Assembly: GCA_944358865.1 (NCBI GenBank)
Contig: CALVRV010000004.1
Location: forward strand, 3,759 to 67,758
Reading direction: 5' to 3'
DNA: 64,000 nt
Origin: an uncultured Bacilli bacterium
Lineage (GTDB): Bacteria > Bacillota_I > Bacilli_A > RFN20 > CAG-826
Both the position numbers and the translations under genes were made by a program. Numbering within the stretch: position 1 is the first letter of the stretch; each line of letters begins with the position of its first letter. Of this stretch, positions 1 through 64,000 are shown in pieces. The notes under the pieces are model-generated. The model worked only from the letters and a program-made list of their open reading frames with translations. It did no database searches and was not told where the DNA came from.

Positions 1-775
1 CAATATTATTATCAAATATAGCAAATGATAAATAATTACTTTTAGCGCTATATGACATATAATATCCATCTAAACCATATGAAGTTAGATCAGTTAATGA
101 TGCACCAATAGTGTTAGATGAAATTTCATCCATATCAAATAATTGCTTAGTAATTAAACTATATCCATAATAAAAAGTTTTATTTCCTGTGTGTGGATTA
201 TCAATGTTTAAAGATAATGTTCTAATTACTTGTGCTTGTCCTTCAATTTCCATAGTCATAATGTTAGAAACATCATTATCATATGATAAAGATACATTAG
301 TGTTGGTTGTGCCTTCATATAATACATTGCTATGAGAATCAATAATCACTTCTTTCATATCGGGATCATAAACACTATAGACTCTTAAAATATATTGGAT
401 AGGATAAATATAATCGGTCATTGCAATAACTTCATAATCATAAGATGACGAAGGAAATTGACCGCTTGGTTCAATTAAAAAATCACCTTCTGTCAATGAA
501 TAAAAACCATATGAATGTAAATCTTGATGTTCTAAAACAAGCAATCCTATGCTTTGATAATTCGTGCTGATAACATCATATTCCAAAGGACCAACGGTAT
601 ATGAGTATTCATTTAATTCAAAATCTGGAACTGATCTTTTATCTGTAAGATCAGCTAATAAATTGTTTTCAACTATTTCTTTTGGAAAAGTTGAAGTTAT
701 TTGTGTTTGTTGAGTAGTGTTACATCCTGTTAATAACAAAACATTCATCGCTAAAATTAATATTATTTTTTTCAT
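1..775 (-). CDS. Putative surface lipoprotein (partial; C-terminus lies beyond the window start)
   Basis: Absent from the ORF track because it is open at the window edge. Minus-strand ATG at 775..773 is followed by MKKIILILAMNVLLLTGC (lipobox LLTG/C). I read the frame near the start (NTTQQTQITSTFPKEIVENN) and at bases 2-58 (MSYSAKSNYLSFAIFDNNI) and saw no stops. An AAAGGG SD-like element lies upstream. Confidence 0.65.
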   Translation of the reverse strand, partial: MKKIILILAMNVLLLTGCNTTQQTQITSTFPKEIVENNLLADLTDKRSVPDFELNEYSYTVGPLEYDVISTNYQSIGLLVLEHQDLHSYGFYSLTEGDFLIEPSGQFPSSSYDYEVIAMTDYIYPIQYILRVYSVYDPDMKEVIIDSHSNVLYEGTTNTNVSLSYDNDVSNIMTMEIEGQAQVIRTLSLNIDNPHTGNKTFYYGYSLITKQLFDMDEISSNTIGASLTDLTSYGLDGYYMSYSAKSNYLSFAIFDNNI

Positions 776-863
776 AATTACCCTTTCTATCAGTTATGAT
801 ACATATACTGATTTTAGTAAAATTTATTTAAGATATTTAATTTATAATAATTTATTATCTACA

Positions 864-1145
864 TCACATCCTTTCTACTTTTTCAACTGAATCTAGGACT
901 ATATTTTGCTGTCTCCATGTAAAAAATTGAATAAGTCCGCCTCCGATTTGATATAAAATGATAAAAATAAAAATTACTATATCTATTGGACCAAAACCAT
1001 GCATTGCAATGCCTGCTAATGAGTTAAAAATACCTTGGTCACCTTTTGGACCCTCTGGACCGACTTCACCACATGCAGTCAAGCCAAAAACGCATAGTCC
1101 TAAAACTAGTAAATTTAAAATTTTTTCATTTAAAATCCTTTCCAA
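864..1145 (-). CDS. Small putative lipoprotein/membrane protein with a short collagen-like GXY run. The ORF as drawn starts at TTG, and the SD+ATG at 1129..1127 is one base out of frame.
   Basis: Lipobox GLTA/C, then GEVGPEGPKGDQG (four GXY triplets), then a C-terminal hydrophobic helix. It lies on the same strand as its neighbours. The start codon is uncertain (see finding on the A6 tract). Confidence 0.35.
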   Translation of the reverse strand: MERILNEKILNLLVLGLCVFGLTACGEVGPEGPKGDQGIFNSLAGIAMHGFGPIDIVIFIFIILYQIGGGLIQFFTWRQQNIVLDSVEKVERM

Positions 1146-1425
1146 AACAATAAACTGCGATACGTATGTTTATGTTTTATGTATTTTTAATACAAGAAAA
1201 CTTTAAACAATAAGATGTTTCATTGCAAGCAAAAAATATAATTAGATTGTTTATATCCGATAATAAGGACGATATATGAGATCGATTAAATTTAAGTTTA
1301 TTAACCTTTATGGAAGGAAATAAAACTTCTCTACCACTTATTTTTAATCAACATTAATAATTAATCTAAGTTTTAATGCCTCCTATAAGTGTCATAAGAG
1401 ATGAAATTAAAATAATATTAATAGA

Positions 1426-2643
1426 TTATTTTTTGTTTTTTAAAATCTCTATTATATGATTATCAATATCATTTAAGATAGTCTCTTTTTTAAAAGTTTG
1501 TTTAGCAAATTCCTTATTTATTTTATCTAAATAATAATCGTATTTATTAATTAGATCTAAGATCATATTGAAATCATTTTCATCATTTTTTAGATAAACC
1601 CCACCATTATAATTGATAAATGTTTGCGATTGGTTCCAATATTTATCACAAATAATTGGTTTATTATAGGACATATAAGAACCGATTTTATCAGAAATTG
1701 TCATCTTAACAATATCAACATCTTGTAAAGAAAAATAAAATGCATCCGCGATATTATAAAAATTAGGCATATTTATAAGAGGTTGTTCATTGTAAAAAAC
1801 AAAATAATCATTTATATCGTTATTAGATATAATTTGTTTTAAAGTTTCTAAATATGATCCTTTGCCCACTATTAAGAAAACAAAATTATCATAATTATTT
1901 TTCTTGGCTAATTTTGCTAAATTCAAAGCTAAATCAAAATTTTGTGCCCTACCAACATTTCCTGCAAAAAGGATTTTAAATTTGTTATTTATATTGGATG
2001 TATCAATATTAAATTCTTTATTAATTGTTTTATTTTCAAAAATGTCTTCTTCAAAATTATGAATAAAAGAAATTTTATTTTTATCATAACCCATATCTAT
2101 TAACGGATTTATAAAGCCGTCAGAAGTAACAAATATATATGAACTTTCTAAATAAGCTTTTTTAGATTTTTTTAAAAAATATTTGTATATAAAATTATTT
2201 GTTTTAATTTTAGAAGTTGCAAGTAAAGAATTAGGCCAAAAGTCTAATATATATGTGATTGAGGGAATATTTTGTTTTTTTGCTATTTTATTACCAATTA
2301 AAGCAATGTAAACTGGAGATAATTGATAATTAATAACTATATCATATTTTTTCTTTATGAAATTAGCTTTAAATAGACCAGAAAAATATAAAGAAAGATA
2401 GGATAGACCAAGAGATATGAAATTATTATGTCTAGGTGAAGTAGGTAAACGATATATATTAATATTGTCTATTTTTTGTTTACGATTTTTAAATAAAGAA
2501 TATCCTTTATAATATTTTCCTTTATGGTAATCAGGAATATTACAAATAACATCTACTTCATGTTTTAATGAAAGATATTTAGCAATATCATTAATTTTAA
2601 ATTGTTCAGGATAATATCTAGGAGTTAATATAAGAATTTTCAT
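1426..2643 (-). CDS. Glycosyltransferase, GT-B fold (GT4, WcaI/WbuB-like)
   Basis: 405-aa ORF. The N-terminus MKILILTPRYYPE is typical of GT4 enzymes, and a central FAGNVGRAQN segment is present. It is the last gene of the co-directional sugar-transferase operon. Confidence 0.7.
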   Translation of the reverse strand: MKILILTPRYYPEQFKINDIAKYLSLKHEVDVICNIPDYHKGKYYKGYSLFKNRKQKIDNINIYRLPTSPRHNNFISLGLSYLSLYFSGLFKANFIKKKYDIVINYQLSPVYIALIGNKIAKKQNIPSITYILDFWPNSLLATSKIKTNNFIYKYFLKKSKKAYLESSYIFVTSDGFINPLIDMGYDKNKISFIHNFEEDIFENKTINKEFNIDTSNINNKFKILFAGNVGRAQNFDLALNLAKLAKKNNYDNFVFLIVGKGSYLETLKQIISNNDINDYFVFYNEQPLINMPNFYNIADAFYFSLQDVDIVKMTISDKIGSYMSYNKPIICDKYWNQSQTFINYNGGVYLKNDENDFNMILDLINKYDYYLDKINKEFAKQTFKKETILNDIDNHIIEILKNKK

Positions 2644-2699
2644 TTTCTAATCCTATAAAATTTTATAACATTATTTAAATATATGAAATATTTTAATAT

Positions 2700-3359
2700 C
2701 TAAATATCAATAGTTATTCTTATGACTTCTTTAGAATTCATTTCATTACTATTTAAATAATCTATATTCAGACTATCATCAATATCAGGAGAATAATATT
2801 TCAAAAATGATAAATTCTTTTTTTCTTCTATTTCTTTTTCTTTGTTTTTTTCAAATTCTATTGTTTTAGGATTTTTCTTTAAAATATATAAATCTAGTCC
2901 GCTAGATTCGATTATAGTGATTATTTTTGCCAATATTTCATCAGAAAACGAATTAGATTCAATATTTAAATCTATTAATAAATACGAAGCTTTAAAACAT
3001 TTGCAAACATCAATAATATTTTCTAAATTATCTTCGATCGAGCTTTTTTTATTTTTCTTGTCCTTTTTTACCTTTAAACGTATTGTCGATTTAATTTTTT
3101 CAAAAACATCTGCATTGTCATTTAAAAAGCACGCGCTAATTGTGAAAAAGCGCGATTTAAAACAATATACATAACAATATAAATTATTAGAAAAAATATC
3201 TTTTTCGTCTATTTTAAAAACAAATGCTTCTTTATGTTTTATATTAAAAGATAAGCATTTAAAAATCTCTATATCGCTATATTCGATATAATTTATTAAT
3301 TCATTTGAATAATAATTATAATTTTTATCATTTATTATTAGATTCTTTATTTCAATCAT
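2700..3359 (-). CDS. Hypothetical cytoplasmic protein (no family recognised) embedded in the glycan operon
   Basis: 219-aa ORF with GGAG 8 nt upstream of the ATG at 3359, and a 1-nt gap to the upstream GT stop. It has a Lys/Glu-rich low-complexity centre and no TM or signal peptide. Confidence 0.5.
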   Translation of the reverse strand: MIEIKNLIINDKNYNYYSNELINYIEYSDIEIFKCLSFNIKHKEAFVFKIDEKDIFSNNLYCYVYCFKSRFFTISACFLNDNADVFEKIKSTIRLKVKKDKKNKKSSIEDNLENIIDVCKCFKASYLLIDLNIESNSFSDEILAKIITIIESSGLDLYILKKNPKTIEFEKNKEKEIEEKKNLSFLKYYSPDIDDSLNIDYLNSNEMNSKEVIRITIDI

Positions 3360-3360
3360 T

Positions 3361-4464
3361 TTAATTCTCCAAAATATCTAATATTTCTTTATTAATTATA
3401 TTAGAATCAAATTCTTTTTCGACAAGCAGTCGAGAATTTTTGCCTAATTCTATTATTTTTTCTTTTTCAAGGGTAATAAAGTTTAAAATGGCAGATTCAA
3501 GTTCTGTTTCCAAATTCTTAGGATCTAATAAAAAGCCATTATATCCATTTATAACTTCATCGCTAAGACCTGCTGCATTAGATCCTATAATTGGTCTACC
3601 AATAGCCATTGCTTCTAATACGCCTCTAGGCATTCCTTCTCTAATCATTGTGGGTAAAACAAAACAGGTACATTTATTTAAATATTCATTAATTGAATCT
3701 AAATATCCTAAATATATAATCGAACCATCTTTAATATAAGGTTCTAAATCTTTTTTTGTAAACTCTGATTCTTGACCAGCTAAATAAAATGTTAAACCTT
3801 TATTTTTTAATTTTCTTGCAACGTTTAAATATATCTGTATACCTTTTGTTTTTATTAATCTAGCTGCCATAAAAAAGGTTGTCAAATTATTTATATCACA
3901 AAAATTATATTTTTCAGTATCAATGCCGATACCTTTTATTAATTTAAGCTTATTATTGCTTTTAAATAAATGAACAAAATATGATAAATCAAATTTGTTT
4001 AACACAAAAATTTTATTAACAAATTTAATTAGACGCTTATATTTGTATATTAATAAATATCTTGCTATTAAATATTTAATTGAATTTCTAGCAAATGAAT
4101 CTCCTAAACCTTCTACCATACAAAATATCTTATTTACACCAACTTTTTTAGCAGTAAAACTGCCTACAATATTAGGCTTGTGTTGAAAAGTAAAAACTAT
4201 GTCTGGCTTTTCTAAACTTATTATTTCTTTTGCGTATTTTTTTAATTTAATATAATTAAAAACGTTAATAGAGCGATTATTAAAGTTAATGCTATAGAAT
4301 TTTTTAACGCCCAATAATAAAATCTCTTTTTTATAAATATCATCTGCAGCTATGACAAGAATTTCATAGTTTTGTTCTATAAGATATGATATAAGTTCCC
4401 TTCTAAAATCAATTACAGTCTTAGAAGTATTACAAAAAAACAATATTTTTTTCTTTTTATTCAT
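3361..4464 (-). CDS. Glycosyltransferase family 4
   Basis: 367 aa. It carries the GT4 E-x7-E region EGMPRGVLEAMAIGRPIIGSNAAGLSDEVINGYNGFL. Its start overlaps the stop of the upstream gene by 8 nt. Confidence 0.8.
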   Translation of the reverse strand: MNKKKKILFFCNTSKTVIDFRRELISYLIEQNYEILVIAADDIYKKEILLLGVKKFYSINFNNRSINVFNYIKLKKYAKEIISLEKPDIVFTFQHKPNIVGSFTAKKVGVNKIFCMVEGLGDSFARNSIKYLIARYLLIYKYKRLIKFVNKIFVLNKFDLSYFVHLFKSNNKLKLIKGIGIDTEKYNFCDINNLTTFFMAARLIKTKGIQIYLNVARKLKNKGLTFYLAGQESEFTKKDLEPYIKDGSIIYLGYLDSINEYLNKCTCFVLPTMIREGMPRGVLEAMAIGRPIIGSNAAGLSDEVINGYNGFLLDPKNLETELESAILNFITLEKEKIIELGKNSRLLVEKEFDSNIINKEILDILEN

Positions 4465-7039
4465 GATTATTACTTTCCTTATTGTTTATCATATATGTAA
4501 AATTAGTGAAATCTATATTTTCCTTTTCTTTATTATCTAATAGAATGAAATCAGACATTTTTTTAACAAAACAACTAGGCTTTAAAGACAAAAATGTTTC
4601 ATATGCTGCCTTAGATAATTTATCGTAATTAGCATGATGATTTTTAATAGATTCATAAATTGCTTTAGAATAAGCATTAATTGATTCGTTTTCTGCAATA
4701 TAACCATTGACATTATTTTTAACATAAATAGATGTATCACCAGGAGCTGTACAAATAACTGGCAATCCATATGAAAAAGATTGAGGAATTCTAGAAGCAA
4801 AGCCATAATTAGAACGTTTTGAATGTTTTTTTAGCTTGATTACAGTGTAATCAGAGCAAGATAATAAGGCAAAAACTTTTTTTAAAGGTACCTTTCCTAA
4901 ATAAATTGTATACGACAGAGATTTTTTAAATTGCTCAGGCGCTAGATGTTTACTAAAAATTATATTGTGTGCATCAATTCCACAAACAATAAGACGTACA
5001 GCTTTTAAAATTTTATCATCAAGCATATTAAAAGCTAATATTATTTCGTTAATATCATCTAAATACGATCCAACAAATAAGTAAGTAATTTTATTTGTTT
5101 TTTTAGGAATTTCATACGATTTATTTTCGCATGATAAAATTGGTAAATAACAGATATTTTCGATTTTTTTCTTGTTTTTAAAATATTTAATCAATAATGT
5201 AGAACAGCAAAATACTCCACTAATATTTTTATCAATTATAAAATGGTTTATAAAATAATTTTGTATATTGTATGAATAAGATTTTGAAACAAATGGTAAA
5301 GAAAATTTTCTAAATTCAACAACATCAAAATATAATTTTATCTTGTTAGTTAAACAATATTTTTTGACAAACATAGCCAAAAATGGGTTTATTGTTGAAT
5401 AAACATATACTATATCTGGCTTTTCTTCTTCAAATATATGTTTAAATTCATCAATTCTAGTATCTATTAATTTAGATAGTTTTGATTTTTTTTCTTCACC
5501 ACCAATAGAAATCATTTTAAAATTATCGCCTTGTCTAATAATTTCACTTTTTTTATATTCATTAGATTTTAAATAGACAAGAGCTTCTAATTCGTTAATG
5601 CTAGCTATAATATCCACTAAACTATTGACTCTAGTTCCTGCAGCACCAATATCATTATTAGAGCCGGAAGCAATAAGAATCATCTTTTTTCTTGTACTTA
5701 TTGTTTTATATGAGCCTATAATTGAATGTTTTTCTTTTAGGTCGTTATTTTTATCAAATGAATCATAACTAAAACAATAATTTATAAAGTGATTATTTTC
5801 TTTTCTATGTCTTGCATACGCAAGAATATCAAAGGTATCTTTATATCTAAGAAACGTAACTAGACCATTTAACAAAATAATAAGTAAGACAATCACTTGT
5901 GCCCAAAAAGAAAATGATGTTATGGTTTGCATAGAAACGCTTCCTAAGGTAAATAAAGGCAAGAAAATTCTAATGCAAAAGTTAAAAAATAAAGCTGGAA
6001 TCGTTAAAAATAATAAAGATATAATTGCATATAACACTCGTTTATTGTAATTATTGAATTTAGTAAAGACAAAATCTACAACTTTATTAGTATAAATTAA
6101 ACTAATTAAAAATAAGAATAATGCAATAACTAAAAATATTATTCCAACCGAAATATATATAGGTGATGTTAATTGTTTATGTACGTCTTCAAAACACTCC
6201 GATAAAGTTTTTCCACTGCTAGCAAAATCTTGATTTACCTCTAAATCTGGATAAATAAACTTATTAGAAAACGATTCTAAAAAGCCAACATTCGACATAG
6301 ATGTTGTTGGATCTTCGTTAAAACTAAAAAAATACCTTATATTCTTGTTATTAAACGCATTTAACGCTACCGAATTAACCAAAATAACATCACCAAAAGA
6401 TGAATCTTTATAAAACCAGTTAAATCTAGATTGTCTGCTTGGATTATATATTGCGGAAACAACAAATGTATAATCATCGATATCATTAAATCTAATTTGA
6501 TAATTATTATTTACGATATCGTTGTAATCATTAAAATTATCATTAGAATCCAATATTTTATCCGCTACACTGTTTGGTATAATGACTTGGATTGTGTTTT
6601 CATCTAAAAGATTAGTTAAATCATTATTATATTCACTAATATAAACATTTTCTAAAACATTGTCGCTGTAAAATTCGTTATTTGAATAGACATAAGAAAA
6701 ACCACTTATAGATACATCAAATCCATTATTATTTGTTTGTCCAACATATGCAGTATTATTATTACTAACGCTAAACATTGAGTAATCCAAATAATTATGC
6801 GTATTGAATCGAGTTGATATATCTATAAATCTATCGCGGTCGTTTTCGTTTACTCCGTCAAATTCTACTAAAACATCCTTTTTTCCTCGTTCAGTTTCAT
6901 TAACTAACATATTGGATAAATTATATATATCATTAGCGTTATTTAATGAAAAAGAAAACATTCCACCGCCTATGGAGAAAAATGATATTGCTATCGATAT
7001 AATAATTAAAAAAGAATAATAATAAAATAATTTTTTCAT
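4457..7039 (-). CDS. Membrane-anchored glycosyltransferase: N-terminal TM, about 270-aa Asn/Asp-rich extracytoplasmic domain, 3-4 TM helices, C-terminal cytoplasmic GT-B (GT4-like) domain
   Basis: The ORF-track start (TTG at 7066) is unlikely. ATG at 7039..7037 has AAGGA 4 nt upstream and forms an ATGA overlap with the stop of the upstream gene. The resulting N-terminus is MKKLFYYYSFLIIISIAISFF. The C-terminal region resembles GT4 (LFVGSY..., YGFASRIPQSFSYGLPVICTAPGD...NGYI). Confidence 0.6.
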   Translation of the reverse strand: MKKLFYYYSFLIIISIAISFFSIGGGMFSFSLNNANDIYNLSNMLVNETERGKKDVLVEFDGVNENDRDRFIDISTRFNTHNYLDYSMFSVSNNNTAYVGQTNNNGFDVSISGFSYVYSNNEFYSDNVLENVYISEYNNDLTNLLDENTIQVIIPNSVADKILDSNDNFNDYNDIVNNNYQIRFNDIDDYTFVVSAIYNPSRQSRFNWFYKDSSFGDVILVNSVALNAFNNKNIRYFFSFNEDPTTSMSNVGFLESFSNKFIYPDLEVNQDFASSGKTLSECFEDVHKQLTSPIYISVGIIFLVIALFLFLISLIYTNKVVDFVFTKFNNYNKRVLYAIISLLFLTIPALFFNFCIRIFLPLFTLGSVSMQTITSFSFWAQVIVLLIILLNGLVTFLRYKDTFDILAYARHRKENNHFINYCFSYDSFDKNNDLKEKHSIIGSYKTISTRKKMILIASGSNNDIGAAGTRVNSLVDIIASINELEALVYLKSNEYKKSEIIRQGDNFKMISIGGEEKKSKLSKLIDTRIDEFKHIFEEEKPDIVYVYSTINPFLAMFVKKYCLTNKIKLYFDVVEFRKFSLPFVSKSYSYNIQNYFINHFIIDKNISGVFCCSTLLIKYFKNKKKIENICYLPILSCENKSYEIPKKTNKITYLFVGSYLDDINEIILAFNMLDDKILKAVRLIVCGIDAHNIIFSKHLAPEQFKKSLSYTIYLGKVPLKKVFALLSCSDYTVIKLKKHSKRSNYGFASRIPQSFSYGLPVICTAPGDTSIYVKNNVNGYIAENESINAYSKAIYESIKNHHANYDKLSKAAYETFLSLKPSCFVKKMSDFILLDNKEKENIDFTNFTYMINNKESNNHE

Positions 7040-9774
7040 CTCATCCTTAGCTCCGCATATTTGCAATTAAATCCTTTAGAATTTATTTTAGAATTACGTA
7101 AAAATTTATTAAGTGCGATTGGCAATATAACAAGCAATATCCATGTAATTGAGAAATTAGATAAAACTACGATTGAAAATGATAGTACACTGCCGAATAG
7201 GTGATTATATAAGATAACAAGTGGGATTTTACAAATCGCAGCAATTCCAAATACTATAGCTTGATATTTAACAAGTCCAAGACCATTTGCAACAATTTGC
7301 TGTGATAAAAGTATACAGGTTATAATATCATTGATACAGAAAATAATTACTATGTACCATGATACATCTGGCGCACTGTTACCTAACCAAATTTCAAATA
7401 TAAATGGCATCATAACAGATATTAAAACAATTATAAAGCATGTAAAAATACTTGCATATGTTAATATTTTTCTAAGTTTATTAACTTTTTCCATGTCATT
7501 ATTTGCGTAAGCTCTAGCAATTGCAACCCAAAATGGTGGTTGAAAAACACTTGCAAAACCAGAAGTAATAAAATTGAATATTTTATAATAATATGAATAC
7601 TGAGTAACTAAAGCAGTGTCTCCAAAGATAAAAGTGATTATATAATCATTCATTCCAGTTAAAAATAAATTTGAAATTTGAACAATAAAAAACACAACAT
7701 TTAATCCAATTAAACTTTTGATAATCTTCCAGTGCGTGTTATTCTTTTTAAAATCTGGTTTGCATAGAGGAAGACGTCTTGAAAAAACATAATATGTCGC
7801 AATAAAAAGTGGCAACAATGTAGCAACAAAATACATGCAAGCTAAAATTATAAATTTGTCAGAAAAACTTACCAAACTACCTACTATCGCAAAAATAAGC
7901 AAAATAACATTAGAAATCAAAGTTAAAGAACCTCCAATAGCGGATTCTCCAATTGAATCAAGTATAGGAACAATAGTTCTAAATACAAATTGTAAACATA
8001 CTGTAATAAAAACTATAAAAATTGTAATAGATAAATCAAATCTACTAATAACATTGGTTCCAATATTATATATGTCGTCATTCCAATTTAATGTAAAAGC
8101 TAGAATGCTTAAAATAATTAGCAGGACTCCTGATACAATAGTAGAAAAACTATATGTTGCAGAAATATATTCCTTAGCTTGGTTTAAATTTTTCTGTTGT
8201 AAAGAAATAGATAATTTTGTTCTCAAGCCATTAGAAAATCCAAAATCAAAAATGGTTATAAAACTTAAAACAGATATTATTGTTAACCACACACCATAAT
8301 ATGTATCATTCCCAAAGTAAAGTGAGTAAATAGGTATTGTAATTAAACCAACAATTAAAGAAATAATTTTAACAATAAAAGATAAACCAACATTTTTTGA
8401 AACTGAATTATTGTCGCCAAGAATTTTCCCAATTGTAGAATCAGAATAACTAGTCATCAAATTTTGCTTATTTTCCCATTTAAACTTAATTGAATCAAAA
8501 GTGAACATTAAAATAAAGGCAAACGAAATAAAAATATTTACCTGGTTTTCTTTTTCAAAAAGAGCAAGTATAAAACATGTTAGAAATAACTTTCCAGGCC
8601 ACGATATATCTTTTCGAAAAAAAGGCGCAATTGCTAAAATAATTACAAAAAATATAAAGAATATACCAAATCCGCTTAAAAAATATCCTATCGTAGATGT
8701 AGCTGCATCAACCTGACCATTAGAAATTTCATAATATATTCCATTAGCAGAAACAGGTCCTACACCTAAAAATGGTGATCTAATCATAACTTGTAAATGA
8801 TAAAATAAAGAATTTAATCTTGTAATCAATGAAAAAGAACCGCCAAATATTTTATCTTGGTAATACCATAAAGAAAATCCTAAAAACACTACACCAATAG
8901 CAGCGCCAATTATTAATAGGTACTTTTTAATATCTGGTTGTTTAATTTCAAAAAACGAAAAATAAATTATAAACGGAACAATAAGAAACGCTGCCGTTGA
9001 AAATGTTGTTAAGAGTGAAATAACAAAAAGGATACACCTATAGTAATTTTTTTCTTCTTTTAAAAAAAACAATTCAAATACTAGACCTATTAATATAATA
9101 GTGCCAAAAACTCCAGGTTCCCAAAATATAGCCATATTTCTATCAGAAGCTGATGCTGCTAAAGTTCCTGGCAAACCATTTCCAAAATCATAAAATAAAA
9201 ATAAATAGTTTTGTATAATATAATTTTGTTGTATATCTAATTGCGTTCCATAAACATAATTTGTATTAAATAGCAAAAAATAAAAAATTAAAGATACTAC
9301 ACAAATAATTGAAAGAACATTAACAAAAAACCGCCCGAATTCTTTAAAAGTTGTCGATTTGCACAGCATATAAGAAGAAAAGATCATAACAATAAAGTTT
9401 ATATAACTATATACATTTAATGGCTTATCGCTGCACAATATAAAAGATAATAAAACAATAAAAGAAAAAAACAAAACAAATACAAAAGAAAATGATGGCC
9501 GATATGTTTTTTGCTTTATAGAATTAAAAGTAGTTTTTAATTGTGAAATAAAATTATGTCTTGATAAAAATAGTATTATCAAAAGCAATACCATTAATCC
9601 TAAAATTATTATTTTATATCTAGTGCTGTCTAAATCAACTATGAACCTAGAACCTGATTCTAATAAAATTGAAAGACATAACAAAACAATAAAAATTATT
9701 TTGCTAAAACGAATTTTAGATTTAAATAATTTTGTATATAAATAGTTAATATTATCTTTAAAAGTTATTTGCAT
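7036..9774 (-). CDS. Polytopic membrane protein: N-terminal O-antigen polymerase/ligase-like (Wzy-type) half fused to a C-terminal MOP-family flippase (Wzx-type) half
   Basis: 912 aa, hydrophobic throughout. The N-terminal half contains DRNMAIFWEPGVFGTIILIGL, a Wzy/O-antigen-ligase-like loop. From about aa 440 the Wzx-like start appears (VGLSFIVKIISLIVGLITIPIYSLYFGNDTYYGVWLTIISVLSFITIFDFGFSNGLRTKL). I saw no stop or strong internal SD between the halves. Confidence 0.55.
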   Translation of the reverse strand: MQITFKDNINYLYTKLFKSKIRFSKIIFIVLLCLSILLESGSRFIVDLDSTRYKIIILGLMVLLLIILFLSRHNFISQLKTTFNSIKQKTYRPSFSFVFVLFFSFIVLLSFILCSDKPLNVYSYINFIVMIFSSYMLCKSTTFKEFGRFFVNVLSIICVVSLIFYFLLFNTNYVYGTQLDIQQNYIIQNYLFLFYDFGNGLPGTLAASASDRNMAIFWEPGVFGTIILIGLVFELFFLKEEKNYYRCILFVISLLTTFSTAAFLIVPFIIYFSFFEIKQPDIKKYLLIIGAAIGVVFLGFSLWYYQDKIFGGSFSLITRLNSLFYHLQVMIRSPFLGVGPVSANGIYYEISNGQVDAATSTIGYFLSGFGIFFIFFVIILAIAPFFRKDISWPGKLFLTCFILALFEKENQVNIFISFAFILMFTFDSIKFKWENKQNLMTSYSDSTIGKILGDNNSVSKNVGLSFIVKIISLIVGLITIPIYSLYFGNDTYYGVWLTIISVLSFITIFDFGFSNGLRTKLSISLQQKNLNQAKEYISATYSFSTIVSGVLLIILSILAFTLNWNDDIYNIGTNVISRFDLSITIFIVFITVCLQFVFRTIVPILDSIGESAIGGSLTLISNVILLIFAIVGSLVSFSDKFIILACMYFVATLLPLFIATYYVFSRRLPLCKPDFKKNNTHWKIIKSLIGLNVVFFIVQISNLFLTGMNDYIITFIFGDTALVTQYSYYYKIFNFITSGFASVFQPPFWVAIARAYANNDMEKVNKLRKILTYASIFTCFIIVLISVMMPFIFEIWLGNSAPDVSWYIVIIFCINDIITCILLSQQIVANGLGLVKYQAIVFGIAAICKIPLVILYNHLFGSVLSFSIVVLSNFSITWILLVILPIALNKFLRNSKINSKGFNCKYAELRMR

Positions 9775-9868
9775 AGAGGTTATTTTACTTTTTTCATTTT
9801 ATTACTATGTCAAATTCAAGTCAAATAATAATGAGTTAAAATATATTTATATATTTTGCATGTTTTAT

Positions 9869-10936
9869 TTATATTATTGATTCCCAAATATCAAAAATGC
9901 ATTCCTCATTATATTTATCAATAATTTTTCTACAATTTAATGATATACATTCATACGTTTGTTTATTATCTTTTAATTTTGTTAAATATTCAAGTGCACA
10001 ATCAATGGTTTTATCATCAAAAATAAAACCATTAACCCCTGTTTCAATGATTTCATCTGCACCACTCCAATTCGTAGAAATAACAGGGACTCCATTAATC
10101 ATTGCTTCAATCATGGAATTTGGCATTCCTTCGTTTTTAGAACAAACAAGCATAGCAAATGTATCATTATAATAATTAAAAATATCTTTAACTTCTCCTA
10201 CAAAATGAACTTTTTGAGAAATGTTTAATTTTTTAGCTTGTTCGATCAATAAATTTGTATTATAAAAATTACTAGAATTATCTTTTCCAATAATATAAAA
10301 TTTAAAATTATTATATAATTTTAAAAATTTAGAAAAAATATTTAGCATCATATCTTGCCTTTTTTGATTAATTTCAATTCTTGCAACAGATATAATTCTT
10401 TTTGAATAAAAACCATTTATATTATTAGTTTTAGCTTTTGAAAAAGGATTGGAAATAATAATAATTTTATTTTTCAAAAATCTATCATAAGTATTTGCTT
10501 GAGCTTTTGTTTGGCAAACAATTTTGTTAACTCTATGTTTAAGAAAAATTAAACCTATTTTTGAAAATAAAGATAATTTATATGTATTTGTTCCCCTTAT
10601 TATTAGTTTGCAATTACGATTAAATAAAATACCAAGCGCAGAAATCAATCCGTATTTTATTCCAACGCCAATAACAGTATTAATATTATATTTTTTTACA
10701 ATTTTTCCTATTTTGCTAGAAAAATAAAAGATATGAAAATAACGATGTTTAAATGGCCTACTAATATCAATAATTTTTATTTGTTTATTAAATTTATAAA
10801 ATACACTATTAGAAAATAAAATAATTATATAAACTTCATATCCTATATTAGAAAAATGATTGGCTAATTTAGATACATTTCTTTCTGCACCACCACTAGA
10901 TAAAGAAGTTACAACAAAACAAATTCTTTTTTTCAT
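9869..10936 (-). CDS. Glycosyltransferase family 4
   Basis: 355 aa. The N-terminus has SLSSGGAERN, and the E-x7-E region NEGMPNSMIEAMINGVPVISTNWSGADEIIETGVNGFI is present. Confidence 0.8.
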   Translation of the reverse strand: MKKRICFVVTSLSSGGAERNVSKLANHFSNIGYEVYIIILFSNSVFYKFNKQIKIIDISRPFKHRYFHIFYFSSKIGKIVKKYNINTVIGVGIKYGLISALGILFNRNCKLIIRGTNTYKLSLFSKIGLIFLKHRVNKIVCQTKAQANTYDRFLKNKIIIISNPFSKAKTNNINGFYSKRIISVARIEINQKRQDMMLNIFSKFLKLYNNFKFYIIGKDNSSNFYNTNLLIEQAKKLNISQKVHFVGEVKDIFNYYNDTFAMLVCSKNEGMPNSMIEAMINGVPVISTNWSGADEIIETGVNGFIFDDKTIDCALEYLTKLKDNKQTYECISLNCRKIIDKYNEECIFDIWESII

Positions 10937-10944
10937 ACATATTT

Positions 10945-11832
10945 TTAATTTTCATCACCAAATTTAATATCTAGCACAATATGAACTTCGCGTTTTTCTA
11001 TTGGAGGCAATACCATATAATCATCTCCATATTGAGCTTTCAATAGATAATCATAATCTGTAAAAGATTCGTATAATTTTCCATTAAATTCATACAGAGA
11101 TAGATTATTTAAAATACTATTATCAACTAAATATTTATCAAAACCTATGACAGTATTAATAGCAAAATATTTACTATCTTTATTTTGATAAAAATATTTT
11201 AATAATTTTTTTCTAGAAAAAATATAAAAAGGCCTGCAAAAAAAGCCTAATATTCTTCTTTTTAAATAATAAAACCTAACATTTTTATTAATATGAAATA
11301 GTTTATCAGGGGTATATTTATATTCAAACGCTAATGTTCCTATATGAACTAAAAGATTAACTTTTTTACTTAACAATTTTCTTTTAAATTTATTTGTAGG
11401 AATTGGAAAAATAGGAAAAATATCAATAAATATTCCTTTTGGATTTGGATATTTTTCTGCTGTAAATTCAACAAAAGAAGTATTCTTTTTCATTATTTTT
11501 AAAGCAAAAAATGGGTTTTTATTATAATCATAAAAAATTCCTGCAAATTCGTATTTATTAGGATATTCTTTTTTTACAGCATCAATAATTTTTGGAAAAT
11601 CTTTTGCAAAAGCTACAACATCAATATCGTCATCCCATGGTATAAATCCTTTATGTCTAACTGCACCTAATAACGTACCATGCATAATATAAAATGGAAT
11701 ATTATATTTTTTACATACATTGTAGACATCATCAAAAATTAAAAATATTTCATTTTGTAATTTTTTTAAAACTTGATCGTCTAGCAAATATTCTTGTAGA
11801 TTTGCTGTCAAAATTTGCTTAGATGTTTTCAT
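10945..11832 (-). CDS. LicD-family phosphotransferase (transfers a phospho-alcohol such as glycerol-P, ribitol-P or choline-P onto glycan)
   Basis: 295 aa with the LicD signature MHGTLLGAVRHKGFIPWDDDIDV. It has an ATGA start/stop overlap with the upstream cytidylyltransferase. Confidence 0.8.
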   Translation of the reverse strand: MKTSKQILTANLQEYLLDDQVLKKLQNEIFLIFDDVYNVCKKYNIPFYIMHGTLLGAVRHKGFIPWDDDIDVVAFAKDFPKIIDAVKKEYPNKYEFAGIFYDYNKNPFFALKIMKKNTSFVEFTAEKYPNPKGIFIDIFPIFPIPTNKFKRKLLSKKVNLLVHIGTLAFEYKYTPDKLFHINKNVRFYYLKRRILGFFCRPFYIFSRKKLLKYFYQNKDSKYFAINTVIGFDKYLVDNSILNNLSLYEFNGKLYESFTDYDYLLKAQYGDDYMVLPPIEKREVHIVLDIKFGDEN

Positions 11833-12227
11833 AATTTAGTTTCTTTCTTTAAATTTTCCTTAATCGCAGTAGTTGAAACTTCCGGTGTTCTCTTCAAATA
11901 AATAACATTTACATATTTATTTAGATAGTCGAATTTCCCTTCCCAATCATCTCCGATAACAAAAGTATCAACATGATACTTTATAACATCGTCTATTTTT
12001 TGTTCCCAATTTTTTTCTGGAATAACTAAATCTACATACCTAATTGATTCAAGTAACATTTTTCTTTCTTCGTAAGAAAAATATGATTTTTTACCTTTTA
12101 TAGCATTAAATTCATCAGTAGATAGTCCAACAATCAAATAATCGCCTAACTGTTTAGCTCTTTTTAATAAATTTATATGCCCATAATGCAATAAATCAAA
12201 CGTTCCGTATGTAATAACTCTTTTCAT
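11829..12227 (-). CDS. tagD: Glycerol-3-phosphate cytidylyltransferase
   Basis: VITYGTFDLLHYGHINLLKRAKQLGDYLIVGLSTDEFN is the TagD/cytidylyltransferase HxGH signature. I placed the start at ATG 12227 (MKRVITYG, 132 aa, AAGGCGG SD). The 36 extra N-terminal residues in the ORF track have no support. Confidence 0.85.
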   Translation of the reverse strand: MKRVITYGTFDLLHYGHINLLKRAKQLGDYLIVGLSTDEFNAIKGKKSYFSYEERKMLLESIRYVDLVIPEKNWEQKIDDVIKYHVDTFVIGDDWEGKFDYLNKYVNVIYLKRTPEVSTTAIKENLKKETKL

Positions 12228-12438
12228 TTTCCGCCTTAATAAATTGTATATTAATTTCAGTTGTTTAACAATCCTAATTATCTTTAAAGATATCCGTATT
12301 GCTGCAATGTATGTAATCTTAAACATTTGACACATCTTTAAATCAATTTAAATGCAATTATAAAACTGCCCAAGATAAAACTGATTATCGTCTTATGCAT
12401 CGGTATTATAAATTTATTAAAATCAATACGTTTTTGTT

Positions 12439-12876
12439 TTATCCATATATAGCGAAATGTAAAATCAAATCTTTGTCTAATACGCATGGCTTTAAAAATT
12501 TATCTGAAAAACCAGAATCCTCATCAAAAGAAGTAGTAAAAAAAGTAAATGACCAATATCCATCTCCTTCTAAATATGGTAATTCATAATTTAGAGATGA
12601 TGCATTAAAATTATCAATATCTTCGTATGAAAGATTGTATCCTTTCTTAAATTTAATACTAGTTTTAGCTAATTCGTCATTTAAAAAATAATAACCATCA
12701 ATCTCATCATTTTCATCATATGAAAATCTTAAAAATGTATGTTGGACAAATGTTAAAGTCACTTGTACTTGTTGATTCGTATTATTTAAAGATTCGGAAT
12801 TAGTCAATCCTGAAGAACAAGCCGAAACTAAAGTTAATAATGCCACTAATACAAATATTGAAGACATTTTATTCAT
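12439..12876 (-). CDS. Putative lipoprotein
   Basis: 145 aa. The signal peptide MNKMSSIFVLVALLTLVSAC carries lipobox LVSA/C, and GAAGGA lies upstream of the ATG. Confidence 0.6.
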   Translation of the reverse strand: MNKMSSIFVLVALLTLVSACSSGLTNSESLNNTNQQVQVTLTFVQHTFLRFSYDENDEIDGYYFLNDELAKTSIKFKKGYNLSYEDIDNFNASSLNYELPYLEGDGYWSFTFFTTSFDEDSGFSDKFLKPCVLDKDLILHFAIYG

Positions 12877-13088
12877 TTAATAATTCCTTCTTTAATAATA
12901 TTTTAATCAATAAAAGATTATGTGTAAAACATATTAAATATATTTTTAAACGTGAAACATTACAAAATTAAATATGATTGTCATTGTTAATATAATCTAA
13001 ACTTCGTGATTTTCCGTGATACGAGGTTTAAACCCACAATACAAAATTATAATTTAATTTCTTATTTAATTTCATTTGATTTCAAATG

Positions 13089-13108
13089 GTGTTAATTAAC
13101 GAAGTTTA
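13089..13108 (+). repeat. 20-bp repeat copy A: GTGTTAATTAACGAAGTTTA (contains the palindrome GTTAATTAAC)
   Basis: 19/20 identical to copy B, which lies exactly 180 bp downstream. It ends in the motif ACGARGTTTA, also present at 13021-13030 (+) and 12998-13007 (-). Confidence 0.8.
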
Positions 13109-13268
13109 CTATTCAATAAAACTAAATAATTTAAAATTGAACTTGACGGTTAAAATTTGCCACAATCCACCGCAGGGAATAATTAAACCATATAGATAAA
13201 ACCAAGGCTTGTTGCTTGAGTTTTAAAACAAATCTAGTGTAAAGCATTTACTTATACAATTTTAATGA

Positions 13269-13288
13269 GTGTTAATTAACGAGGTTTA
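13269..13288 (+). repeat. 20-bp repeat copy B: GTGTTAATTAACGAGGTTTA
   Basis: See copy A. It lies 8 bp before direct-repeat copy 1. Confidence 0.8.
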
Positions 13289-13295
13289 TAAAATT

Positions 13296-13377
13296 TCTAT
13301 TTATCACATAAAATAAAAAAATCTGAATGCTTTATAGAAATTTCTAAGATTGCATCAGATATTTTTTAAAAATTTTG
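13296..13377. repeat. 82-bp direct repeat, copy 1 (contains a terminator-like long hairpin flanked by an A-run and a T-run)
   Basis: Aligned base by base with 15187-15268: 79/82 identical, no indels, constant offset 1891 bp. The hairpin arms are ATCTGAATGC / GCATCAGAT around an inner TAGAAATTTCTA palindrome, followed by TTTTTT. Confidence 0.9.
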
Positions 13378-13460
13378 CCTACATTCTACACTTTTAATAT
13401 AATGTTAAACCTTACAAAAACAACAACATGAACTTTTTGACTAAACTATTAATTAGTATT

Positions 13461-14831
13461 TTAATCTATGATTTCCCAATGACCAGTTTTATTTGAACCA
13501 ATCCTATAAATGAGTCCTTTATTTCGAAGCGAGTTAAGAGTTCTAGAAACTGTGCGCTCAGATAAATTAGTCTGCTCACTAATTTCTTTTCGAGTTAAAT
13601 TTCCATTTAACGATATAGCTTCTATTATTAGTTTTTCAGCCTTAGATAATGTATGGTCGTTTATTGTGCCATTTATTGTGCCATTTATTGTGCCATTTAT
13701 TGTGCCATTTACAGTGCCACTTACAGTGCCACCTTGGCCGAAACCAATCTTATCAAACGGGATAGTCACGGTTATTGTATTGGTAGAAAATTTATAGGCA
13801 CTCTTCCCATAAACTTTTACCACTTCTGGTACGCCATGTCCAGAACGTTCAACAATACGGCATGACTTAAATATATCCATCAAATCAGGATTAACAGGCT
13901 TTGAAATACCAGCTAAAAATTCTTCTTCAGTAAGACCATAAGGAAGACCGCCTTGCGATTCTATTTCCATCCTATCTTCAAAAATATAGATTTGTGGCGA
14001 AATATGCGTATCCCATAAGTTGTGGACACAGGCGTTGATCCAGGCTTCCTCAAACGCTTTGTTATCAAACATTCTTTTTTCTTTGCGAGGTCTGCTGCTC
14101 ACATCAACATAGGTCGGATTGATTGCCTCACAATAATTTATTGCATCCTTGTATGCTTGTATTAGTGACTTATTACCATATTCGTTGCGCATCAAATATT
14201 CAGTTTTATCTTTACCTTTAAAAACACAAACTGCAATTGAAATTCTATTTTCATCTGATAACAAATTCGCTAGTAAGTTGTATCTTCCGTCGCTTGTTAC
14301 AAGATTAAAATTATTAAGGAAAGTATCATCATTAATATGAACATCATTTAAACGAAGTTTATCCCTTAAAGTTTCAAATTTTAAATCGGTTCTATTAATA
14401 GGTATTTCACTTAATAAGGTGCGTTTATAATTTAAGGAGGCGATGAATCTTCTGTCAATCTCTTCTTCGCTCATTGGTGTTGAAGATGTTCCATCTCTAT
14501 AAAAACATCCCGTTGCACTTCTTCCTTCTTTCTTAATGTAATAGAGTTTGGTTCCTTTAGTTACTTTGACAGTAACAATAGTTTTATCATCTTCAAGTAA
14601 CGAACCTATTTCACACAAGCCTTCTGTTGATGGAAGAATCTGATCTCTAATAATGTCTCTTATTTCTCTCATTGTTTTATCGACATTGGTTATACCTACA
14701 ACTTCACCATTATCATCAACACCAATATATATAATTCCATTTCTAGTATTTAAAAAAGCAACGACTTCTTTTGCAAAATCTTTTGTTAATGTTCTTTTAA
14801 GTTCTATAGTTTCAGATTCTTGAAATGTCAT
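13461..14831 (-). CDS. AlbA_2/Schlafen-like (divergent AAA) domain protein with a central HATPase_c_4-like region, a Gly-Thr-Asn repeat linker and a C-terminal winged-HTH. Usually annotated as 'putative DNA-binding/ATP-dependent helicase RecG-related transcriptional regulator'.
   Basis: The N-terminus ESETIELKRTL...EVVAFLNTRNGIIYIGVDDNGEVVGI matches my memory of the AlbA_2 (PF04326) pattern. The middle has INACVHNLW...RMEIESQGGLP, which is HATPase_c_4-like. The C-terminus LTRKEISEQTNLSERTVSRTLNSLRNKGLIYRIG is a wHTH. AGGTG lies 8 nt before the ATG. Confidence 0.65.
   Translation of the reverse strand: MTFQESETIELKRTLTKDFAKEVVAFLNTRNGIIYIGVDDNGEVVGITNVDKTMREIRDIIRDQILPSTEGLCEIGSLLEDDKTIVTVKVTKGTKLYYIKKEGRSATGCFYRDGTSSTPMSEEEIDRRFIASLNYKRTLLSEIPINRTDLKFETLRDKLRLNDVHINDDTFLNNFNLVTSDGRYNLLANLLSDENRISIAVCVFKGKDKTEYLMRNEYGNKSLIQAYKDAINYCEAINPTYVDVSSRPRKEKRMFDNKAFEEAWINACVHNLWDTHISPQIYIFEDRMEIESQGGLPYGLTEEEFLAGISKPVNPDLMDIFKSCRIVERSGHGVPEVVKVYGKSAYKFSTNTITVTIPFDKIGFGQGGTVSGTVNGTINGTINGTINGTINDHTLSKAEKLIIEAISLNGNLTRKEISEQTNLSERTVSRTLNSLRNKGLIYRIGSNKTGHWEIID
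13663..13734 (-). repeat. In-frame 12-bp tandem repeat x6 (4 perfect ATTGTGCCATTT units plus 2 diverged) encoding GTVS-GTVN-(GTIN)x4
   Basis: Read directly. The units start at 13663, 13675, 13687, 13699 (identical) and at 13711, 13723 (ACAGTGCCACTT / ACAGTGCCACCT). Confidence 0.9.
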
Positions 14832-14931
14832 TATAAAAACACCTGCTTTCTTGCCTATGTTTATTATAACTAAAAATCGCTTATTTTTCCATATCTTAGA
14901 GAAATTTAAAATCGCAAAAAAAGCTAATGAA

Positions 14932-15132
14932 TTACTCCTCAGGATTTATCATTATCTCAAACCATTTATAAGGCTTGAATGTTATTGATTTATCTTTATT
15001 AACCACTGCTTTTTCTAGGTTGAAATTAAATATTCCATCATCTAATTGAAACAATACTTGCTCATTTTTTAAAGTTTTGAGAAATGAATTAATATTGCAT
15101 TCATCATCTATCTTCTTTTTTTGACTAATCAT
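14932..15132 (-). CDS. Hypothetical 66-aa protein, first gene inside the repeat-bounded islet
   Basis: ATG at 15132, co-directional with and 100 bp upstream of the AlbA_2-like gene. No family recognised and the SD is weak. Confidence 0.35.
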   Translation of the reverse strand: MISQKKKIDDECNINSFLKTLKNEQVLFQLDDGIFNFNLEKAVVNKDKSITFKPYKWFEIMINPEE

Positions 15133-15186
15133 ATTTTTATCTTCACTATGTTATTAAGTTGCTACACAGCGTTATTTTAATAAGCA

Positions 15187-15268
15187 TCTATTTGTCACAT
15201 AAAATAAAAAAATCAGAATGCTTTATAGAAATTTCTAAGATTGCATCAGATATTTTTTAACAATTTTG
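15187..15268. repeat. 82-bp direct repeat, copy 2 (abuts and overlaps by 2 nt the 3' CCA end of tRNA-Ala)
   Basis: 79/82 identical to 13296-13377. One mismatch (A for T at 15215) weakens the hairpin stem in this copy. Confidence 0.9.
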
Positions 15269-15342
15269 GTGGACCTGAAGGGGATCGAACCCTCTACCTC
15301 CTCCATGCCATGGAGGCGCTCTCCCAGATGAGCTACAGGCCC
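15267..15342 (-). tRNA. tRNA-Ala (anticodon GGC), CCA encoded
   Basis: The reverse complement folds as a 76-nt cloverleaf: GGGCCTG TA GCTC ATCTGGGA GAGC G CCTCC ATGGCAT GGAGG AGGTA GAGGG TTCGATC CCCTT CAGGTCC ACCA. It has the G3:U70 alanine identity pair and the TTCGATC T-loop. Confidence 0.9.
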
Positions 15343-15412
15343 ATATTTTAAAAGGCATCTTTTTTGACGCCTCTTAATTTTATGTGTTTTTAGGTTATTT
15401 GTAAATAAATTT

Positions 15413-15853
15413 TTATAAAATTGTTACAGTTCCGTCTTCTTTTACTTCAATATCATCATCACTTTTAATTGTATCTAAAAATTCTTTTCCTAATTTATCA
15501 ATGACAATAATATTTGAATTTTCCCATACTTTAGCAAGAACAACACCCGCTGCGGCTAAAGAATCAATTGGTTCACTAAATAATAGACAAGCCGGATTGA
15601 TGCCCATTGAACAGACAACTTGCAAGACCATTCCTCCAGTGGTAGAGCCAATAGTCATAGGTAAGGCTAAAGCAATACCGGTAATGTTTTTTCCGTAAAT
15701 ATCACTATTATTTTGATCAGAAGCAATGACTTGTTTTTTGTTCATCAACGCTGATTTTTGAAATGTAGCTAAAGTATTAACACCCTGTTTTGAAACGATA
15801 ACTTTTCCTTTATAATTTCCACTTGCTAAAACACGTCCTTTAAATTGTTTCAT
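15413..15853 (-). CDS. Aconitase X small subunit (swivel domain, DUF126)
   Basis: The GSTTGGMVL region is typical of DUF126. I placed the start at ATG 15853 (MKQFKGRVL), with AGGAGG 9 nt upstream and 1 nt after the stop of the large subunit. Confidence 0.7.
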   Translation of the reverse strand: MKQFKGRVLASGNYKGKVIVSKQGVNTLATFQKSALMNKKQVIASDQNNSDIYGKNITGIALALPMTIGSTTGGMVLQVVCSMGINPACLLFSEPIDSLAAAGVVLAKVWENSNIIVIDKLGKEFLDTIKSDDDIEVKEDGTVTIL

Positions 15854-15854
15854 C

Positions 15855-17150
15855 TTATTTGACCTCCTTACCACATATTGCTAAGAGTAATTCTTCATCT
15901 TTATAATATCTTGCTATTGAATATGTTCTTAATTTATTAGAACTTGTCATAATACGATGTGATTTAGTCAAAGGATTATTAGTGTACATCAAAGGACAAA
16001 TACAAGTAAGTGTCGCTCCTGTTTTTAATAATCTTTGATAATTTGGTGTTTTCATAAATTCTTCTTTTACTTCAGGTGCGGTGCAAAGAATTGTTCTTGC
16101 TTTAACTTTTTTTAAATTGTTTTCTTTTAAAGCATTAACTATTCTATCCGTCCATAAATTAAGTTGATTTAAAGATAAATGTGGGCATCCAATAAACGCT
16201 AAATTGCCTTTTTTATCTTTATTTTTCCACATAATAGGATAAGATTTATAAATTCTTTCTAATTCTTCATCATCAATAACATATTCTTTATAATCTTTTA
16301 CTAATAATTTAGTTTTTAATTTCTTTGCTTCTGGTGTTAAATTTTCAATATGGTAGAGCCCTACTGCACCATTTGAAGCAGTTGCTGCTCCAAAATCTTT
16401 TAAATAATCACAGACATCGTCGGTAAGTTCACTGCCTAAAAATTTATCTAATCCTACAATATAAGGAACTTCTTCCATAACTTTCATTCCAATTGCAGAA
16501 CCTAGTATTTGTGGAATAGGTTTTTTACTAGTTTTAACAATAACTTTATAAGTAGCTTTTCTTCCTTCATCGGTTAAAAGACCAAATTCTGGTACATAAC
16601 CTAATATTGAACCGAAAATATCAATCATTCCAGAATTACGATTACATCTAGCCCCTAATACCGAATTAGCGTAATTTACCGCACTTGATTCAGCCCAAGA
16701 TAAAATATCTCCTTCTTTTGGGATGTTGCCTACTTCTTTAAAATAGCAAGCACAAGTAAATTTATCTTTTGAAGTAAGACCAATTTTAGTTAATTGTTTT
16801 TCGTAATCTTCTTGTTTTCCATATAAAATAAGGTTAAACACTAATTTTTCTAATGGACTACATTTAACATTTTTATAATCTAGAGGTCTAGGATCCATGC
16901 TAAATCCACCTTCTGCTTTTAAATCTGCAGCAATAATTTCATCCATTATACGATAGACAGGTTTTAATAATGGAATGCCAAAAGATGTTACTAAATGTCC
17001 TTGATTGTGCGTTACTTTAACTAATCTTTTTGCGTCAAAAATATCGCCATAACGAACAAGAGTTTCCATAATTTTAGCTTTAGTAGGACCTTGTTTTCCA
17101 TTTAAAATATCTTTTTGTTCATCAGTTAAAACCATTTTTGGTTCATACAT
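15855..17150 (-). CDS. Aconitase X large (catalytic) subunit, DUF521
   Basis: 431 aa. SWAESSAVNYANSVLGARCNRNS and the GCPHLS motif are characteristic of DUF521/AcnX. AGGAGG lies 9 nt before the ATG. Confidence 0.75.
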   Translation of the reverse strand: MYEPKMVLTDEQKDILNGKQGPTKAKIMETLVRYGDIFDAKRLVKVTHNQGHLVTSFGIPLLKPVYRIMDEIIAADLKAEGGFSMDPRPLDYKNVKCSPLEKLVFNLILYGKQEDYEKQLTKIGLTSKDKFTCACYFKEVGNIPKEGDILSWAESSAVNYANSVLGARCNRNSGMIDIFGSILGYVPEFGLLTDEGRKATYKVIVKTSKKPIPQILGSAIGMKVMEEVPYIVGLDKFLGSELTDDVCDYLKDFGAATASNGAVGLYHIENLTPEAKKLKTKLLVKDYKEYVIDDEELERIYKSYPIMWKNKDKKGNLAFIGCPHLSLNQLNLWTDRIVNALKENNLKKVKARTILCTAPEVKEEFMKTPNYQRLLKTGATLTCICPLMYTNNPLTKSHRIMTSSNKLRTYSIARYYKDEELLLAICGKEVK

Positions 17151-17274
17151 ATATTATTTCCTCCTAATGACTATATAAATAATATACCATATTTTTGATT
17201 TTATTTTAGTGTTTATTTATTGAAATAATAAAATTATTATGAAAAAATAATTACGGAAAAAGGAGAATTTAATT

Positions 17275-18474
17275 ATGGCGAAAATTATGGCAATTAATGC
17301 CGGTAGTTCATCTTTAAAATTTAAATTATATGAAATGCCTCAAGAACAAGTATTAACAAGTGGCATTGTTGAAAAAATAGGACATGATGATGCAATTTTT
17401 ACATTAAAACATCAAGGCGAAAAAATAAATAAAATATTATCAATTAAAGATCACGCTGAAGCAGTAAAATTAATGCTTGATGAATTAATTAATAATCATA
17501 TTATTTCATCTTATGATGAAATTAAAGCGACAGGACATCGTATTGTTCAAGGTGGAAAATATTTTAAACATAGTGAAATTTTTAACGAGGATGTAGAAGC
17601 AAAAATTGAATCTTTAATTCCTCTTGCACCTTTACATAATGCAGCGCATCTAATTGGATATCGCGCTTTTAAAAAGATTCTTCCAAATATTGGTGCAGTC
17701 GCTGTATTTGACACTGCATTTCATATGACAATGCAAGAAGAAGACTATATCTTCCCTATTCCATATGAATATAGTGAAAAATATGATATTAGAAGATATG
17801 GTGCTCATGGAACAAGTCATCATTATTTAGCTTTAGAAAGTAAAAAATATTTAAGTGATGTTAAACATCCAAAAATAATCACTTGTCATATTGGTAGCGG
17901 CGCTTCAATAAGTGCGATTAAAGATTATCAATGTGTTGCAACTAGTATGGGTTTAACACCATTAGGTGGTATTATGATGGGAACAAGAACTGGTGATTTA
18001 GATCCATCAGTGATGAAATATTGCTGTTATTGTGAAAATAAAAGCGCAGAAGAAATGTTTCAAATATTTAATAAAAAGTCTGGTCTTTTAGGTGTCAGCG
18101 GTGTCTCTAATGATTCTAGAGACGTCTTAAGTGCTTTAGAAAATGGCAATAAAAGAGCTATTTTAGCTTATAAATTGTTTATCCGTCGTATTTGTGATTT
18201 TATTGGACAATATTATGTAAGATTAGGCGGATGTGATTTAATTGTCTTTAGTGCTGGGATTGGTGAAAATTCACCTGAAACTCGTACGATGATTATTGAA
18301 CAAATAAAAGACGCTCTACATGTTGAAATAGATGAGAAATTAAATTCTTCATTAAGAGGTAAAGAAGGTTTAATATCTACTTCTAATAGTCAAATTAAAG
18401 TAGCCGTTATTCCTACTGATGAAGAAGTTATGATTGCTCGTGACACTTATAATTTATTATTAAAAGGTAACTAA
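17275..18474 (+). CDS. ackA: Acetate kinase
   Basis: IMAINAGSSSLKFKL N-terminal signature and RYGAHGTSHHY. 399 aa. AAAGGAG SD. Confidence 0.9.
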   Translation: MAKIMAINAGSSSLKFKLYEMPQEQVLTSGIVEKIGHDDAIFTLKHQGEKINKILSIKDHAEAVKLMLDELINNHIISSYDEIKATGHRIVQGGKYFKHSEIFNEDVEAKIESLIPLAPLHNAAHLIGYRAFKKILPNIGAVAVFDTAFHMTMQEEDYIFPIPYEYSEKYDIRRYGAHGTSHHYLALESKKYLSDVKHPKIITCHIGSGASISAIKDYQCVATSMGLTPLGGIMMGTRTGDLDPSVMKYCCYCENKSAEEMFQIFNKKSGLLGVSGVSNDSRDVLSALENGNKRAILAYKLFIRRICDFIGQYYVRLGGCDLIVFSAGIGENSPETRTMIIEQIKDALHVEIDEKLNSSLRGKEGLISTSNSQIKVAVIPTDEEVMIARDTYNLLLKGN

Positions 18475-18478
18475 TTCT

Positions 18479-19477
18479 ATGAAAAAAATATCAGAAGAGA
18501 TCAAAAAAATAAATCAAAAATATCATCATGAATATGTAAGAATTTTAAACGCAATTAAAAGATATAATAAAATCGCTGTTTTTCGTCATATCATGCCAGA
18601 TTTTGATGCTTTAGGAACACAATTAGGTCTTGCGACATGGTTAAAAGATAATTTTAAGGACAAAGATATTAAAGTTTTAGGTGATAATCATGTTACTTTT
18701 ACACCACGTATTTATCCTGAAATGGATCGTTTAAACGATAGTTGGTTTAATGAACCATTTTTAGCAATTATTGTTGATGTTGGTAATGATTCAAGAATTG
18801 CTGACCCACGATATAAAAAAGCAAAATTTATTATTAAATTAGATCATCATCCAAAAACTGAAGATATCGCTGATGTTGATGTAACTGAGACCACTATGGC
18901 GGCAGCAAGTGAATTAGTCGTCAATATGCTTTTATCTTTTAAAGGTGATTATTTTATAAGTGAAAAATCAGCTTCTTATTTTTATAGCGCTTTAGTTGGT
19001 GATTCTGGTCGATTTATGTATTCTAGCACTAGCAAACATACTTTTGAAATTGCCCAAGCTTTATTAAATTGTAATATTAATATTTCAAAAATTTATCAAA
19101 CAATGTATGAGAAAAAAATTGATGATTTATATGTTACTAGTTACGTATTAAATAATTTTAAAGTCTCAAAACATGGCGTGGCTTATTATTTATTACCTTT
19201 AGATATTCAAAATAAATTAAAAATTACAACCGAACAAGGCAAAGAAAACGTTAATCTTTTTTCAAATATCAAAGGAATTAATGCTTGGTGTTCAATTACT
19301 GAAGATAGTAAAGAACCATGCTGGAGAATTTCTATACGAAGCAAAGAAAAACCAATTAATCAAGTTGCCGCGATGTTTGAAGGTGGCGGACACGCTCAAG
19401 CTAGTGGCGCTAAAATTAACTCCTTATCTGATTTAGATCGTTTTATTAACGAATTAGATAAATTATTTATTGAATAA
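18479..19477 (+). CDS. DHH-family phosphoesterase (NrnA-like oligoribonuclease/pAp phosphatase)
   Basis: DHH motif (KLDHHP), DFDALGT, and the DHHA1 motif GGGHAQASGA. Confidence 0.8.
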   Translation: MKKISEEIKKINQKYHHEYVRILNAIKRYNKIAVFRHIMPDFDALGTQLGLATWLKDNFKDKDIKVLGDNHVTFTPRIYPEMDRLNDSWFNEPFLAIIVDVGNDSRIADPRYKKAKFIIKLDHHPKTEDIADVDVTETTMAAASELVVNMLLSFKGDYFISEKSASYFYSALVGDSGRFMYSSTSKHTFEIAQALLNCNINISKIYQTMYEKKIDDLYVTSYVLNNFKVSKHGVAYYLLPLDIQNKLKITTEQGKENVNLFSNIKGINAWCSITEDSKEPCWRISIRSKEKPINQVAAMFEGGGHAQASGAKINSLSDLDRFINELDKLFIE

Positions 19478-19506
19478 AAGATGGTATAAAAAAAGACCAT
19501 CTTTTT
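19477..19506 (+). terminator. Candidate rho-independent terminator after the DHH gene
   Basis: AAAGATGGT-(10-nt loop)-ACCATCTTT followed by TT. The stem is modest and the loop is large. Confidence 0.45.
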
Positions 19507-19548
19507 ATATTTATATAAAATATTTATTTGTTGTGATATATTAATAAT

Positions 19549-22500
19549 ATGTTTGCGCCCCTTCAAATTATTTCAGGCTACTCTTTTTTAAAAAGTGGAT
19601 TAACTTTAGAAAATATTGTCAAAGCAGTCAAAAAATTTGACTATTTTGGTGCTGGAATTTGTGATATCAATGTGATGCATGGATTAGCAAAATTTGCTAG
19701 ATACATGTCAAATGAAAATATTAATAAGCCTTATTTATGTGGCATTACTTTAAAAATAAAAGGATTTAATTTTTGTCTTTATTGTCTTAGTGAAAGCGGT
19801 TATCAAACATTATGTCAAATAACATCTTTTATTGATGAAGAAGATAAAATATGTCAATTTTTAAGCACAAACCAAAATGGATTATTAGGTATATTATCGA
19901 CAAGTGATGATTCTATTAAAGAGAAATTTTTAAATGTAGATAATGATTTAATTTACAATATCAAATTTTTATCTAATTTAGTTCAAATATTTTATATAGG
20001 TGTTGATGCCTCATATCAAAAAGATATGCAAATTAATGAAAAAATACGTCAATTCGCGGATAAATATACGTATTTATGCGTTGCTTTTCCAAAAATATTA
20101 TATTTTAAAAAAGATGATGCGATTGTTTTAAAAATAGTTCATGCGATTGATCAAGATGAAATTATTAGTGAAAAAAACTTACAAGGAAACAATGCTTTTT
20201 TAAGTAATGAAGAATACGAAAAACAATATTTAAAGCAAGAAATAGACGCGATTAATAATATTTTTAGACAAAATAAATTTGTCATGAATATAAAAAGAGG
20301 CGAAATGCTTTCATTTAATGCGCAAAACACGATTGAAAAATTAAAAAATGATACTTTTGCACGTTTAAAAGAATTAAATTTAGATAGTGATGAAAAATAT
20401 GTTAATCGTTTAAATTACGAATTAGATGTCATTATTAAAATGGGATTTAGCGATTATTTTTTAATCGTCAGTGATTATGTTAGATTTGCTGAAAGTGTTG
20501 GTATTTTAGTTGGACCGGGTCGTGGTTCTGCTGCTGGATCTTTAGTATCGTATCTATTAAAAATTACTAAAATTGATCCTTTAAAATATGATTTACTTTT
20601 TGAAAGATTTTTAAATCCATCTCGTAAAAAAATGCCTGATATCGATATTGATTTTATGGACACTAGACGAGATGAAGTTATTAATTATTTAAAAGAAAAA
20701 TACGGGAAAAATAAAGTTTCAAATATTATTACATTTTCGACAATATTAGCAAAACAATCATTACGTGATATTGGAAGAATATATAATTTTAAAATTCATG
20801 ATATCGATTTATTATCTTCTCGATTATTAAATCCTAAATTATCTTTACGAAATTCTTATAAGACTAGTAAAGTATTTAAAGAAATCGTTGATAGCGATCC
20901 TTATTATTTAAATATCGTCTCTCTTGCTAGTAAAATTGAAAACCTACCCCGTCAATCTGGTATGCATGCCGCGGGTATTATTTTAAACAACACTCCGATT
21001 GAATATTCTTTACCAATAATTAAAGATTTTCAAAATTCTTATATCACTCAATATGAAATGGACGATTTACAAGAGCAAGGATTTTTAAAAATGGACCTTT
21101 TAGGTCTTAAAAATTTAACAATTATAAGTGAATGTGTTGATTTAATTAACGATGTATATAAAGATGCAAAACTTGATAAATTTAATATTCCTTTTGATGA
21201 TGAAAAAGTTTTTCAATTGATTCAAGAAAATAAAACGATGGGAATATTTCAATTAGAAAGTTCTGGCATGAAAAACGCAATTAAAATATTAAAGCCAAGT
21301 TGTTTTAATGATGTGGTTGCCCTACTTGCTTTATTTCGACCTGGTCCAATGGATTCAATTCCAACATATGCAAGACGAAAACAAGGATTAGAAAAAATTA
21401 ATTATATAAGTGATGATTTAAAAGATATTTTAAAAGAAACATATGGAATTATTGTCTATCAAGAACAAATTATTTTAATCGCACAAAAAATGGCTAATTT
21501 TTCTCTAGCTAAAGCTGATATTTTTAGAAACGCTATATCTAAGAAAAATTATAACGATATCAAGCAAATGCAAAATGATTTTATAAATGGTGCCTTAAAT
21601 AATGGTTATTCAAATAAAGTTGCAAATGATGTTTTTGACCATATTTTAAAATTTGCAAGTTATGGCTTTAATAAATCTCACTCTGTAGCCTATTCAATGA
21701 TCGCGTGTCAAATGGCTTATTTAAAAGCATATTATCCCTTATGTTTTTATCAAACTATCTTAAAATTTTCAAATACGACAAATGATCCTAAATTTTTAGA
21801 TTATGTCGATGAAATGTCTTCTATTGGAATACATTTAGCTAAACCAGATATCAACTTAAGTACAGATAATTTTTTGATTAATCAAAACAACTTATTATTC
21901 CCTCTTTCATTAATTAAAGGAATAAATAAAGAGACTATAAAAGGAATATTAGATAATCGTTTAAAAAATGGATTATATAAAGACTTTTTAGATTTTATGA
22001 TAAGAACATTCCAATATAAAATTAGTGAAACACAATATCTAAAATTAATTGATTCTGGCGCATTAGATTGTTTAAATCCTTCACGTGCGACATTAAAACA
22101 AGCTGTATCTTCTTATATGCAATACGCTTTAGTTATAAATAACGATAAAGGTCAAATGTCTTTAGATATTGATATGCTTCCACCACCTATTTTAGGAAAA
22201 GTTAATGATGACCCGATTGAAAATTTAGAAAATGAATATGATGTTTTAGGTATAATGTTATCAAATAATCCATTAAAATTTAAAAAAGATCTTTTATTAA
22301 AAGAAAATGTTATTTCAATAAGTGAAGCAATAAAAAAAGATAGAGCAAAAGTATGCGGAATTATTAAATCTATAAAAATAATTCAAACAAAAAAACAACA
22401 ACCAATGGCGTTTATTAAAATTTTTGATGAAACAAAAGAAATGGAACTAACAGCTTTTAGTGATACTTATCAAGATAACATCTCCTTAATTAAGAAAAAT

Positions 22501-22587
22501 AATATTGTTGTTTTTGAAATTTATAAAAATACATATCATAATAATACGACATATATTATTAAAACAATGAAACTATTAGAGGAATAA
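19549..22587 (+). CDS. dnaE: DNA polymerase III alpha subunit (DnaE type)
   Basis: 1012 aa with GPGRGSAAGSLVSYLL, MPDIDIDF and FNKSHSVAYS motifs. Confidence 0.9.
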   Translation: MFAPLQIISGYSFLKSGLTLENIVKAVKKFDYFGAGICDINVMHGLAKFARYMSNENINKPYLCGITLKIKGFNFCLYCLSESGYQTLCQITSFIDEEDKICQFLSTNQNGLLGILSTSDDSIKEKFLNVDNDLIYNIKFLSNLVQIFYIGVDASYQKDMQINEKIRQFADKYTYLCVAFPKILYFKKDDAIVLKIVHAIDQDEIISEKNLQGNNAFLSNEEYEKQYLKQEIDAINNIFRQNKFVMNIKRGEMLSFNAQNTIEKLKNDTFARLKELNLDSDEKYVNRLNYELDVIIKMGFSDYFLIVSDYVRFAESVGILVGPGRGSAAGSLVSYLLKITKIDPLKYDLLFERFLNPSRKKMPDIDIDFMDTRRDEVINYLKEKYGKNKVSNIITFSTILAKQSLRDIGRIYNFKIHDIDLLSSRLLNPKLSLRNSYKTSKVFKEIVDSDPYYLNIVSLASKIENLPRQSGMHAAGIILNNTPIEYSLPIIKDFQNSYITQYEMDDLQEQGFLKMDLLGLKNLTIISECVDLINDVYKDAKLDKFNIPFDDEKVFQLIQENKTMGIFQLESSGMKNAIKILKPSCFNDVVALLALFRPGPMDSIPTYARRKQGLEKINYISDDLKDILKETYGIIVYQEQIILIAQKMANFSLAKADIFRNAISKKNYNDIKQMQNDFINGALNNGYSNKVANDVFDHILKFASYGFNKSHSVAYSMIACQMAYLKAYYPLCFYQTILKFSNTTNDPKFLDYVDEMSSIGIHLAKPDINLSTDNFLINQNNLLFPLSLIKGINKETIKGILDNRLKNGLYKDFLDFMIRTFQYKISETQYLKLIDSGALDCLNPSRATLKQAVSSYMQYALVINNDKGQMSLDIDMLPPPILGKVNDDPIENLENEYDVLGIMLSNNPLKFKKDLLLKENVISISEAIKKDRAKVCGIIKSIKIIQTKKQQPMAFIKIFDETKEMELTAFSDTYQDNISLIKKNNIVVFEIYKNTYHNNTTYIIKTMKLLEE

Positions 22588-22589
22588 TT

Positions 22590-25190
22590 ATGGCAAATAA
22601 AATTACAATTATCGATGGAAATTCTTTACTATTTAGAGCGTATTATGCGACGGCATATTCACAAACTTCAATTATGCAAACAAAAGATGGAATCCCCACT
22701 AATGCGATTTTTGCTTTTGCAAATATGATGAGTAAAATTATTAATCAAACTAAAGAAAACGAAGCTATTTTTGTCGCTTTTGATATGGATAGTCAAACTT
22801 TTCGAAAAGAAAAGCTTGAATCATATAAAGCAAATCGAAAACCTTTGCCAGAAGAATTAATTAAACAATTCCCTATTGCCAGAGATTTTTTAAAATCTTT
22901 GGGTATTTTTTATTTTGAAAAACATGGCTATGAAGCTGATGATTTAGCAGGAACAATTGCAAAAAAAGCTGAAAAAGAAGGCTATATTGTCAATATTTAT
23001 ACCTCTGATAAAGATTATCTCCAATTAGCGAGTAATAATATATCAATTTATATACTTAAAAAAGGATTATCCGATATTGATATAATGACACCAATTACTA
23101 TTAAAGAAAAATTTGGTTTTGAACCTTTACAAATCATTGATTATAAAGGATTAAGAGGTGACCCAAGTGATAATTTAACTGGAATAAAAGGTATTGGAGA
23201 GATTACCGCTGTTAAATTAATTAATGAATATCATGACTTTGATAATATTATTAAAAACGCTGATAATATTAAAGGCAAAGTTGGTCAATTATTAAAAGAA
23301 CATGAAAATGAAGGTCGTTTATCAAGAGATTTAGCTATTATTGATTGTAATGTCAATGTCGATTTTGATATCAAAGATTGCATATATAAAGGATATGATT
23401 TTGATACAATTAATAAATTTTGTCTTCGTTATGAATTAAGACAATTTTTAAATAAATTACCAAAGCAATGGAAAAAAGTTTCTTTTGATGAAAATAATAT
23501 TAATTCTTCAACAATAAAAACATTAAAAGATTTTCCTATTAATGATGAAATTGGTCTTGCAATTGATTATAGTTATGAAAATTATTTATTAGATCCAATA
23601 TATGGATTTGCTATTTTTAATGATGATCAATCTTATTGTTATATTGATTATGAAAATGCTTTAAAAGATGAATATTTTAAAAACATTATCACAAATAAAA
23701 ATATAAAAAAATCTATTTTTAATTATAAATCAGCGTTGGTAATTTTTAAAAAAATGGGAATATCTTTACAAGGTGTTGATTATGATTCTTTAATAGCTTC
23801 ATATATTATCGACACTTCTTTATCTAGCAATGACCCATATATTGTTTTGGCTAATTTTGGTTTTGATATTTCTAGTTTACAAGAAGGCTCTTTATTAACT
23901 ACAAATGATATTAACAAAACAATAAAGATTGCTCGCGCTAACCTTTTGTGCAAGCAAAAAGGATTAAACGAATTAAAACAAGTTGATGGATTAGATTTAT
24001 TTTATAATATTGAGATGCCACTTAGTGAAGTTTTAGCGGATATGGAAAGCGAAGGTTTTCCTTTAAATAAAGAAAAATTACTTGAGATTGGCGCGATTTT
24101 TAAAGAAAAACAACGTGATTTAGAAGAAGAAATATATTCGCTTAGTGAGTGTAAATTTAATATTGCAAGTCCTAAACAAATCGGTGATATCTTATTTGAT
24201 AAACTCCATTTACCGGATTTAAAAAATCGTTCAACTTCAATTGAAGCATTAGAAGGATTAGTTAATCTTCATCCTATTGTAGGTAAAATTATTGAATATC
24301 GTAAATATTTTAAATTAAATTCTACCTATATTGATGGATTATTATCTCATCTTCATAAAGATGGGAAAATACACGCGATGTTTAATCAAGCATTAACTTC
24401 AACTGGACGTTTATCATCTTCTAATCCTAATTTACAAAATATCAGTGTTAGAGATGAAGAAGCAAAAACAATACGTAAAGCATTTTATTATGATGAAGAT
24501 GATGTCATCATTTTAAGTTTTGATTATTCACAAATCGAATTAAGAATTTTAGCCTCTTTATCAAATTGCCAATTAATGATTGATACATTTAATAATGGCG
24601 ATGATATCCACTCATCCACTGCTAAAGTTATTTTTAATACAGATAACCCTACTCATTTAGAAAGACAAAAAGCAAAAGCAGTTAATTTTGGAATTGTCTA
24701 TGGAATTAGTGATTGGGGTTTAGCAAGTCAAATTAACGCCCCATTAAAAGATGCTAAAAAAATAATAGATGATTTTTATAAAAACTATCCTCAAATTGGT
24801 CAATTCTTACAAAATGTCGTCATAAACGCTAAAAAAGATGGCTATGTTAAAACAATATGTAATCGTCGTCGTTATTTAAGAGAATTAAACGCGACTAATT
24901 ATCAACAAAGAGAATTTGCTAAACGTGCAGCAATGAATGCACCAATCCAAGGAAGCGCTGCTGATATTATTAAAATTGCAATGATCAAAATAGCAAATTT
25001 ATTAAAAGATGGTAATTATAAAAGCAAATTGGTCTTACAAATACACGATGAATTGATATTTAAAATATATAAAGATGAATTAGATGTTTTATATCCACTT
25101 ATTAAAGAAAATATGGAAAATGCCTATCCTTTAAAAGTTAAACTTATTGTTTCTGGTGGATATGGAAAAACCTGGTACGATGCTAAATAA
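22590..25190 (+). CDS. polA: DNA polymerase I
   Basis: 866 aa. It has a 5'-nuclease N-terminus and family A motifs DYSQIELRILA, AKAVNFGIVYG and QIHDELIF. Confidence 0.9.
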   Translation: MANKITIIDGNSLLFRAYYATAYSQTSIMQTKDGIPTNAIFAFANMMSKIINQTKENEAIFVAFDMDSQTFRKEKLESYKANRKPLPEELIKQFPIARDFLKSLGIFYFEKHGYEADDLAGTIAKKAEKEGYIVNIYTSDKDYLQLASNNISIYILKKGLSDIDIMTPITIKEKFGFEPLQIIDYKGLRGDPSDNLTGIKGIGEITAVKLINEYHDFDNIIKNADNIKGKVGQLLKEHENEGRLSRDLAIIDCNVNVDFDIKDCIYKGYDFDTINKFCLRYELRQFLNKLPKQWKKVSFDENNINSSTIKTLKDFPINDEIGLAIDYSYENYLLDPIYGFAIFNDDQSYCYIDYENALKDEYFKNIITNKNIKKSIFNYKSALVIFKKMGISLQGVDYDSLIASYIIDTSLSSNDPYIVLANFGFDISSLQEGSLLTTNDINKTIKIARANLLCKQKGLNELKQVDGLDLFYNIEMPLSEVLADMESEGFPLNKEKLLEIGAIFKEKQRDLEEEIYSLSECKFNIASPKQIGDILFDKLHLPDLKNRSTSIEALEGLVNLHPIVGKIIEYRKYFKLNSTYIDGLLSHLHKDGKIHAMFNQALTSTGRLSSSNPNLQNISVRDEEAKTIRKAFYYDEDDVIILSFDYSQIELRILASLSNCQLMIDTFNNGDDIHSSTAKVIFNTDNPTHLERQKAKAVNFGIVYGISDWGLASQINAPLKDAKKIIDDFYKNYPQIGQFLQNVVINAKKDGYVKTICNRRRYLRELNATNYQQREFAKRAAMNAPIQGSAADIIKIAMIKIANLLKDGNYKSKLVLQIHDELIFKIYKDELDVLYPLIKENMENAYPLKVKLIVSGGYGKTWYDAK

Positions 25191-25202
25191 GAGGTGAAAA
25201 AT

Positions 25203-26597
25203 ATGCCAGAATTACCTGAAGTAGAAACTATTAAAAATACTCTTGAACCATTAATTAAAAATTATCAGATTTTAAGTATTGAAGTATTAAGAAATGCAAC
25301 TATTATTGGTGATGTTAATGATTTTAAAGAAAAATTAAAAAATCAAAAATTTTTATTTTTATCAAGAATTGGTAAATTTTTAATTTTCCATCTTAGTAAT
25401 GATTATATAATAATTTCACATTTAAGAATGGAAGGCAAATTTTATTTTTTAAATAAAGATGATGATGTTGGTAAGCATGCACGTGTTATTTTTAATCTAG
25501 ATAATAATAAAAAACTTGTTTTTGATGATTCACGAGCGTTTGGTCTTTTAAAATTATCAAAGACAAGTGAATATAAAAACGATGATTTATTAAAAAATAT
25601 CGCAAACGAACCAAAAGATATTGATATTGATAAATTATATAATCTTGCTAAAAATAGTAATGTCCATATTAAAACTTTTTTATTAGATCAAAGTCATGTA
25701 GCAGGACTTGGAAATATTTATGTTGATGAAACTTTATTTAAAAGTAATATCCACCCTTTAACAAAAGCTAAATATATTACAAAAAAACAATTTGAAATTT
25801 TAATGAAAAACGCAGATAAAATATTAACTGATGCGATAAAATTAGGTGGCTCAACTATAAAAAGTTATCATCCAAGCCAAGGAGTTGACGGAAGATTTCA
25901 AACAACTTTAAAAATATACGATAAAAAAGGTCAATTATGCCCTACTTGTGGTCACATGATAAGAAAAATAAAAGTAAATGGTCGTGGTTCTAGTTTTTGC
26001 AGTCATTGTCAACCATACGTTAATGATACATATAATATTGTAATTTATGGTGAGGTCGGAGTTGGTAAAACTTTAGCCACTGATATATTTAAAGAATATC
26101 ATTTTGATGTTTATAACGCTGATAAAATTGTTTTAGATTTATATAAAAATAAAGATGTTATTAAAAAAATTAATAAGATGTTTAATTTAAATTTTGCTAA
26201 CGAAATTGATAAAAATATTTTAAGAACATATTTATCTAACCATATAAAAGATGTCAAAAAATTAAACAATTATATTCATCCTTTAGTAAAGCAAAAATGC
26301 ATCGAAATTATGAAAAAGTCTACAAAAGTGAACAATATTTTTGAAATTCCGCTTCTTTATCAAGCGCATATGGATGATATTTTTGATGTTATTATTTTAA
26401 TTAAATCAAAAAACCAACAACAACTTTTAAATCAAAGAAACGCTGATACAAGTAAACAACTTTTAAAAATTAATTCAACTAATATTATTAAAGAAGAAGA
26501 CGCTGATTTTATTATTAATAACGATAGTGATATTAATAATTTGAAAAATCAAATTAAAGATATTATAAATAAATTGAAAAGTCGCCTAGGTCAATAA
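25203..26597 (+). CDS. mutM: Fusion protein: formamidopyrimidine-DNA glycosylase (Fpg/MutM) plus dephospho-CoA kinase (CoaE)
   Basis: I set the start at ATG 25203 so the protein begins MPELPEVE (Fpg needs an N-terminal Pro after Met removal); GAGGTG is upstream. The zinc finger CPTCGHMIRKIKVNGRGSSFCSHCQ is followed after about 10 aa by the CoaE-like P-loop IYGEVGVGKT and NADKIV, in the same frame without a stop. Confidence 0.8.
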   Translation: MPELPEVETIKNTLEPLIKNYQILSIEVLRNATIIGDVNDFKEKLKNQKFLFLSRIGKFLIFHLSNDYIIISHLRMEGKFYFLNKDDDVGKHARVIFNLDNNKKLVFDDSRAFGLLKLSKTSEYKNDDLLKNIANEPKDIDIDKLYNLAKNSNVHIKTFLLDQSHVAGLGNIYVDETLFKSNIHPLTKAKYITKKQFEILMKNADKILTDAIKLGGSTIKSYHPSQGVDGRFQTTLKIYDKKGQLCPTCGHMIRKIKVNGRGSSFCSHCQPYVNDTYNIVIYGEVGVGKTLATDIFKEYHFDVYNADKIVLDLYKNKDVIKKINKMFNLNFANEIDKNILRTYLSNHIKDVKKLNNYIHPLVKQKCIEIMKKSTKVNNIFEIPLLYQAHMDDIFDVIILIKSKNQQQLLNQRNADTSKQLLKINSTNIIKEEDADFIINNDSDINNLKNQIKDIINKLKSRLGQ

Positions 26598-27459
26598 CTT
26601 GGCAAGCATTTTGTAAGATATTTGATATTTGTTTACTTCTTATTGCCCCTGCTTTATTAAATGAATATAGTTCTCTTATTTCATCAATAGAAAATTCAGA
26701 TGTAAAAATAATCATTTTTTTGTTGTTCATACGATTTGAAACAATATTATATAAAATACCGTCTCGAATAAAATCGTTTTTATATTCATCTCCAAAACCA
26801 TCTAATATTAATAAGTCGCAGTTACAAATTGCATTCATCAATTTTGTAAATTCATTTTTATCAGAATAAGAAAGGTCATTTAATTCTTTAAAACGATACG
26901 AACAATCTAAAAAACAAATTTTCCAATCTAATTTTTTGCTTGCCGTATTGCTAATCGCGCTTGCGATATAACTTTTTCCTGTTCCTAATGAACCTTTAAG
27001 ATAAAGCCATTTATTAGTCTTATTATTTAAAATATTGTTGATAGTGATAAATAAATCATTACTTCTTGTTTTAGATGAGTGATCAATTTTACTAATTGAA
27101 GCGTCTAAAAATTTTTCATCAATATCATTTATTAAAAATTTATTTTCAATTTTCATTTGTTTAAGAACCATTTCACATGGTTCAAGATTTTGTATTACTA
27201 CACCATTTTTATAAACTAGATTAGTGACTAATAAAGGTCTTTCTTTTTTACAATTTTTTGCCCCTTTGCAATTTAAACAATATTTTAAATCGCTGACATA
27301 ATTATTAATTTTGACAATATTATCTCTTATTGTCTTTTCACTCATTCCTAAATTAGATAAATTTTTGACAGCTTCTGGACAATTAAGATAATTTAAATAC
27401 ATTTCTTCTAATTGTTTTTTATCTTCTTTAATATCCATTGTAATTTTTATTTTTTCCAT
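26563..27459 (-). CDS. dnaI: Primosomal helicase loader DnaI
   Basis: 298 aa. Walker A GSLGTGKSY and Walker B LLILDGFG. It lies immediately downstream of the dnaB-like gene, as in Bacillus. Confidence 0.75.
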   Translation of the reverse strand: MEKIKITMDIKEDKKQLEEMYLNYLNCPEAVKNLSNLGMSEKTIRDNIVKINNYVSDLKYCLNCKGAKNCKKERPLLVTNLVYKNGVVIQNLEPCEMVLKQMKIENKFLINDIDEKFLDASISKIDHSSKTRSNDLFITINNILNNKTNKWLYLKGSLGTGKSYIASAISNTASKKLDWKICFLDCSYRFKELNDLSYSDKNEFTKLMNAICNCDLLILDGFGDEYKNDFIRDGILYNIVSNRMNNKKMIIFTSEFSIDEIRELYSFNKAGAIRSKQISNILQNACQVIDLGDFSIYL

Positions 27460-28749
27460 TTAATCATCATCTCCAAATTGTGCGATTAATTGTTCAAAGG
27501 CATCATTTTTATTGATATCCCCGTTTAAATTTTCATCTTTATTATCATCTAAATTTTCTAATTGTTTTTCGCTATTTATAGTTGAAGTTTTTGCCTTTCT
27601 TTTATTTCTTTTAGTTAGATAAGTAATTGCATCGTAGGCAGTAGTAATTTTTTCTCTTGCTAAAGATGAAGCAATTTTTTCAACATACCTTCTTGATAAG
27701 ATGTTGTTATTAACTTGTAAAGTATAATCTAATATAGCATTAATTACACATGGCTTTAAGTTTAAATTCTTACTTAATGTTTCTATTAAATCTAAATCAG
27801 CTTGAACTGGCGCGATATTATTTTGAAGTAATTGTAAAAAATCTTTTGGTGCTTGAGTTTCCATCAAATTAATTTTTTGACCTAATGGAGTTTGACTAGA
27901 ATTAAGAGATACACTAGAATTTGTATTAGTGTTATCTTCATTTTCAAAAGAAGGCAATTTTATATTATGTTGATAAAGATAATTTAATTTTTCAAAATCA
28001 ATTTTATGACCATTTTCTTTTAAAGGATCAAAACATTGAATGACATATTTAGCGCTTGTCTCTTCGTTAATGCCATATAAAGATGATAATCTTTGAATTT
28101 CTTTTAAATTTTTCTTATTAAAAATGGTTTTAGAAATTTGTGAATTTTCACTAATAAATTTTAAGAAAATGTCATAATCAAAATCTAAATTAAATTTATT
28201 AGATCCATGGCCTAATATATTTGAATTATCATTTATAATGTTTTGCATATATTTTGCATTATAATCTGGCTTAAAAATTTCACCAAATTTAGCGCTTATA
28301 TTTTGATATTTGTCATCTAAATCATTGTTTAAGAGGTAAATATTTTTTAATTCTTGAGATTTTCTTTCGCCTAATGATTCAATTAATAAGCCATTTAATA
28401 AAACATCATTAAAAAATTTTGATGGCACTTTTGGAGCGTATAAATTAAATAAATAATTATTAATGTTATTTTCTTTTTTAATGAAAGTTGAAATCAGACC
28501 AATTCCCTCTAATTTTTCTTTTTCACTAGCAAAATCCCCTACTGACATTTGCATATCGCTTATTAAATCATCAAAAACAAAAACCTTATAATTATTTCTT
28601 TTTGCAAGAGAAATTAATTTAAAATAAATAATACATGCTTTATAACCAATAATAGGCATATATAGATTTAAAATTGTGTCATAATCATAATCAGCGATTA
28701 AACTTGCAAAATGTACTTGAAATATGTCTTGTTTTGATAGGATTAGCAT
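27460..28749 (-). CDS. dnaB: Replication initiation and membrane attachment protein (Firmicute DnaB/DnaD-like)
   Basis: 429 aa. It abuts dnaI with no gap. The call rests on position plus general resemblance, with no sharp motif. Confidence 0.55.
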   Translation of the reverse strand: MLILSKQDIFQVHFASLIADYDYDTILNLYMPIIGYKACIIYFKLISLAKRNNYKVFVFDDLISDMQMSVGDFASEKEKLEGIGLISTFIKKENNINNYLFNLYAPKVPSKFFNDVLLNGLLIESLGERKSQELKNIYLLNNDLDDKYQNISAKFGEIFKPDYNAKYMQNIINDNSNILGHGSNKFNLDFDYDIFLKFISENSQISKTIFNKKNLKEIQRLSSLYGINEETSAKYVIQCFDPLKENGHKIDFEKLNYLYQHNIKLPSFENEDNTNTNSSVSLNSSQTPLGQKINLMETQAPKDFLQLLQNNIAPVQADLDLIETLSKNLNLKPCVINAILDYTLQVNNNILSRRYVEKIASSLAREKITTAYDAITYLTKRNKRKAKTSTINSEKQLENLDDNKDENLNGDINKNDAFEQLIAQFGDDD

Positions 28750-28806
28750 AATTTACTTTGCAATTATAACACAAGTAAATTTATATTTTATTAAAAAAAA
28801 TAAATA

Positions 28807-28891
28807 TGTGGATATGTGGAAAACACTTAATCGAATTAATCAAGATTAGTGCTAAATAATTTTAAAATTGATAAATTAAAAATGTGGAAAA
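28807..28891. promoter_or_regulatory. Three DnaA-box-like 9-mers in the dnaB/pfkA divergent intergenic region
   Basis: TGTGGATAT (28807-28815), TGTGGAAAA (28815-28823) and TGTGGAAAA (28883-28891). Each is one mismatch from TGTGGATAA, the complement of TTATCCACA. Confidence 0.4.
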
Positions 28892-28985
28892 ATATTATTT
28901 ATATATAGATATTTTAAAAAAAATATCATATATCCGCTCAAAAATATGATATATTATTATCGTTTGAAAAGGAGAAACACTATTT

Positions 28986-29945
28986 ATGGTCAAAAAAATT
29001 GCGGTATTGACAAGTGGTGGCGATGCACCTGGTATGAACGCTTGTGTTCGTGCTGTTATTCGAGCTTGTATTGCTCATGGCATCGAACCATATATCGTAT
29101 ATGATGGTTATAAAGGATTATGCGATAATATGATTGTCAAAGTTGATAAAAAATTTACTCAAGATATTATTAATCGAGGTGGCACAATTATTTTAACGAG
29201 CCGTCTTCCTGAATTTGCTCAAGTTGAATATCAAAAAAGAGCTATTCAAAATTTAAAAGATAAAGATATCGATGCTTTAATTGGTATTGGTGGCGATGGT
29301 ACTTATAAAGGTTTACTTGCTTTATCTAAATTAGGTTATCCTGTTATTGGTATTCCTGGCACTATTGATAATGACGTTGCTTCTACTGATCGTACGATTG
29401 GTTTTGATACTGCTTTAAATACAATTTGTGAATGTGTCGATAAAATCAAAGATACATCAAGTAGCCATCAAAGATGTTCGATTATTGAAGTTATGGGACG
29501 TCATTGTGGTGACTTAGCAATATTTGCTGGTATTGCTGAAGCGGCAGAATTAACAATTACATTTGACCATCAATTAAATGAAAAAGTTATCTTTGATAAA
29601 TTAAAAAACATGCATGATAAAGAAAAATCTCATGCAATTGTCATCGTTAGTGAAAATTTAATGGATGTCAACGAATTTGCAAAACGTGTCAGTGAATATA
29701 CTGGTTTTGAAACTAAAGCTGAAATTCTTGGACGTTTGCAAAGAGGTGGTTCCCCTACTGCTGAAGATAGAATCTTAGCATCAAGATTTGGCGCAGCAGC
29801 AGTTGAATTATTAGCAAATGATATTTCTGGTCGAGTTGTTGGTATTAAGAAAAACACAATTGTTGATCTTCCTATCGAACAAGCATTAAATATGGAAAGA
29901 GATATTCATAAACCTCTCATTCATCTTATTGATTTATTAGCGTAA
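28986..29945 (+). CDS. pfkA: ATP-dependent 6-phosphofructokinase
   Basis: LTSGGDAPGMNA, GIGGDGTYKG and PGTIDNDV motifs. AAAGGAG SD. Confidence 0.9.
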   Translation: MVKKIAVLTSGGDAPGMNACVRAVIRACIAHGIEPYIVYDGYKGLCDNMIVKVDKKFTQDIINRGGTIILTSRLPEFAQVEYQKRAIQNLKDKDIDALIGIGGDGTYKGLLALSKLGYPVIGIPGTIDNDVASTDRTIGFDTALNTICECVDKIKDTSSSHQRCSIIEVMGRHCGDLAIFAGIAEAAELTITFDHQLNEKVIFDKLKNMHDKEKSHAIVIVSENLMDVNEFAKRVSEYTGFETKAEILGRLQRGGSPTAEDRILASRFGAAAVELLANDISGRVVGIKKNTIVDLPIEQALNMERDIHKPLIHLIDLLA

Positions 29946-29974
29946 TGCGACTAAAATAAAATTAGGCTTTGACC

Positions 29975-30190
29975 AAAGACATGTCATCTAGAAGATGTTA
30001 AAAAGAGAATAAATCCATTGGCTGTAAGATTTTATAACTATTCTAGATGGTACCACTTTGTAGCCTCTTAAGTAATTAAGCGTGCCTGTCGTTAAAGGTA
30101 ATTAAGTGTGTAATTAAATTATTACAAATAAAGGTGGTACCGCGCATTAAAGATGCGTCCTTAGGGAAGCCTTTTTTATTTTTTTAGGAG
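29975..30190 (+). promoter_or_regulatory. T-box leader (Thr specifier ACU) upstream of thrS
   Basis: Stem I base is CATCTAGAA (29985-29993) paired with TTCTAGATG (30041-30049). An AGAGA box lies at about 30004. ACU followed by A (30037-30040) sits just 5' of the basal helix. The T-box core AAGGTGGTACCGCG is at 30131-30144 and a T-run at 30172-30185. Confidence 0.8.
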
Positions 30191-30196
30191 GAAAAT

Positions 30197-31981
30197 ATGA
30201 AAATTATTAATCATTTAGGAGAAATTGAAGAAATTAAAAAAGATAGTAAAGAAGCTTTTTTAACATTAAATCACTCCACTAGCCATTTACTTGCTCAAGC
30301 AATTTCTATTTTATATCCAGATGCAAAATTTGGCTTTGGTCCATCAATTGATGAAGGATTTTATTACGATATCGATTTTAAAAACCCTATCAATGACACT
30401 GATTTTGCAAAAATTGAAGCAAAAATGATGGAATTAGCAAAAACTAATGAAAAAATAATTCGTCAAGAAGTAAGTAAAAGCGAAGCATTAGAAATATTTA
30501 AAGATAATCCTTATAAAATTGAACTTATTAATGAAATTAATGATACAATAACTATTTTTAAACAAGGTGATTTTGTTGATTTATGCGCTGGACCTCACTT
30601 ATTATCAACTGAAATGATTCGACATTTTAAACTTTTATCTATTGCTGGGGCTTACTGGCGTGGTAATTCAGATAATAAAATGTTAACAAGAATTTATGGT
30701 ACTTCATTTTTTAACGCTCAAGATTTAAATGATTATTTAAATATTTTAGAACAAAGAAAAAAAAGAGATCATCGTCTATTAGGAAAACAATTAAATTTAT
30801 TTATGATTTCTGAATATGGTCCTGGTTTTCCATTTTGGTTAAGCAATGGCATGATACTTAAAAATGAACTTATTAATTTTTGGAATCAACAACATATAAA
30901 ATATAATTATCAATTTATTGAGACTCCAATTATATTATCTCGAGAACTTTGGGAAATATCTGGCCACTGGGATCATTATCGCGATAATATGTATACTTTA
31001 AAAATTGATGAAAAAGATTATGCAGTTAAACCAATGAACTGCCCTGGTTCTATTTTGGTTTATAAAAATGAAATGCATTCTTATCGTGATTTACCTATTC
31101 GACTTGCTGAATTAGGTCGTGTTCATCGCCATGAAGCCAGCGGTGCGTTAAATGGTTTATTTAGAGTTAGAACATTTACTCAAGATGACGCGCATATATA
31201 TTGTCGTAGAGATCAATTATTAGATGAGATTACTACTTTACTACAATTTTTTGATGATATGTATAAAGTATTTGATTTACCTTATCATATTGAACTTTCA
31301 ACAAGACCAGAAAAGGATTTTATTGGTGATATATCTATTTGGAATGAAAGTGAAGAGATTTTGAAAAAAGCTTTAGAAGCATCTAATAAGGAATATAAGA
31401 TTAATCCAGGTGATGGTGCATTTTATGGTCCAAAACTTGATTTTAAATTAAAAGATTCTATGGGAAGAATTTGGCAATGTGGAACAATACAATTAGATAT
31501 GAATTTGCCAAAAAGATTTGAAATGTATTATATTGATGAAAATGGTGAAAAAGTTGAACCAATCATGCTTCACCGTGCTTGTCTTGGATCTTTAGAAAGA
31601 TTTATTGCTATTTTATGTGAACATTATGGCGGTGCCTTCCCTACTTGGCTTGCCCCTGTTCAAATCGATATTTTACCAGTCAATAATAACTACCATTTAG
31701 ATTATTGTAAGAAAATATTTGATGAATTAAAAAATCTTGGCTTTAGACCTTATTTAGATGATAGCAATGAAAAATTATCTTATCGTTTAAGAAATTCACA
31801 AGTTAAAAAAGTTCCAATTACAATTGTTATTGGAGATAATGAAGTAAATCAAAATCAAATTACTTTTAGAAGATATTCTTTTAAAGAAAATCAAACTTTA
31901 AAATTTGATGAATTTCTTAAACTTATTAAAGAAGAGGTTGAAAAGAAAATTTATTATAAGCCAAATAACGTGAATTCTTAA
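30197..31981 (+). CDS. thrS: Threonine--tRNA ligase (short N-terminus, lacks most of the TGS domain)
   Basis: 594 aa. The HSTSHLLAQA editing-domain motif is already at residue about 26. Class II core motifs are present, including RVHRHEASGAL and FTQDDAHI. Confidence 0.9.
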   Translation: MKIINHLGEIEEIKKDSKEAFLTLNHSTSHLLAQAISILYPDAKFGFGPSIDEGFYYDIDFKNPINDTDFAKIEAKMMELAKTNEKIIRQEVSKSEALEIFKDNPYKIELINEINDTITIFKQGDFVDLCAGPHLLSTEMIRHFKLLSIAGAYWRGNSDNKMLTRIYGTSFFNAQDLNDYLNILEQRKKRDHRLLGKQLNLFMISEYGPGFPFWLSNGMILKNELINFWNQQHIKYNYQFIETPIILSRELWEISGHWDHYRDNMYTLKIDEKDYAVKPMNCPGSILVYKNEMHSYRDLPIRLAELGRVHRHEASGALNGLFRVRTFTQDDAHIYCRRDQLLDEITTLLQFFDDMYKVFDLPYHIELSTRPEKDFIGDISIWNESEEILKKALEASNKEYKINPGDGAFYGPKLDFKLKDSMGRIWQCGTIQLDMNLPKRFEMYYIDENGEKVEPIMLHRACLGSLERFIAILCEHYGGAFPTWLAPVQIDILPVNNNYHLDYCKKIFDELKNLGFRPYLDDSNEKLSYRLRNSQVKKVPITIVIGDNEVNQNQITFRRYSFKENQTLKFDEFLKLIKEEVEKKIYYKPNNVNS

Positions 31982-32019
31982 ACTAAATTCCGTTTTATAC
32001 CAAAAAGTTAAAAAAGATG

Positions 32020-32048
32020 TTGCAATTTATAGTTTATATATATAAAAT
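32020..32048 (+). promoter_or_regulatory. Candidate sigma-A promoter of the infC-rpmI-rplT operon
   Basis: TTGCAA (32020-32025), a 17-bp spacer, then TAAAAT (32043-32048). Confidence 0.5.
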
Positions 32049-32054
32049 ATAAGT

Positions 32055-32175
32055 CGCAAATGAGGTAGAAAGAAGAGGCACCCGCTTCTCGCCAGACCGA
32101 AATATATTGGTTGGCAAATGCTGCTTAGATGATTTAAAAATTTCACGGGTGCATCAATATGCCCCGTTTTTATTT
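32055..32175 (+). promoter_or_regulatory. L20-type ribosomal-protein leader with an intrinsic terminator/attenuator
   Basis: This is a relatively GC-rich structured stretch. The hairpin is ACGGGTGCAT-CAAT-ATGCCCCGT (32145-32167, 9 bp with one bulge), followed by TTTTTATTT directly before the infC SD. The position matches the Firmicute L20 leader. Confidence 0.6.
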
Positions 32176-32184
32176 GAAAAGGAG

Positions 32185-32754
32185 ATGATTGATATCGTAG
32201 TCGAACAAAACGTAGGACCAAAACCAAACGCTAAATCTAAAGATAATGTTTTATTAAACAATCAAGTAAGATTCCCATTAGTAAGGCTAATCGGTCCAGA
32301 TGGTGAACAATTAGGTACAATGTCTTCTCGTGATGCTCAATTAAAAGCTAATGAGATGGAATTAGACCTACTATGTGTTGCAAGCAATGCAAATCCACCA
32401 GTTTGCAAATTAGTAAATTATGGAAAATATCGTTATGAGCAACAAAAGAAAGCTAAATTAGCAAAGAAAAATCAAAAAGTTGTTGAAAATAAAGAAATAC
32501 AACTTACTCCTCAAATTGGTGTTCACGATATGCAAACCAAGGCAAAAGCCGCGATTAAATTTTTACAAGAAGGCAATAAAGTTAAAGTTTGTGTACGATT
32601 TAGAGGAAGACAATTAGCCCATACTGAAGTTGGTATGGACACCATTACACGCTTTATCGACTTAACGAGCGAATTTAGCCAAATCGAAAAACAACCAGCG
32701 TTGGATGGAAGATGGCTAATCGCAATCATCGCACCTAAGAAGCAGACAAAGTAA
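32185..32754 (+). CDS. infC: Translation initiation factor IF-3 (exact start uncertain, probably non-AUG)
   Basis: VRLIGPDGEQLG and conserved C-terminal domain features. The ORF-track start (TTG 32107) runs through the leader terminator and is rejected. The SD AAAGGAG (32178-32184) abuts ATG 32185. In-frame ATT 32188 or ATC 32194 are better spaced, and IF-3 genes classically use AUU-type starts. Confidence 0.8.
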   Translation: MIDIVVEQNVGPKPNAKSKDNVLLNNQVRFPLVRLIGPDGEQLGTMSSRDAQLKANEMELDLLCVASNANPPVCKLVNYGKYRYEQQKKAKLAKKNQKVVENKEIQLTPQIGVHDMQTKAKAAIKFLQEGNKVKVCVRFRGRQLAHTEVGMDTITRFIDLTSEFSQIEKQPALDGRWLIAIIAPKKQTK

Positions 32755-32766
32755 GGAGGAAAAAAT

Positions 32767-32961
32767 ATGCCAAAAATGAAATCTAAAAAGGCTTTAACAA
32801 AAAGAATTAAAGTCACTGGCAGCGGAAAAATTGTGAGGCACTCCGCTTATACATCACATTTAGCCCCACACAAAACACACAAACAAAAAAGACATTTAAG
32901 AAAAGCATCAGTCATGCACAATACTGATTATAAGAGAATTAAATTTCTCATTCAAAAATAG
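32767..32961 (+). CDS. rpmI: 50S ribosomal protein L35
   Basis: [22 protein letters not shown]... 64 aa. AAGGAGG SD. Confidence 0.9.
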
Positions 32962-32972
32962 GAGGTAGCAAA

Positions 32973-33317
32973 ATGAGAGTAAAAGGTGGAACAGTTACCC
33001 ATGCACGTCGTAAAAAAATCTTAAAACAAGCTAAAGGTTATTGGGGTAGCAAGCACGTCTTATTTAAGACCGCTAAAGAACAAGTTTTACGTTCACATCG
33101 CTACGCCTATATTGATCGTCGCAATATCAAACGTGACTTTAGAAAATTATGGATTAAAAGAATTAACGCTGCATGCAGAATGTGCGATATTTCATATAGC
33201 CAATTTATGCACGGTTTAAAAGTTAACAAAATTGAAATTAATCGTAAAATGTTATCTGAAATGGCTATTAATGATTTTGCAAGTTTTGAAGCTTTAGTTA
33301 AAACTGTTAAAAAATAA
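32973..33317 (+). CDS. rplT: 50S ribosomal protein L20
   Basis: [25 protein letters not shown]... 114 aa. Confidence 0.9.
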
Positions 33318-33343
33318 TTATTATATCTTTTCAAAAATTAATT

Positions 33344-33372
33344 AAAAAAACAGGCGTCATGCTTGTTTTTTT
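33344..33372. terminator. Candidate bidirectional terminator between rplT and thiI
   Basis: A7, then AACAGGC-GTCAT-GCTTGTT, then T7. The stem is short (7 bp including one G-U). Confidence 0.5.
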
Positions 33373-33373
33373 A

Positions 33374-34555
33374 TTATATTAAATCATCATCTTTATTAGT
33401 TATTAACTTAACTTCTATATTTTTAATAGCGTCATCTATTAAAGACTTCCAATCAAATTTTGATTCATAATAACTAACATCTTCACTTTTTGGTGCTGTT
33501 TTAGGTGATTTAGGAGTAAAAATAGTGCAGCAATCTTCAAAAGGTCGAATAGAAATATCATAAGTCTTAATTTTTTGTGCAATAGAGATAATATCGGTTT
33601 TATCAAAAACCGCTAATGGGCGAATCACTAATGTATTAATTACTTCATTAATTGTTTGCATACTTACAAGAGTTTGTGAAGCAACTTGACCTATTGATTC
33701 ACCATTTACAATTGCTAAACATTTTCTTTGTTTTGAAATTTGTTCACTAATGCGATACATCATTCTTCTCATAATCGTAATTGCATAACTTTCAGGACAA
33801 AAATTATATATTGCATCTTGAATTTTAGTAAATGGGACAATAATTAAATTTATTTTATCTTGATATTTATTTAAAACATGTAAAAGATCATACAATTTAT
33901 AAATAACACCAACTTGTGTATATGGAGGGCTAGCAAAATGTATACAATCAATTTTTATGCCTCTTTTCATCATCAAATACATAGCGACAGGCGAATCAAT
34001 TCCTCCAGATAACATTAATAAGGCTTTACCCCCACTTCCTAATGGATATCCTCCTGCACCTTCAAAAGTTTTTTCAAAGACATAGCATGCTTCATTTCTA
34101 ACTTCAATGAAAATATTTTTATCAGGATGATGAACATCAACTTTTAAATGGTATGTTTTTAAGATATTAGTTGCAATTTTTCTAATTATTTCATCGCTAT
34201 GAAGAGGAAAAGATTTATCAGCCCTTTTACAATTTAATTTAAATGTTTTATCGTTTGTTTGATCAATTAATGATAAACAAATATTATTAATTTCGTCTAA
34301 ATTTTTCTCACATTTATAAACAAGTGATATTTTTTTAATGCCAGAAATATCTTTAAGTGTATCTAATATTTCTTCATAATTATATCCATTTAACTTGATA
34401 TAAATATGATCATATAAAACATCGTATTCAAGATATTGATAATCTTTTAATGAATTTTTTATGTTTTTTGCTAATAGCAAAATAAAATCTTTTTTATTTT
34501 TACCTTTTGTATTTAATTCGCCAAAACGAACCATTAAATATAAATTATCGTTCAT
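33374..34555 (-). CDS. thiI: tRNA 4-thiouridine synthase ThiI
   Basis: 393 aa. It has a THUMP-like N-terminus and the PP-loop LMLSGGIDSPVA. Confidence 0.85.
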   Translation of the reverse strand: MNDNLYLMVRFGELNTKGKNKKDFILLLAKNIKNSLKDYQYLEYDVLYDHIYIKLNGYNYEEILDTLKDISGIKKISLVYKCEKNLDEINNICLSLIDQTNDKTFKLNCKRADKSFPLHSDEIIRKIATNILKTYHLKVDVHHPDKNIFIEVRNEACYVFEKTFEGAGGYPLGSGGKALLMLSGGIDSPVAMYLMMKRGIKIDCIHFASPPYTQVGVIYKLYDLLHVLNKYQDKINLIIVPFTKIQDAIYNFCPESYAITIMRRMMYRISEQISKQRKCLAIVNGESIGQVASQTLVSMQTINEVINTLVIRPLAVFDKTDIISIAQKIKTYDISIRPFEDCCTIFTPKSPKTAPKSEDVSYYESKFDWKSLIDDAIKNIEVKLITNKDDDLI

Positions 34556-35684
34556 CTTTAATCTCCATATTAAGTGTTTCTACAGCATCGATAAATTCAT
34601 CAGCCTCTTTTAAAGTATTGTATTTGCTAAATGATATTCTTAAAGTGTTTTTATAAATTGATTCATTTTTACCTAATGCTTTTACAACATAACTAGATGA
34701 ATCAACATGACTAGAACAAGCACTTACAGTTGTAGTTTGAATTCCTTTTAAAGACAAAGCCTCACACATAACAGAAGCTTTTTTATGCTTAAAAGAAAAA
34801 TTTAAAATGTAGCATAAATCGTCTATTTTAGAATTTAATTCGTACAAATCCCCATTATTTTTTAAATATTTGAATATTTTATCATGTATTAATTGAACAT
34901 TTTTTTGATGAATATCAATCTCTTTAATAGCCTTTTTAATAGCTAAATTTAAACAATAAGCATTAGCTAAATCTAAAGTCCCGCTTCTAATATTTTCTTG
35001 TTGATTGCCTCCAAAAATAAGAGGAGATAATTGTAAATTTTTCTTTAAAATTAAAGCGCCTTGACCTTTCATAGAGTGAATTTTATGACCTGAAAGTGTA
35101 AACATATCAAATAAATTGTAATCATAATTTATTTTTCCAATTGCTTGAACTGCATCGCTATGAAAAATAACATCTGGATATTCTTTTAAGATTTCTTTAA
35201 TCTTAGACATATCATAAATTGTTCCTATTTCATTATTTACAAGCATCAAAGAAACTAAAATCGTCTTTTTATTTATCAAAGTTTTAAAATGTTCAACATC
35301 ATATTGACCATCACTTTTAATTTTTAAATATGAGACTTTAATATTATATTTTTCACTTAAATATTTACTAGCGTTTAATATTGAAGCATGTTCCACTTCA
35401 CTTACAATGATATTATCACCTTTTTTAATATTTTTAATAACATAACCAATAAGCGCGAGAGAGTTTGATTCGCTAGCGCCAGATGTAAAAATAACATCAT
35501 AATCATTTTTCAAATTTAAAGATGATAAAATTTGATGTTTAGTTTGATTAAATAAATGTTCACAATGTTTAGAAAAATTATTTAAAGAAGAAGGATTAGC
35601 GTATAATTCTTCATTTATTTGTCTATATTTTTCTAAAATATCTAAATCTGGTTTAGTTGATGCAGCATTATCAAAATATATCAT
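34545..35684 (-). CDS. Cysteine desulfurase (class V aminotransferase, NifS/NifZ-like partner of ThiI)
   Basis: 379 aa. FTSGASESN and SGHKIHSMKGQGAL (PLP-lysine region). Its position upstream of thiI matches Bacillus nifZ-thiI. Confidence 0.8.
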   Translation of the reverse strand: MIYFDNAASTKPDLDILEKYRQINEELYANPSSLNNFSKHCEHLFNQTKHQILSSLNLKNDYDVIFTSGASESNSLALIGYVIKNIKKGDNIIVSEVEHASILNASKYLSEKYNIKVSYLKIKSDGQYDVEHFKTLINKKTILVSLMLVNNEIGTIYDMSKIKEILKEYPDVIFHSDAVQAIGKINYDYNLFDMFTLSGHKIHSMKGQGALILKKNLQLSPLIFGGNQQENIRSGTLDLANAYCLNLAIKKAIKEIDIHQKNVQLIHDKIFKYLKNNGDLYELNSKIDDLCYILNFSFKHKKASVMCEALSLKGIQTTTVSACSSHVDSSSYVVKALGKNESIYKNTLRISFSKYNTLKEADEFIDAVETLNMEIKDER

Positions 35685-37423
35685 TAGTTGTTATTAATTC
35701 CCTCTTCTACATGTTTGTTTTTTAATAATTGGACAACATCATGATATGTATTTTTAAATTCCCCATTAAAAAATTGTTGTTCACACAATAATAATTGCTG
35801 ATGGACATCAATTTGATGATAACGATCTCGATTAGCGTATAATATAGCGGATTCTGCCATTGATGAAACATTTGATGCATCGTTGATATTATCAAATAGT
35901 TCATTAGTAAGACTTTTTAAAGCATCAACTTTAGCGTTAATTGTATTTACATCAATTGGAGTAATTCTTAATGTATCGTATATTTCACTAAGTAACACAT
36001 ACGATTGATCAATATCATCTTGATATTTATCAATAGTAGTCTTAATTGCGATATTTCTAAGTTGAAGTTCTGCTTGTTTTAGATGGTAATAATAAGAAAA
36101 GACTAAAGAATAGGCATCTTCACTAGATATTTTTAATGATTCAAGATAAATTTTAAAATTGTCAACTTCTTGAGAAACCTTTTCAAAATCTTGAATTAAT
36201 TTTTCTAATTTATTTTGTAATGTTGAATAAGGTGTTGGTGTGGAAGAATGAATAAATGTATCAAGAGATCTTTTTGAAACACCTAATTGATTTATATCAT
36301 CTTTAAGTTTTTTAATTTTTGCTTGTTCTTCCTCGTCAATTTTATAAATATTATTCATTTCAGGAAGCAAAGAACATAATCTTAAGAAATTCTTTTCTAA
36401 ATCCAAAGCATCGCTATAAGTTTTAGAACAATTGGCATCAAAGAAAATTTTACTATCCACTTCTTTTCTAAAATTATTATGTAAATTTTCAATATCATTT
36501 TGCATTGTTAAAGCATCATTTTTAACATCTTTAATGTTTAAAGAAATGAGTCGTTGTTTTAAATTGTTTAAATTATTGGTAAATTCTTCAAATTCATGAC
36601 TAAGTAATAAATGATGTAAAGGATAATTTTGTATACTTAATGATTCGCTTTCATTTTCAACAGATTTTATTTTTTCAGGTAAAATTTTAGTAACTAAAAT
36701 ACATAATTCAGGAAGTTCTTGTAATACATTTTTTAATTGATCAATAATTTTTTCAATATTAGGTAGCATCGCGTTAGCGTCTTCATATTCCGCTGATTCA
36801 ATATGAGCTTCAAATTCATTAAATTTATGATCTAATTTATCAAAAACCATATTTAAGGAATTACTAACAATTTCTAAATCAACAGCGTTAGAATTATATG
36901 TTTGTTTAACACTACGTAAATTTTCTTTTAATCGAAGTGCATATTGTCGAGATTCTTCTTCTGGTTTAATTAATTTATTTAATTGTGAATCTAATTCGTT
37001 AGTAGCGTTTTCAAAATCAGCAAGAGATTTTTTTCCTTCAGAGAGAGCTTTTTTAACTTGTTTATATTGTTTATTTTTAATTAATGTTTTAAGTTGACGA
37101 ATAATTCCCGCGACATATTTATCTTGCATATCAAAAATGTATTTAAATTTTTTATGATATTCATTATAAATATCGACATATAATAAATTAGTTCTGCTAA
37201 TCATCTCTAATCTTTTGACATATTGAGCATCTTGACCAATTAATAAGCCGTCAAGATAAGAATAACGACGTTCTAGGTCTTTTATTTGTTTTTCTAATCT
37301 ATGTCGACTAAAAACAAATTTATAAAGTAAAATAAAAATTCCAATTAAAAATAAAACGCCTAGGCATATACCAACAATTAACCAAGGTAACATTTCACTA
37401 TCTAACAATACAACATAAAACAT
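35684..37423 (-). CDS. ezrA: Septation ring formation regulator EzrA-like (N-terminal TM plus long coiled coil)
   Basis: 579 aa with a single N-terminal TM helix and then heptad-rich sequence. The ezrA-nifZ-thiI synteny matches Bacillus. GAGG lies 7 nt before the ATG. Confidence 0.6.
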   Translation of the reverse strand: MFYVVLLDSEMLPWLIVGICLGVLFLIGIFILLYKFVFSRHRLEKQIKDLERRYSYLDGLLIGQDAQYVKRLEMISRTNLLYVDIYNEYHKKFKYIFDMQDKYVAGIIRQLKTLIKNKQYKQVKKALSEGKKSLADFENATNELDSQLNKLIKPEEESRQYALRLKENLRSVKQTYNSNAVDLEIVSNSLNMVFDKLDHKFNEFEAHIESAEYEDANAMLPNIEKIIDQLKNVLQELPELCILVTKILPEKIKSVENESESLSIQNYPLHHLLLSHEFEEFTNNLNNLKQRLISLNIKDVKNDALTMQNDIENLHNNFRKEVDSKIFFDANCSKTYSDALDLEKNFLRLCSLLPEMNNIYKIDEEEQAKIKKLKDDINQLGVSKRSLDTFIHSSTPTPYSTLQNKLEKLIQDFEKVSQEVDNFKIYLESLKISSEDAYSLVFSYYYHLKQAELQLRNIAIKTTIDKYQDDIDQSYVLLSEIYDTLRITPIDVNTINAKVDALKSLTNELFDNINDASNVSSMAESAILYANRDRYHQIDVHQQLLLCEQQFFNGEFKNTYHDVVQLLKNKHVEEGINNN

Positions 37424-37511
37424 AAAGCAACCTCTATTCTTAATAATATTGTAGCGAAAACATTATTAATTTTAAATAAAATTAAAAATATTTTTTTTAA
37501 ATAAAAAATAG

Positions 37512-37540
37512 TTGACTTAACTTAGTTAAGTATGTAAACT
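37512..37540 (+). promoter_or_regulatory. Candidate sigma-A promoter of rpsD
   Basis: TTGACT (37512-37517), a 17-bp spacer, then TAAACT (37535-37540). Confidence 0.55.
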
Positions 37541-37546
37541 TATCGT

Positions 37547-37691
37547 TGCATGTAATAAGCAGGTTAATATTGCTCGTCTGATGTCTAAAACAAAAAAAGT
37601 AACTAAAGCTATATGGTGAAACTTAGACACCCGGAGTAAGAATTAATCCCTATCATTATTTGCCAACAAATAAAGAAAGGAGAAGAAAAAT
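37547..37691 (+). promoter_or_regulatory. Long 5' leader of rpsD (candidate S4 autoregulatory leader)
   Basis: About 145 nt lie between the predicted promoter and the ATG. Complementary segments GTCTAA / TTAGAC and a GC-richer CACCCGGAG element are present. S4 autoregulation via the rpsD leader is known in Bacillus. Confidence 0.4.
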
Positions 37692-38300
37692 ATGAGATAC
37701 ACAGGTTCTACTTGGAAAAAATCCCGTCACTTAGGTTTTTCTATTTTAGAAACAGAAAAAGAATTTTCTAAACGTCGTTATGGTCCTGGTCAACACGGCA
37801 ACGATAGAAAGAAAAAAGCTTCTGAGTATGGTAAACAATTATTAGAAAAACAAAAGTTAAGAACAATGTATGGTGTCAATGAAAGACAATTCAGACGTCT
37901 ATTCATGCTTGCATTAAAAAGCAAAGAAGTCACTGGTTTTGCCTTTATGAAATTACTTGAATCCCGTTTAGACAATCTTGTCTATCGTATGGGATTTGCA
38001 AGAACAAGAAGAGCGGCTAGACAATTAGTTAATCATGGTCATGTTCTTGTCAATGGCAAAAAAGTCTCTATCCCAAGTTACTTATGTCAAATTAATGATG
38101 TTATTTCTATTCCAGAAAAAGATCAATCAATGAAAGTAATTAAAGATTCCTTAGACACTGTCAGTAATAAAAGTTGTGATTATGTTAGTGTCGATAAAGA
38201 AAAATTCAGCGGTATCTTTGTTAGAGAACCAAACCGTAATGAACTTCCAAAAGATATTACCGAATCACAAATTGTCGAATACTATAACCGTAAATTATAA
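37692..38300 (+). CDS. rpsD: 30S ribosomal protein S4
   Basis: MRYTGSTWKKSRHLG...RLDNLVYRMGFARTRRAARQLVNHGH. 202 aa. Confidence 0.9.
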   Translation: MRYTGSTWKKSRHLGFSILETEKEFSKRRYGPGQHGNDRKKKASEYGKQLLEKQKLRTMYGVNERQFRRLFMLALKSKEVTGFAFMKLLESRLDNLVYRMGFARTRRAARQLVNHGHVLVNGKKVSIPSYLCQINDVISIPEKDQSMKVIKDSLDTVSNKSCDYVSVDKEKFSGIFVREPNRNELPKDITESQIVEYYNRKL

Positions 38301-38321
38301 TATTCTTGTTTGTCACTTATT

Positions 38322-38352
38322 AAAAAATTCCGCCTTCATGGTGGAATTTTTC
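38322..38352. terminator. Bidirectional rho-independent terminator between rpsD and tyrS
   Basis: A-run, then AATTCCGCC-TTCAT-GGTGGAATT (9 bp, one G-U), then TTTTT. Confidence 0.65.
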
Positions 38353-38375
38353 TTTACTAGTAATTAATATTTTTA

Positions 38376-39629
38376 TTATTTTGTGATTAATAAAGAATAT
38401 AGCTTTTTACCACGTTTTAAAACATGGTATTTGTTAAATAAAGCGTTGTCGCTATTTAAGATATAATGTTCATCAGTTATTTTATCGTTGTTATGTGAAA
38501 TAGCGTTATTAGATAAAAATTGTCTTGCTTCTCTTTTACTAGTTGCTAACTTACATTCAATTAAAGCATCAACAATATTGACATTAGTTGTCTCAACATT
38601 AACAATTAAACCATTAAAAACTTCTAATAATTGTTTTTCGTTTAACGATTTTACATCACCATTAAATAGTGCATTAGACATTTTAACTGCATTTTGAGCC
38701 TCTTCTTCACCATGAATATCTTTAACGATTTCATATGCGAGTGCTTTTTGAGCAATCCTTTGACCAAGATTATTTAAATGGTCACGAATGATATTTTCAA
38801 TTTCATCGTGGCTTAAAAATGTAAATACTTTTAAATATTTGCAAGCATCTTCATCAGTCGTATTATAAAAATATTGATAAAGTTGATATGGCGAAGTTAA
38901 TTCTTTATTTAAAAATAAAGCGCCTTGTTCTGATTTACCAAATTTTTTACCATCAGCCCGAGTAATAAGATGACAAGTCATTACACTTGCTTGAGGATTT
39001 TCTTCAACTTTTCTTATTAATTCTAAGCCACTAGTGAGATTACCCCATTGATCGCTGCCACCGACTTGGATGTGACAATTATATTTACGATATAATGTTA
39101 AAAAGTCGATAGCTTGTAAAATATTATAAGTAAATTCAGTAAATGAGATTCCGCTTTCTAAACGTGAAGCAATAATATCTTTACTTAATAAATAATTAAT
39201 AGAAAAATATTTGCCATAATCCCTTAACATATCTAATAAAGTTAAATTAGACAACCAATCATAATTGTTTAATAAGATACCTTTTTTAGGATCTGATAAA
39301 TCAATAAATTTTTCTAATTGATTTTTAATAGATAAGGTATTCGCTTTTAAAGTATCTTCATCTTGAAGATTTCTTTCTTTACTTTTGCCAGAAGGATCAC
39401 CAATCATTCCAGTCGCACCACCGACAACAGCAATAATCCTGTGGCCAGCTTTTTGAAGGCGCATTAATAATGAAATCATGACGTAATTTCCAACGTGCAT
39501 GCTACTAGCGCTTGGATCAAAACCACAATAAATAGTTTGAGGTGTATTTAATAATTCTCTCATCTGTTCTTCATTTGAAAAATCTTTAATTAATCCTCGA
39601 TATAGTAAATCATCTAAAATATTTTCCAT
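38376..39629 (-). CDS. tyrS: Tyrosine--tRNA ligase
   Basis: HVGN (HIGH) and KFGKS (KMSKS) motifs. I set the start at ATG 39629 (MENILDDL) because AAGGAG sits at 39640..39635, directly abutting the GTG used by the ORF track. Confidence 0.9.
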   Translation of the reverse strand: MENILDDLLYRGLIKDFSNEEQMRELLNTPQTIYCGFDPSASSMHVGNYVMISLLMRLQKAGHRIIAVVGGATGMIGDPSGKSKERNLQDEDTLKANTLSIKNQLEKFIDLSDPKKGILLNNYDWLSNLTLLDMLRDYGKYFSINYLLSKDIIASRLESGISFTEFTYNILQAIDFLTLYRKYNCHIQVGGSDQWGNLTSGLELIRKVEENPQASVMTCHLITRADGKKFGKSEQGALFLNKELTSPYQLYQYFYNTTDEDACKYLKVFTFLSHDEIENIIRDHLNNLGQRIAQKALAYEIVKDIHGEEEAQNAVKMSNALFNGDVKSLNEKQLLEVFNGLIVNVETTNVNIVDALIECKLATSKREARQFLSNNAISHNNDKITDEHYILNSDNALFNKYHVLKRGKKLYSLLITK

Positions 39630-39646
39630 ATGCACTCCTTTTTATA

Positions 39647-40750
39647 TTAATAAATTGGATAATTAACTTTTTCTAAGCGTTTACTTGGAATATCTTTTCT
39701 TCCAACTTTTGCTTCATCTTTTCCATCTAATTTAACTAAATCACCAGTAAATCCGACCGTAGTGTTATTAACAAAATAAGTTCCAACACCATAAAGATCA
39801 ACTGGAACATTTAACTTTTTCCATTGTTTAATTTTTTCCATAGTAAATGAAGAAGAAACCACTATTTGAACATAATTAAATCCAGCATCATCTAAAGCTT
39901 TTCTTAAAGCAAAAATTAATTCTTTGCAAACTCCATGTGGATCAAAATTAGAAGTATCTTTATCATCAAAATAATGATCGATTAACGATAAAGAAGTATC
40001 AACACGGACAGCTTTTAAAGTATGGCCTAAATGTTTAGCTAATTTTAAAGAATCATTAATAACATCATTATTATAATCAATTAAAGCAGTGACTTTTTCA
40101 TTTGGGAAAGTTTTATGATAAATGTCTGCTGCTTTTAAAACATCACCTTGACACATTTCAATTAAAGCGTGAGGCATAGTTCCCATACCTTTTCCACCCC
40201 ACCACAAACCTTGAGCGTCAGTGCTGACTTTATCAATGCCTGCGACAAATGTTGCATAACCATCACCGATTTGAGTAAGATAATCATCTTGACGATCTGC
40301 CATAGAAAAACATGGGGTATCACCGATTATTTTTTTAACATAATATACGTTTGTGGCAACAGAACTTCTTCTTGCTAAGATACCATCGATAACGCTTTCT
40401 AAGAAACCAAAATCTTCATAATGTCCTGTTACTTTTAAAACTGGTTCATTTTTATTTATGATGTCGCCATCATTTAAAGATTCAATAATTAAATTTTCAG
40501 GATGGTTAGCAAATGTGTGAAGAAGCGCGATTGCTTCATCAATACCGCACAACATGACATCATCTTTTCTTTGAAACCATTGCATTGTAACAATATGACC
40601 TTTTAAATTTTCTAAAACAATTTGTTTTGTTTTTAAAAAATAGTTAGCGGAAAAAAATCCATCTTTTAAACGTGGGTCAAATTTAAATGTTTTATTAGTT
40701 AGACGAGAAATTTTTCCTTGTTTTTTTAAGTTAATCTCAAGTTGTTCCAT
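39647..40750 (-). CDS. Nicotinate phosphoribosyltransferase-like enzyme (type II PRTase family)
   Basis: 367 aa. GMGTMPHALIE and AVRVDTS segments resemble the NAPRT/QAPRT family. Confidence 0.55.
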   Translation of the reverse strand: MEQLEINLKKQGKISRLTNKTFKFDPRLKDGFFSANYFLKTKQIVLENLKGHIVTMQWFQRKDDVMLCGIDEAIALLHTFANHPENLIIESLNDGDIINKNEPVLKVTGHYEDFGFLESVIDGILARRSSVATNVYYVKKIIGDTPCFSMADRQDDYLTQIGDGYATFVAGIDKVSTDAQGLWWGGKGMGTMPHALIEMCQGDVLKAADIYHKTFPNEKVTALIDYNNDVINDSLKLAKHLGHTLKAVRVDTSLSLIDHYFDDKDTSNFDPHGVCKELIFALRKALDDAGFNYVQIVVSSSFTMEKIKQWKKLNVPVDLYGVGTYFVNNTTVGFTGDLVKLDGKDEAKVGRKDIPSKRLEKVNYPIY

Positions 40751-40780
40751 ACTTTTCTCCTTGTTATATTGTAAATATTT

Positions 40781-40800
40781 GTTGTTTACGAGTAAACAAC
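40781..40800. promoter_or_regulatory. Perfect 9-bp inverted repeat GTTGTTTAC-GA-GTAAACAAC about 30 nt upstream of the NAPRT-like start
   Basis: Read directly. It lies between a TTGCAA -35-like hexamer and the AAGGAG SD on the minus strand. No T-run follows, so it is not a terminator. Confidence 0.4.
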
Positions 40801-40876
40801 TTTCTTTTATATTGGTATTCTTAATTTTTTAAAAATAATTGCAATTTAAAATAAAAACACTGCAAAAATAATATAT

Positions 40877-41926
40877 TTAAGCGTTATTTAAGATATTTTT
40901 TATATCTTCGTTTGTTAAATTTTCAAGTATGTTAATTAATGACAATTTGCTAATATGATAATCATCGCTATCAATAATGCTATTAGCGCTGTGTAGATTA
41001 ACCGCGCATATACAATGTGTAAGTGTTTTTATTCCTTCATTTGAAGTATGAAAGACACCAGCATTTGTTCCACCTAAGGATTTAAAATATTGATATTTAC
41101 CATCAACATTTTTAATAGCTTTTTCTTGTAATCTTAATAAAGAAGGTCTAGCAATCATAGTAGGATCAAAATATCTAATTAATAGACCATCTCCTAATTT
41201 ACCATCTTCATTAACACTGCTACGGCTTGGAGAACAATCTAAAACAATGCATAGATCTGGCTTAATATGGTTTGCGCTTACTTTAGCGCCTCTTAAACCA
41301 ACCTCTTCACAAACAGAGCCTCCAACATATAAATCAAAAGGTAATTCTTTATCTTTAAAATATGATAAAACTTCAAGACCTAATACAATTCCATAACGAT
41401 CATCAATAGCTTTTGACATGATTTGTTTTTGATTATTAATTAAAATTGTATCGCCAATAAATGAAACCATATCACCAATGTTAATATTATTGTCCACTGC
41501 TTCTTTTTTATCTTTAAATCCAAAATTAAAATTCACTTGATTAAGTTTGATATCTTTTGTTAAAGAAACTAAATCAACCGTGCCTATAAATTGTTTAAAA
41601 TCTTGATTAGTTAATTTAAATCTTTGCCCTGATATTGCTTCAAGAGATATACCTCCAATTGGCATACATCTAATTAAGCCATTATCTAAAATGCTCATGA
41701 CAATAAAGCCAACTTCATCCATGTGCGCGTCAATTAAAACTTTATAAGCATTTTTAGTTTTTGATTTTTTATAAGCATAAATATTTCCTACATTATCTAA
41801 AACAAGTTCATATCCAAGTTTTAAATAATCTTCTTTTAAAATTTTTGCGATATTATTTTCATAAGATGATATCGCATCAATTTGACAATATTTTTTAAAT
41901 AATTCAAATTCTTTTCTATCAAACAT
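40877..41926 (-). CDS. M42-family aminopeptidase (glutamyl aminopeptidase / YsdC-like)
   Basis: 349 aa with the DAHMDEVGFIV motif and an AIDDRYG segment. Confidence 0.75.
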   Translation of the reverse strand: MFDRKEFELFKKYCQIDAISSYENNIAKILKEDYLKLGYELVLDNVGNIYAYKKSKTKNAYKVLIDAHMDEVGFIVMSILDNGLIRCMPIGGISLEAISGQRFKLTNQDFKQFIGTVDLVSLTKDIKLNQVNFNFGFKDKKEAVDNNINIGDMVSFIGDTILINNQKQIMSKAIDDRYGIVLGLEVLSYFKDKELPFDLYVGGSVCEEVGLRGAKVSANHIKPDLCIVLDCSPSRSSVNEDGKLGDGLLIRYFDPTMIARPSLLRLQEKAIKNVDGKYQYFKSLGGTNAGVFHTSNEGIKTLTHCICAVNLHSANSIIDSDDYHISKLSLINILENLTNEDIKNILNNA

Positions 41927-41928
41927 AT

Positions 41929-42543
41929 TTACTCCTTTACTACTTCTAAACGATATATTTTTTGATTTAAATTTCGAAAATACGATTCATAATCAGTAAT
42001 TTCATCAAAACTCGGATCAAATTGATAATCATAATCAATCTTTTTAATTTTAAATTTTGAATTATTAAAATATTTAATAGAATCTTCAAATAACAATTCA
42101 TTATCAGTTTTAAAATTTAAAAATCCATCTTTTTTTAATATATCATAGTATATATCTAATAAATTATTTGAGGTAAGCCTTCTTTTATGATGTCTTTTTT
42201 TAGGCCATGGATCAGAAAAATTTAATATAATGCCGTCAATAGATGATTTTTTAATATCTAATATTATTTCATTAATGTCTTTACTTATAATAATTGCATT
42301 ATTTACATCATTATCGATGATCTTTTTTAAGGTAATACCAGCACAGGTGGAATTTTTTTCAACACCAACAAAATAATAATTAGGAAATCTTAACGCCATT
42401 TTATATAAATAATCGCCTTTGCCAGAACCAATTTCTAATATGATTTTATCATGTTTAAATAAATTATCATCGATGTTAGTTGGTGATAATTCTTGTCTTT
42501 CAATTAATAAATCATTTGCCCATTTTTTATATTTTGTTCTCAT
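41929..42543 (-). CDS. trmB: tRNA (guanine46-N7)-methyltransferase
   Basis: ILEIGSGKGDY SAM motif and FSDPWPKKRHHKRR. Confidence 0.85.
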   Translation of the reverse strand: MRTKYKKWANDLLIERQELSPTNIDDNLFKHDKIILEIGSGKGDYLYKMALRFPNYYFVGVEKNSTCAGITLKKIIDNDVNNAIIISKDINEIILDIKKSSIDGIILNFSDPWPKKRHHKRRLTSNNLLDIYYDILKKDGFLNFKTDNELLFEDSIKYFNNSKFKIKKIDYDYQFDPSFDEITDYESYFRNLNQKIYRLEVVKE

Positions 42544-44527
42544 CTTTTTTTATTAACTTTCCTAATGCAAGTATAGCGTCTAAATATATTTTCATTGATA
42601 AATAAAAATCATTTTTTCTAATACATTCATTTGCTTCATGCATATGAGTGTCAAAATCAGAAAATTGCATACCAAAAGCTACACAATTTTTAGCTTCTTT
42701 GGCATATGTTCCACCCCCAATAGCAAGAGGTTTAGCCTTTTTATCTTTACTAATTTTTTTATAAGAATGAGTAAGTGTTTTAATTAAAGGTGAGTCTTTT
42801 TTAAAATATAAAAGTTTAGCAGTTTCTTCAAAATCGACATTATCTTTGCCTAAACAATTAATAATATTTTGTTTAATGCTTTCCTCATCCATTCCATCAA
42901 CAAAACGATAATTAACACCAACAAATAATGTATTATCATGATAATTAAATAAACCTACATTTAAAGAAGTAGATCCCATTTCTTTAGAATGACCATAAAT
43001 ATTTAATCCTTTTCCATCTAATGGTGCGATCATTTCATATATTTTTTTAATTTGTTCATCTTGATAATAATTAACTAAACAATCTAAGACTTCAATTGAA
43101 GAATTTTTACCTAATTCAGGAGTTGAACCATGAGCGGATTTACCATAATGAATAATAGTAAAAACACCATCATTAAATATTGATTCATCAACGATTCCAC
43201 TTTGATTAAAATGATTAAATAAGTCATCGCTATTAATTTTGATTATTGTTTTATCAATAACCGCGTTAATAGCGACACCACTTTCAATCAAGAGAACATT
43301 TTTAAGATTAAGTGGATATTTAATATGAAAATTGATACACCCTTTTTCTGCAAAAATACAAGGAAAATCGCTGTCAGGAGTAAAGCCAAAAGTTGGTTCA
43401 TATTTTTTTAAAGTTTCAAAATAATATTTCATTCCAAGCGATCCACTTTCTTCGTTTCCACCAATTAATAAGCGAATTTGATAGCCATTAGCTAAATCAT
43501 AATCTTTAATAGCTTTTAAAGCATAATAAGAACAAATGACAGGACCTTTATCATCACTGACACCACGTCCATATAAAATATTATCTATTTCAATCATATC
43601 AAAAGGATCATGATTCCATTTTCCAGAAGCAGGAACAATATCAACATGGCCTAAGATAGTAATATTTTTAGGCCCTTCTCCATACAATATTTCAACAATT
43701 TTATTATCATAATTATTCGCAATAAAACCATCTTTTAAAGCTAAATTGTACATGTATTGTAAAGCTTTTGAAACGCCTTCACCAAAAGGATTTACATTTG
43801 ATTTAGTTTTTTCATCATAAGTAGAATTGATGCTTATTAAACCTTTTAATGTATCTAATGATTCATCTTTATATTTGTCTAAGATAAGATTGTAATTTAA
43901 TTTTTTTTGCATAAATGATACCTCAATAAATGGAGAATTAGTTAATTTAGGATAAGCCTTAAATAACGCTAAAGAGATGTTTGGTGTAATAATAATAGCC
44001 AAAACCAATTCAATTATACCATTTGTGGCAAAAATTGATGAAATTAAAGCTATAAAACCACCACTTGCAATAATATTTTCATTATTCATATTAAATAAAA
44101 ATAACAATGATAAAGTTAAAAATGAATGTAAAATCGACATTACACCAGCATTTACATACATTAATGAATAACTTACCATCGGATTTTTAATACGTTTAAT
44201 CAAAGAAAATAATAATCCGCTTACACCACCAAAAATCATTCTTGGAAGAATAGACACTAAAGGATTAATAAATAATGGATCTAAAATTCCAACTGGCATT
44301 GTCGCAGCTTTAATTAAGGAACACACACCAAATATAGTTCCATATAAAAGCCCTTTAGAAAATCCAAAAAGTAAGGCTCCTACTAAGACAATAACATGCA
44401 TTAAAGTAAAAGAAATTCCAATTCCAGGTATGGTAATATATCCTAAATATGGAACAAAAGTAAAAATAACAATTAAAGCAAGGAAAAAAGCATCGATGCA
44501 TAAAGATAAAACTTTTTTATTTCTCAT
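42527..44527 (-). CDS. Fusion: ECF-transporter S-component-like membrane domain (aa 1-195) plus M20 dipeptidase PepV-like domain (aa 206-666)
   Basis: The N-terminal 6-TM part has NPLVSILPRMIFGG, typical of ECF S components. The C-terminal part has GHVDIVPA, GRGVSDDKGP and GGNEESGS (M20A/PepV). It is a single open frame, but GAGGT followed by ATG (43912..43910) sits at the domain junction. Confidence 0.6.
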   Translation of the reverse strand: MRNKKVLSLCIDAFFLALIVIFTFVPYLGYITIPGIGISFTLMHVIVLVGALLFGFSKGLLYGTIFGVCSLIKAATMPVGILDPLFINPLVSILPRMIFGGVSGLLFSLIKRIKNPMVSYSLMYVNAGVMSILHSFLTLSLLFLFNMNNENIIASGGFIALISSIFATNGIIELVLAIIITPNISLALFKAYPKLTNSPFIEVSFMQKKLNYNLILDKYKDESLDTLKGLISINSTYDEKTKSNVNPFGEGVSKALQYMYNLALKDGFIANNYDNKIVEILYGEGPKNITILGHVDIVPASGKWNHDPFDMIEIDNILYGRGVSDDKGPVICSYYALKAIKDYDLANGYQIRLLIGGNEESGSLGMKYYFETLKKYEPTFGFTPDSDFPCIFAEKGCINFHIKYPLNLKNVLLIESGVAINAVIDKTIIKINSDDLFNHFNQSGIVDESIFNDGVFTIIHYGKSAHGSTPELGKNSSIEVLDCLVNYYQDEQIKKIYEMIAPLDGKGLNIYGHSKEMGSTSLNVGLFNYHDNTLFVGVNYRFVDGMDEESIKQNIINCLGKDNVDFEETAKLLYFKKDSPLIKTLTHSYKKISKDKKAKPLAIGGGTYAKEAKNCVAFGMQFSDFDTHMHEANECIRKNDFYLSMKIYLDAILALGKLIKKDENKI

Positions 44528-45296
44528 TTTTAACCTCCGTATTTAACTTTAAAATTTGATTTAGACCATCGAATAATAATTGATCATCATAAATATAACC
44601 TTTGTTGATAAATTGTTTTTTTAAAGGTTCGCTATAACCACCAGTGACAATTATTTTATATGGCAATTTTTTTTCTTTTTTTATTTCATTTATAAAGCCA
44701 TCAATCATTAATAAATGGCCTATAATTATGCCACTTTTTAAAGCGTCAATAGAGTTTTTAGCAATAATATTTTTTGGAAAATTATAATCAATATCCGGCA
44801 AAAGTGCAGTATTTTTAGTTAAACTTGCTTTACTTAGCCCTAATCCGTTTGCGATAATGCAACCAATAAAAACACCTTTATCATCAATAATTAATATTTT
44901 GCTTGCTGTGCCAAGATCAACCACAATGGAAGGATAACCATATTTTTTAATCGCTCCACAAGTATCACATATTAAATCAGAGCCTAATTCTTTAATATTA
45001 TCAATTTTAAAAATTACTTTGGTTTTAAAACCAATTCCTAATATCATCACTTCTTGATGAAATATTTTTTTAAATATCGCGCTTATCCTTTGATTAAGGC
45101 TAGGAACAACACTAGACATAATGATATGAGAAATATTTGCTTTAGAATATGAAGAAAACAAATTAGAAAAAATAATATAATATTCTCCCTCTAATTTATT
45201 TAAATCAGTAGAAACAATGTGGCGATCAAGTAAATTATCATTTTGATATATCGCTACTTGAATTGTCGTGTTTCCAATATCAATTAATACGTTCAT
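44517..45296 (-). CDS. coaX: Type III pantothenate kinase
   Basis: MNVLIDIGNTTIQVAIY at the N-terminus. GGAGG lies 5 nt before ATG 45296; the ORF-track ATG 45308 contains that SD. GTASK and GG motifs are present. Confidence 0.8.
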   Translation of the reverse strand: MNVLIDIGNTTIQVAIYQNDNLLDRHIVSTDLNKLEGEYYIIFSNLFSSYSKANISHIIMSSVVPSLNQRISAIFKKIFHQEVMILGIGFKTKVIFKIDNIKELGSDLICDTCGAIKKYGYPSIVVDLGTASKILIIDDKGVFIGCIIANGLGLSKASLTKNTALLPDIDYNFPKNIIAKNSIDALKSGIIIGHLLMIDGFINEIKKEKKLPYKIIVTGGYSEPLKKQFINKGYIYDDQLLFDGLNQILKLNTEVKNEK

Positions 45297-45356
45297 AACT
45301 TCCTCCATACAATCTTATTTTAAGTATCGTTAGATATAAAAGTTTTATTTATTTAA

Positions 45357-47762
45357 TTATATTGCAACAATATTAACAATTTTGTTTTTAACAATGATGA
45401 TTTTTTTAATTGTTTTACCTTCCGTGTGCCTTATTATTGCTTCAAGTTGGAAGATTTTTTCTTTTAATGAATCATCATCAATATCTTTATTAACAGATAT
45501 ATTTGCGCGTAATTTTCCATTTACTTGAACGGCAATATTTATTTCATCAAGTTTTATCATGCTTTCATCATAAGTTGGCCAACTTTGATAATCAATTAAT
45601 TCATCATAGCCTAACATTTGATATAATTCTTCCCCTAAAAAAGGACATATGCACGATAACATTTTAACAAAGCCAGTTAAATATGGTTTATAGATACTAT
45701 TAGATTTATAAACATCATTTATGAAAATCATCATTTGAGAAATTGCTGTGTTAAATTGAAGATTTTCAAAATCATTGGTAACTTTTTTAACCATGAAATT
45801 ATAAGAATAATCTAGTTCATGACTATTTGTATCACTTATTTTCTTTTTATAGTCATCTTCACTAAATAAACGATAGACACGGTCTAAAAATCTTCTCGCC
45901 CCTTCTAAACCTTGACTTGACCAAGGTAAAGAAGCTTCAAGTGGTCCCATAAACATTTCATATAATCTTAAAGCATCCGCTCCAAAAGATTCAATTAATT
46001 CATCTGGATTAACAACATTGCCACGCGATTTAGACATCTTTTCCCCATTTGATCCTAAAATCATTCCTTGATGGAACAATTTTTTAAATGGTTCTTTACA
46101 AAATACAATTCCCTCATCATAAAGGAATTTATGCCAAAATCTTGCATATAATAAATGTAAAACAGCATGTTCGGCACCACCAATATATAAATCGACTGGT
46201 AACCAATGTTTTAATAATTTTGGATCACCAATTGCTTTATCATTATGTGGGTCAATATAGCGGATATAATACCAACAAGATCCTGCCCATTGAGGCATAG
46301 TATTAGTTTCTCTTGTTCCATGTTTTCCATCAACGGTAACATTTAACCACTCTTTTGCGTGAATAAGTGGAGATTCACCAGTTCCTGATGGTTTATATTC
46401 ATCAAGTTCAGGTAAAACTAAAGGTAATTCATTTTCATTAAGAGGTTTTAAAGAGCCATCATCCATTAAAATAATTGGAATTGGTTCTCCCCAATATCTT
46501 TGTCTAGAAAATAACCAATCTCTAATTTTATATGAAGTTTTTTCTTTACCTAAATTTAATGATTTAAGTTTTTCTAAAATAACTTTTTTAGCATCATCTA
46601 TATATAATCCGTTAGCGATATCGCTATTGATATGCTTAGCGTCATCTTCAAACGCTTGATCAATGACATCATTTTCCAAAACTTTTTTAATTTTAAGATT
46701 ATGGGCCTTAGCAAATTCATAATCTCTTTGATCATGCGCGGGTACAGCCATTACTGCTCCAGTACCATAACTTGCTAAAACATAATCAGCAATATAAATA
46801 GGGACTTCCTCATTATTAATTGGATTAATTGCGTACGCTCCAATAAATACACCGCTTTTTTCTTTATTTACTTTTTGACGATCTAAATCTGATTTATGTG
46901 AAACTTCTTCTTGATATTTTTTAACATCATCAAGATATTTTGGATCACAAATTTTTAAAACAAGAGGATGTTCAGGAGCAAGACAAGTATATGAACAACC
47001 ATATAAAGTATCTACTCTTGTTGTAAAAACGTCAAAACTTAAATCATTAAAATTTTTAATTTTAAAAGTAACGATCGCACCAGTTGACTTACCAATCCAA
47101 TTTTTTTGCATTTCTATTGTGGAACTTGGCCAATCTAAAGAATCAAGACCTTCTAATAATTTTTCAGAATATTGAGTTATTTTTAATAGCCATTGACGCA
47201 TGGGCTTACGAATAACATCAAATCCTCCTACTTCACTTTTTCCATCAATTACTTCTTCATTTGCAAGAACAGTTCCTAATTCTGGACAAAAATTGACAGG
47301 TCGATAGTCAATATAAGCTAAATCTTTATTATATAATTTTAAAAATATATCTTGTGTCCACTTATAATAAGATGGTTCACAAGTTGCAATTTCTTTGTCC
47401 CAGTCATAAGAAAAACCAAAAGATTGAATTTGTTTTTTAAACCTTTGAATATTAGTTTTAGTAAATTCATAAGGATGTTTATTCATTTTAATAGAATATT
47501 GTTCTGCAGGTAGACCAAAAGCGTCCCATCCCATTGGATGTAAAACATTATACCCCTGCATTCGTTTCATTCTAGCAATGATATCACTTGCAGTATATCC
47601 TTCTGGATGACCAACATGTAACCCTTGTCCAGATGGATAAGGAAACATATCTAAAACATAGTATTTAGGTTTACTAAAATCATAGACGTCGCAATAATAA
47701 GTATTATTATCCGACCATATTTTTGACCATTTTTCTTCGATTAATTTGTGATTATATGGCAT
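45357..47762 (-). CDS. leuS: Leucine--tRNA ligase
   Basis: 801 aa. [16 protein letters not shown] (HIGH) and KMSKSRGN. Confidence 0.95.
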
Positions 47763-47776
47763 AAATAAATTTCCTT

Positions 47777-49213
47777 CTATTTGTTTTTAATAGCATCTTG
47801 ATATAAACCAAGATATAGTTTAGCGCTTTTTAACCAGCTATGATCAACTTTTAAAGCGTTTTTAATTAATTTATTAAAAACGTCTTCATTATTATAAAAT
47901 GATAAAGCATACAAGCAAGTATTTTTTAAAGCTTCATAATTATAATCATCAAAAGCAAAGCCATTAGCAACATCAATATTATTTAAATCATAGCCAATAA
48001 CAGAATCTTTTAAACCGCCTGTTCTTCTTACGATTGGTAAATTACCATAACGCTGGGCTATCATTTGACCAATACCACAAGGTTCAAATAAAGATGGCAT
48101 TAAAAAATAATCACCAGCTGCGTATATTTGATGGGCTAATTCGTCATTATATCCAATATAAATGCCAACATTATCAGGATAATTACCGCGCAAAACTTCA
48201 AAGCCTTGTTCTAAATTATATTCTCCGCTTCCTAAAATAATAATATTTGCACCATTTCTTACTAATTCATAACAAGTAGGAATTAAAATATCAATTCCTT
48301 TTTGCCATGTTAAACGTGAAACTAATGTAAACAAAGGACGATTTGGATCTTTTAAATTAAATTTTTCAATTAGATATTTTTTATTTTCTTTTTTGCTAGA
48401 TTTATAATTTCTTAAGTTGTAATTTTTAAATATTTTTTTATCATCCCGAGGATTAAATTCATTAATATCAATGCCATTTAAAAAACCAGCAAAGTCATAT
48501 TCACGTAATTTTAAAACGACATCTAAACCTTTTGAACCATCTTTTGATAATAATTCTTCACGGTGTGTTGGAGAAACAGTTGTAATTTTGTCGCAATATA
48601 TAATTGCGGTTTTTAAAGTTGAAACGTTTCCAAAAAATTCAACATTGCCATTATAAAATAATTCATCACTTAAATTATACAAATCACCTAAAACAAATTT
48701 ATTAAACATACCTTGGAATGCCGGATTATGAATGGTAAGAACAAATTTAGTGTTTATAAAAACACTAGAAATTGGTTTTTCTTCTTTAATTAAGCAAGGA
48801 AGCATTCCAACTTGCCAATCATGAATATGAATAATATCAACATGATAATTGATGTGCTCAAATAATTTTTTGCTCGCTAGTGTAAAATAAGCAAATCTTT
48901 CACCATCATCATAATCACCATATAAATGTCCACGATTAAAATAATAGTCATTTTTAATTAGATAATAAGTAATACCATCAATAATAGTTGAAAATACTTC
49001 TACTTTTTGATGTCGCCATGACATATCAACAAAATAATCACATACATATGTTAAATTTAAACCGCTATTATAGGCGTGTGAATAAAATGGCATAATAACC
49101 ATTACTTCACAATCTAATTTAACTAATTGTTCGCTAAGCGCGTAAACAACATCAGCAAGACCTCCAGTTTTAGCGATTGGATTAGCCTCACTTGCTACCA
49201 TTGCAATTTTCAT
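47777..49213 (-). CDS. glgA: Glycogen (starch) synthase
   Basis: 478 aa. [12 protein letters not shown] signature. Confidence 0.9.
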
Positions 49214-49221
49214 AAATAAAC

Positions 49222-50331
49222 CTATTTAATGAAGACAGGTGCGTCTTCATTCCCTTCTACGTTTTCAGTTATTGAGACATTTTTTTCTGTAATAATATGA
49301 TTAACTTTACAATTTTGATCAATTATTGAATCAGTAAAAATAATTGAATTTAATACTACTGCACCTTTTGAAACAACAACATTTCTTGATAAGATGCTAT
49401 GTTCAACACGTCCATTAATAATGCAACCATTGCTAACAATAGAATCTTTAACATTCGCGTTATCTAAATATTTAGCAGGTGGTGTATCGTGTGTGCGTGT
49501 ATATATAGGCCATTCGTGTCTAAATAATTTACGACGATTTTCAAATTTTAATAAATTAAATGAATTATTTACGTAATCTTTTAATGACATAATTGGAATT
49601 ACGTAGTGTTCAAAACGATATGTATCAATTTTTAATCCTTCATTTTTCATCATATAATTAATCATATCCGCAATTGAAAATGTTTTATTAATTTTTTGAC
49701 TCTTAGTTATTAAATCAACAAAAACATCACATGATATAACAAACGTATCAAGAGAAACTAAAATATCATCTTTTAATTTTGAATTTCTTTTAAATGATTT
49801 TACACTTAAATCTTTATTTAAAGTAATTAATGTCGACTTAGTAAAATTAGTTTTTCCATCGTGAATTGGAACATATACAGCGGTAATTTTACTATTATTA
49901 TTAATATGTTGATCAATAATTGGTCGAAAATCCATGCTGCTTAAATAATGAGCTGGCGCAATAACAATATAATCGAAACGATTTTGAATATCTTTTATTT
50001 GATTCCAGTTTGCTAAAATATTGTTAATATCGGTATTCCAACTTGGTCTTGAAAGAGAACTTTCATTAAAAAAGATATTTTCAAAACCAATTTTAGTATT
50101 CATCGTCCAAGCACCACCAGATTGAATATGTCCTAAAACAGAATGTGGGAAACGATGCGCTAAAATACATACGGTATCAATTAAAGAATTAGTAAAATTT
50201 GATAAAGTAAAATCCATAATAGCAAATCGCCCTAAAAATGTTACTGTTCCTAATGCTCTTTTATCGTTTAAATTAGGAATAAGGGGCGAAGTATGTAAAT
50301 TACAAAAACCTAAAATACGACGTGTGCTCAT
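49222..50331 (-). CDS. glgD: Glucose-1-phosphate adenylyltransferase regulatory subunit GlgD
   Basis: 369 aa. It resembles GlgC but lacks the GGxGxRL loop. It has GRFAIMDFTLSN and lies between glgC and glgA as in Firmicutes. Confidence 0.7.
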   Translation of the reverse strand: MSTRRILGFCNLHTSPLIPNLNDKRALGTVTFLGRFAIMDFTLSNFTNSLIDTVCILAHRFPHSVLGHIQSGGAWTMNTKIGFENIFFNESSLSRPSWNTDINNILANWNQIKDIQNRFDYIVIAPAHYLSSMDFRPIIDQHINNNSKITAVYVPIHDGKTNFTKSTLITLNKDLSVKSFKRNSKLKDDILVSLDTFVISCDVFVDLITKSQKINKTFSIADMINYMMKNEGLKIDTYRFEHYVIPIMSLKDYVNNSFNLLKFENRRKLFRHEWPIYTRTHDTPPAKYLDNANVKDSIVSNGCIINGRVEHSILSRNVVVSKGAVVLNSIIFTDSIIDQNCKVNHIITEKNVSITENVEGNEDAPVFIK

Positions 50332-50339
50332 AAGACCTC

Positions 50340-51455
50340 CTAATGATTTATCAAAACGACTTCATCACCATCTAAATTAATTTCACGCTTATCACCAATT
50401 ACTGTATTTGGTGCGATAATAGCGTTTTTAATTTTGACACCAGATTGAATTGTTGATCCAGACATAATTACACAGCGTGATACTTCTGCACCTTGTTCAA
50501 CAATAACACGATCTGAAACAACACAATTATCGATTGAACCTAAAATAATTGCGCCTTGATTAACTAAACTACGATTAATTTTAGCTTTTCGTCCAATATA
50601 TTGAGGAACAGAGTGAGTATCTTCAGTAAAAATGGTTCCATCATCATTGTTATAAAGACCTAAATCATCATTATCTTTTAAAAGATCCATGTTTGCTTCG
50701 TGTAAAGAAGAAATTGTTCCAACATCTTTCCAATATTTTTTAAAACGATATACTTTCATTTTGCGTTTTTTATTTAACATATTCGGAATGATGTTTTTAC
50801 CAAAATCGTGTTGTGATTTATCATCTTTTTCATCATCTCGTAAAAATTTTTTTAATGCTTTCCAAGTAAAAACATAAACACCCATGCTGACAAGATTAGA
50901 TTTTGGCTCTTTTGGTTTTTCTTGAAAACCGATTATTTCATCATTTTCATCAACTTGTAATACACCAAATCTTGATGCTTCTTTAATTGGAACTTCCATA
51001 ACAGAAATTGTGCAGTCAACATTGCTTTTTTTGTGAAGTTCAATCATTTCATCATAAGTTGTTTTATAAATATGATCGCCACTTAAAATAAGAACATAGT
51101 CTGGTTTTTGGCTATCAATCCAATCAATATTTTGTGTAATAGCATCGGCAGTACCACGATACCAATTAGCGGTATTTTCTGTTTGTCTAGGAGCAAGAGT
51201 AGACATCAAAGAATGAATACCATTATATCCCCATTTTTCACCATTACCGATATAAGAATCAAGTAAAGTTGATTCATATTGCGTGCACACACCTACTACT
51301 GGTATTTGAGAATTAGCGCAATTAGATAAAGGGAAATCAATTATACGATATTTTGCTGCAAAACTAACAGCTGGTTTTGCAATTTTTTTAGTTAAGAATT
51401 CTAAACGAGTGCCTTTGCCACCCGCAAGAATGACAGCGATAACTTTATTTGCCAT
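50340..51455 (-). CDS. glgC: Glucose-1-phosphate adenylyltransferase
   Basis: VILAGGKGTRLEFLT, YRIIDFPLSNC and WYRGTADA motifs. Confidence 0.9.
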   Translation of the reverse strand: MANKVIAVILAGGKGTRLEFLTKKIAKPAVSFAAKYRIIDFPLSNCANSQIPVVGVCTQYESTLLDSYIGNGEKWGYNGIHSLMSTLAPRQTENTANWYRGTADAITQNIDWIDSQKPDYVLILSGDHIYKTTYDEMIELHKKSNVDCTISVMEVPIKEASRFGVLQVDENDEIIGFQEKPKEPKSNLVSMGVYVFTWKALKKFLRDDEKDDKSQHDFGKNIIPNMLNKKRKMKVYRFKKYWKDVGTISSLHEANMDLLKDNDDLGLYNNDDGTIFTEDTHSVPQYIGRKAKINRSLVNQGAIILGSIDNCVVSDRVIVEQGAEVSRCVIMSGSTIQSGVKIKNAIIAPNTVIGDKREINLDGDEVVLINH

Positions 51456-51559
51456 TTTTTACACCTCGATACGCTTATATTTTATTTTAACAAATGGTTA
51501 ATATTTTTTAAATAAAAAATATACTCTATCTTTATTTTTTAAAATATATCATTATAATT

Positions 51560-52051
51560 ATGGCTATGAAAGTTTATCAAAACCCATTACGAATGACTAT
51601 TACATTTATTATCGCTTCCTTATTTTGCGCTTTACTTATTTTTTCTTTTTTGTTCCCCATATTTTTAGATTGGCCATGGGATTTTAGACAATATTTAATT
51701 ATTGCATTATGGTTAGTTAGTAGCGTTGTTTTTTATATTATTTCTATTAAATTTAATTTTTATATTATTGAATCAAAATGTATCATTGTTCAGCGTTATA
51801 AAAAGACTATGTATTATTATTACAATGATATAGTTTATATTGATGAAGAATATTCAAAAAAACATAAAATGGTTTTATTTGTCACAAACAAAAAAGATGT
51901 TCGGTATATGGTTTTTGATAGAAAACAAGAAATATATAAAACGTTATTAAATAAGTGCCATAATTTACTTACTTATGAACAATTAATTGCAAAATATGGT
52001 GAAATAAAAAACTTAAAAAAACCAAAGAAAATCATTAATTCAAACAATTAA
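51560..52051 (+). CDS. Hypothetical membrane protein (2 TM plus small cytoplasmic domain)
   Basis: 163-aa ORF with two clear hydrophobic helices. No family recognised. Confidence 0.4.
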   Translation: MAMKVYQNPLRMTITFIIASLFCALLIFSFLFPIFLDWPWDFRQYLIIALWLVSSVVFYIISIKFNFYIIESKCIIVQRYKKTMYYYYNDIVYIDEEYSKKHKMVLFVTNKKDVRYMVFDRKQEIYKTLLNKCHNLLTYEQLIAKYGEIKNLKKPKKIINSNN

Positions 52052-52060
52052 AATAAATTA

Positions 52061-52089
52061 TTGATATAAAAATCAACCTATGATATCAT
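52061..52089 (+). promoter_or_regulatory. Candidate sigma-A promoter of rpmB with extended -10
   Basis: TTGATA (52061-52066), a 17-bp spacer ending in TGA, then TATCAT (52084-52089). Confidence 0.55.
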
Positions 52090-52121
52090 TTTAAAGCGAA
52101 TTAATTAGGAGGTGTATCATT

Positions 52122-52310
52122 ATGTCAAGAGTGTGCCCAGTAACAGGAAAAGGTCCATTAAGTGGAAATAATCGTAGCCATTCATTACGTGCAACACGTA
52201 GAAGATGGAATACTAACTTACAAAAATTCCGTGTTGAGGTAGATGGACAAATTCAAACCGTAAGAATGTCCGCTCACGCCTACCGAACATTAAATAAAAC
52301 TAGTAAATAA
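52122..52310 (+). CDS. rpmB: 50S ribosomal protein L28
   Basis: MSRVCPVTGKGPLSGNNRSHSLRATRRRWNTNLQ. 62 aa. AGGAGG SD. Confidence 0.9.
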   Translation: MSRVCPVTGKGPLSGNNRSHSLRATRRRWNTNLQKFRVEVDGQIQTVRMSAHAYRTLNKTSK

Positions 52311-52312
52311 AA

Positions 52313-52336
52313 AGCGATCAAAAGATCGTTTTTTTT
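52313..52336 (+). terminator. Rho-independent terminator after rpmB
   Basis: AGCGATC-AAAA-GATCGTT followed by TTTTTT. Confidence 0.7.
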
Positions 52337-53006
52337 ATAAAAATAAGATTATAAAAAATAAATTATTTAAAAAATAAATGATAAATGAAAGCCACTCGCT
52401 ATAGCATAATGTAAAATATTTTGGTCTAACATATATTTTTGTACCATCTTCTTGAGTTTCTTCTTTTAATTTTGACCAATTTAATAATTTAGGATTTAAA
52501 ATAATGCCAAAATTTAAAATAGATAATAAAGAACTAAAAATACAAACAATTAGACTTTTAATATTAAAAATATAAAAAAGATCAAAAATAGACATTAAAA
52601 ATAAACTCATTGAAACTAAAGTATTAATTAAAAAGAAAACAATATCTCCAAATAAGTGCAAACGATAATTTTTCATATTAAATAATAAAATCAATAAAAA
52701 CGGGAATATGATTAGAACTTGCAAAACAACAACAACAATATAACAAACAAAAAATGATTGTTGATTTAAATCTAGGCCGTTTGCTATCATCGTAAAAATA
52801 ATAGCAATGTTAGCAAAATAACTTAAAATATAAAATATTAAACCAAGAAAATAAAAATTTAATTTTCTAGTTAAAATAAGTTCGAAAGGAAAATGATTAA
52901 AATAATTATATTTTTCTTGATTAACTTTATAATAATTCCAACTTAAAACAATGTTTCCACTTATAAAAAATATTATAGAACAGACAAATAGAATTAAATT
53001 AACCAT
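52335..53006 (-). CDS. Hypothetical polytopic membrane protein
   Basis: 223 aa with about 6 hydrophobic helices. Its start overlaps the rpe stop by 8 nt. No family recognised. Confidence 0.4.
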   Translation of the reverse strand: MVNLILFVCSIIFFISGNIVLSWNYYKVNQEKYNYFNHFPFELILTRKLNFYFLGLIFYILSYFANIAIIFTMIANGLDLNQQSFFVCYIVVVVLQVLIIFPFLLILLFNMKNYRLHLFGDIVFFLINTLVSMSLFLMSIFDLFYIFNIKSLIVCIFSSLLSILNFGIILNPKLLNWSKLKEETQEDGTKIYVRPKYFTLCYSEWLSFIIYFLNNLFFIILFL

Positions 53007-53649
53007 TTAGTTTTTCAAAAGATGTCTTGATATCATCGCTTTTAAATAAATAAGAACCCACTACTGCTATATCTAAACCAAGTCCTTTTAATAATTTGCT
53101 ATTCGTATCATTAATGCCGCCATCAGCCTCAATTAAATAATTCATATTATCATGAGTTTGTCGATATACATTAAGAAAAACTATTTTTGATAAAACATTA
53201 TTCATAAATTTTTGCCCACCCTGACCTGGTTCTACACTCATTAGCAAAACTAAATCAAGTAATGGTAAGAATTTTTTAATTTTTAAAACATCAGTTTCAG
53301 GTTTAATAGATAAACCAACTTTAACATTTTCTTGACGTATCAAAGATATCAATTTAAATACTTCGTCATCGTTAGATAAAGCCTCATAATGAAAAGTTAA
53401 ATAATCAATACCTAGATCGGTATAATTTTTATAAGTTTTTAAAGGATTATCAATCATAATGTGAACATCTTTAATGATTGATTTATCATCTTTAAATAAA
53501 TTAATAATAGATTGTCCAAAACTTAAATTGTTGACAAAATGTCCATCCATAACATCAAAATGAATCATACTAGTAAATGGTTTAATTTTTGAAATTTCTT
53601 CTTCTAATTTTAAGAAATTGCAGTTTAATATTGATGCACTTATTTTCAT
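52999..53649 (-). CDS. rpe: Ribulose-phosphate 3-epimerase
   Basis: HFDVMDGHFVNN and VEPGQGGQKF motifs. Confidence 0.85.
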   Translation of the reverse strand: MKISASILNCNFLKLEEEISKIKPFTSMIHFDVMDGHFVNNLSFGQSIINLFKDDKSIIKDVHIMIDNPLKTYKNYTDLGIDYLTFHYEALSNDDEVFKLISLIRQENVKVGLSIKPETDVLKIKKFLPLLDLVLLMSVEPGQGGQKFMNNVLSKIVFLNVYRQTHDNMNYLIEADGGINDTNSKLLKGLGLDIAVVGSYLFKSDDIKTSFEKLNG

Positions 53650-53658
53650 AAAAGCCTC

Positions 53659-54543
53659 CTATTTAAAACCAAAGATACGGCTTAAAAGAGATCGTTTTTC
53701 TTTTAAAATATCCGGGTTTTGCTTTATTTTTAATAAATCATTATGCATTTCTAAAACATTTTGATATCTTTCTTTTGGATTTTTTTTAGTTGCTTTATCA
53801 ATAATGCGTTCAATTTCTTTAGGACAATTTGGTAAATATTTTTTTATAGGTGGGAATTTATCTTTAACTTGACTAACCGCAACATCAACTGGATTAGATT
53901 TTTCAAATGGTAAATGTCCAGTAAGTAATTCATAAAAGGTAACACCCATCGCATAAATATCACTTTTAATTGTAGCCGGTTTACCTTGAGCAATTTCAGG
54001 AGCCATATAATGTACAGATCCCACTACTTCATTAGTGTTTGTTAAATTAGAACGTATAGTATCGATTTGAGCAATACCAAAGTCTGATAATTTAACTGTT
54101 CCATCCGCCATAATAAAGATGTTATCAGGTTTAATGTCGCGGTGAACAATAAAATGATCGTGAGCACATTTTAAAGCACTAGAAAGTTGAATCATAATAT
54201 CCACTGCTTCTTGTAATGAAAAGCGAGTTCTAAAATCTAATGCTTCTTTTAAGGATTGACCATTAATATATTCATAAGCAATATAAGGTCTACCATCAAC
54301 CATTCCATGATTATATATTTTGACAATATTAGGATCGTTTAATTGTGCGACAATGCTAGCTTCATTTTCAAATCTTTTAAGATTGACAGGATTAGCCATA
54401 ACATCTTCGCGAATAAATTTAACAGCAACACTTTTTTTAGTAATAATATCAATCGCTTCATAAACTTCTGCCATGCCACCATGACCAACACGACCTGTAA
54501 TACGATATCTTTCATCAACAATTGTATTAAATTTAATAGCCAT
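53659..54543 (-). CDS. Ser/Thr protein kinase, catalytic domain only (no TM, no PASTA repeats)
   Basis: 294 aa. GHGGMAEVY, VAVK, HRDIKPDN, DFG and YMAPE motifs. Confidence 0.85.
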   Translation of the reverse strand: MAIKFNTIVDERYRITGRVGHGGMAEVYEAIDIITKKSVAVKFIREDVMANPVNLKRFENEASIVAQLNDPNIVKIYNHGMVDGRPYIAYEYINGQSLKEALDFRTRFSLQEAVDIMIQLSSALKCAHDHFIVHRDIKPDNIFIMADGTVKLSDFGIAQIDTIRSNLTNTNEVVGSVHYMAPEIAQGKPATIKSDIYAMGVTFYELLTGHLPFEKSNPVDVAVSQVKDKFPPIKKYLPNCPKEIERIIDKATKKNPKERYQNVLEMHNDLLKIKQNPDILKEKRSLLSRIFGFK

Positions 54544-55294
54544 GAATCGAGGCCTCCCAATAAACTATTGCGATATTATCGCTTCCACCATTTGCGTTAG
54601 ATAAAGAAATTAATTCATCACACTTTTGCTGTGGAGTGTCGTCTAATCTTAATATTGTTTCTATGTCAGTGCTATTGACATTATTATATAAGCCATCACT
54701 ACAAAGTAATAATGGTTCACCATTATATTTAAAAGATAATAAATCAAAACTAACACTAGGATACACTCCAAGAGCGTTTAATAAAACATGGCGTTTAGGA
54801 TGAGTTTTCATGTCTTCTTCTTTAATTTGACCACTTCGATATAAGTAAGCAACATATGTTTGATCATCAGTTAATTGCTTGAGTTTTCCATTTTGTGTCA
54901 TAACATAAGCGCGAGAATCACCAATTTGTCCAATAGTTAGATAACCTCTAGATAAAATAGCAATGGTAACAGTTGTTCCCATTCCTTTATATAAATTATT
55001 TCTAACACTTTCATCATAAACGACACTGTTAGCTTTTTTTATTGTTGATTTTAACCAAAACTTAATCATGAATGGAATAGCAAATTTTGGCGCTTTTAAA
55101 AATTCTTCGCTAAAAATTTCTTTTGCAATTCGCGAAGCTAAATCACCATGATTTTGTCCGCCCATTCCATCGCAAACTAAAAGCATAACGTCACCATGAC
55201 AATTAGTTAAAGCAAGTGCTTGGTCTTCGTTTGTAATACGAATTTTACCAACATCTGTTTTAAAAGAATAAGTTCCAATAATTTTATTTTTCAT
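54533..55294 (-). CDS. PP2C-family Ser/Thr phosphatase (Stp/PrpC-like)
   Basis: LLVCDGMGGQNHG and NGGSDNIAIV motifs. It overlaps the kinase gene by 11 nt. Confidence 0.85.
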   Translation of the reverse strand: MKNKIIGTYSFKTDVGKIRITNEDQALALTNCHGDVMLLVCDGMGGQNHGDLASRIAKEIFSEEFLKAPKFAIPFMIKFWLKSTIKKANSVVYDESVRNNLYKGMGTTVTIAILSRGYLTIGQIGDSRAYVMTQNGKLKQLTDDQTYVAYLYRSGQIKEEDMKTHPKRHVLLNALGVYPSVSFDLLSFKYNGEPLLLCSDGLYNNVNSTDIETILRLDDTPQQKCDELISLSNANGGSDNIAIVYWEASIHGY

Positions 55295-56321
55295 TTTTTG
55301 CCCTTAGTTGACCACATGCAGCGTCAATATCTGTACCGAACTCTTTTCTTATTGTAGCAGTTACGCCACGTTTAATCAAACGGTCTAAAAAAGATTTGAC
55401 AGTTTTATTATCACTTCTTTGATAATCATTTTCATTTACAGGATTATATGGAATAAGATTAACATAGGCTAGCATACCTTTAATTAAATCAGCAAGTTCA
55501 TCGGCATTTTCTAATGAATCGTTAACACCCTTTAATAAGATATATTCAAAAGTTAAGCGGCGATTTGCAATGATTTCATATTGTCTGCAGGCATTTATTA
55601 ATTCTTTTAAAGGATAAACTTTATTAATTTTCATTAATTTTGATCGAGTTTCATCATTAGAAGCATGTAAAGAAATAGCAAGATTTATTTGTAAACCCTC
55701 GTTCGCGTATTTTAAGATTTTATCAACTATTCCACAAGTTGAAACAGTAATATGTCTTGCTCCGATTGCAAAAGCTTTTGGATGATTACATATACGAACA
55801 AAATCCATAACATTATCATAATTATCAAATGGTTCGCCTGTACCCATGACAACAACATGAGTAACTCTTTGATTTTCGTTTTCTTCTTTTAATAATTTAT
55901 CGATGACCATTACTTGGCCAACCATTTCATCAACACGTAAATTTCTTTTCTTTTTTAATAGACCCGAGGCACAAAAACTACATCCCATATTGCATCCAAC
56001 TTGGCTTGACACACAAACGACATTGCCATAGGAATAACGCATTAAAACAGTTTCTATTTTGTTACCATCTTCTAATTTTAATAATAATTTTATCGTGCCA
56101 TCACTAGCAACTTGCTTAATATCAATTGTTGGTAATGTCAATATAAATTTTTCTTTTAATACTTCCCTAAATTTTAAAGATATATCGCTCATTTTATCAA
56201 AATCATCAACACGTTTTTCATATAACCAAATGTATAATTGTGTCGCACGATATTTCTTTTGATCAAGCGAAAGCATCAAATTTTCTAATTTTGTAATTTC
56301 TTGACTATAAAGATTAATCAT
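55284..56321 (-). CDS. rlmN: 23S rRNA/tRNA A2503 methyltransferase RlmN (radical SAM)
   Basis: SSQVGCNMGCSFCASG (CxxxCxxC) and GEPFDNY. Confidence 0.9.
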   Translation of the reverse strand: MINLYSQEITKLENLMLSLDQKKYRATQLYIWLYEKRVDDFDKMSDISLKFREVLKEKFILTLPTIDIKQVASDGTIKLLLKLEDGNKIETVLMRYSYGNVVCVSSQVGCNMGCSFCASGLLKKKRNLRVDEMVGQVMVIDKLLKEENENQRVTHVVVMGTGEPFDNYDNVMDFVRICNHPKAFAIGARHITVSTCGIVDKILKYANEGLQINLAISLHASNDETRSKLMKINKVYPLKELINACRQYEIIANRRLTFEYILLKGVNDSLENADELADLIKGMLAYVNLIPYNPVNENDYQRSDNKTVKSFLDRLIKRGVTATIRKEFGTDIDAACGQLRAKNEK

Positions 56322-57621
56322 TAGACTTATTACCCTTGACTAATAATGCATAATACATCATGTCGCTTTCCTTTTCATATGGGAAACATTGATGTTCTTT
56401 AACTAAAGTAAAATATTTATTTTTTGATAAAAATTCATAGACAACACTTTGCCCTTCTTTGCGATTTAAAGTATTTACTGCATATAAAATATGACCACCA
56501 TCTTCAATATATTTTGCTGCTTCATCAAGTGTTTCTTTTTGTTTTGAAATGTAATTATCCAAATTATTTTGATCAAAATGTAAAAAATAATCGGGTTCAC
56601 TTTTTAAACGGTAAAAATTACTTGAATCAGGGAGAACAACAAATAATTGACCTTTATTAGAAATTCCGCTTATTAAATCAGTTACTTCACATTCAATAAA
56701 ATTGATGTTATTAACCTGATATCTTGTCGCTAAGCTTCTAAAATTATATAAATCCTTATTAGGAGTAATAAAACAATCCAAATGCAAATTGTTTTTAAAT
56801 TTAAAACAAAGATCTAAAAAGATATTGTTTAAATTTCCAAGATAAAAATAAACAGGTTTAATAATGTCAATATCTAATTCATCAAGAATTTCTTTTAAAG
56901 AATAATTAATGACAACACTACGATTGGTAATTAAGAAATTTTTACGACGAATAGGTTCTTTTTTATCGTATTTTAAAACATCACTTTTTTCAGTATCAAT
57001 AAGATCGTCTTTATAAGATTCTAACAATTTAAGTTTGTCATTTTTTAACGAATTAACTAAGACATAGGTAGGTAATGTTTTTTGTAAACATTTTGCGGTT
57101 TTTAAGGCTTTATTCGTACCAAATTGTTTTTTCCACATTGAGTAAATCCATGGTTCAATATTGTATCTTTGACTGACAAAATCTGGTGATATTAAATAAT
57201 TTTGATAATTTTTATCATCTTTTTCATAAGGAATGTCAATTAAAGGTTCCCCATTAACTTTACTATCATAAATTTTTTCAAATTTATCTAAATCAAATTT
57301 GGTATTCAAAGAATCAACAGTTGTTTTTAAAAAATTAAAAGTATCTTCCTTGCTCAAACGTTTTAAAAATAATCCATTACTTAATACCAAACCAAGTGTA
57401 ATACGAAGAGAAGAGTCAATATTTTCAAAATTATCATCTATTAAGCGATTAAAAACAATAAAATGTCTTAAATAGCAACCACATAAAGCACTAATATCGC
57501 TACTAGAAATAGATTTGTTTTTAGATTCATTTTCAAAACATTTTTTTAAGGCAGAATGAAAATTATTGCCATTATTTACAATATCTTCAATAACTTCAAT
57601 CGATTTTTTTAAACTCTCCAT
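56314..57621 (-). CDS. rsmB: 16S rRNA m5C methyltransferase RsmB-like
   Basis: 435 aa. Its position upstream of rlmN matches Firmicutes, and it has a C-terminal methyltransferase-like region. The sequence is divergent. Confidence 0.6.
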   Translation of the reverse strand: MESLKKSIEVIEDIVNNGNNFHSALKKCFENESKNKSISSSDISALCGCYLRHFIVFNRLIDDNFENIDSSLRITLGLVLSNGLFLKRLSKEDTFNFLKTTVDSLNTKFDLDKFEKIYDSKVNGEPLIDIPYEKDDKNYQNYLISPDFVSQRYNIEPWIYSMWKKQFGTNKALKTAKCLQKTLPTYVLVNSLKNDKLKLLESYKDDLIDTEKSDVLKYDKKEPIRRKNFLITNRSVVINYSLKEILDELDIDIIKPVYFYLGNLNNIFLDLCFKFKNNLHLDCFITPNKDLYNFRSLATRYQVNNINFIECEVTDLISGISNKGQLFVVLPDSSNFYRLKSEPDYFLHFDQNNLDNYISKQKETLDEAAKYIEDGGHILYAVNTLNRKEGQSVVYEFLSKNKYFTLVKEHQCFPYEKESDMMYYALLVKGNKSND

Positions 57622-57635
57622 ATTTTAATTTCCTC

Positions 57636-58085
57636 TTATTTTTTATTTAGTCTTTCTTCAAAGTCGCGAAAAACGTCTTCAGTATAAATTTCACTATCAT
57701 CGACATCTTCGTAATCGCTGTCTATTTCAATAGAATTTTTATTAGACATATATCGAGGATAATCCTCATTAATAAAAAGTTGACGATGATGCAAATGGTA
57801 ATAATCAAAATATATTTCAATATTTATAGTAAAAGATTTAAAAGCTTCAGTTAAAATATGATTAACTTTGTCTTGTAAAATATGACATTGTTCTGGAGCT
57901 TTTACGTTTATAATAGTGTGCCAACTTGTTTGTTCCATACCATCATGAAATACCATGTTGTTAACAGCAACAAAATTAATATTGTCAGCATCAGTTTCAT
58001 ATACTTTAGCTAAATTTGAAGTGATATTTTTAGAAATATCGCCAACAACGAATTGATCTAATCCGTAAATAAATAAAGTAATCAT
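57636..58085 (-). CDS. Hypothetical protein (occupies the slot where def-fmt usually sit between priA and rsmB)
   Basis: 149-aa ORF with an acidic C-terminus. No family confidently recognised. Confidence 0.35.
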   Translation of the reverse strand: MITLFIYGLDQFVVGDISKNITSNLAKVYETDADNINFVAVNNMVFHDGMEQTSWHTIINVKAPEQCHILQDKVNHILTEAFKSFTINIEIYFDYYHLHHRQLFINEDYPRYMSNKNSIEIDSDYEDVDDSEIYTEDVFRDFEERLNKK

Positions 58086-58176
58086 TTCAATACCTCACTC
58101 TACTATTATATAGTAGTAATAAAAATTTAATAGTGCAAAATGAAGTTTTTTAAAAATATTTACACTGTATAAATAC

Positions 58177-60369
58177 TTACTCATTGGGATTGATATTTAT
58201 TGTAATTTTTAAAGCACTGCTACTTTTTATTGAATTTATAGTATTTTTTAAAATTTCATGACCAAGATTTTTATCTTTAAATTTAATTGTAATGACTCTA
58301 ATATGATTATCTAAAATACGAGAAATATAAGGCGAAGAAGGACCTACAATTTCTCCATTAATATCAAATTCTTTTTTTAATATTTGACTTAAAAGATAAG
58401 CATTTTCAACGACAGAAGTTTCATTTTTACCGCTTATTGTCAAATTAGCTAAATAACAATATGGTGGATAATAAAGTTGTTTTCTAAACATCATTTCTTT
58501 TTGATAAAATAAATCAAAATTTTGTCTTGCAGCGTATGTTATCGCATAATGGCTTGGATTATATGTTTGAATAATAGCAATCCCACTTTTTTTGCCTCTT
58601 CCACTTCTTCCTATTGCTTGTGTTAAAATTTGAAATGTTTTTTCACTGCTTTTAAAAGATGGCATATTTAAACCAATATCTGCTAAAACAACACCCACTA
58701 AAGTGACATTATCAAAATCATGACCTTTCGCTATCATCTGTGTACCAATTAATATATCAGCCTCGTGATTTTTAAAAGATTCTAAAGTTGTTTTAATTTT
58801 ACTTTTAATTTTTGCATTATCGCTATCAAGACGTAATATGCAAGCGTTTTTAAATAATCTTTTGCACTCAAGTTCTACTTTTTCTGAGCCGAAACCTATT
58901 TTAATAAAATGATCGCCACCACATTTTGGACAAATTGTCGCTTCTTTTTCCATATATTCACAGTGGTGACATTTTAACAATTTATCATCATAATGATATG
59001 TTAAAGGAACATTACAATTTGGGCATTTAAAAACATGGCCGCAATTACGACACACATAAGAAGTAGAAAAACCTCTTCTATTTATTAATAAAATAATTTG
59101 TTCACCCAAATTTAATCTTTTATTAATTTCATTCCTTAATGTCTTACTAAAAATATATGATTCATGATCAATATTATTATAATCTAACATGTTAATTATC
59201 ATTGTAGATGGCAAATTTGCATTATTTATGCGTTTATTTAATCTTAAAAGGTGATAAACTCCTTTTTGCGCTCTTGCGCGAGAATCTAATGAAGGTGTTG
59301 CAGAGGCTAATAAAACTTTACATTTTTCAATCTCGCTTCTAAATATAGCCACTTCTCTTGCATGGTAAAAAGGAGATCTATCTTGCTTATAAGAATCAGA
59401 ATGTTCTTCGTCGATAATAATAAGTCCTAAGTTTGATAAAGGTGCAAAAATCGCACTTCGCGCACCAATAACAATTTTAGCTTTATTTGATGCAATTTTT
59501 CGATATTCATCATATTTTTGAGCGTTAGTTAATTCACTATGTAAAATAGCTATGTCATTAGAAAAACGATTATAAAAATATTGTGTCATCATTGGAGTAA
59601 GTGATATTTCAGGCACTAATATTAAAACTGTTTTATTTTGCTTTAACACTTCTTTTGCAATATGAAGATAAACTTCAGTTTTTCCAGAACCAGTAACACC
59701 TTGTAAAAGATAGACACTATCAGTGCTATTAAAAAATTCATTAACTATTTTTAATTGATCTAATGTTAACTTTTTTTCATCACCATTAATTTGATAATCA
59801 AGTTTTAAACGTGTTTTTTCTTTTCTTATAATTGCTATTTTTTCTAAATTTAAAAGTTTATTAACAATTGATTTAGATTTTAATTCTTTTTTTAAAACTT
59901 CTTTTTCTTTTTTTATAAAACGTAATAATTCTATTTGCTTAATAGTTAACCCTTCTTCACTATCATCAATACAACTAACATATTCATCATAAGCAATTTT
60001 AGGAGCTTTTAATGAAGATGAAGTAGGCTTTAAAGATGGAGGAAGCATACATTGTAAGACACCAATCTTTGATGATAAATAATAATCAGCAATACGATTC
60101 GCTAATTGTAATAAAGGCTCATTTAGTAATGGAACATCATCAATAACATCAATAATCTCATTAATTACAAAACCTAATTCTTTTTCTAAATCATCTTTTG
60201 ATTTATTTGTTTCTTGTAAGGAACTAACATAACCAATTATCTCTTTATTATTAAAATTTAAAATAACTCGATATCCTCTATCAATAGGTTTTGTTCCATT
60301 ATAAATATATATAAAAGGTCTATTAAGAGCAATATTTGTGTATTCAATTAAAACATTAACAATTTTCAT
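58177..60369 (-). CDS. priA: Primosomal protein N' (replication restart helicase PriA)
   Basis: 730 aa. GVTGSGKTEVY, IIIDEEHSDSYK, and Cys-rich zinc-binding segments CRNCGHVFKCPNC...CHHC...CPKCG. Confidence 0.9.
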   Translation of the reverse strand: MKIVNVLIEYTNIALNRPFIYIYNGTKPIDRGYRVILNFNNKEIIGYVSSLQETNKSKDDLEKELGFVINEIIDVIDDVPLLNEPLLQLANRIADYYLSSKIGVLQCMLPPSLKPTSSSLKAPKIAYDEYVSCIDDSEEGLTIKQIELLRFIKKEKEVLKKELKSKSIVNKLLNLEKIAIIRKEKTRLKLDYQINGDEKKLTLDQLKIVNEFFNSTDSVYLLQGVTGSGKTEVYLHIAKEVLKQNKTVLILVPEISLTPMMTQYFYNRFSNDIAILHSELTNAQKYDEYRKIASNKAKIVIGARSAIFAPLSNLGLIIIDEEHSDSYKQDRSPFYHAREVAIFRSEIEKCKVLLASATPSLDSRARAQKGVYHLLRLNKRINNANLPSTMIINMLDYNNIDHESYIFSKTLRNEINKRLNLGEQIILLINRRGFSTSYVCRNCGHVFKCPNCNVPLTYHYDDKLLKCHHCEYMEKEATICPKCGGDHFIKIGFGSEKVELECKRLFKNACILRLDSDNAKIKSKIKTTLESFKNHEADILIGTQMIAKGHDFDNVTLVGVVLADIGLNMPSFKSSEKTFQILTQAIGRSGRGKKSGIAIIQTYNPSHYAITYAARQNFDLFYQKEMMFRKQLYYPPYCYLANLTISGKNETSVVENAYLLSQILKKEFDINGEIVGPSSPYISRILDNHIRVITIKFKDKNLGHEILKNTINSIKSSSALKITININPNE

Positions 60370-60386
60370 ACAAAAATATTATAAAT

Positions 60387-60968
60387 TTATTTAGAAATGT
60401 TTTTAAGTTTATTTAAAATAATTTCGCTTATTTCTTTGCTCGCGCGATTTAAATCATCATTGATAACGATATAATCATAACCTTCAGTTTTATTTATTTC
60501 TCTTCTTGCTTTTTCTAATCTTTCTTTAATTACTTCTTCACTTTCAGATTTTCTTAAACGTATTCTTTTTTCTAATTCTTCCAATGAAGGTGGCAAAAGG
60601 AAAATAGAAACAATATTATCGCCTTTAACCTTGCTTAATACTTGATTCGCACCATTAATCTCTATCTCAAGCAAAACATTTTTACCATTATCAATCCATT
60701 GTTCTACTTTATCTTTAGGTGTGCCATAATAATTGCCAACAAATTGACAATATTCTAAAAAATTATCATTTTTAATGTTTTCTTTAAAAATATCTTCACT
60801 GACGAAATAATAATCAACATTGGGGATTTCTTTTTTTCGTGGTTTTCTAGTCGTCATAGAAATAGAATAAACAAGATTAAGTTTCTTGTTTTTGAAAATT
60901 TTTTTACGAATTGTTCCTTTTCCAACTCCTGATGGTCCACTTAAAATAATCAATAATCCCTTTTTCAT
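60387..60968 (-). CDS. gmk: Guanylate kinase
   Basis: ILSGPSGVGKGT P-loop and TTRKPRKKE. Confidence 0.9.
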   Translation of the reverse strand: MKKGLLIILSGPSGVGKGTIRKKIFKNKKLNLVYSISMTTRKPRKKEIPNVDYYFVSEDIFKENIKNDNFLEYCQFVGNYYGTPKDKVEQWIDNGKNVLLEIEINGANQVLSKVKGDNIVSIFLLPPSLEELEKRIRLRKSESEEVIKERLEKARREINKTEGYDYIVINDDLNRASKEISEIILNKLKNISK

Positions 60969-61050
60969 AATTTAAATTAGATTATACGTGTAAAATTAGA
61001 AGTAGTCAAATAAACTTAATATTTTTCATATAAAATGATAAAATGTAAAC

Positions 61051-62439
61051 ATGAACTTAGACTTTTTTTTAAAAACAAATATTCAAAATATATGTAATGA
61101 TTTAAAAACTAAATTAGTTTCAAACCACATTGCTAATCTTACTTTTATAAATAAAGATAGTTTATATTTTAATTTTTCCTTTTATCGACAAGAATTACTT
61201 TTTATCAATTTAACAAATAATAATCCTTTTATCGGGTTAATTAAAAAAGAAAAATCTTTATCAAATTTTAATAAAGATATTGCTTTTCAATTTCGACACT
61301 TTATCAAAGATAGTTATATTAATGACATAAGATTATTAAATGACGATGCAATTTTAATATTTGATTTATTTAAAAAAATTGATGAATTTGATCATCGCCA
61401 ATTTCATTTAATAATTGAATTAATTTTTAATAAGACAAATCTAATTTTATGTGATGAAAATTTTAATATTATTTTAGTTTTTAAACCGTCATCTATATTG
61501 CAAAAACGTGATATTTCAATCGGAAAACCCTATCAAATCCCTGATAAATATATTAAAAATATAGATTTTAAAGGTAATTTAACATTAAAAGAATATTACG
61601 CGTATGGAGAAAAATTATTTCAAGAAAAATTAATGTCAAGAAAAGAAGAAAAATTTAAAAAATTACATCAATTTATTCTTAATAAAATTAAATTATTAAA
61701 ACGAAAGAAAATTATATTAAACCAAGAAATTGTTGACGCTAAAAAAGATTTAATTTATGAAGAATTAGGTAATGCTTGTTATTATTATAATCAAAACGAA
61801 TTAGAACAATTATTTTTAGAAAATAATAAACAGTTTAAAAAAGATGAAGACATTAAATTAATTGCTTCTTCATGTTTTAAAAAATATAAAAAGGCTAAAT
61901 CAAAAATTGCTAATAGTGAAAAACAATTAAATATTTGTAATGATGATTTACAATATTTTTCTAATATGCTCATCCAATATGAAAATGGTGATGAAGATGA
62001 TTTATTACAATTAGAGTCTTTGTTGTTACCAGAAAAAGTTTTTAATAAAAACGAAAAACAAATTATTAAAAAGACTACCCCATATCAGATTAAAATGGAA
62101 GGTTGTACCATTTTATTTGGTAAAAACAATATTCAAAATGATTATTTAACTTTTCATGTAGCAAAAGATGATGATTTATTTTTCCATATCCATCCATATA
62201 GTGGCGCTCATGTGATAATAAAGGGTAATAATCCAAGCGATAATCTAATAAATATTGCTTGTCAAATTTGTTTAATTCTTTCTAAAAAAACAGCAAGTGA
62301 TGTTATTTTTGCAAAGAAGAAATATGTTAAAAAAGGACATAAATTAGGCCAAGTAATTTTAAAAAAATATCAAACACTTAAAATAAATAATGTTGATGAT
62401 AGTGTTAAAGAATTAATTTTTAAGGCTAATAAAATCTAA
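61051..62439 (+). CDS. NFACT-family protein (RqcH / fibronectin-binding protein A-like), short form
   Basis: 462 aa. It has an NFACT-N-like N-terminus, a coiled-coil middle, and a C-terminal DUF814-like part (FFHIHPYSGAHVIIKG). Confidence 0.6.
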   Translation: MNLDFFLKTNIQNICNDLKTKLVSNHIANLTFINKDSLYFNFSFYRQELLFINLTNNNPFIGLIKKEKSLSNFNKDIAFQFRHFIKDSYINDIRLLNDDAILIFDLFKKIDEFDHRQFHLIIELIFNKTNLILCDENFNIILVFKPSSILQKRDISIGKPYQIPDKYIKNIDFKGNLTLKEYYAYGEKLFQEKLMSRKEEKFKKLHQFILNKIKLLKRKKIILNQEIVDAKKDLIYEELGNACYYYNQNELEQLFLENNKQFKKDEDIKLIASSCFKKYKKAKSKIANSEKQLNICNDDLQYFSNMLIQYENGDEDDLLQLESLLLPEKVFNKNEKQIIKKTTPYQIKMEGCTILFGKNNIQNDYLTFHVAKDDDLFFHIHPYSGAHVIIKGNNPSDNLINIACQICLILSKKTASDVIFAKKKYVKKGHKLGQVILKKYQTLKINNVDDSVKELIFKANKI

Positions 62440-62900
62440 GCATTACTATTTACATAAGTTAAAATATTATCAACAAAATAATTTTCAAAAGTAATAACAA
62501 CCCCTTGATATGCAAAAATGTATGCTAATGGAAGATATAAATCTTTGCCATATTCTTCAAAAGCATATGCCGAGTTTGCATATGTCGAAGCATCAACAAT
62601 ATATTGATAATCATTTTGGCTAATATTTGTTAGATCAACATTATAAATATTAAAATAAGATAGACTAGCAAGAGCGGTTAATTCTTCTTTAGCTTGAGAA
62701 CACGATGCACAATTATCTACTGTAAAAATAACAACTAAATTTTCTTTTTGATTAATAGCTAAGTCATATAATCTTTCACCATTTATTGAAACAAGGCGTG
62801 GATTTTCAACATATGGCAAGGTAATTTTATTAAAATTAGTCGTGTTGCAACTAGTTAAACACAAGATATTTAAAAAGATAAAAGCAATTATTTTTTTCAT
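62436..62900 (-). CDS. Lipoprotein with a thioredoxin-like CxxC motif
   Basis: MKKIIAFIFLNILCLTSC (lipobox LTS/C) and VDNCASCSQAKEEL. Confidence 0.5.
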   Translation of the reverse strand: MKKIIAFIFLNILCLTSCNTTNFNKITLPYVENPRLVSINGERLYDLAINQKENLVVIFTVDNCASCSQAKEELTALASLSYFNIYNVDLTNISQNDYQYIVDASTYANSAYAFEEYGKDLYLPLAYIFAYQGVVITFENYFVDNILTYVNSNA

Positions 62901-63418
62901 TTTTTTGCCTCATTAATTAAAAAATCTTCGCCTTTTATTTCTTCTTGAGTTGCTAAATCTAAAAAGTTTTGCTGTCTTAAAGCTTCATATAAAATAATAG
63001 CGACACAATTAGATAAATTTAAACTACGGCAGTTGCTAACCATAGGTATACGTAACAAATGATCTTGATTTTTTAATAAGATGTCATGAGGTATTCCACT
63101 AGATTCACGACCAAACATAAAATAAATATCATTAATTTTATTTGAAAAATCAAAATTAGAATATGCTTTACTGCCATATCTAGTTACATAATAGATATTT
63201 ACATTTTTATTTAAATGATAAAATTCATCAATGTTTTCATAATATTGCATTTTTAAGTCTTCAATATAATCTAAACCTGCTCTTTTAATAGCTTTTTCAT
63301 CTAAAGAAAAAGATATAGGACCAATAATATGCAACTTTGATTTTGTCGCAACACAAGTTCGCATAATGTTGCCGGTATTAAGAGGTTTTTCAGGACGATA
63401 TAAAACAATATGAATCAT
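62897..63418 (-). CDS. trmL: tRNA (cytidine/uridine-2'-O)-methyltransferase TrmL (SpoU family)
   Basis: 173 aa. It has the SpoU-type knot region GRESSGIP...LNLSNCVAIILYEALRQ. Confidence 0.8.
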   Translation of the reverse strand: MIHIVLYRPEKPLNTGNIMRTCVATKSKLHIIGPISFSLDEKAIKRAGLDYIEDLKMQYYENIDEFYHLNKNVNIYYVTRYGSKAYSNFDFSNKINDIYFMFGRESSGIPHDILLKNQDHLLRIPMVSNCRSLNLSNCVAIILYEALRQQNFLDLATQEEIKGEDFLINEAKK

Positions 63419-63495
63419 ACAAAGAATAATATAATATTTTTGCTAAAAATAAACAAACAATTACTTTAAAAATAATATTATGTTAAAGTAATAAT

Positions 63496-64000
63496 ATGGA
63501 TGAAAAATTAGTTAAGATAAAAGATATTTTTGTTAATTTAACAAACAAAAAAGTTAAAACTATTTCAAAGTTTAATAATGGTTTTACAAATCAATGCTAT
63601 TTAATTAATGATGCATATGTTTTAAAAACACCATCAGAATATATTCAACCATTTATAGATTATAATAATGAAAGTTATATTCTTAACTGTTTAAAAGATA
63701 ATAAAAATGTTGTCAGTGTTTATTTAGAAAATATTGAAAATAAAATTTTAATTATGAAATATATTCATCAAGCTAAACCATACACTGATACTTTAGACAA
63801 AAATCAAATTATAAATGTATGTAAAGCGATTAAAAAAATTCATCGAATTAACGATGAAAATATAAAAAAATTTGATATGTTTGAAAGATTAGAAACATAT
63901 AAGAAAAATAGCAAAGAAAAATTAGATGGACGATACGAAAGAAAAATTATTAATAGAATTAAAAAGAGTATAGAAAACGAGCAATTAGTTTTATGCCATA
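63496..64000 (+). CDS. Choline/ethanolamine-kinase or APH-like phosphotransferase (partial; continues past the window end)
   Basis: ATG at 63496. NGFTNQCYLINDAYVLK is typical of the N-lobe of the LicA/APH kinase family. The frame is open to base 64000. Confidence 0.5.
   Translation, partial: MDEKLVKIKDIFVNLTNKKVKTISKFNNGFTNQCYLINDAYVLKTPSEYIQPFIDYNNESYILNCLKDNKNVVSVYLENIENKILIMKYIHQAKPYTDTLDKNQIINVCKAIKKIHRINDENIKKFDMFERLETYKKNSKEKLDGRYERKIINRIKKSIENEQLVLCH

Follow-up and report, generated by a model that had tools for sequence, protein, structure and literature searches.

A Schlafen-bearing islet behind tRNA-Ala in an uncultured Bacilli bacterium: a probable remnant of a serine-recombinase prophage-like element

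The islet beside a tRNA-Ala gene of an uncultured Bacilli bacterium is most probably what internal deletion has left of an integrative, prophage-like element of the large serine recombinase (LSR) type, and its surviving Schlafen gene most likely provides single-gene phage defense; we put the probability of this reading at about 0.72. Within the window (the whole 64-kb stretch of DNA analyzed), what is retained of the parent is a trailer repeat (T), a leader, the last 66 codons of the second of two LSR genes, the cargo gene, the right end, and T again. About 1.8 kb is thus left, against lengths of 23, 36 and 52 kb for relatives among viral contigs. A sequence-only reading of the same DNA had taken the repeats for the scars of integration by a foreign element, and in this it was right: their inner flanks match both ends of intact prophage-like contigs. 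Instead of the new two-gene system that had been proposed, the islet is a decayed integrative element whose defense-like cargo is of a kind already known.

All features described here lie on the minus strand. The tRNA-Ala(GGC) gene occupies 15267..15342 (ARAGORN; Rfam tRNA, 56.6 bits), with the left junction of the element falling at the gene's 3' CCA end. The proximal copy of T (15187..15268, 82 bp) is the attL-side copy of a shared core, and the distal copy (13296..13377) is the attR-side one. The two are direct repeats identical at 79 of 82 positions with a constant offset of 1891 bp, as first reported, and a lower-identity extension of both, to 15176 and 13285, brings the repeat to 93 nt at 91% identity. 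The placement of the second copy at the CCA end likewise holds up, the overlap with the tRNA gene consisting only of its last two bases (CA). No similarity is found between the 3' half of the tRNA and the DNA upstream of distal T copies (p 0.14-0.99). Between the T copies, the only ORFs of at least 40 aa on the tRNA strand are those at 14932-15132 (66 aa) and 13461-14831 (456 aa), so at that cutoff and on that strand the repeats do enclose just two co-directional ORFs. The impression that the islet is less AT-rich than its surroundings is also borne out: GC is 0.336 in the 456-aa gene, the maximum among all 1371-nt segments of the window, compared with a mean of 0.266 (sd 0.029). Among Pfam-annotated genes about 10 kb to each side of the islet there is no integrase, and no known defense gene was noted within that distance. 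Downstream of the element, non-coding DNA at 12933..13295 is 92-93% identical in the related contigs L008 and L011, with homology stopping at 12933; it has no Rfam match and no excess of folding. A degenerate, older junction with its own copy of T is possible at about 13083-13168, judging by the alignment of a third copy (p about 0.02).

The ends of the element can be recognized in other contigs. At the left, a leader at 15133..15186 (...GCTTATTAAAATAACGCTGTGTAGCAAC...) follows T, and T plus leader aligns both with contig L009, after a tmRNA gene, and with the left end of the 36-kb viral contig L033 (CACTTTTTAAAATTACGCCGT...), which starts right after tRNA-Glu(TTC) with a homologue of T. Homologues of T likewise lie directly 3' of tRNA-Leu(CAA) in L010 and of the tmRNA in L009. 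At the right, the segment 13378..13460 ends in ...GTGTAGAATGTAGGCA at the T junction, and some 65 nt of it align with the right end of viral contig L032, and also with L008 and L011. Specifically, 13378-13441 of the window aligns with 8743-8807 of L032 (...GCGTAGTATGTAGGCA abutting T), giving the same ...ATGTAGGCA junction with T. The order of genes in L032 is LSR1 (431 aa), LSR2 (526 aa), 88 nt, a Schlafen homologue (455 aa, 50% identical to the window protein), an HNH-like gene, the right-end segment, and T, and the window is colinear with it in the order LSR2, Schlafen, right end, T. In another contig, L035, two homologous LSRs are again present and the host flank is 100% identical starting at the same junction, with a P-loop kinase-like gene replacing the Schlafen gene; its right-end segment ends ...GCCA, that of L032 ...GGCA. 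Pieced together from several contigs, the layout of the parent, which lies directly behind the CCA end of its target gene, reads tRNA or tmRNA, T, leader, phage body, two tandem LSR genes, cargo slot, right end, T, host DNA. Right ends are known for this purpose from L032 and L035 only and the left end from L033 only, the cargo slot has been sampled through two occupants (Schlafen plus HNH-like in L032, P-loop kinase-like in L035), and no single intact element with end-to-end structure or both T copies was seen among these contigs.

The LSR gene has left a trace in the islet itself. The 66-aa ORF (14932..15132) is a pseudogene fragment, the 3' stub of an LSR gene: tblastn with LSR sequences matches the 64-kb window at one place alone, 14935-15132, with E values of 2.8e-7 for the intact LSR P0010 and 2.9e-12 for the truncated LSR fragment P0006. 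The ORF has no Pfam, NCBIfam or PADLOC match of its own. Its 99-aa homologue P0003 matches 134 representatives, including the C-terminal tails of proteins with the Resolvase, Recombinase and Zn_ribbon domains; the match in P0010 (493 aa) covers residues 395-486. Against LSR2 from L032, P0003 aligns with the final 99 residues at 65% identity and shares the C-terminus. The stub's frame stays open for about 148 codons in L009, which reads TTG ATC AAT where the window reads ATG ATT AGT, and comparison of the two sequences indicates that the start codon of the 66-aa ORF arose within LSR coding sequence. "Integrase-less", the term first applied to the islet, is literally true and yet misleading, the recombinase gene having been deleted down to a stub.

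How an LSR came to be associated with so long a repeat calls for comment. As far as is known, LSRs make their crossover at 2 bp and have no need of a long stretch in common, and therefore the 82-bp repeat is not explained by the LSR itself; in place of the short crossover typical of serine integrases, the flanking repeat here measures 82-93 bp. The sharp left boundary at the terminal CA of the tRNA would fit a fixed crossover, while the long identity to its right needs a separate explanation. The repeat is probably a stretch common to element and target, lying to the right of such a crossover, and the element seems to bring its own copy of the tRNA trailer/terminator. With that copy in place the tRNA would still be terminated after integration, the native copy having been shifted to the far end. 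A different integrase, encoded elsewhere in the parent, may conceivably have been the integrating enzyme. The remnant would be immobile by itself, moving only if the recombinase of a related phage acted on its two intact ends, or by homologous recombination.

The cargo is an intact gene for a 456-aa prokaryotic Schlafen (pSlfn) of the HisKinase-like plus HTH class (13461..14831; Pfam, PHROG, AlphaFold, Foldseek). The domain assignment made from sequence is upheld by Pfam, with AlphaFold and Foldseek in agreement: a Schlafen/AlbA_2 nuclease-like domain at residues 5-121 (14469..14819; PF04326, 1.8e-19, full model 1-118), a GHKL/histidine-kinase-like ATPase domain, HATPase_c_4, at residues 279-343 (13803..13997; PF13749, 2.2e-15), and a C-terminal MarR/TrmB-like winged helix-turn-helix at residues 395-448 (13488..13649; HTH_24 at 1.6e-8, MarR_2, TrmB, and MarR-family matches in Foldseek). 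The Schlafen motif is intact as E5-SETI-E10-L-K12, with conservation of 90% or more at each of E5, E10, L11 and K12 across 62 homologues. In the region of the ATPase domain the same homologues show N266, H270, N271, G331 and G333 invariant, and G294, G295 and H332 at least 90% conserved. An in-frame 12-nt tandem repeat (13648..13731; found by repeat finding as family D1) encodes a disordered (G-T-I/V-N)n linker whose unit and copy number differ in every homologue; the AlphaFold model (pLDDT 87.7) falls below 50 at residues 367-391. Foldseek matches include 3LMM (2e-20), SLFN12 (7lre, 7e-4) and the SLFN13 N-domain (5yd0, 1e-2). PHROG 12156 is matched over the full length (7e-73, residues 3-456), and a full-length homologue from Mycoplasma phage phiMFV1 (p02) is 35% identical over 99% of the length. 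In PADLOC, only the HTH of the protein is covered by a model. The identical 456-aa protein is present on 4 contigs, and its low dN/dS (0.07-0.13) indicates that the gene is under purifying selection. By homology it would be the surviving cargo gene, and it has a promoter-like site of its own, TGGAAA-17-TATAAT (14863..14891; a candidate from a consensus scan only), and a candidate Shine-Dalgarno-like sequence, AGCAGGTG (14840-14847); the intergenic region before the gene is conserved in L008-L011. In the proposed mechanism, the N-terminal Ex4ExK nuclease would cut tRNA or other RNA, and the GHKL-type ATPase and winged HTH would restrain it until a cue of infection.

This class of protein had been described as having no demonstrated function, and the islet as the strongest candidate here for an undescribed system, a view that newer work has overtaken. 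A 2026 study showed prokaryotic Schlafens to be phage-defense tRNases (Perez Taboada et al., Nat Microbiol, PMC13056530), and defense by prokaryotic Schlafens is likewise reported in PMC13552941. The former study defines the Ex4(E/D)xK catalytic motif and assigns 19.2% of pSlfns to the Slfn-HisKinase-HTH fusions. The demonstrations concern other fusions, not HisKinase-HTH: both defense and tRNA cleavage for an Ig-like Schlafen fusion, and defense alone for a DUF262 fusion (PMC13056530).

Two alternatives do without an element of this kind, and neither fares well. That the 82-bp sequence is a reusable genomic terminator repeat, with two genes lying between ordinary terminators and no integration involved, is very unlikely, even though T plausibly is a terminator-like element. 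In each copy an A-run and a T-run flank an imperfect palindrome (13315-13343/13338-13366, 72% complementary), the proximal copy has the look of an intrinsic terminator on the tRNA strand (an AT-rich hairpin, then a T7 run), related sequences stand behind several tRNA-type genes, and the distal copy probably serves as the terminator of the Schlafen gene too. The terminator-like hairpin noticed at the outset is thus there as a palindrome with its flanking runs, but it folds weakly (-12 to -15 kcal/mol, better than shuffles in 1 of 4 folds, z -2.5) and, having too few G-C pairs, is not called by a consensus terminator scan. Against this reading stands the distribution of T. A 53-nt core is found at exactly two sites in 64 kb (0 of 100 shuffles gave any match), a profile search of the window (nhmmer --max) returns no further copy with E<1, and when 185,579 species genomes were scanned with a strict pattern, the one contig to match did so at its islet's distal copy, the proximal copy there having one mismatch to the pattern. 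In JGI metagenomes and IMG/VR there are only chance matches in coding DNA. Every true copy of T that was found is at an end of this element family, and the inner flanks are ends in common with viral contigs. The other alternative is that the islet is a novel two-gene module for defense or abortive infection, with the 66-aa protein serving the AlbA_2 ATPase as partner, antitoxin or regulator. The ORFs are indeed co-directional and adjacent in the window, L002, L008, L010 and L011, where the frame of the small one stays open, but we find the proposal scarcely credible. The small ORF is a C-terminal LSR stub, no partner gene, and a full recombinase occupies the same position in L032. Its dN/dS is 0.24-0.72, against 0.07-0.13 for the Schlafen gene. 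Its homologues form only 3 clusters among 5.8 billion, all at 79-95% identity. The suggested co-occurrence with AlbA_2 genes breaks down as well, the ORF being absent upstream of the Schlafen homologues in L018, L019-21, L022-27 and L028-30 and found only where the LSR stub survives.

Two further alternatives accept the element and differ on its present state or on the role of its gene. The cassette might be a living non-autonomous mobile element, cis-mobilizable or satellite-like, that the recombinases of resident LSR phages move between tRNA and tmRNA trailers. Both ends and both T copies are intact, and the recombinase-truncated cassette lies behind tRNA-Ala (window, L002, L008, L011), tRNA-Leu(CAA) (L010) and tmRNA (L009) at about 92-95% nucleotide identity; three contexts for the same truncated cassette imply that new ones were reached after the recombinase was lost. 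Contig L018 adds two stacked Schlafen cassettes behind tRNA-Gly(CCC), separated by three trailer copies. We nonetheless judge such mobility unlikely. L010 is only 620 nt long, and L009, in which GC jumps from 29% to 50-65% within the Schlafen gene, may be a chimeric scaffold; in L018 the repeats are unrelated in sequence and the locus has no LSR trace, so its two cassettes may have arisen by simple tandem duplication. Comparison of the tRNA-Ala locus did not yield the empty site that had been looked for. All three relatives at that locus (L002, L008, L011) carry the islet in the same arrangement, and the T copies of the window, L008 and L011 cluster by position, distal with distal and proximal with proximal, so the insertion there is old and the site has seen no recent turnover. 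No empty site appears in 4 related contigs, among the matches listed (Logan contigs end within the repeat or within the tRNA), and no excised circle or circle junction was seen. The age of the insertion, the missing empty site and circle, and the possible chimerism of L009 weigh against the favored reading as well. It is also doubtful that the 456-aa protein regulates transcription (HTH plus ATPase) in housekeeping or in upkeep of the element and plays no part in immunity, its tRNA neighbor merely reflecting the integration site. The MarR-like wHTH agrees with this, JGI labels the relatives "predicted HTH transcriptional regulator", and the homologues at L019-27 sit among ordinary metabolic genes. 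Two Slfn-HisKinase fusions assayed in E. coli gave no protection, and 30% of pSlfn genes have no defense neighbors (PMC13056530). Against a regulator stand the conservation of the Ex4ExK motif (at least 90%) and the position of the gene in a phage cargo slot that a different gene occupies in another element. One homologue adjoins two DNA methylase genes, which presumably belong to a restriction-modification system. The gene is also mosaic, the second copy in L018 having a nuclease domain 90% identical to that of the window protein and 43-61% identity over the remainder. Finally, in 2 of the 3 relatives sharing the tRNA-Ala locus, L008 and L011, early stop codons interrupt the gene close to its N-terminus, independent knockouts of the kind expected for a costly nuclease. 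The same stops, the unprotective HisKinase fusions, the missing PADLOC model and the want of a known defense gene among the annotated neighbors count against the favored reading too.

Reading the islet as a deleted LSR prophage does away with a false lead: what was taken for a 66-aa partner is a fragment of a gene, and what was taken for an undescribed AlbA_2 system falls in a common class of bacterial Schlafens. It offers instead a worked example of defense-type cargo outliving its prophage, with all but two ends and the cargo deleted. It also draws attention to a group of serine-recombinase elements that occupy the CCA/trailer junction of tRNA-type genes, a location that to our knowledge is unusual for serine integrases. 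The intact Bacilli HisKinase-HTH Schlafen, a natural one with a promoter-like site, would make a reasonable test case for the one major Schlafen class so far without a phenotype. A bolder picture is a long shot: phages of uncultured low-GC Bacilli with tandem LSRs would integrate exactly at the CCA end of several tRNA and tmRNA genes, carrying a replacement trailer/terminator, could still mobilize the 1.8-kb attL-Schlafen-attR stub, and the HisKinase-HTH Schlafen would be an active tRNA-directed defense nuclease.

Among known systems, the cargo resembles the HisKinase-HTH class of pSlfn (PMC13056530) in having an N-terminal Slfn/AlbA_2 domain with Ex4(E/D)xK fused to a histidine-kinase-like ATPase and HTH, and in being a single-gene module on mobile DNA with a conserved nuclease domain and variable C-terminal parts. 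It departs from the class as described in its hypervariable 12-nt-repeat linker, and its role is assigned by homology only. The full-length architecture is common to 3LMM (DIP2311, Corynebacterium diphtheriae), PHROG 12156 and phiMFV1 p02, although sequence identity to 3LMM is just 13-14%, with no sequence-level PDB match. The name "DNA helicase" for phiMFV1 p02 is a legacy annotation, and no helicase domain is found in the window protein. CIMEs, known from the Streptococcus thermophilus ICESt1/CIME literature, are att-flanked elements stripped of recombination genes. Like them and like cryptic or "grounded" prophage remnants, the islet keeps both ends and the repeats, has lost the recombinase, and holds one adaptive cargo gene; as with CIMEs, its truncated cassette is also present at other related target sites. 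Unlike CIMEs, it derives from a parent in which tandem LSRs take the place of a tyrosine integrase; at 1.8 kb the remnant is also unusually small, and mobilization in trans is putative. Islands of tyrosine integrases at tRNA and tmRNA genes, reportedly classified by Williams in 2002, are similar in lying directly 3' of tRNA-type genes (here Ala-GGC, Leu-CAA, Glu-TTC and tmRNA) as inserts flanked by direct repeats. They differ in that the repeat here is the trailer/terminator, with only the terminal CA of the tRNA 3' part, and in that the sole recombinase trace is of the serine family. Hotspots of defense genes, for example those of P2 and P4, lie beside the integrase/att end of prophages and satellites. 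The slot of changing content that separates the recombinase genes from the right attachment site is arranged like these hotspots, in a different phage family and host lineage.

The islet beside tRNA-Ala(GGC) (15267-15342, minus strand) is bounded by direct repeats of 82 bp at 13296-13377 and 15187-15268, 79/82 identical and 1,891 bp apart, which enclose, as the sequence-only reading described, two ORFs of 66 aa and 456 aa on the tRNA strand. It is also less AT-rich, the 456-aa gene having a G+C of 0.336 against a window mean of 0.266, the top value among equal-sized stretches. The 66-aa ORF has no match in Pfam, NCBIfam or PADLOC, nor at E up to 10 when the 148-aa frame of its homologue behind tmRNA (locus L009) is used, and its close homologues in 5.8 billion clusters number only three. 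Its identity came solely from an all-against-all phmmer search, in which P0003, a homologue of 99 aa, was matched by 134 representatives; the long ones among them align through their extreme C-termini and are large serine recombinases (LSRs). One of these, the intact LSR P0010 (493 aa; domains Resolvase+Recombinase+Zn_ribbon), shares 57% identity across residues 395-486. A tblastn search of the window with LSR sequences yields a single place, 14935-15132 (E 2.8e-7 for P0010, 2.9e-12 for the truncated P0006), and L009 has about 148 codons of this frame without a stop, an internal TTG ATC AAT standing where the window has its ATG. The tblastn result, the C-terminal matches of P0003 and P0010 and the open L009 frame show this ORF to be a recombinase stub, not the partner of the larger ORF that it was first taken for. 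Its dN/dS (0.24-0.72, on few substitutions) is looser than that of the larger gene (0.07-0.13 against four homologues).

Viral contigs show the element from which such a stub could derive. One locus (L032, from a 51.6-kb IMG/VR contig) encodes LSR1 (431 aa), LSR2 (526 aa) and, after 88 nt, a Schlafen gene 50% identical to that of the islet, followed by an HNH-like gene. P0003 and the tail of LSR2 share 65% identity and stop at the same residue. Past the HNH-like gene, about 65 nt align with window 13441-13378, to ...ATGTAGGCA, and beyond this right end lies a trailer like the one behind tmRNA in L009. In a second locus, L035, drawn from a viral contig of 22.7 kb, two homologous LSRs accompany a P-loop kinase-like gene as cargo, and the host flank is 100% identical to that of L032 from the same junction (L032 8805-8901; L035 10882-10978). 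The two elements thus occupy one host site, and the slot where their cargo differs, between LSR2 and the right end, resembles a hotspot for cargo. The opposite end is seen in L033, the left-hand terminus of a viral contig of 36 kb: it starts with tRNA-Glu(TTC), directly after which come the same trailer and a leader alignable to both L009 and window 15186-15133. In a circular form of the islet's element the right end, ...GTAGAATGTAGGCA, would be joined through the trailer to the leader, GCTTATTAAAATAACGC. Since both ends in the window match ends of the parent element, the window holds such an element with nearly all of its interior deleted. P0010, the closest intact recombinase, likewise comes second in a tandem pair of LSR genes, beside an IS110-family transposase (L017 1967-4751), and the paired-LSR layout is thus repeated in L017, L032 and L035. 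Comparison of the loci shows the order trailer, leader, LSR stub, cargo gene, right end, trailer, with the junction fixed at the terminal CA of the tRNA.

The arrangement in the window, which comes from ENA metagenome scaffold ERZ28614090 scaffold_188, recurs in two relatives that share the tRNA-Ala locus, L008, which starts 68 nt upstream of the tRNA, and L011, a MAG. A block of 2.49 kb (window 15422-12933), comprising the tRNA promoter region, the tRNA, the trailer, the stub, the Schlafen gene, the second trailer and 363 nt of non-coding DNA, is 92-93% identical in both, while the right-flank genes differ in both and the left-flank gene differs in L011. Searched by blastn for a known phage or plasmid with the block, databases match the tRNA alone. 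No structured RNA was found in the islet or the 363-nt stretch: with an E cutoff of 1, Rfam reports nothing but the tRNA and an antisense-RNA match below threshold, and the 363 nt fold no better than shuffles (z -0.26). The glycan operon at 9400-12900 (LicD, cytidylyltransferase, glycosyltransferases, lipoprotein) has a GC of 0.19-0.27, markedly more AT-rich than the housekeeping side; it is swapped for other genes at the 12933 boundary in both relatives, and so represents a second variable region. Across the three genomes the trailer copies group by position, proximal with proximal and distal with distal, and the duplication is therefore older than the split of these genomes. Near its N-terminus the Schlafen gene is interrupted by two TAA codons in L008 (579-737) and by a GGA to TGA change in L011 (1700-1866), and these knockouts are independent. 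Codons 54-360 nevertheless keep a dN/dS of about 0.1, which leaves either a recent loss of the nuclease end or use of a shorter protein from M54. An alternative genetic code was considered for the L011 TGA; long table-11 ORFs are intact in the lineage and Trp is TGG, so the codon is a genuine stop unless it is a sequencing error.

The larger protein was assigned correctly from the outset as AlbA_2/HATPase_c_4/winged HTH (Pfam SLFN_AlbA_2 1.8e-19, HATPase_c_4 2.2e-15, plus a winged HTH). By sequence it has no match in PDB. An AlphaFold model built with 62 homologues as input (mean pLDDT 87.7, one disordered linker) matches in Foldseek the structural-genomics protein 3LMM over its full length (2e-20); the N-terminal domain matches SLFN12 and SLFN13, and the C-terminus MarR-type regulators. 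The N-terminus, E5-SETI-E10-L-K12, with these residues at least 90% conserved in the 62 homologues, carries Ex4(E/D)xK, the catalytic motif of Schlafen nucleases (PMC13056530). On these sequence and model tests the protein qualifies as a prokaryotic Schlafen. It is matched over its full length by the phage family PHROG 12156 (7e-73), and a Mycoplasma phage phiMFV1 gene product is 35% identical across 99% of it. The family is not undescribed, as had been proposed, this architecture having been listed in a 2026 study that establishes prokaryotic Schlafens as phage-defence effectors, with Slfn-HisKinase-HTH fusions making up 19.2% of 5,930 proteins and tRNA cleavage demonstrated for the Ig-like fusion RorSlfn5 (PMC13056530). 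Another study reports a defensive Schlafen from Enterococcus (PMC13552941).

The ATPase domain is joined to the wHTH by a linker whose coding sequence is an in-frame tandem repeat of 12 nt (window 13648-13731; L022 6088-6246; L032 7104-7164; L018 8684-8888). Its unit and copy number vary in every homologue (GTIN, GTVN, N(D/G)T(V/L), NFTE, NEHL), it corresponds to the disordered part of the AlphaFold model, and it looks like a hypervariable, slippage-prone spacer. Similar 12-nt clusters, here non-coding, lie 3' of Schlafen homologues (L019 7432-7795; L018 9271-9315, the latter inverted relative to the window's coding repeat), and could be gene-fragment debris or binding sites.

The truncated cassette is also found behind tRNA-Leu(CAA) (L010) and behind tmRNA in L009. 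In L009 the GC climbs from about 29% to 50-65% within the Schlafen gene and into dnaJ (1950-3855), and either the metagenome scaffold is chimeric beyond position 2000 or a high-GC organism supplied a new C-terminus. An 81%-identical homologue behind tRNA-Gly(CCC) (L018, NCBI MAG GCA_964327785.1) is the first of two tandem Schlafen-HisKinase-HTH genes (5749-9160, period about 1716 nt), with three copies of one short terminator repeat, unrelated to the 82-bp trailer, between; the nuclease domains of the pair are 86% identical and the other parts 35-63%. The remaining homologue loci have neither a tRNA nor flanking repeats; one adjoins two DNA methylase genes.

The repeat itself had been read as a terminator-like hairpin at the CCA end of the tRNA. 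The proximal copy does abut that end, but overlaps the tRNA by the terminal CA only; each copy does hold an imperfect, AT-rich hairpin with an A-run on one side and a T-run on the other, but the fold is weak (one of four better than shuffles) and a consensus terminator scan does not call it. Identity between the copies continues more weakly to 13285/15176. The 53-nt core has 2 sites in the window and 0 in 100 shuffles, and a profile from nine copies finds no further window copy at E<1. That the repeat might be a common dispersed one is answered by pattern and profile searches of the window, GTDB species genomes, JGI metagenomes and IMG/VR, which gave only element-tied copies; the five matches to a relaxed pattern fell by chance within coding sequences, carB for one. 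A possible third, degenerate junction and trailer lies at 13083-13168, about 180 nt past the distal repeat, reading ...GGATTGTGGCA up to the junction and AATTTT...TTTTATTGAATAGTAAACTTCGTTAATTAACAC beyond it (p ~0.02 against shuffles); it would suggest a trace of an older insertion, almost wholly deleted.

We propose that the element brings its own copy of the tRNA trailer, the tRNA keeping a terminator once the element is integrated, and that this copy would produce the 82-bp repeat. The LSRs would be the integrases, the stub would be movable only in trans, and the Schlafen protein may be a regulated RNA nuclease acting in phage defence. Against the mechanism, the repeat is longer than is usual with a serine integrase, and relatives of the tRNA-Ala locus yielded no empty site: looked up by exact protein, the AcnX small subunit and the lipoprotein of the flanks led only to contigs that bear the islet or are truncated. 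In Logan assemblies of the same species the contigs break in the tRNA, the repeat or the downstream hairpin (L004 end, L005 end, L007 start), making presence or absence of the islet unreadable from them. Against the defence role, the HisKinase class of Schlafens is not known to be active, the two such fusions assayed in E. coli giving no protection (PMC13056530).

A tyrosine integrase may instead lie elsewhere in the intact parent element; none is among the annotated genes within ~10 kb of the islet. A tRNA fragment in the distal repeat was also sought, but the 3' halves of the tRNAs do not significantly resemble what lies upstream of the distal copies, whether in the window, L008, L011 or L018; an apparent L018 match in a MAFFT alignment was lost against shuffling. 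An integron cassette with attC is rejected: the repeat ends are, by eye, without RYYYAAC/GTTRRRY cores, no integrase is among the Pfam-annotated genes within ~10 kb, and in L018 the repeats are short terminators of an ordinary kind.

The leads that remain are LSR elements targeting tRNA ends, and a naturally occurring gene on which the HisKinase-HTH class of Schlafens could be assayed. The islet differs from a tyrosine-integrase tRNA island in having neither a tRNA fragment in its repeat nor such an integrase among the annotated genes within ~10 kb; compared by sequence it fits a degraded LSR-type prophage and resembles the CIMEs, remnants that keep their att flanks but no recombinase.
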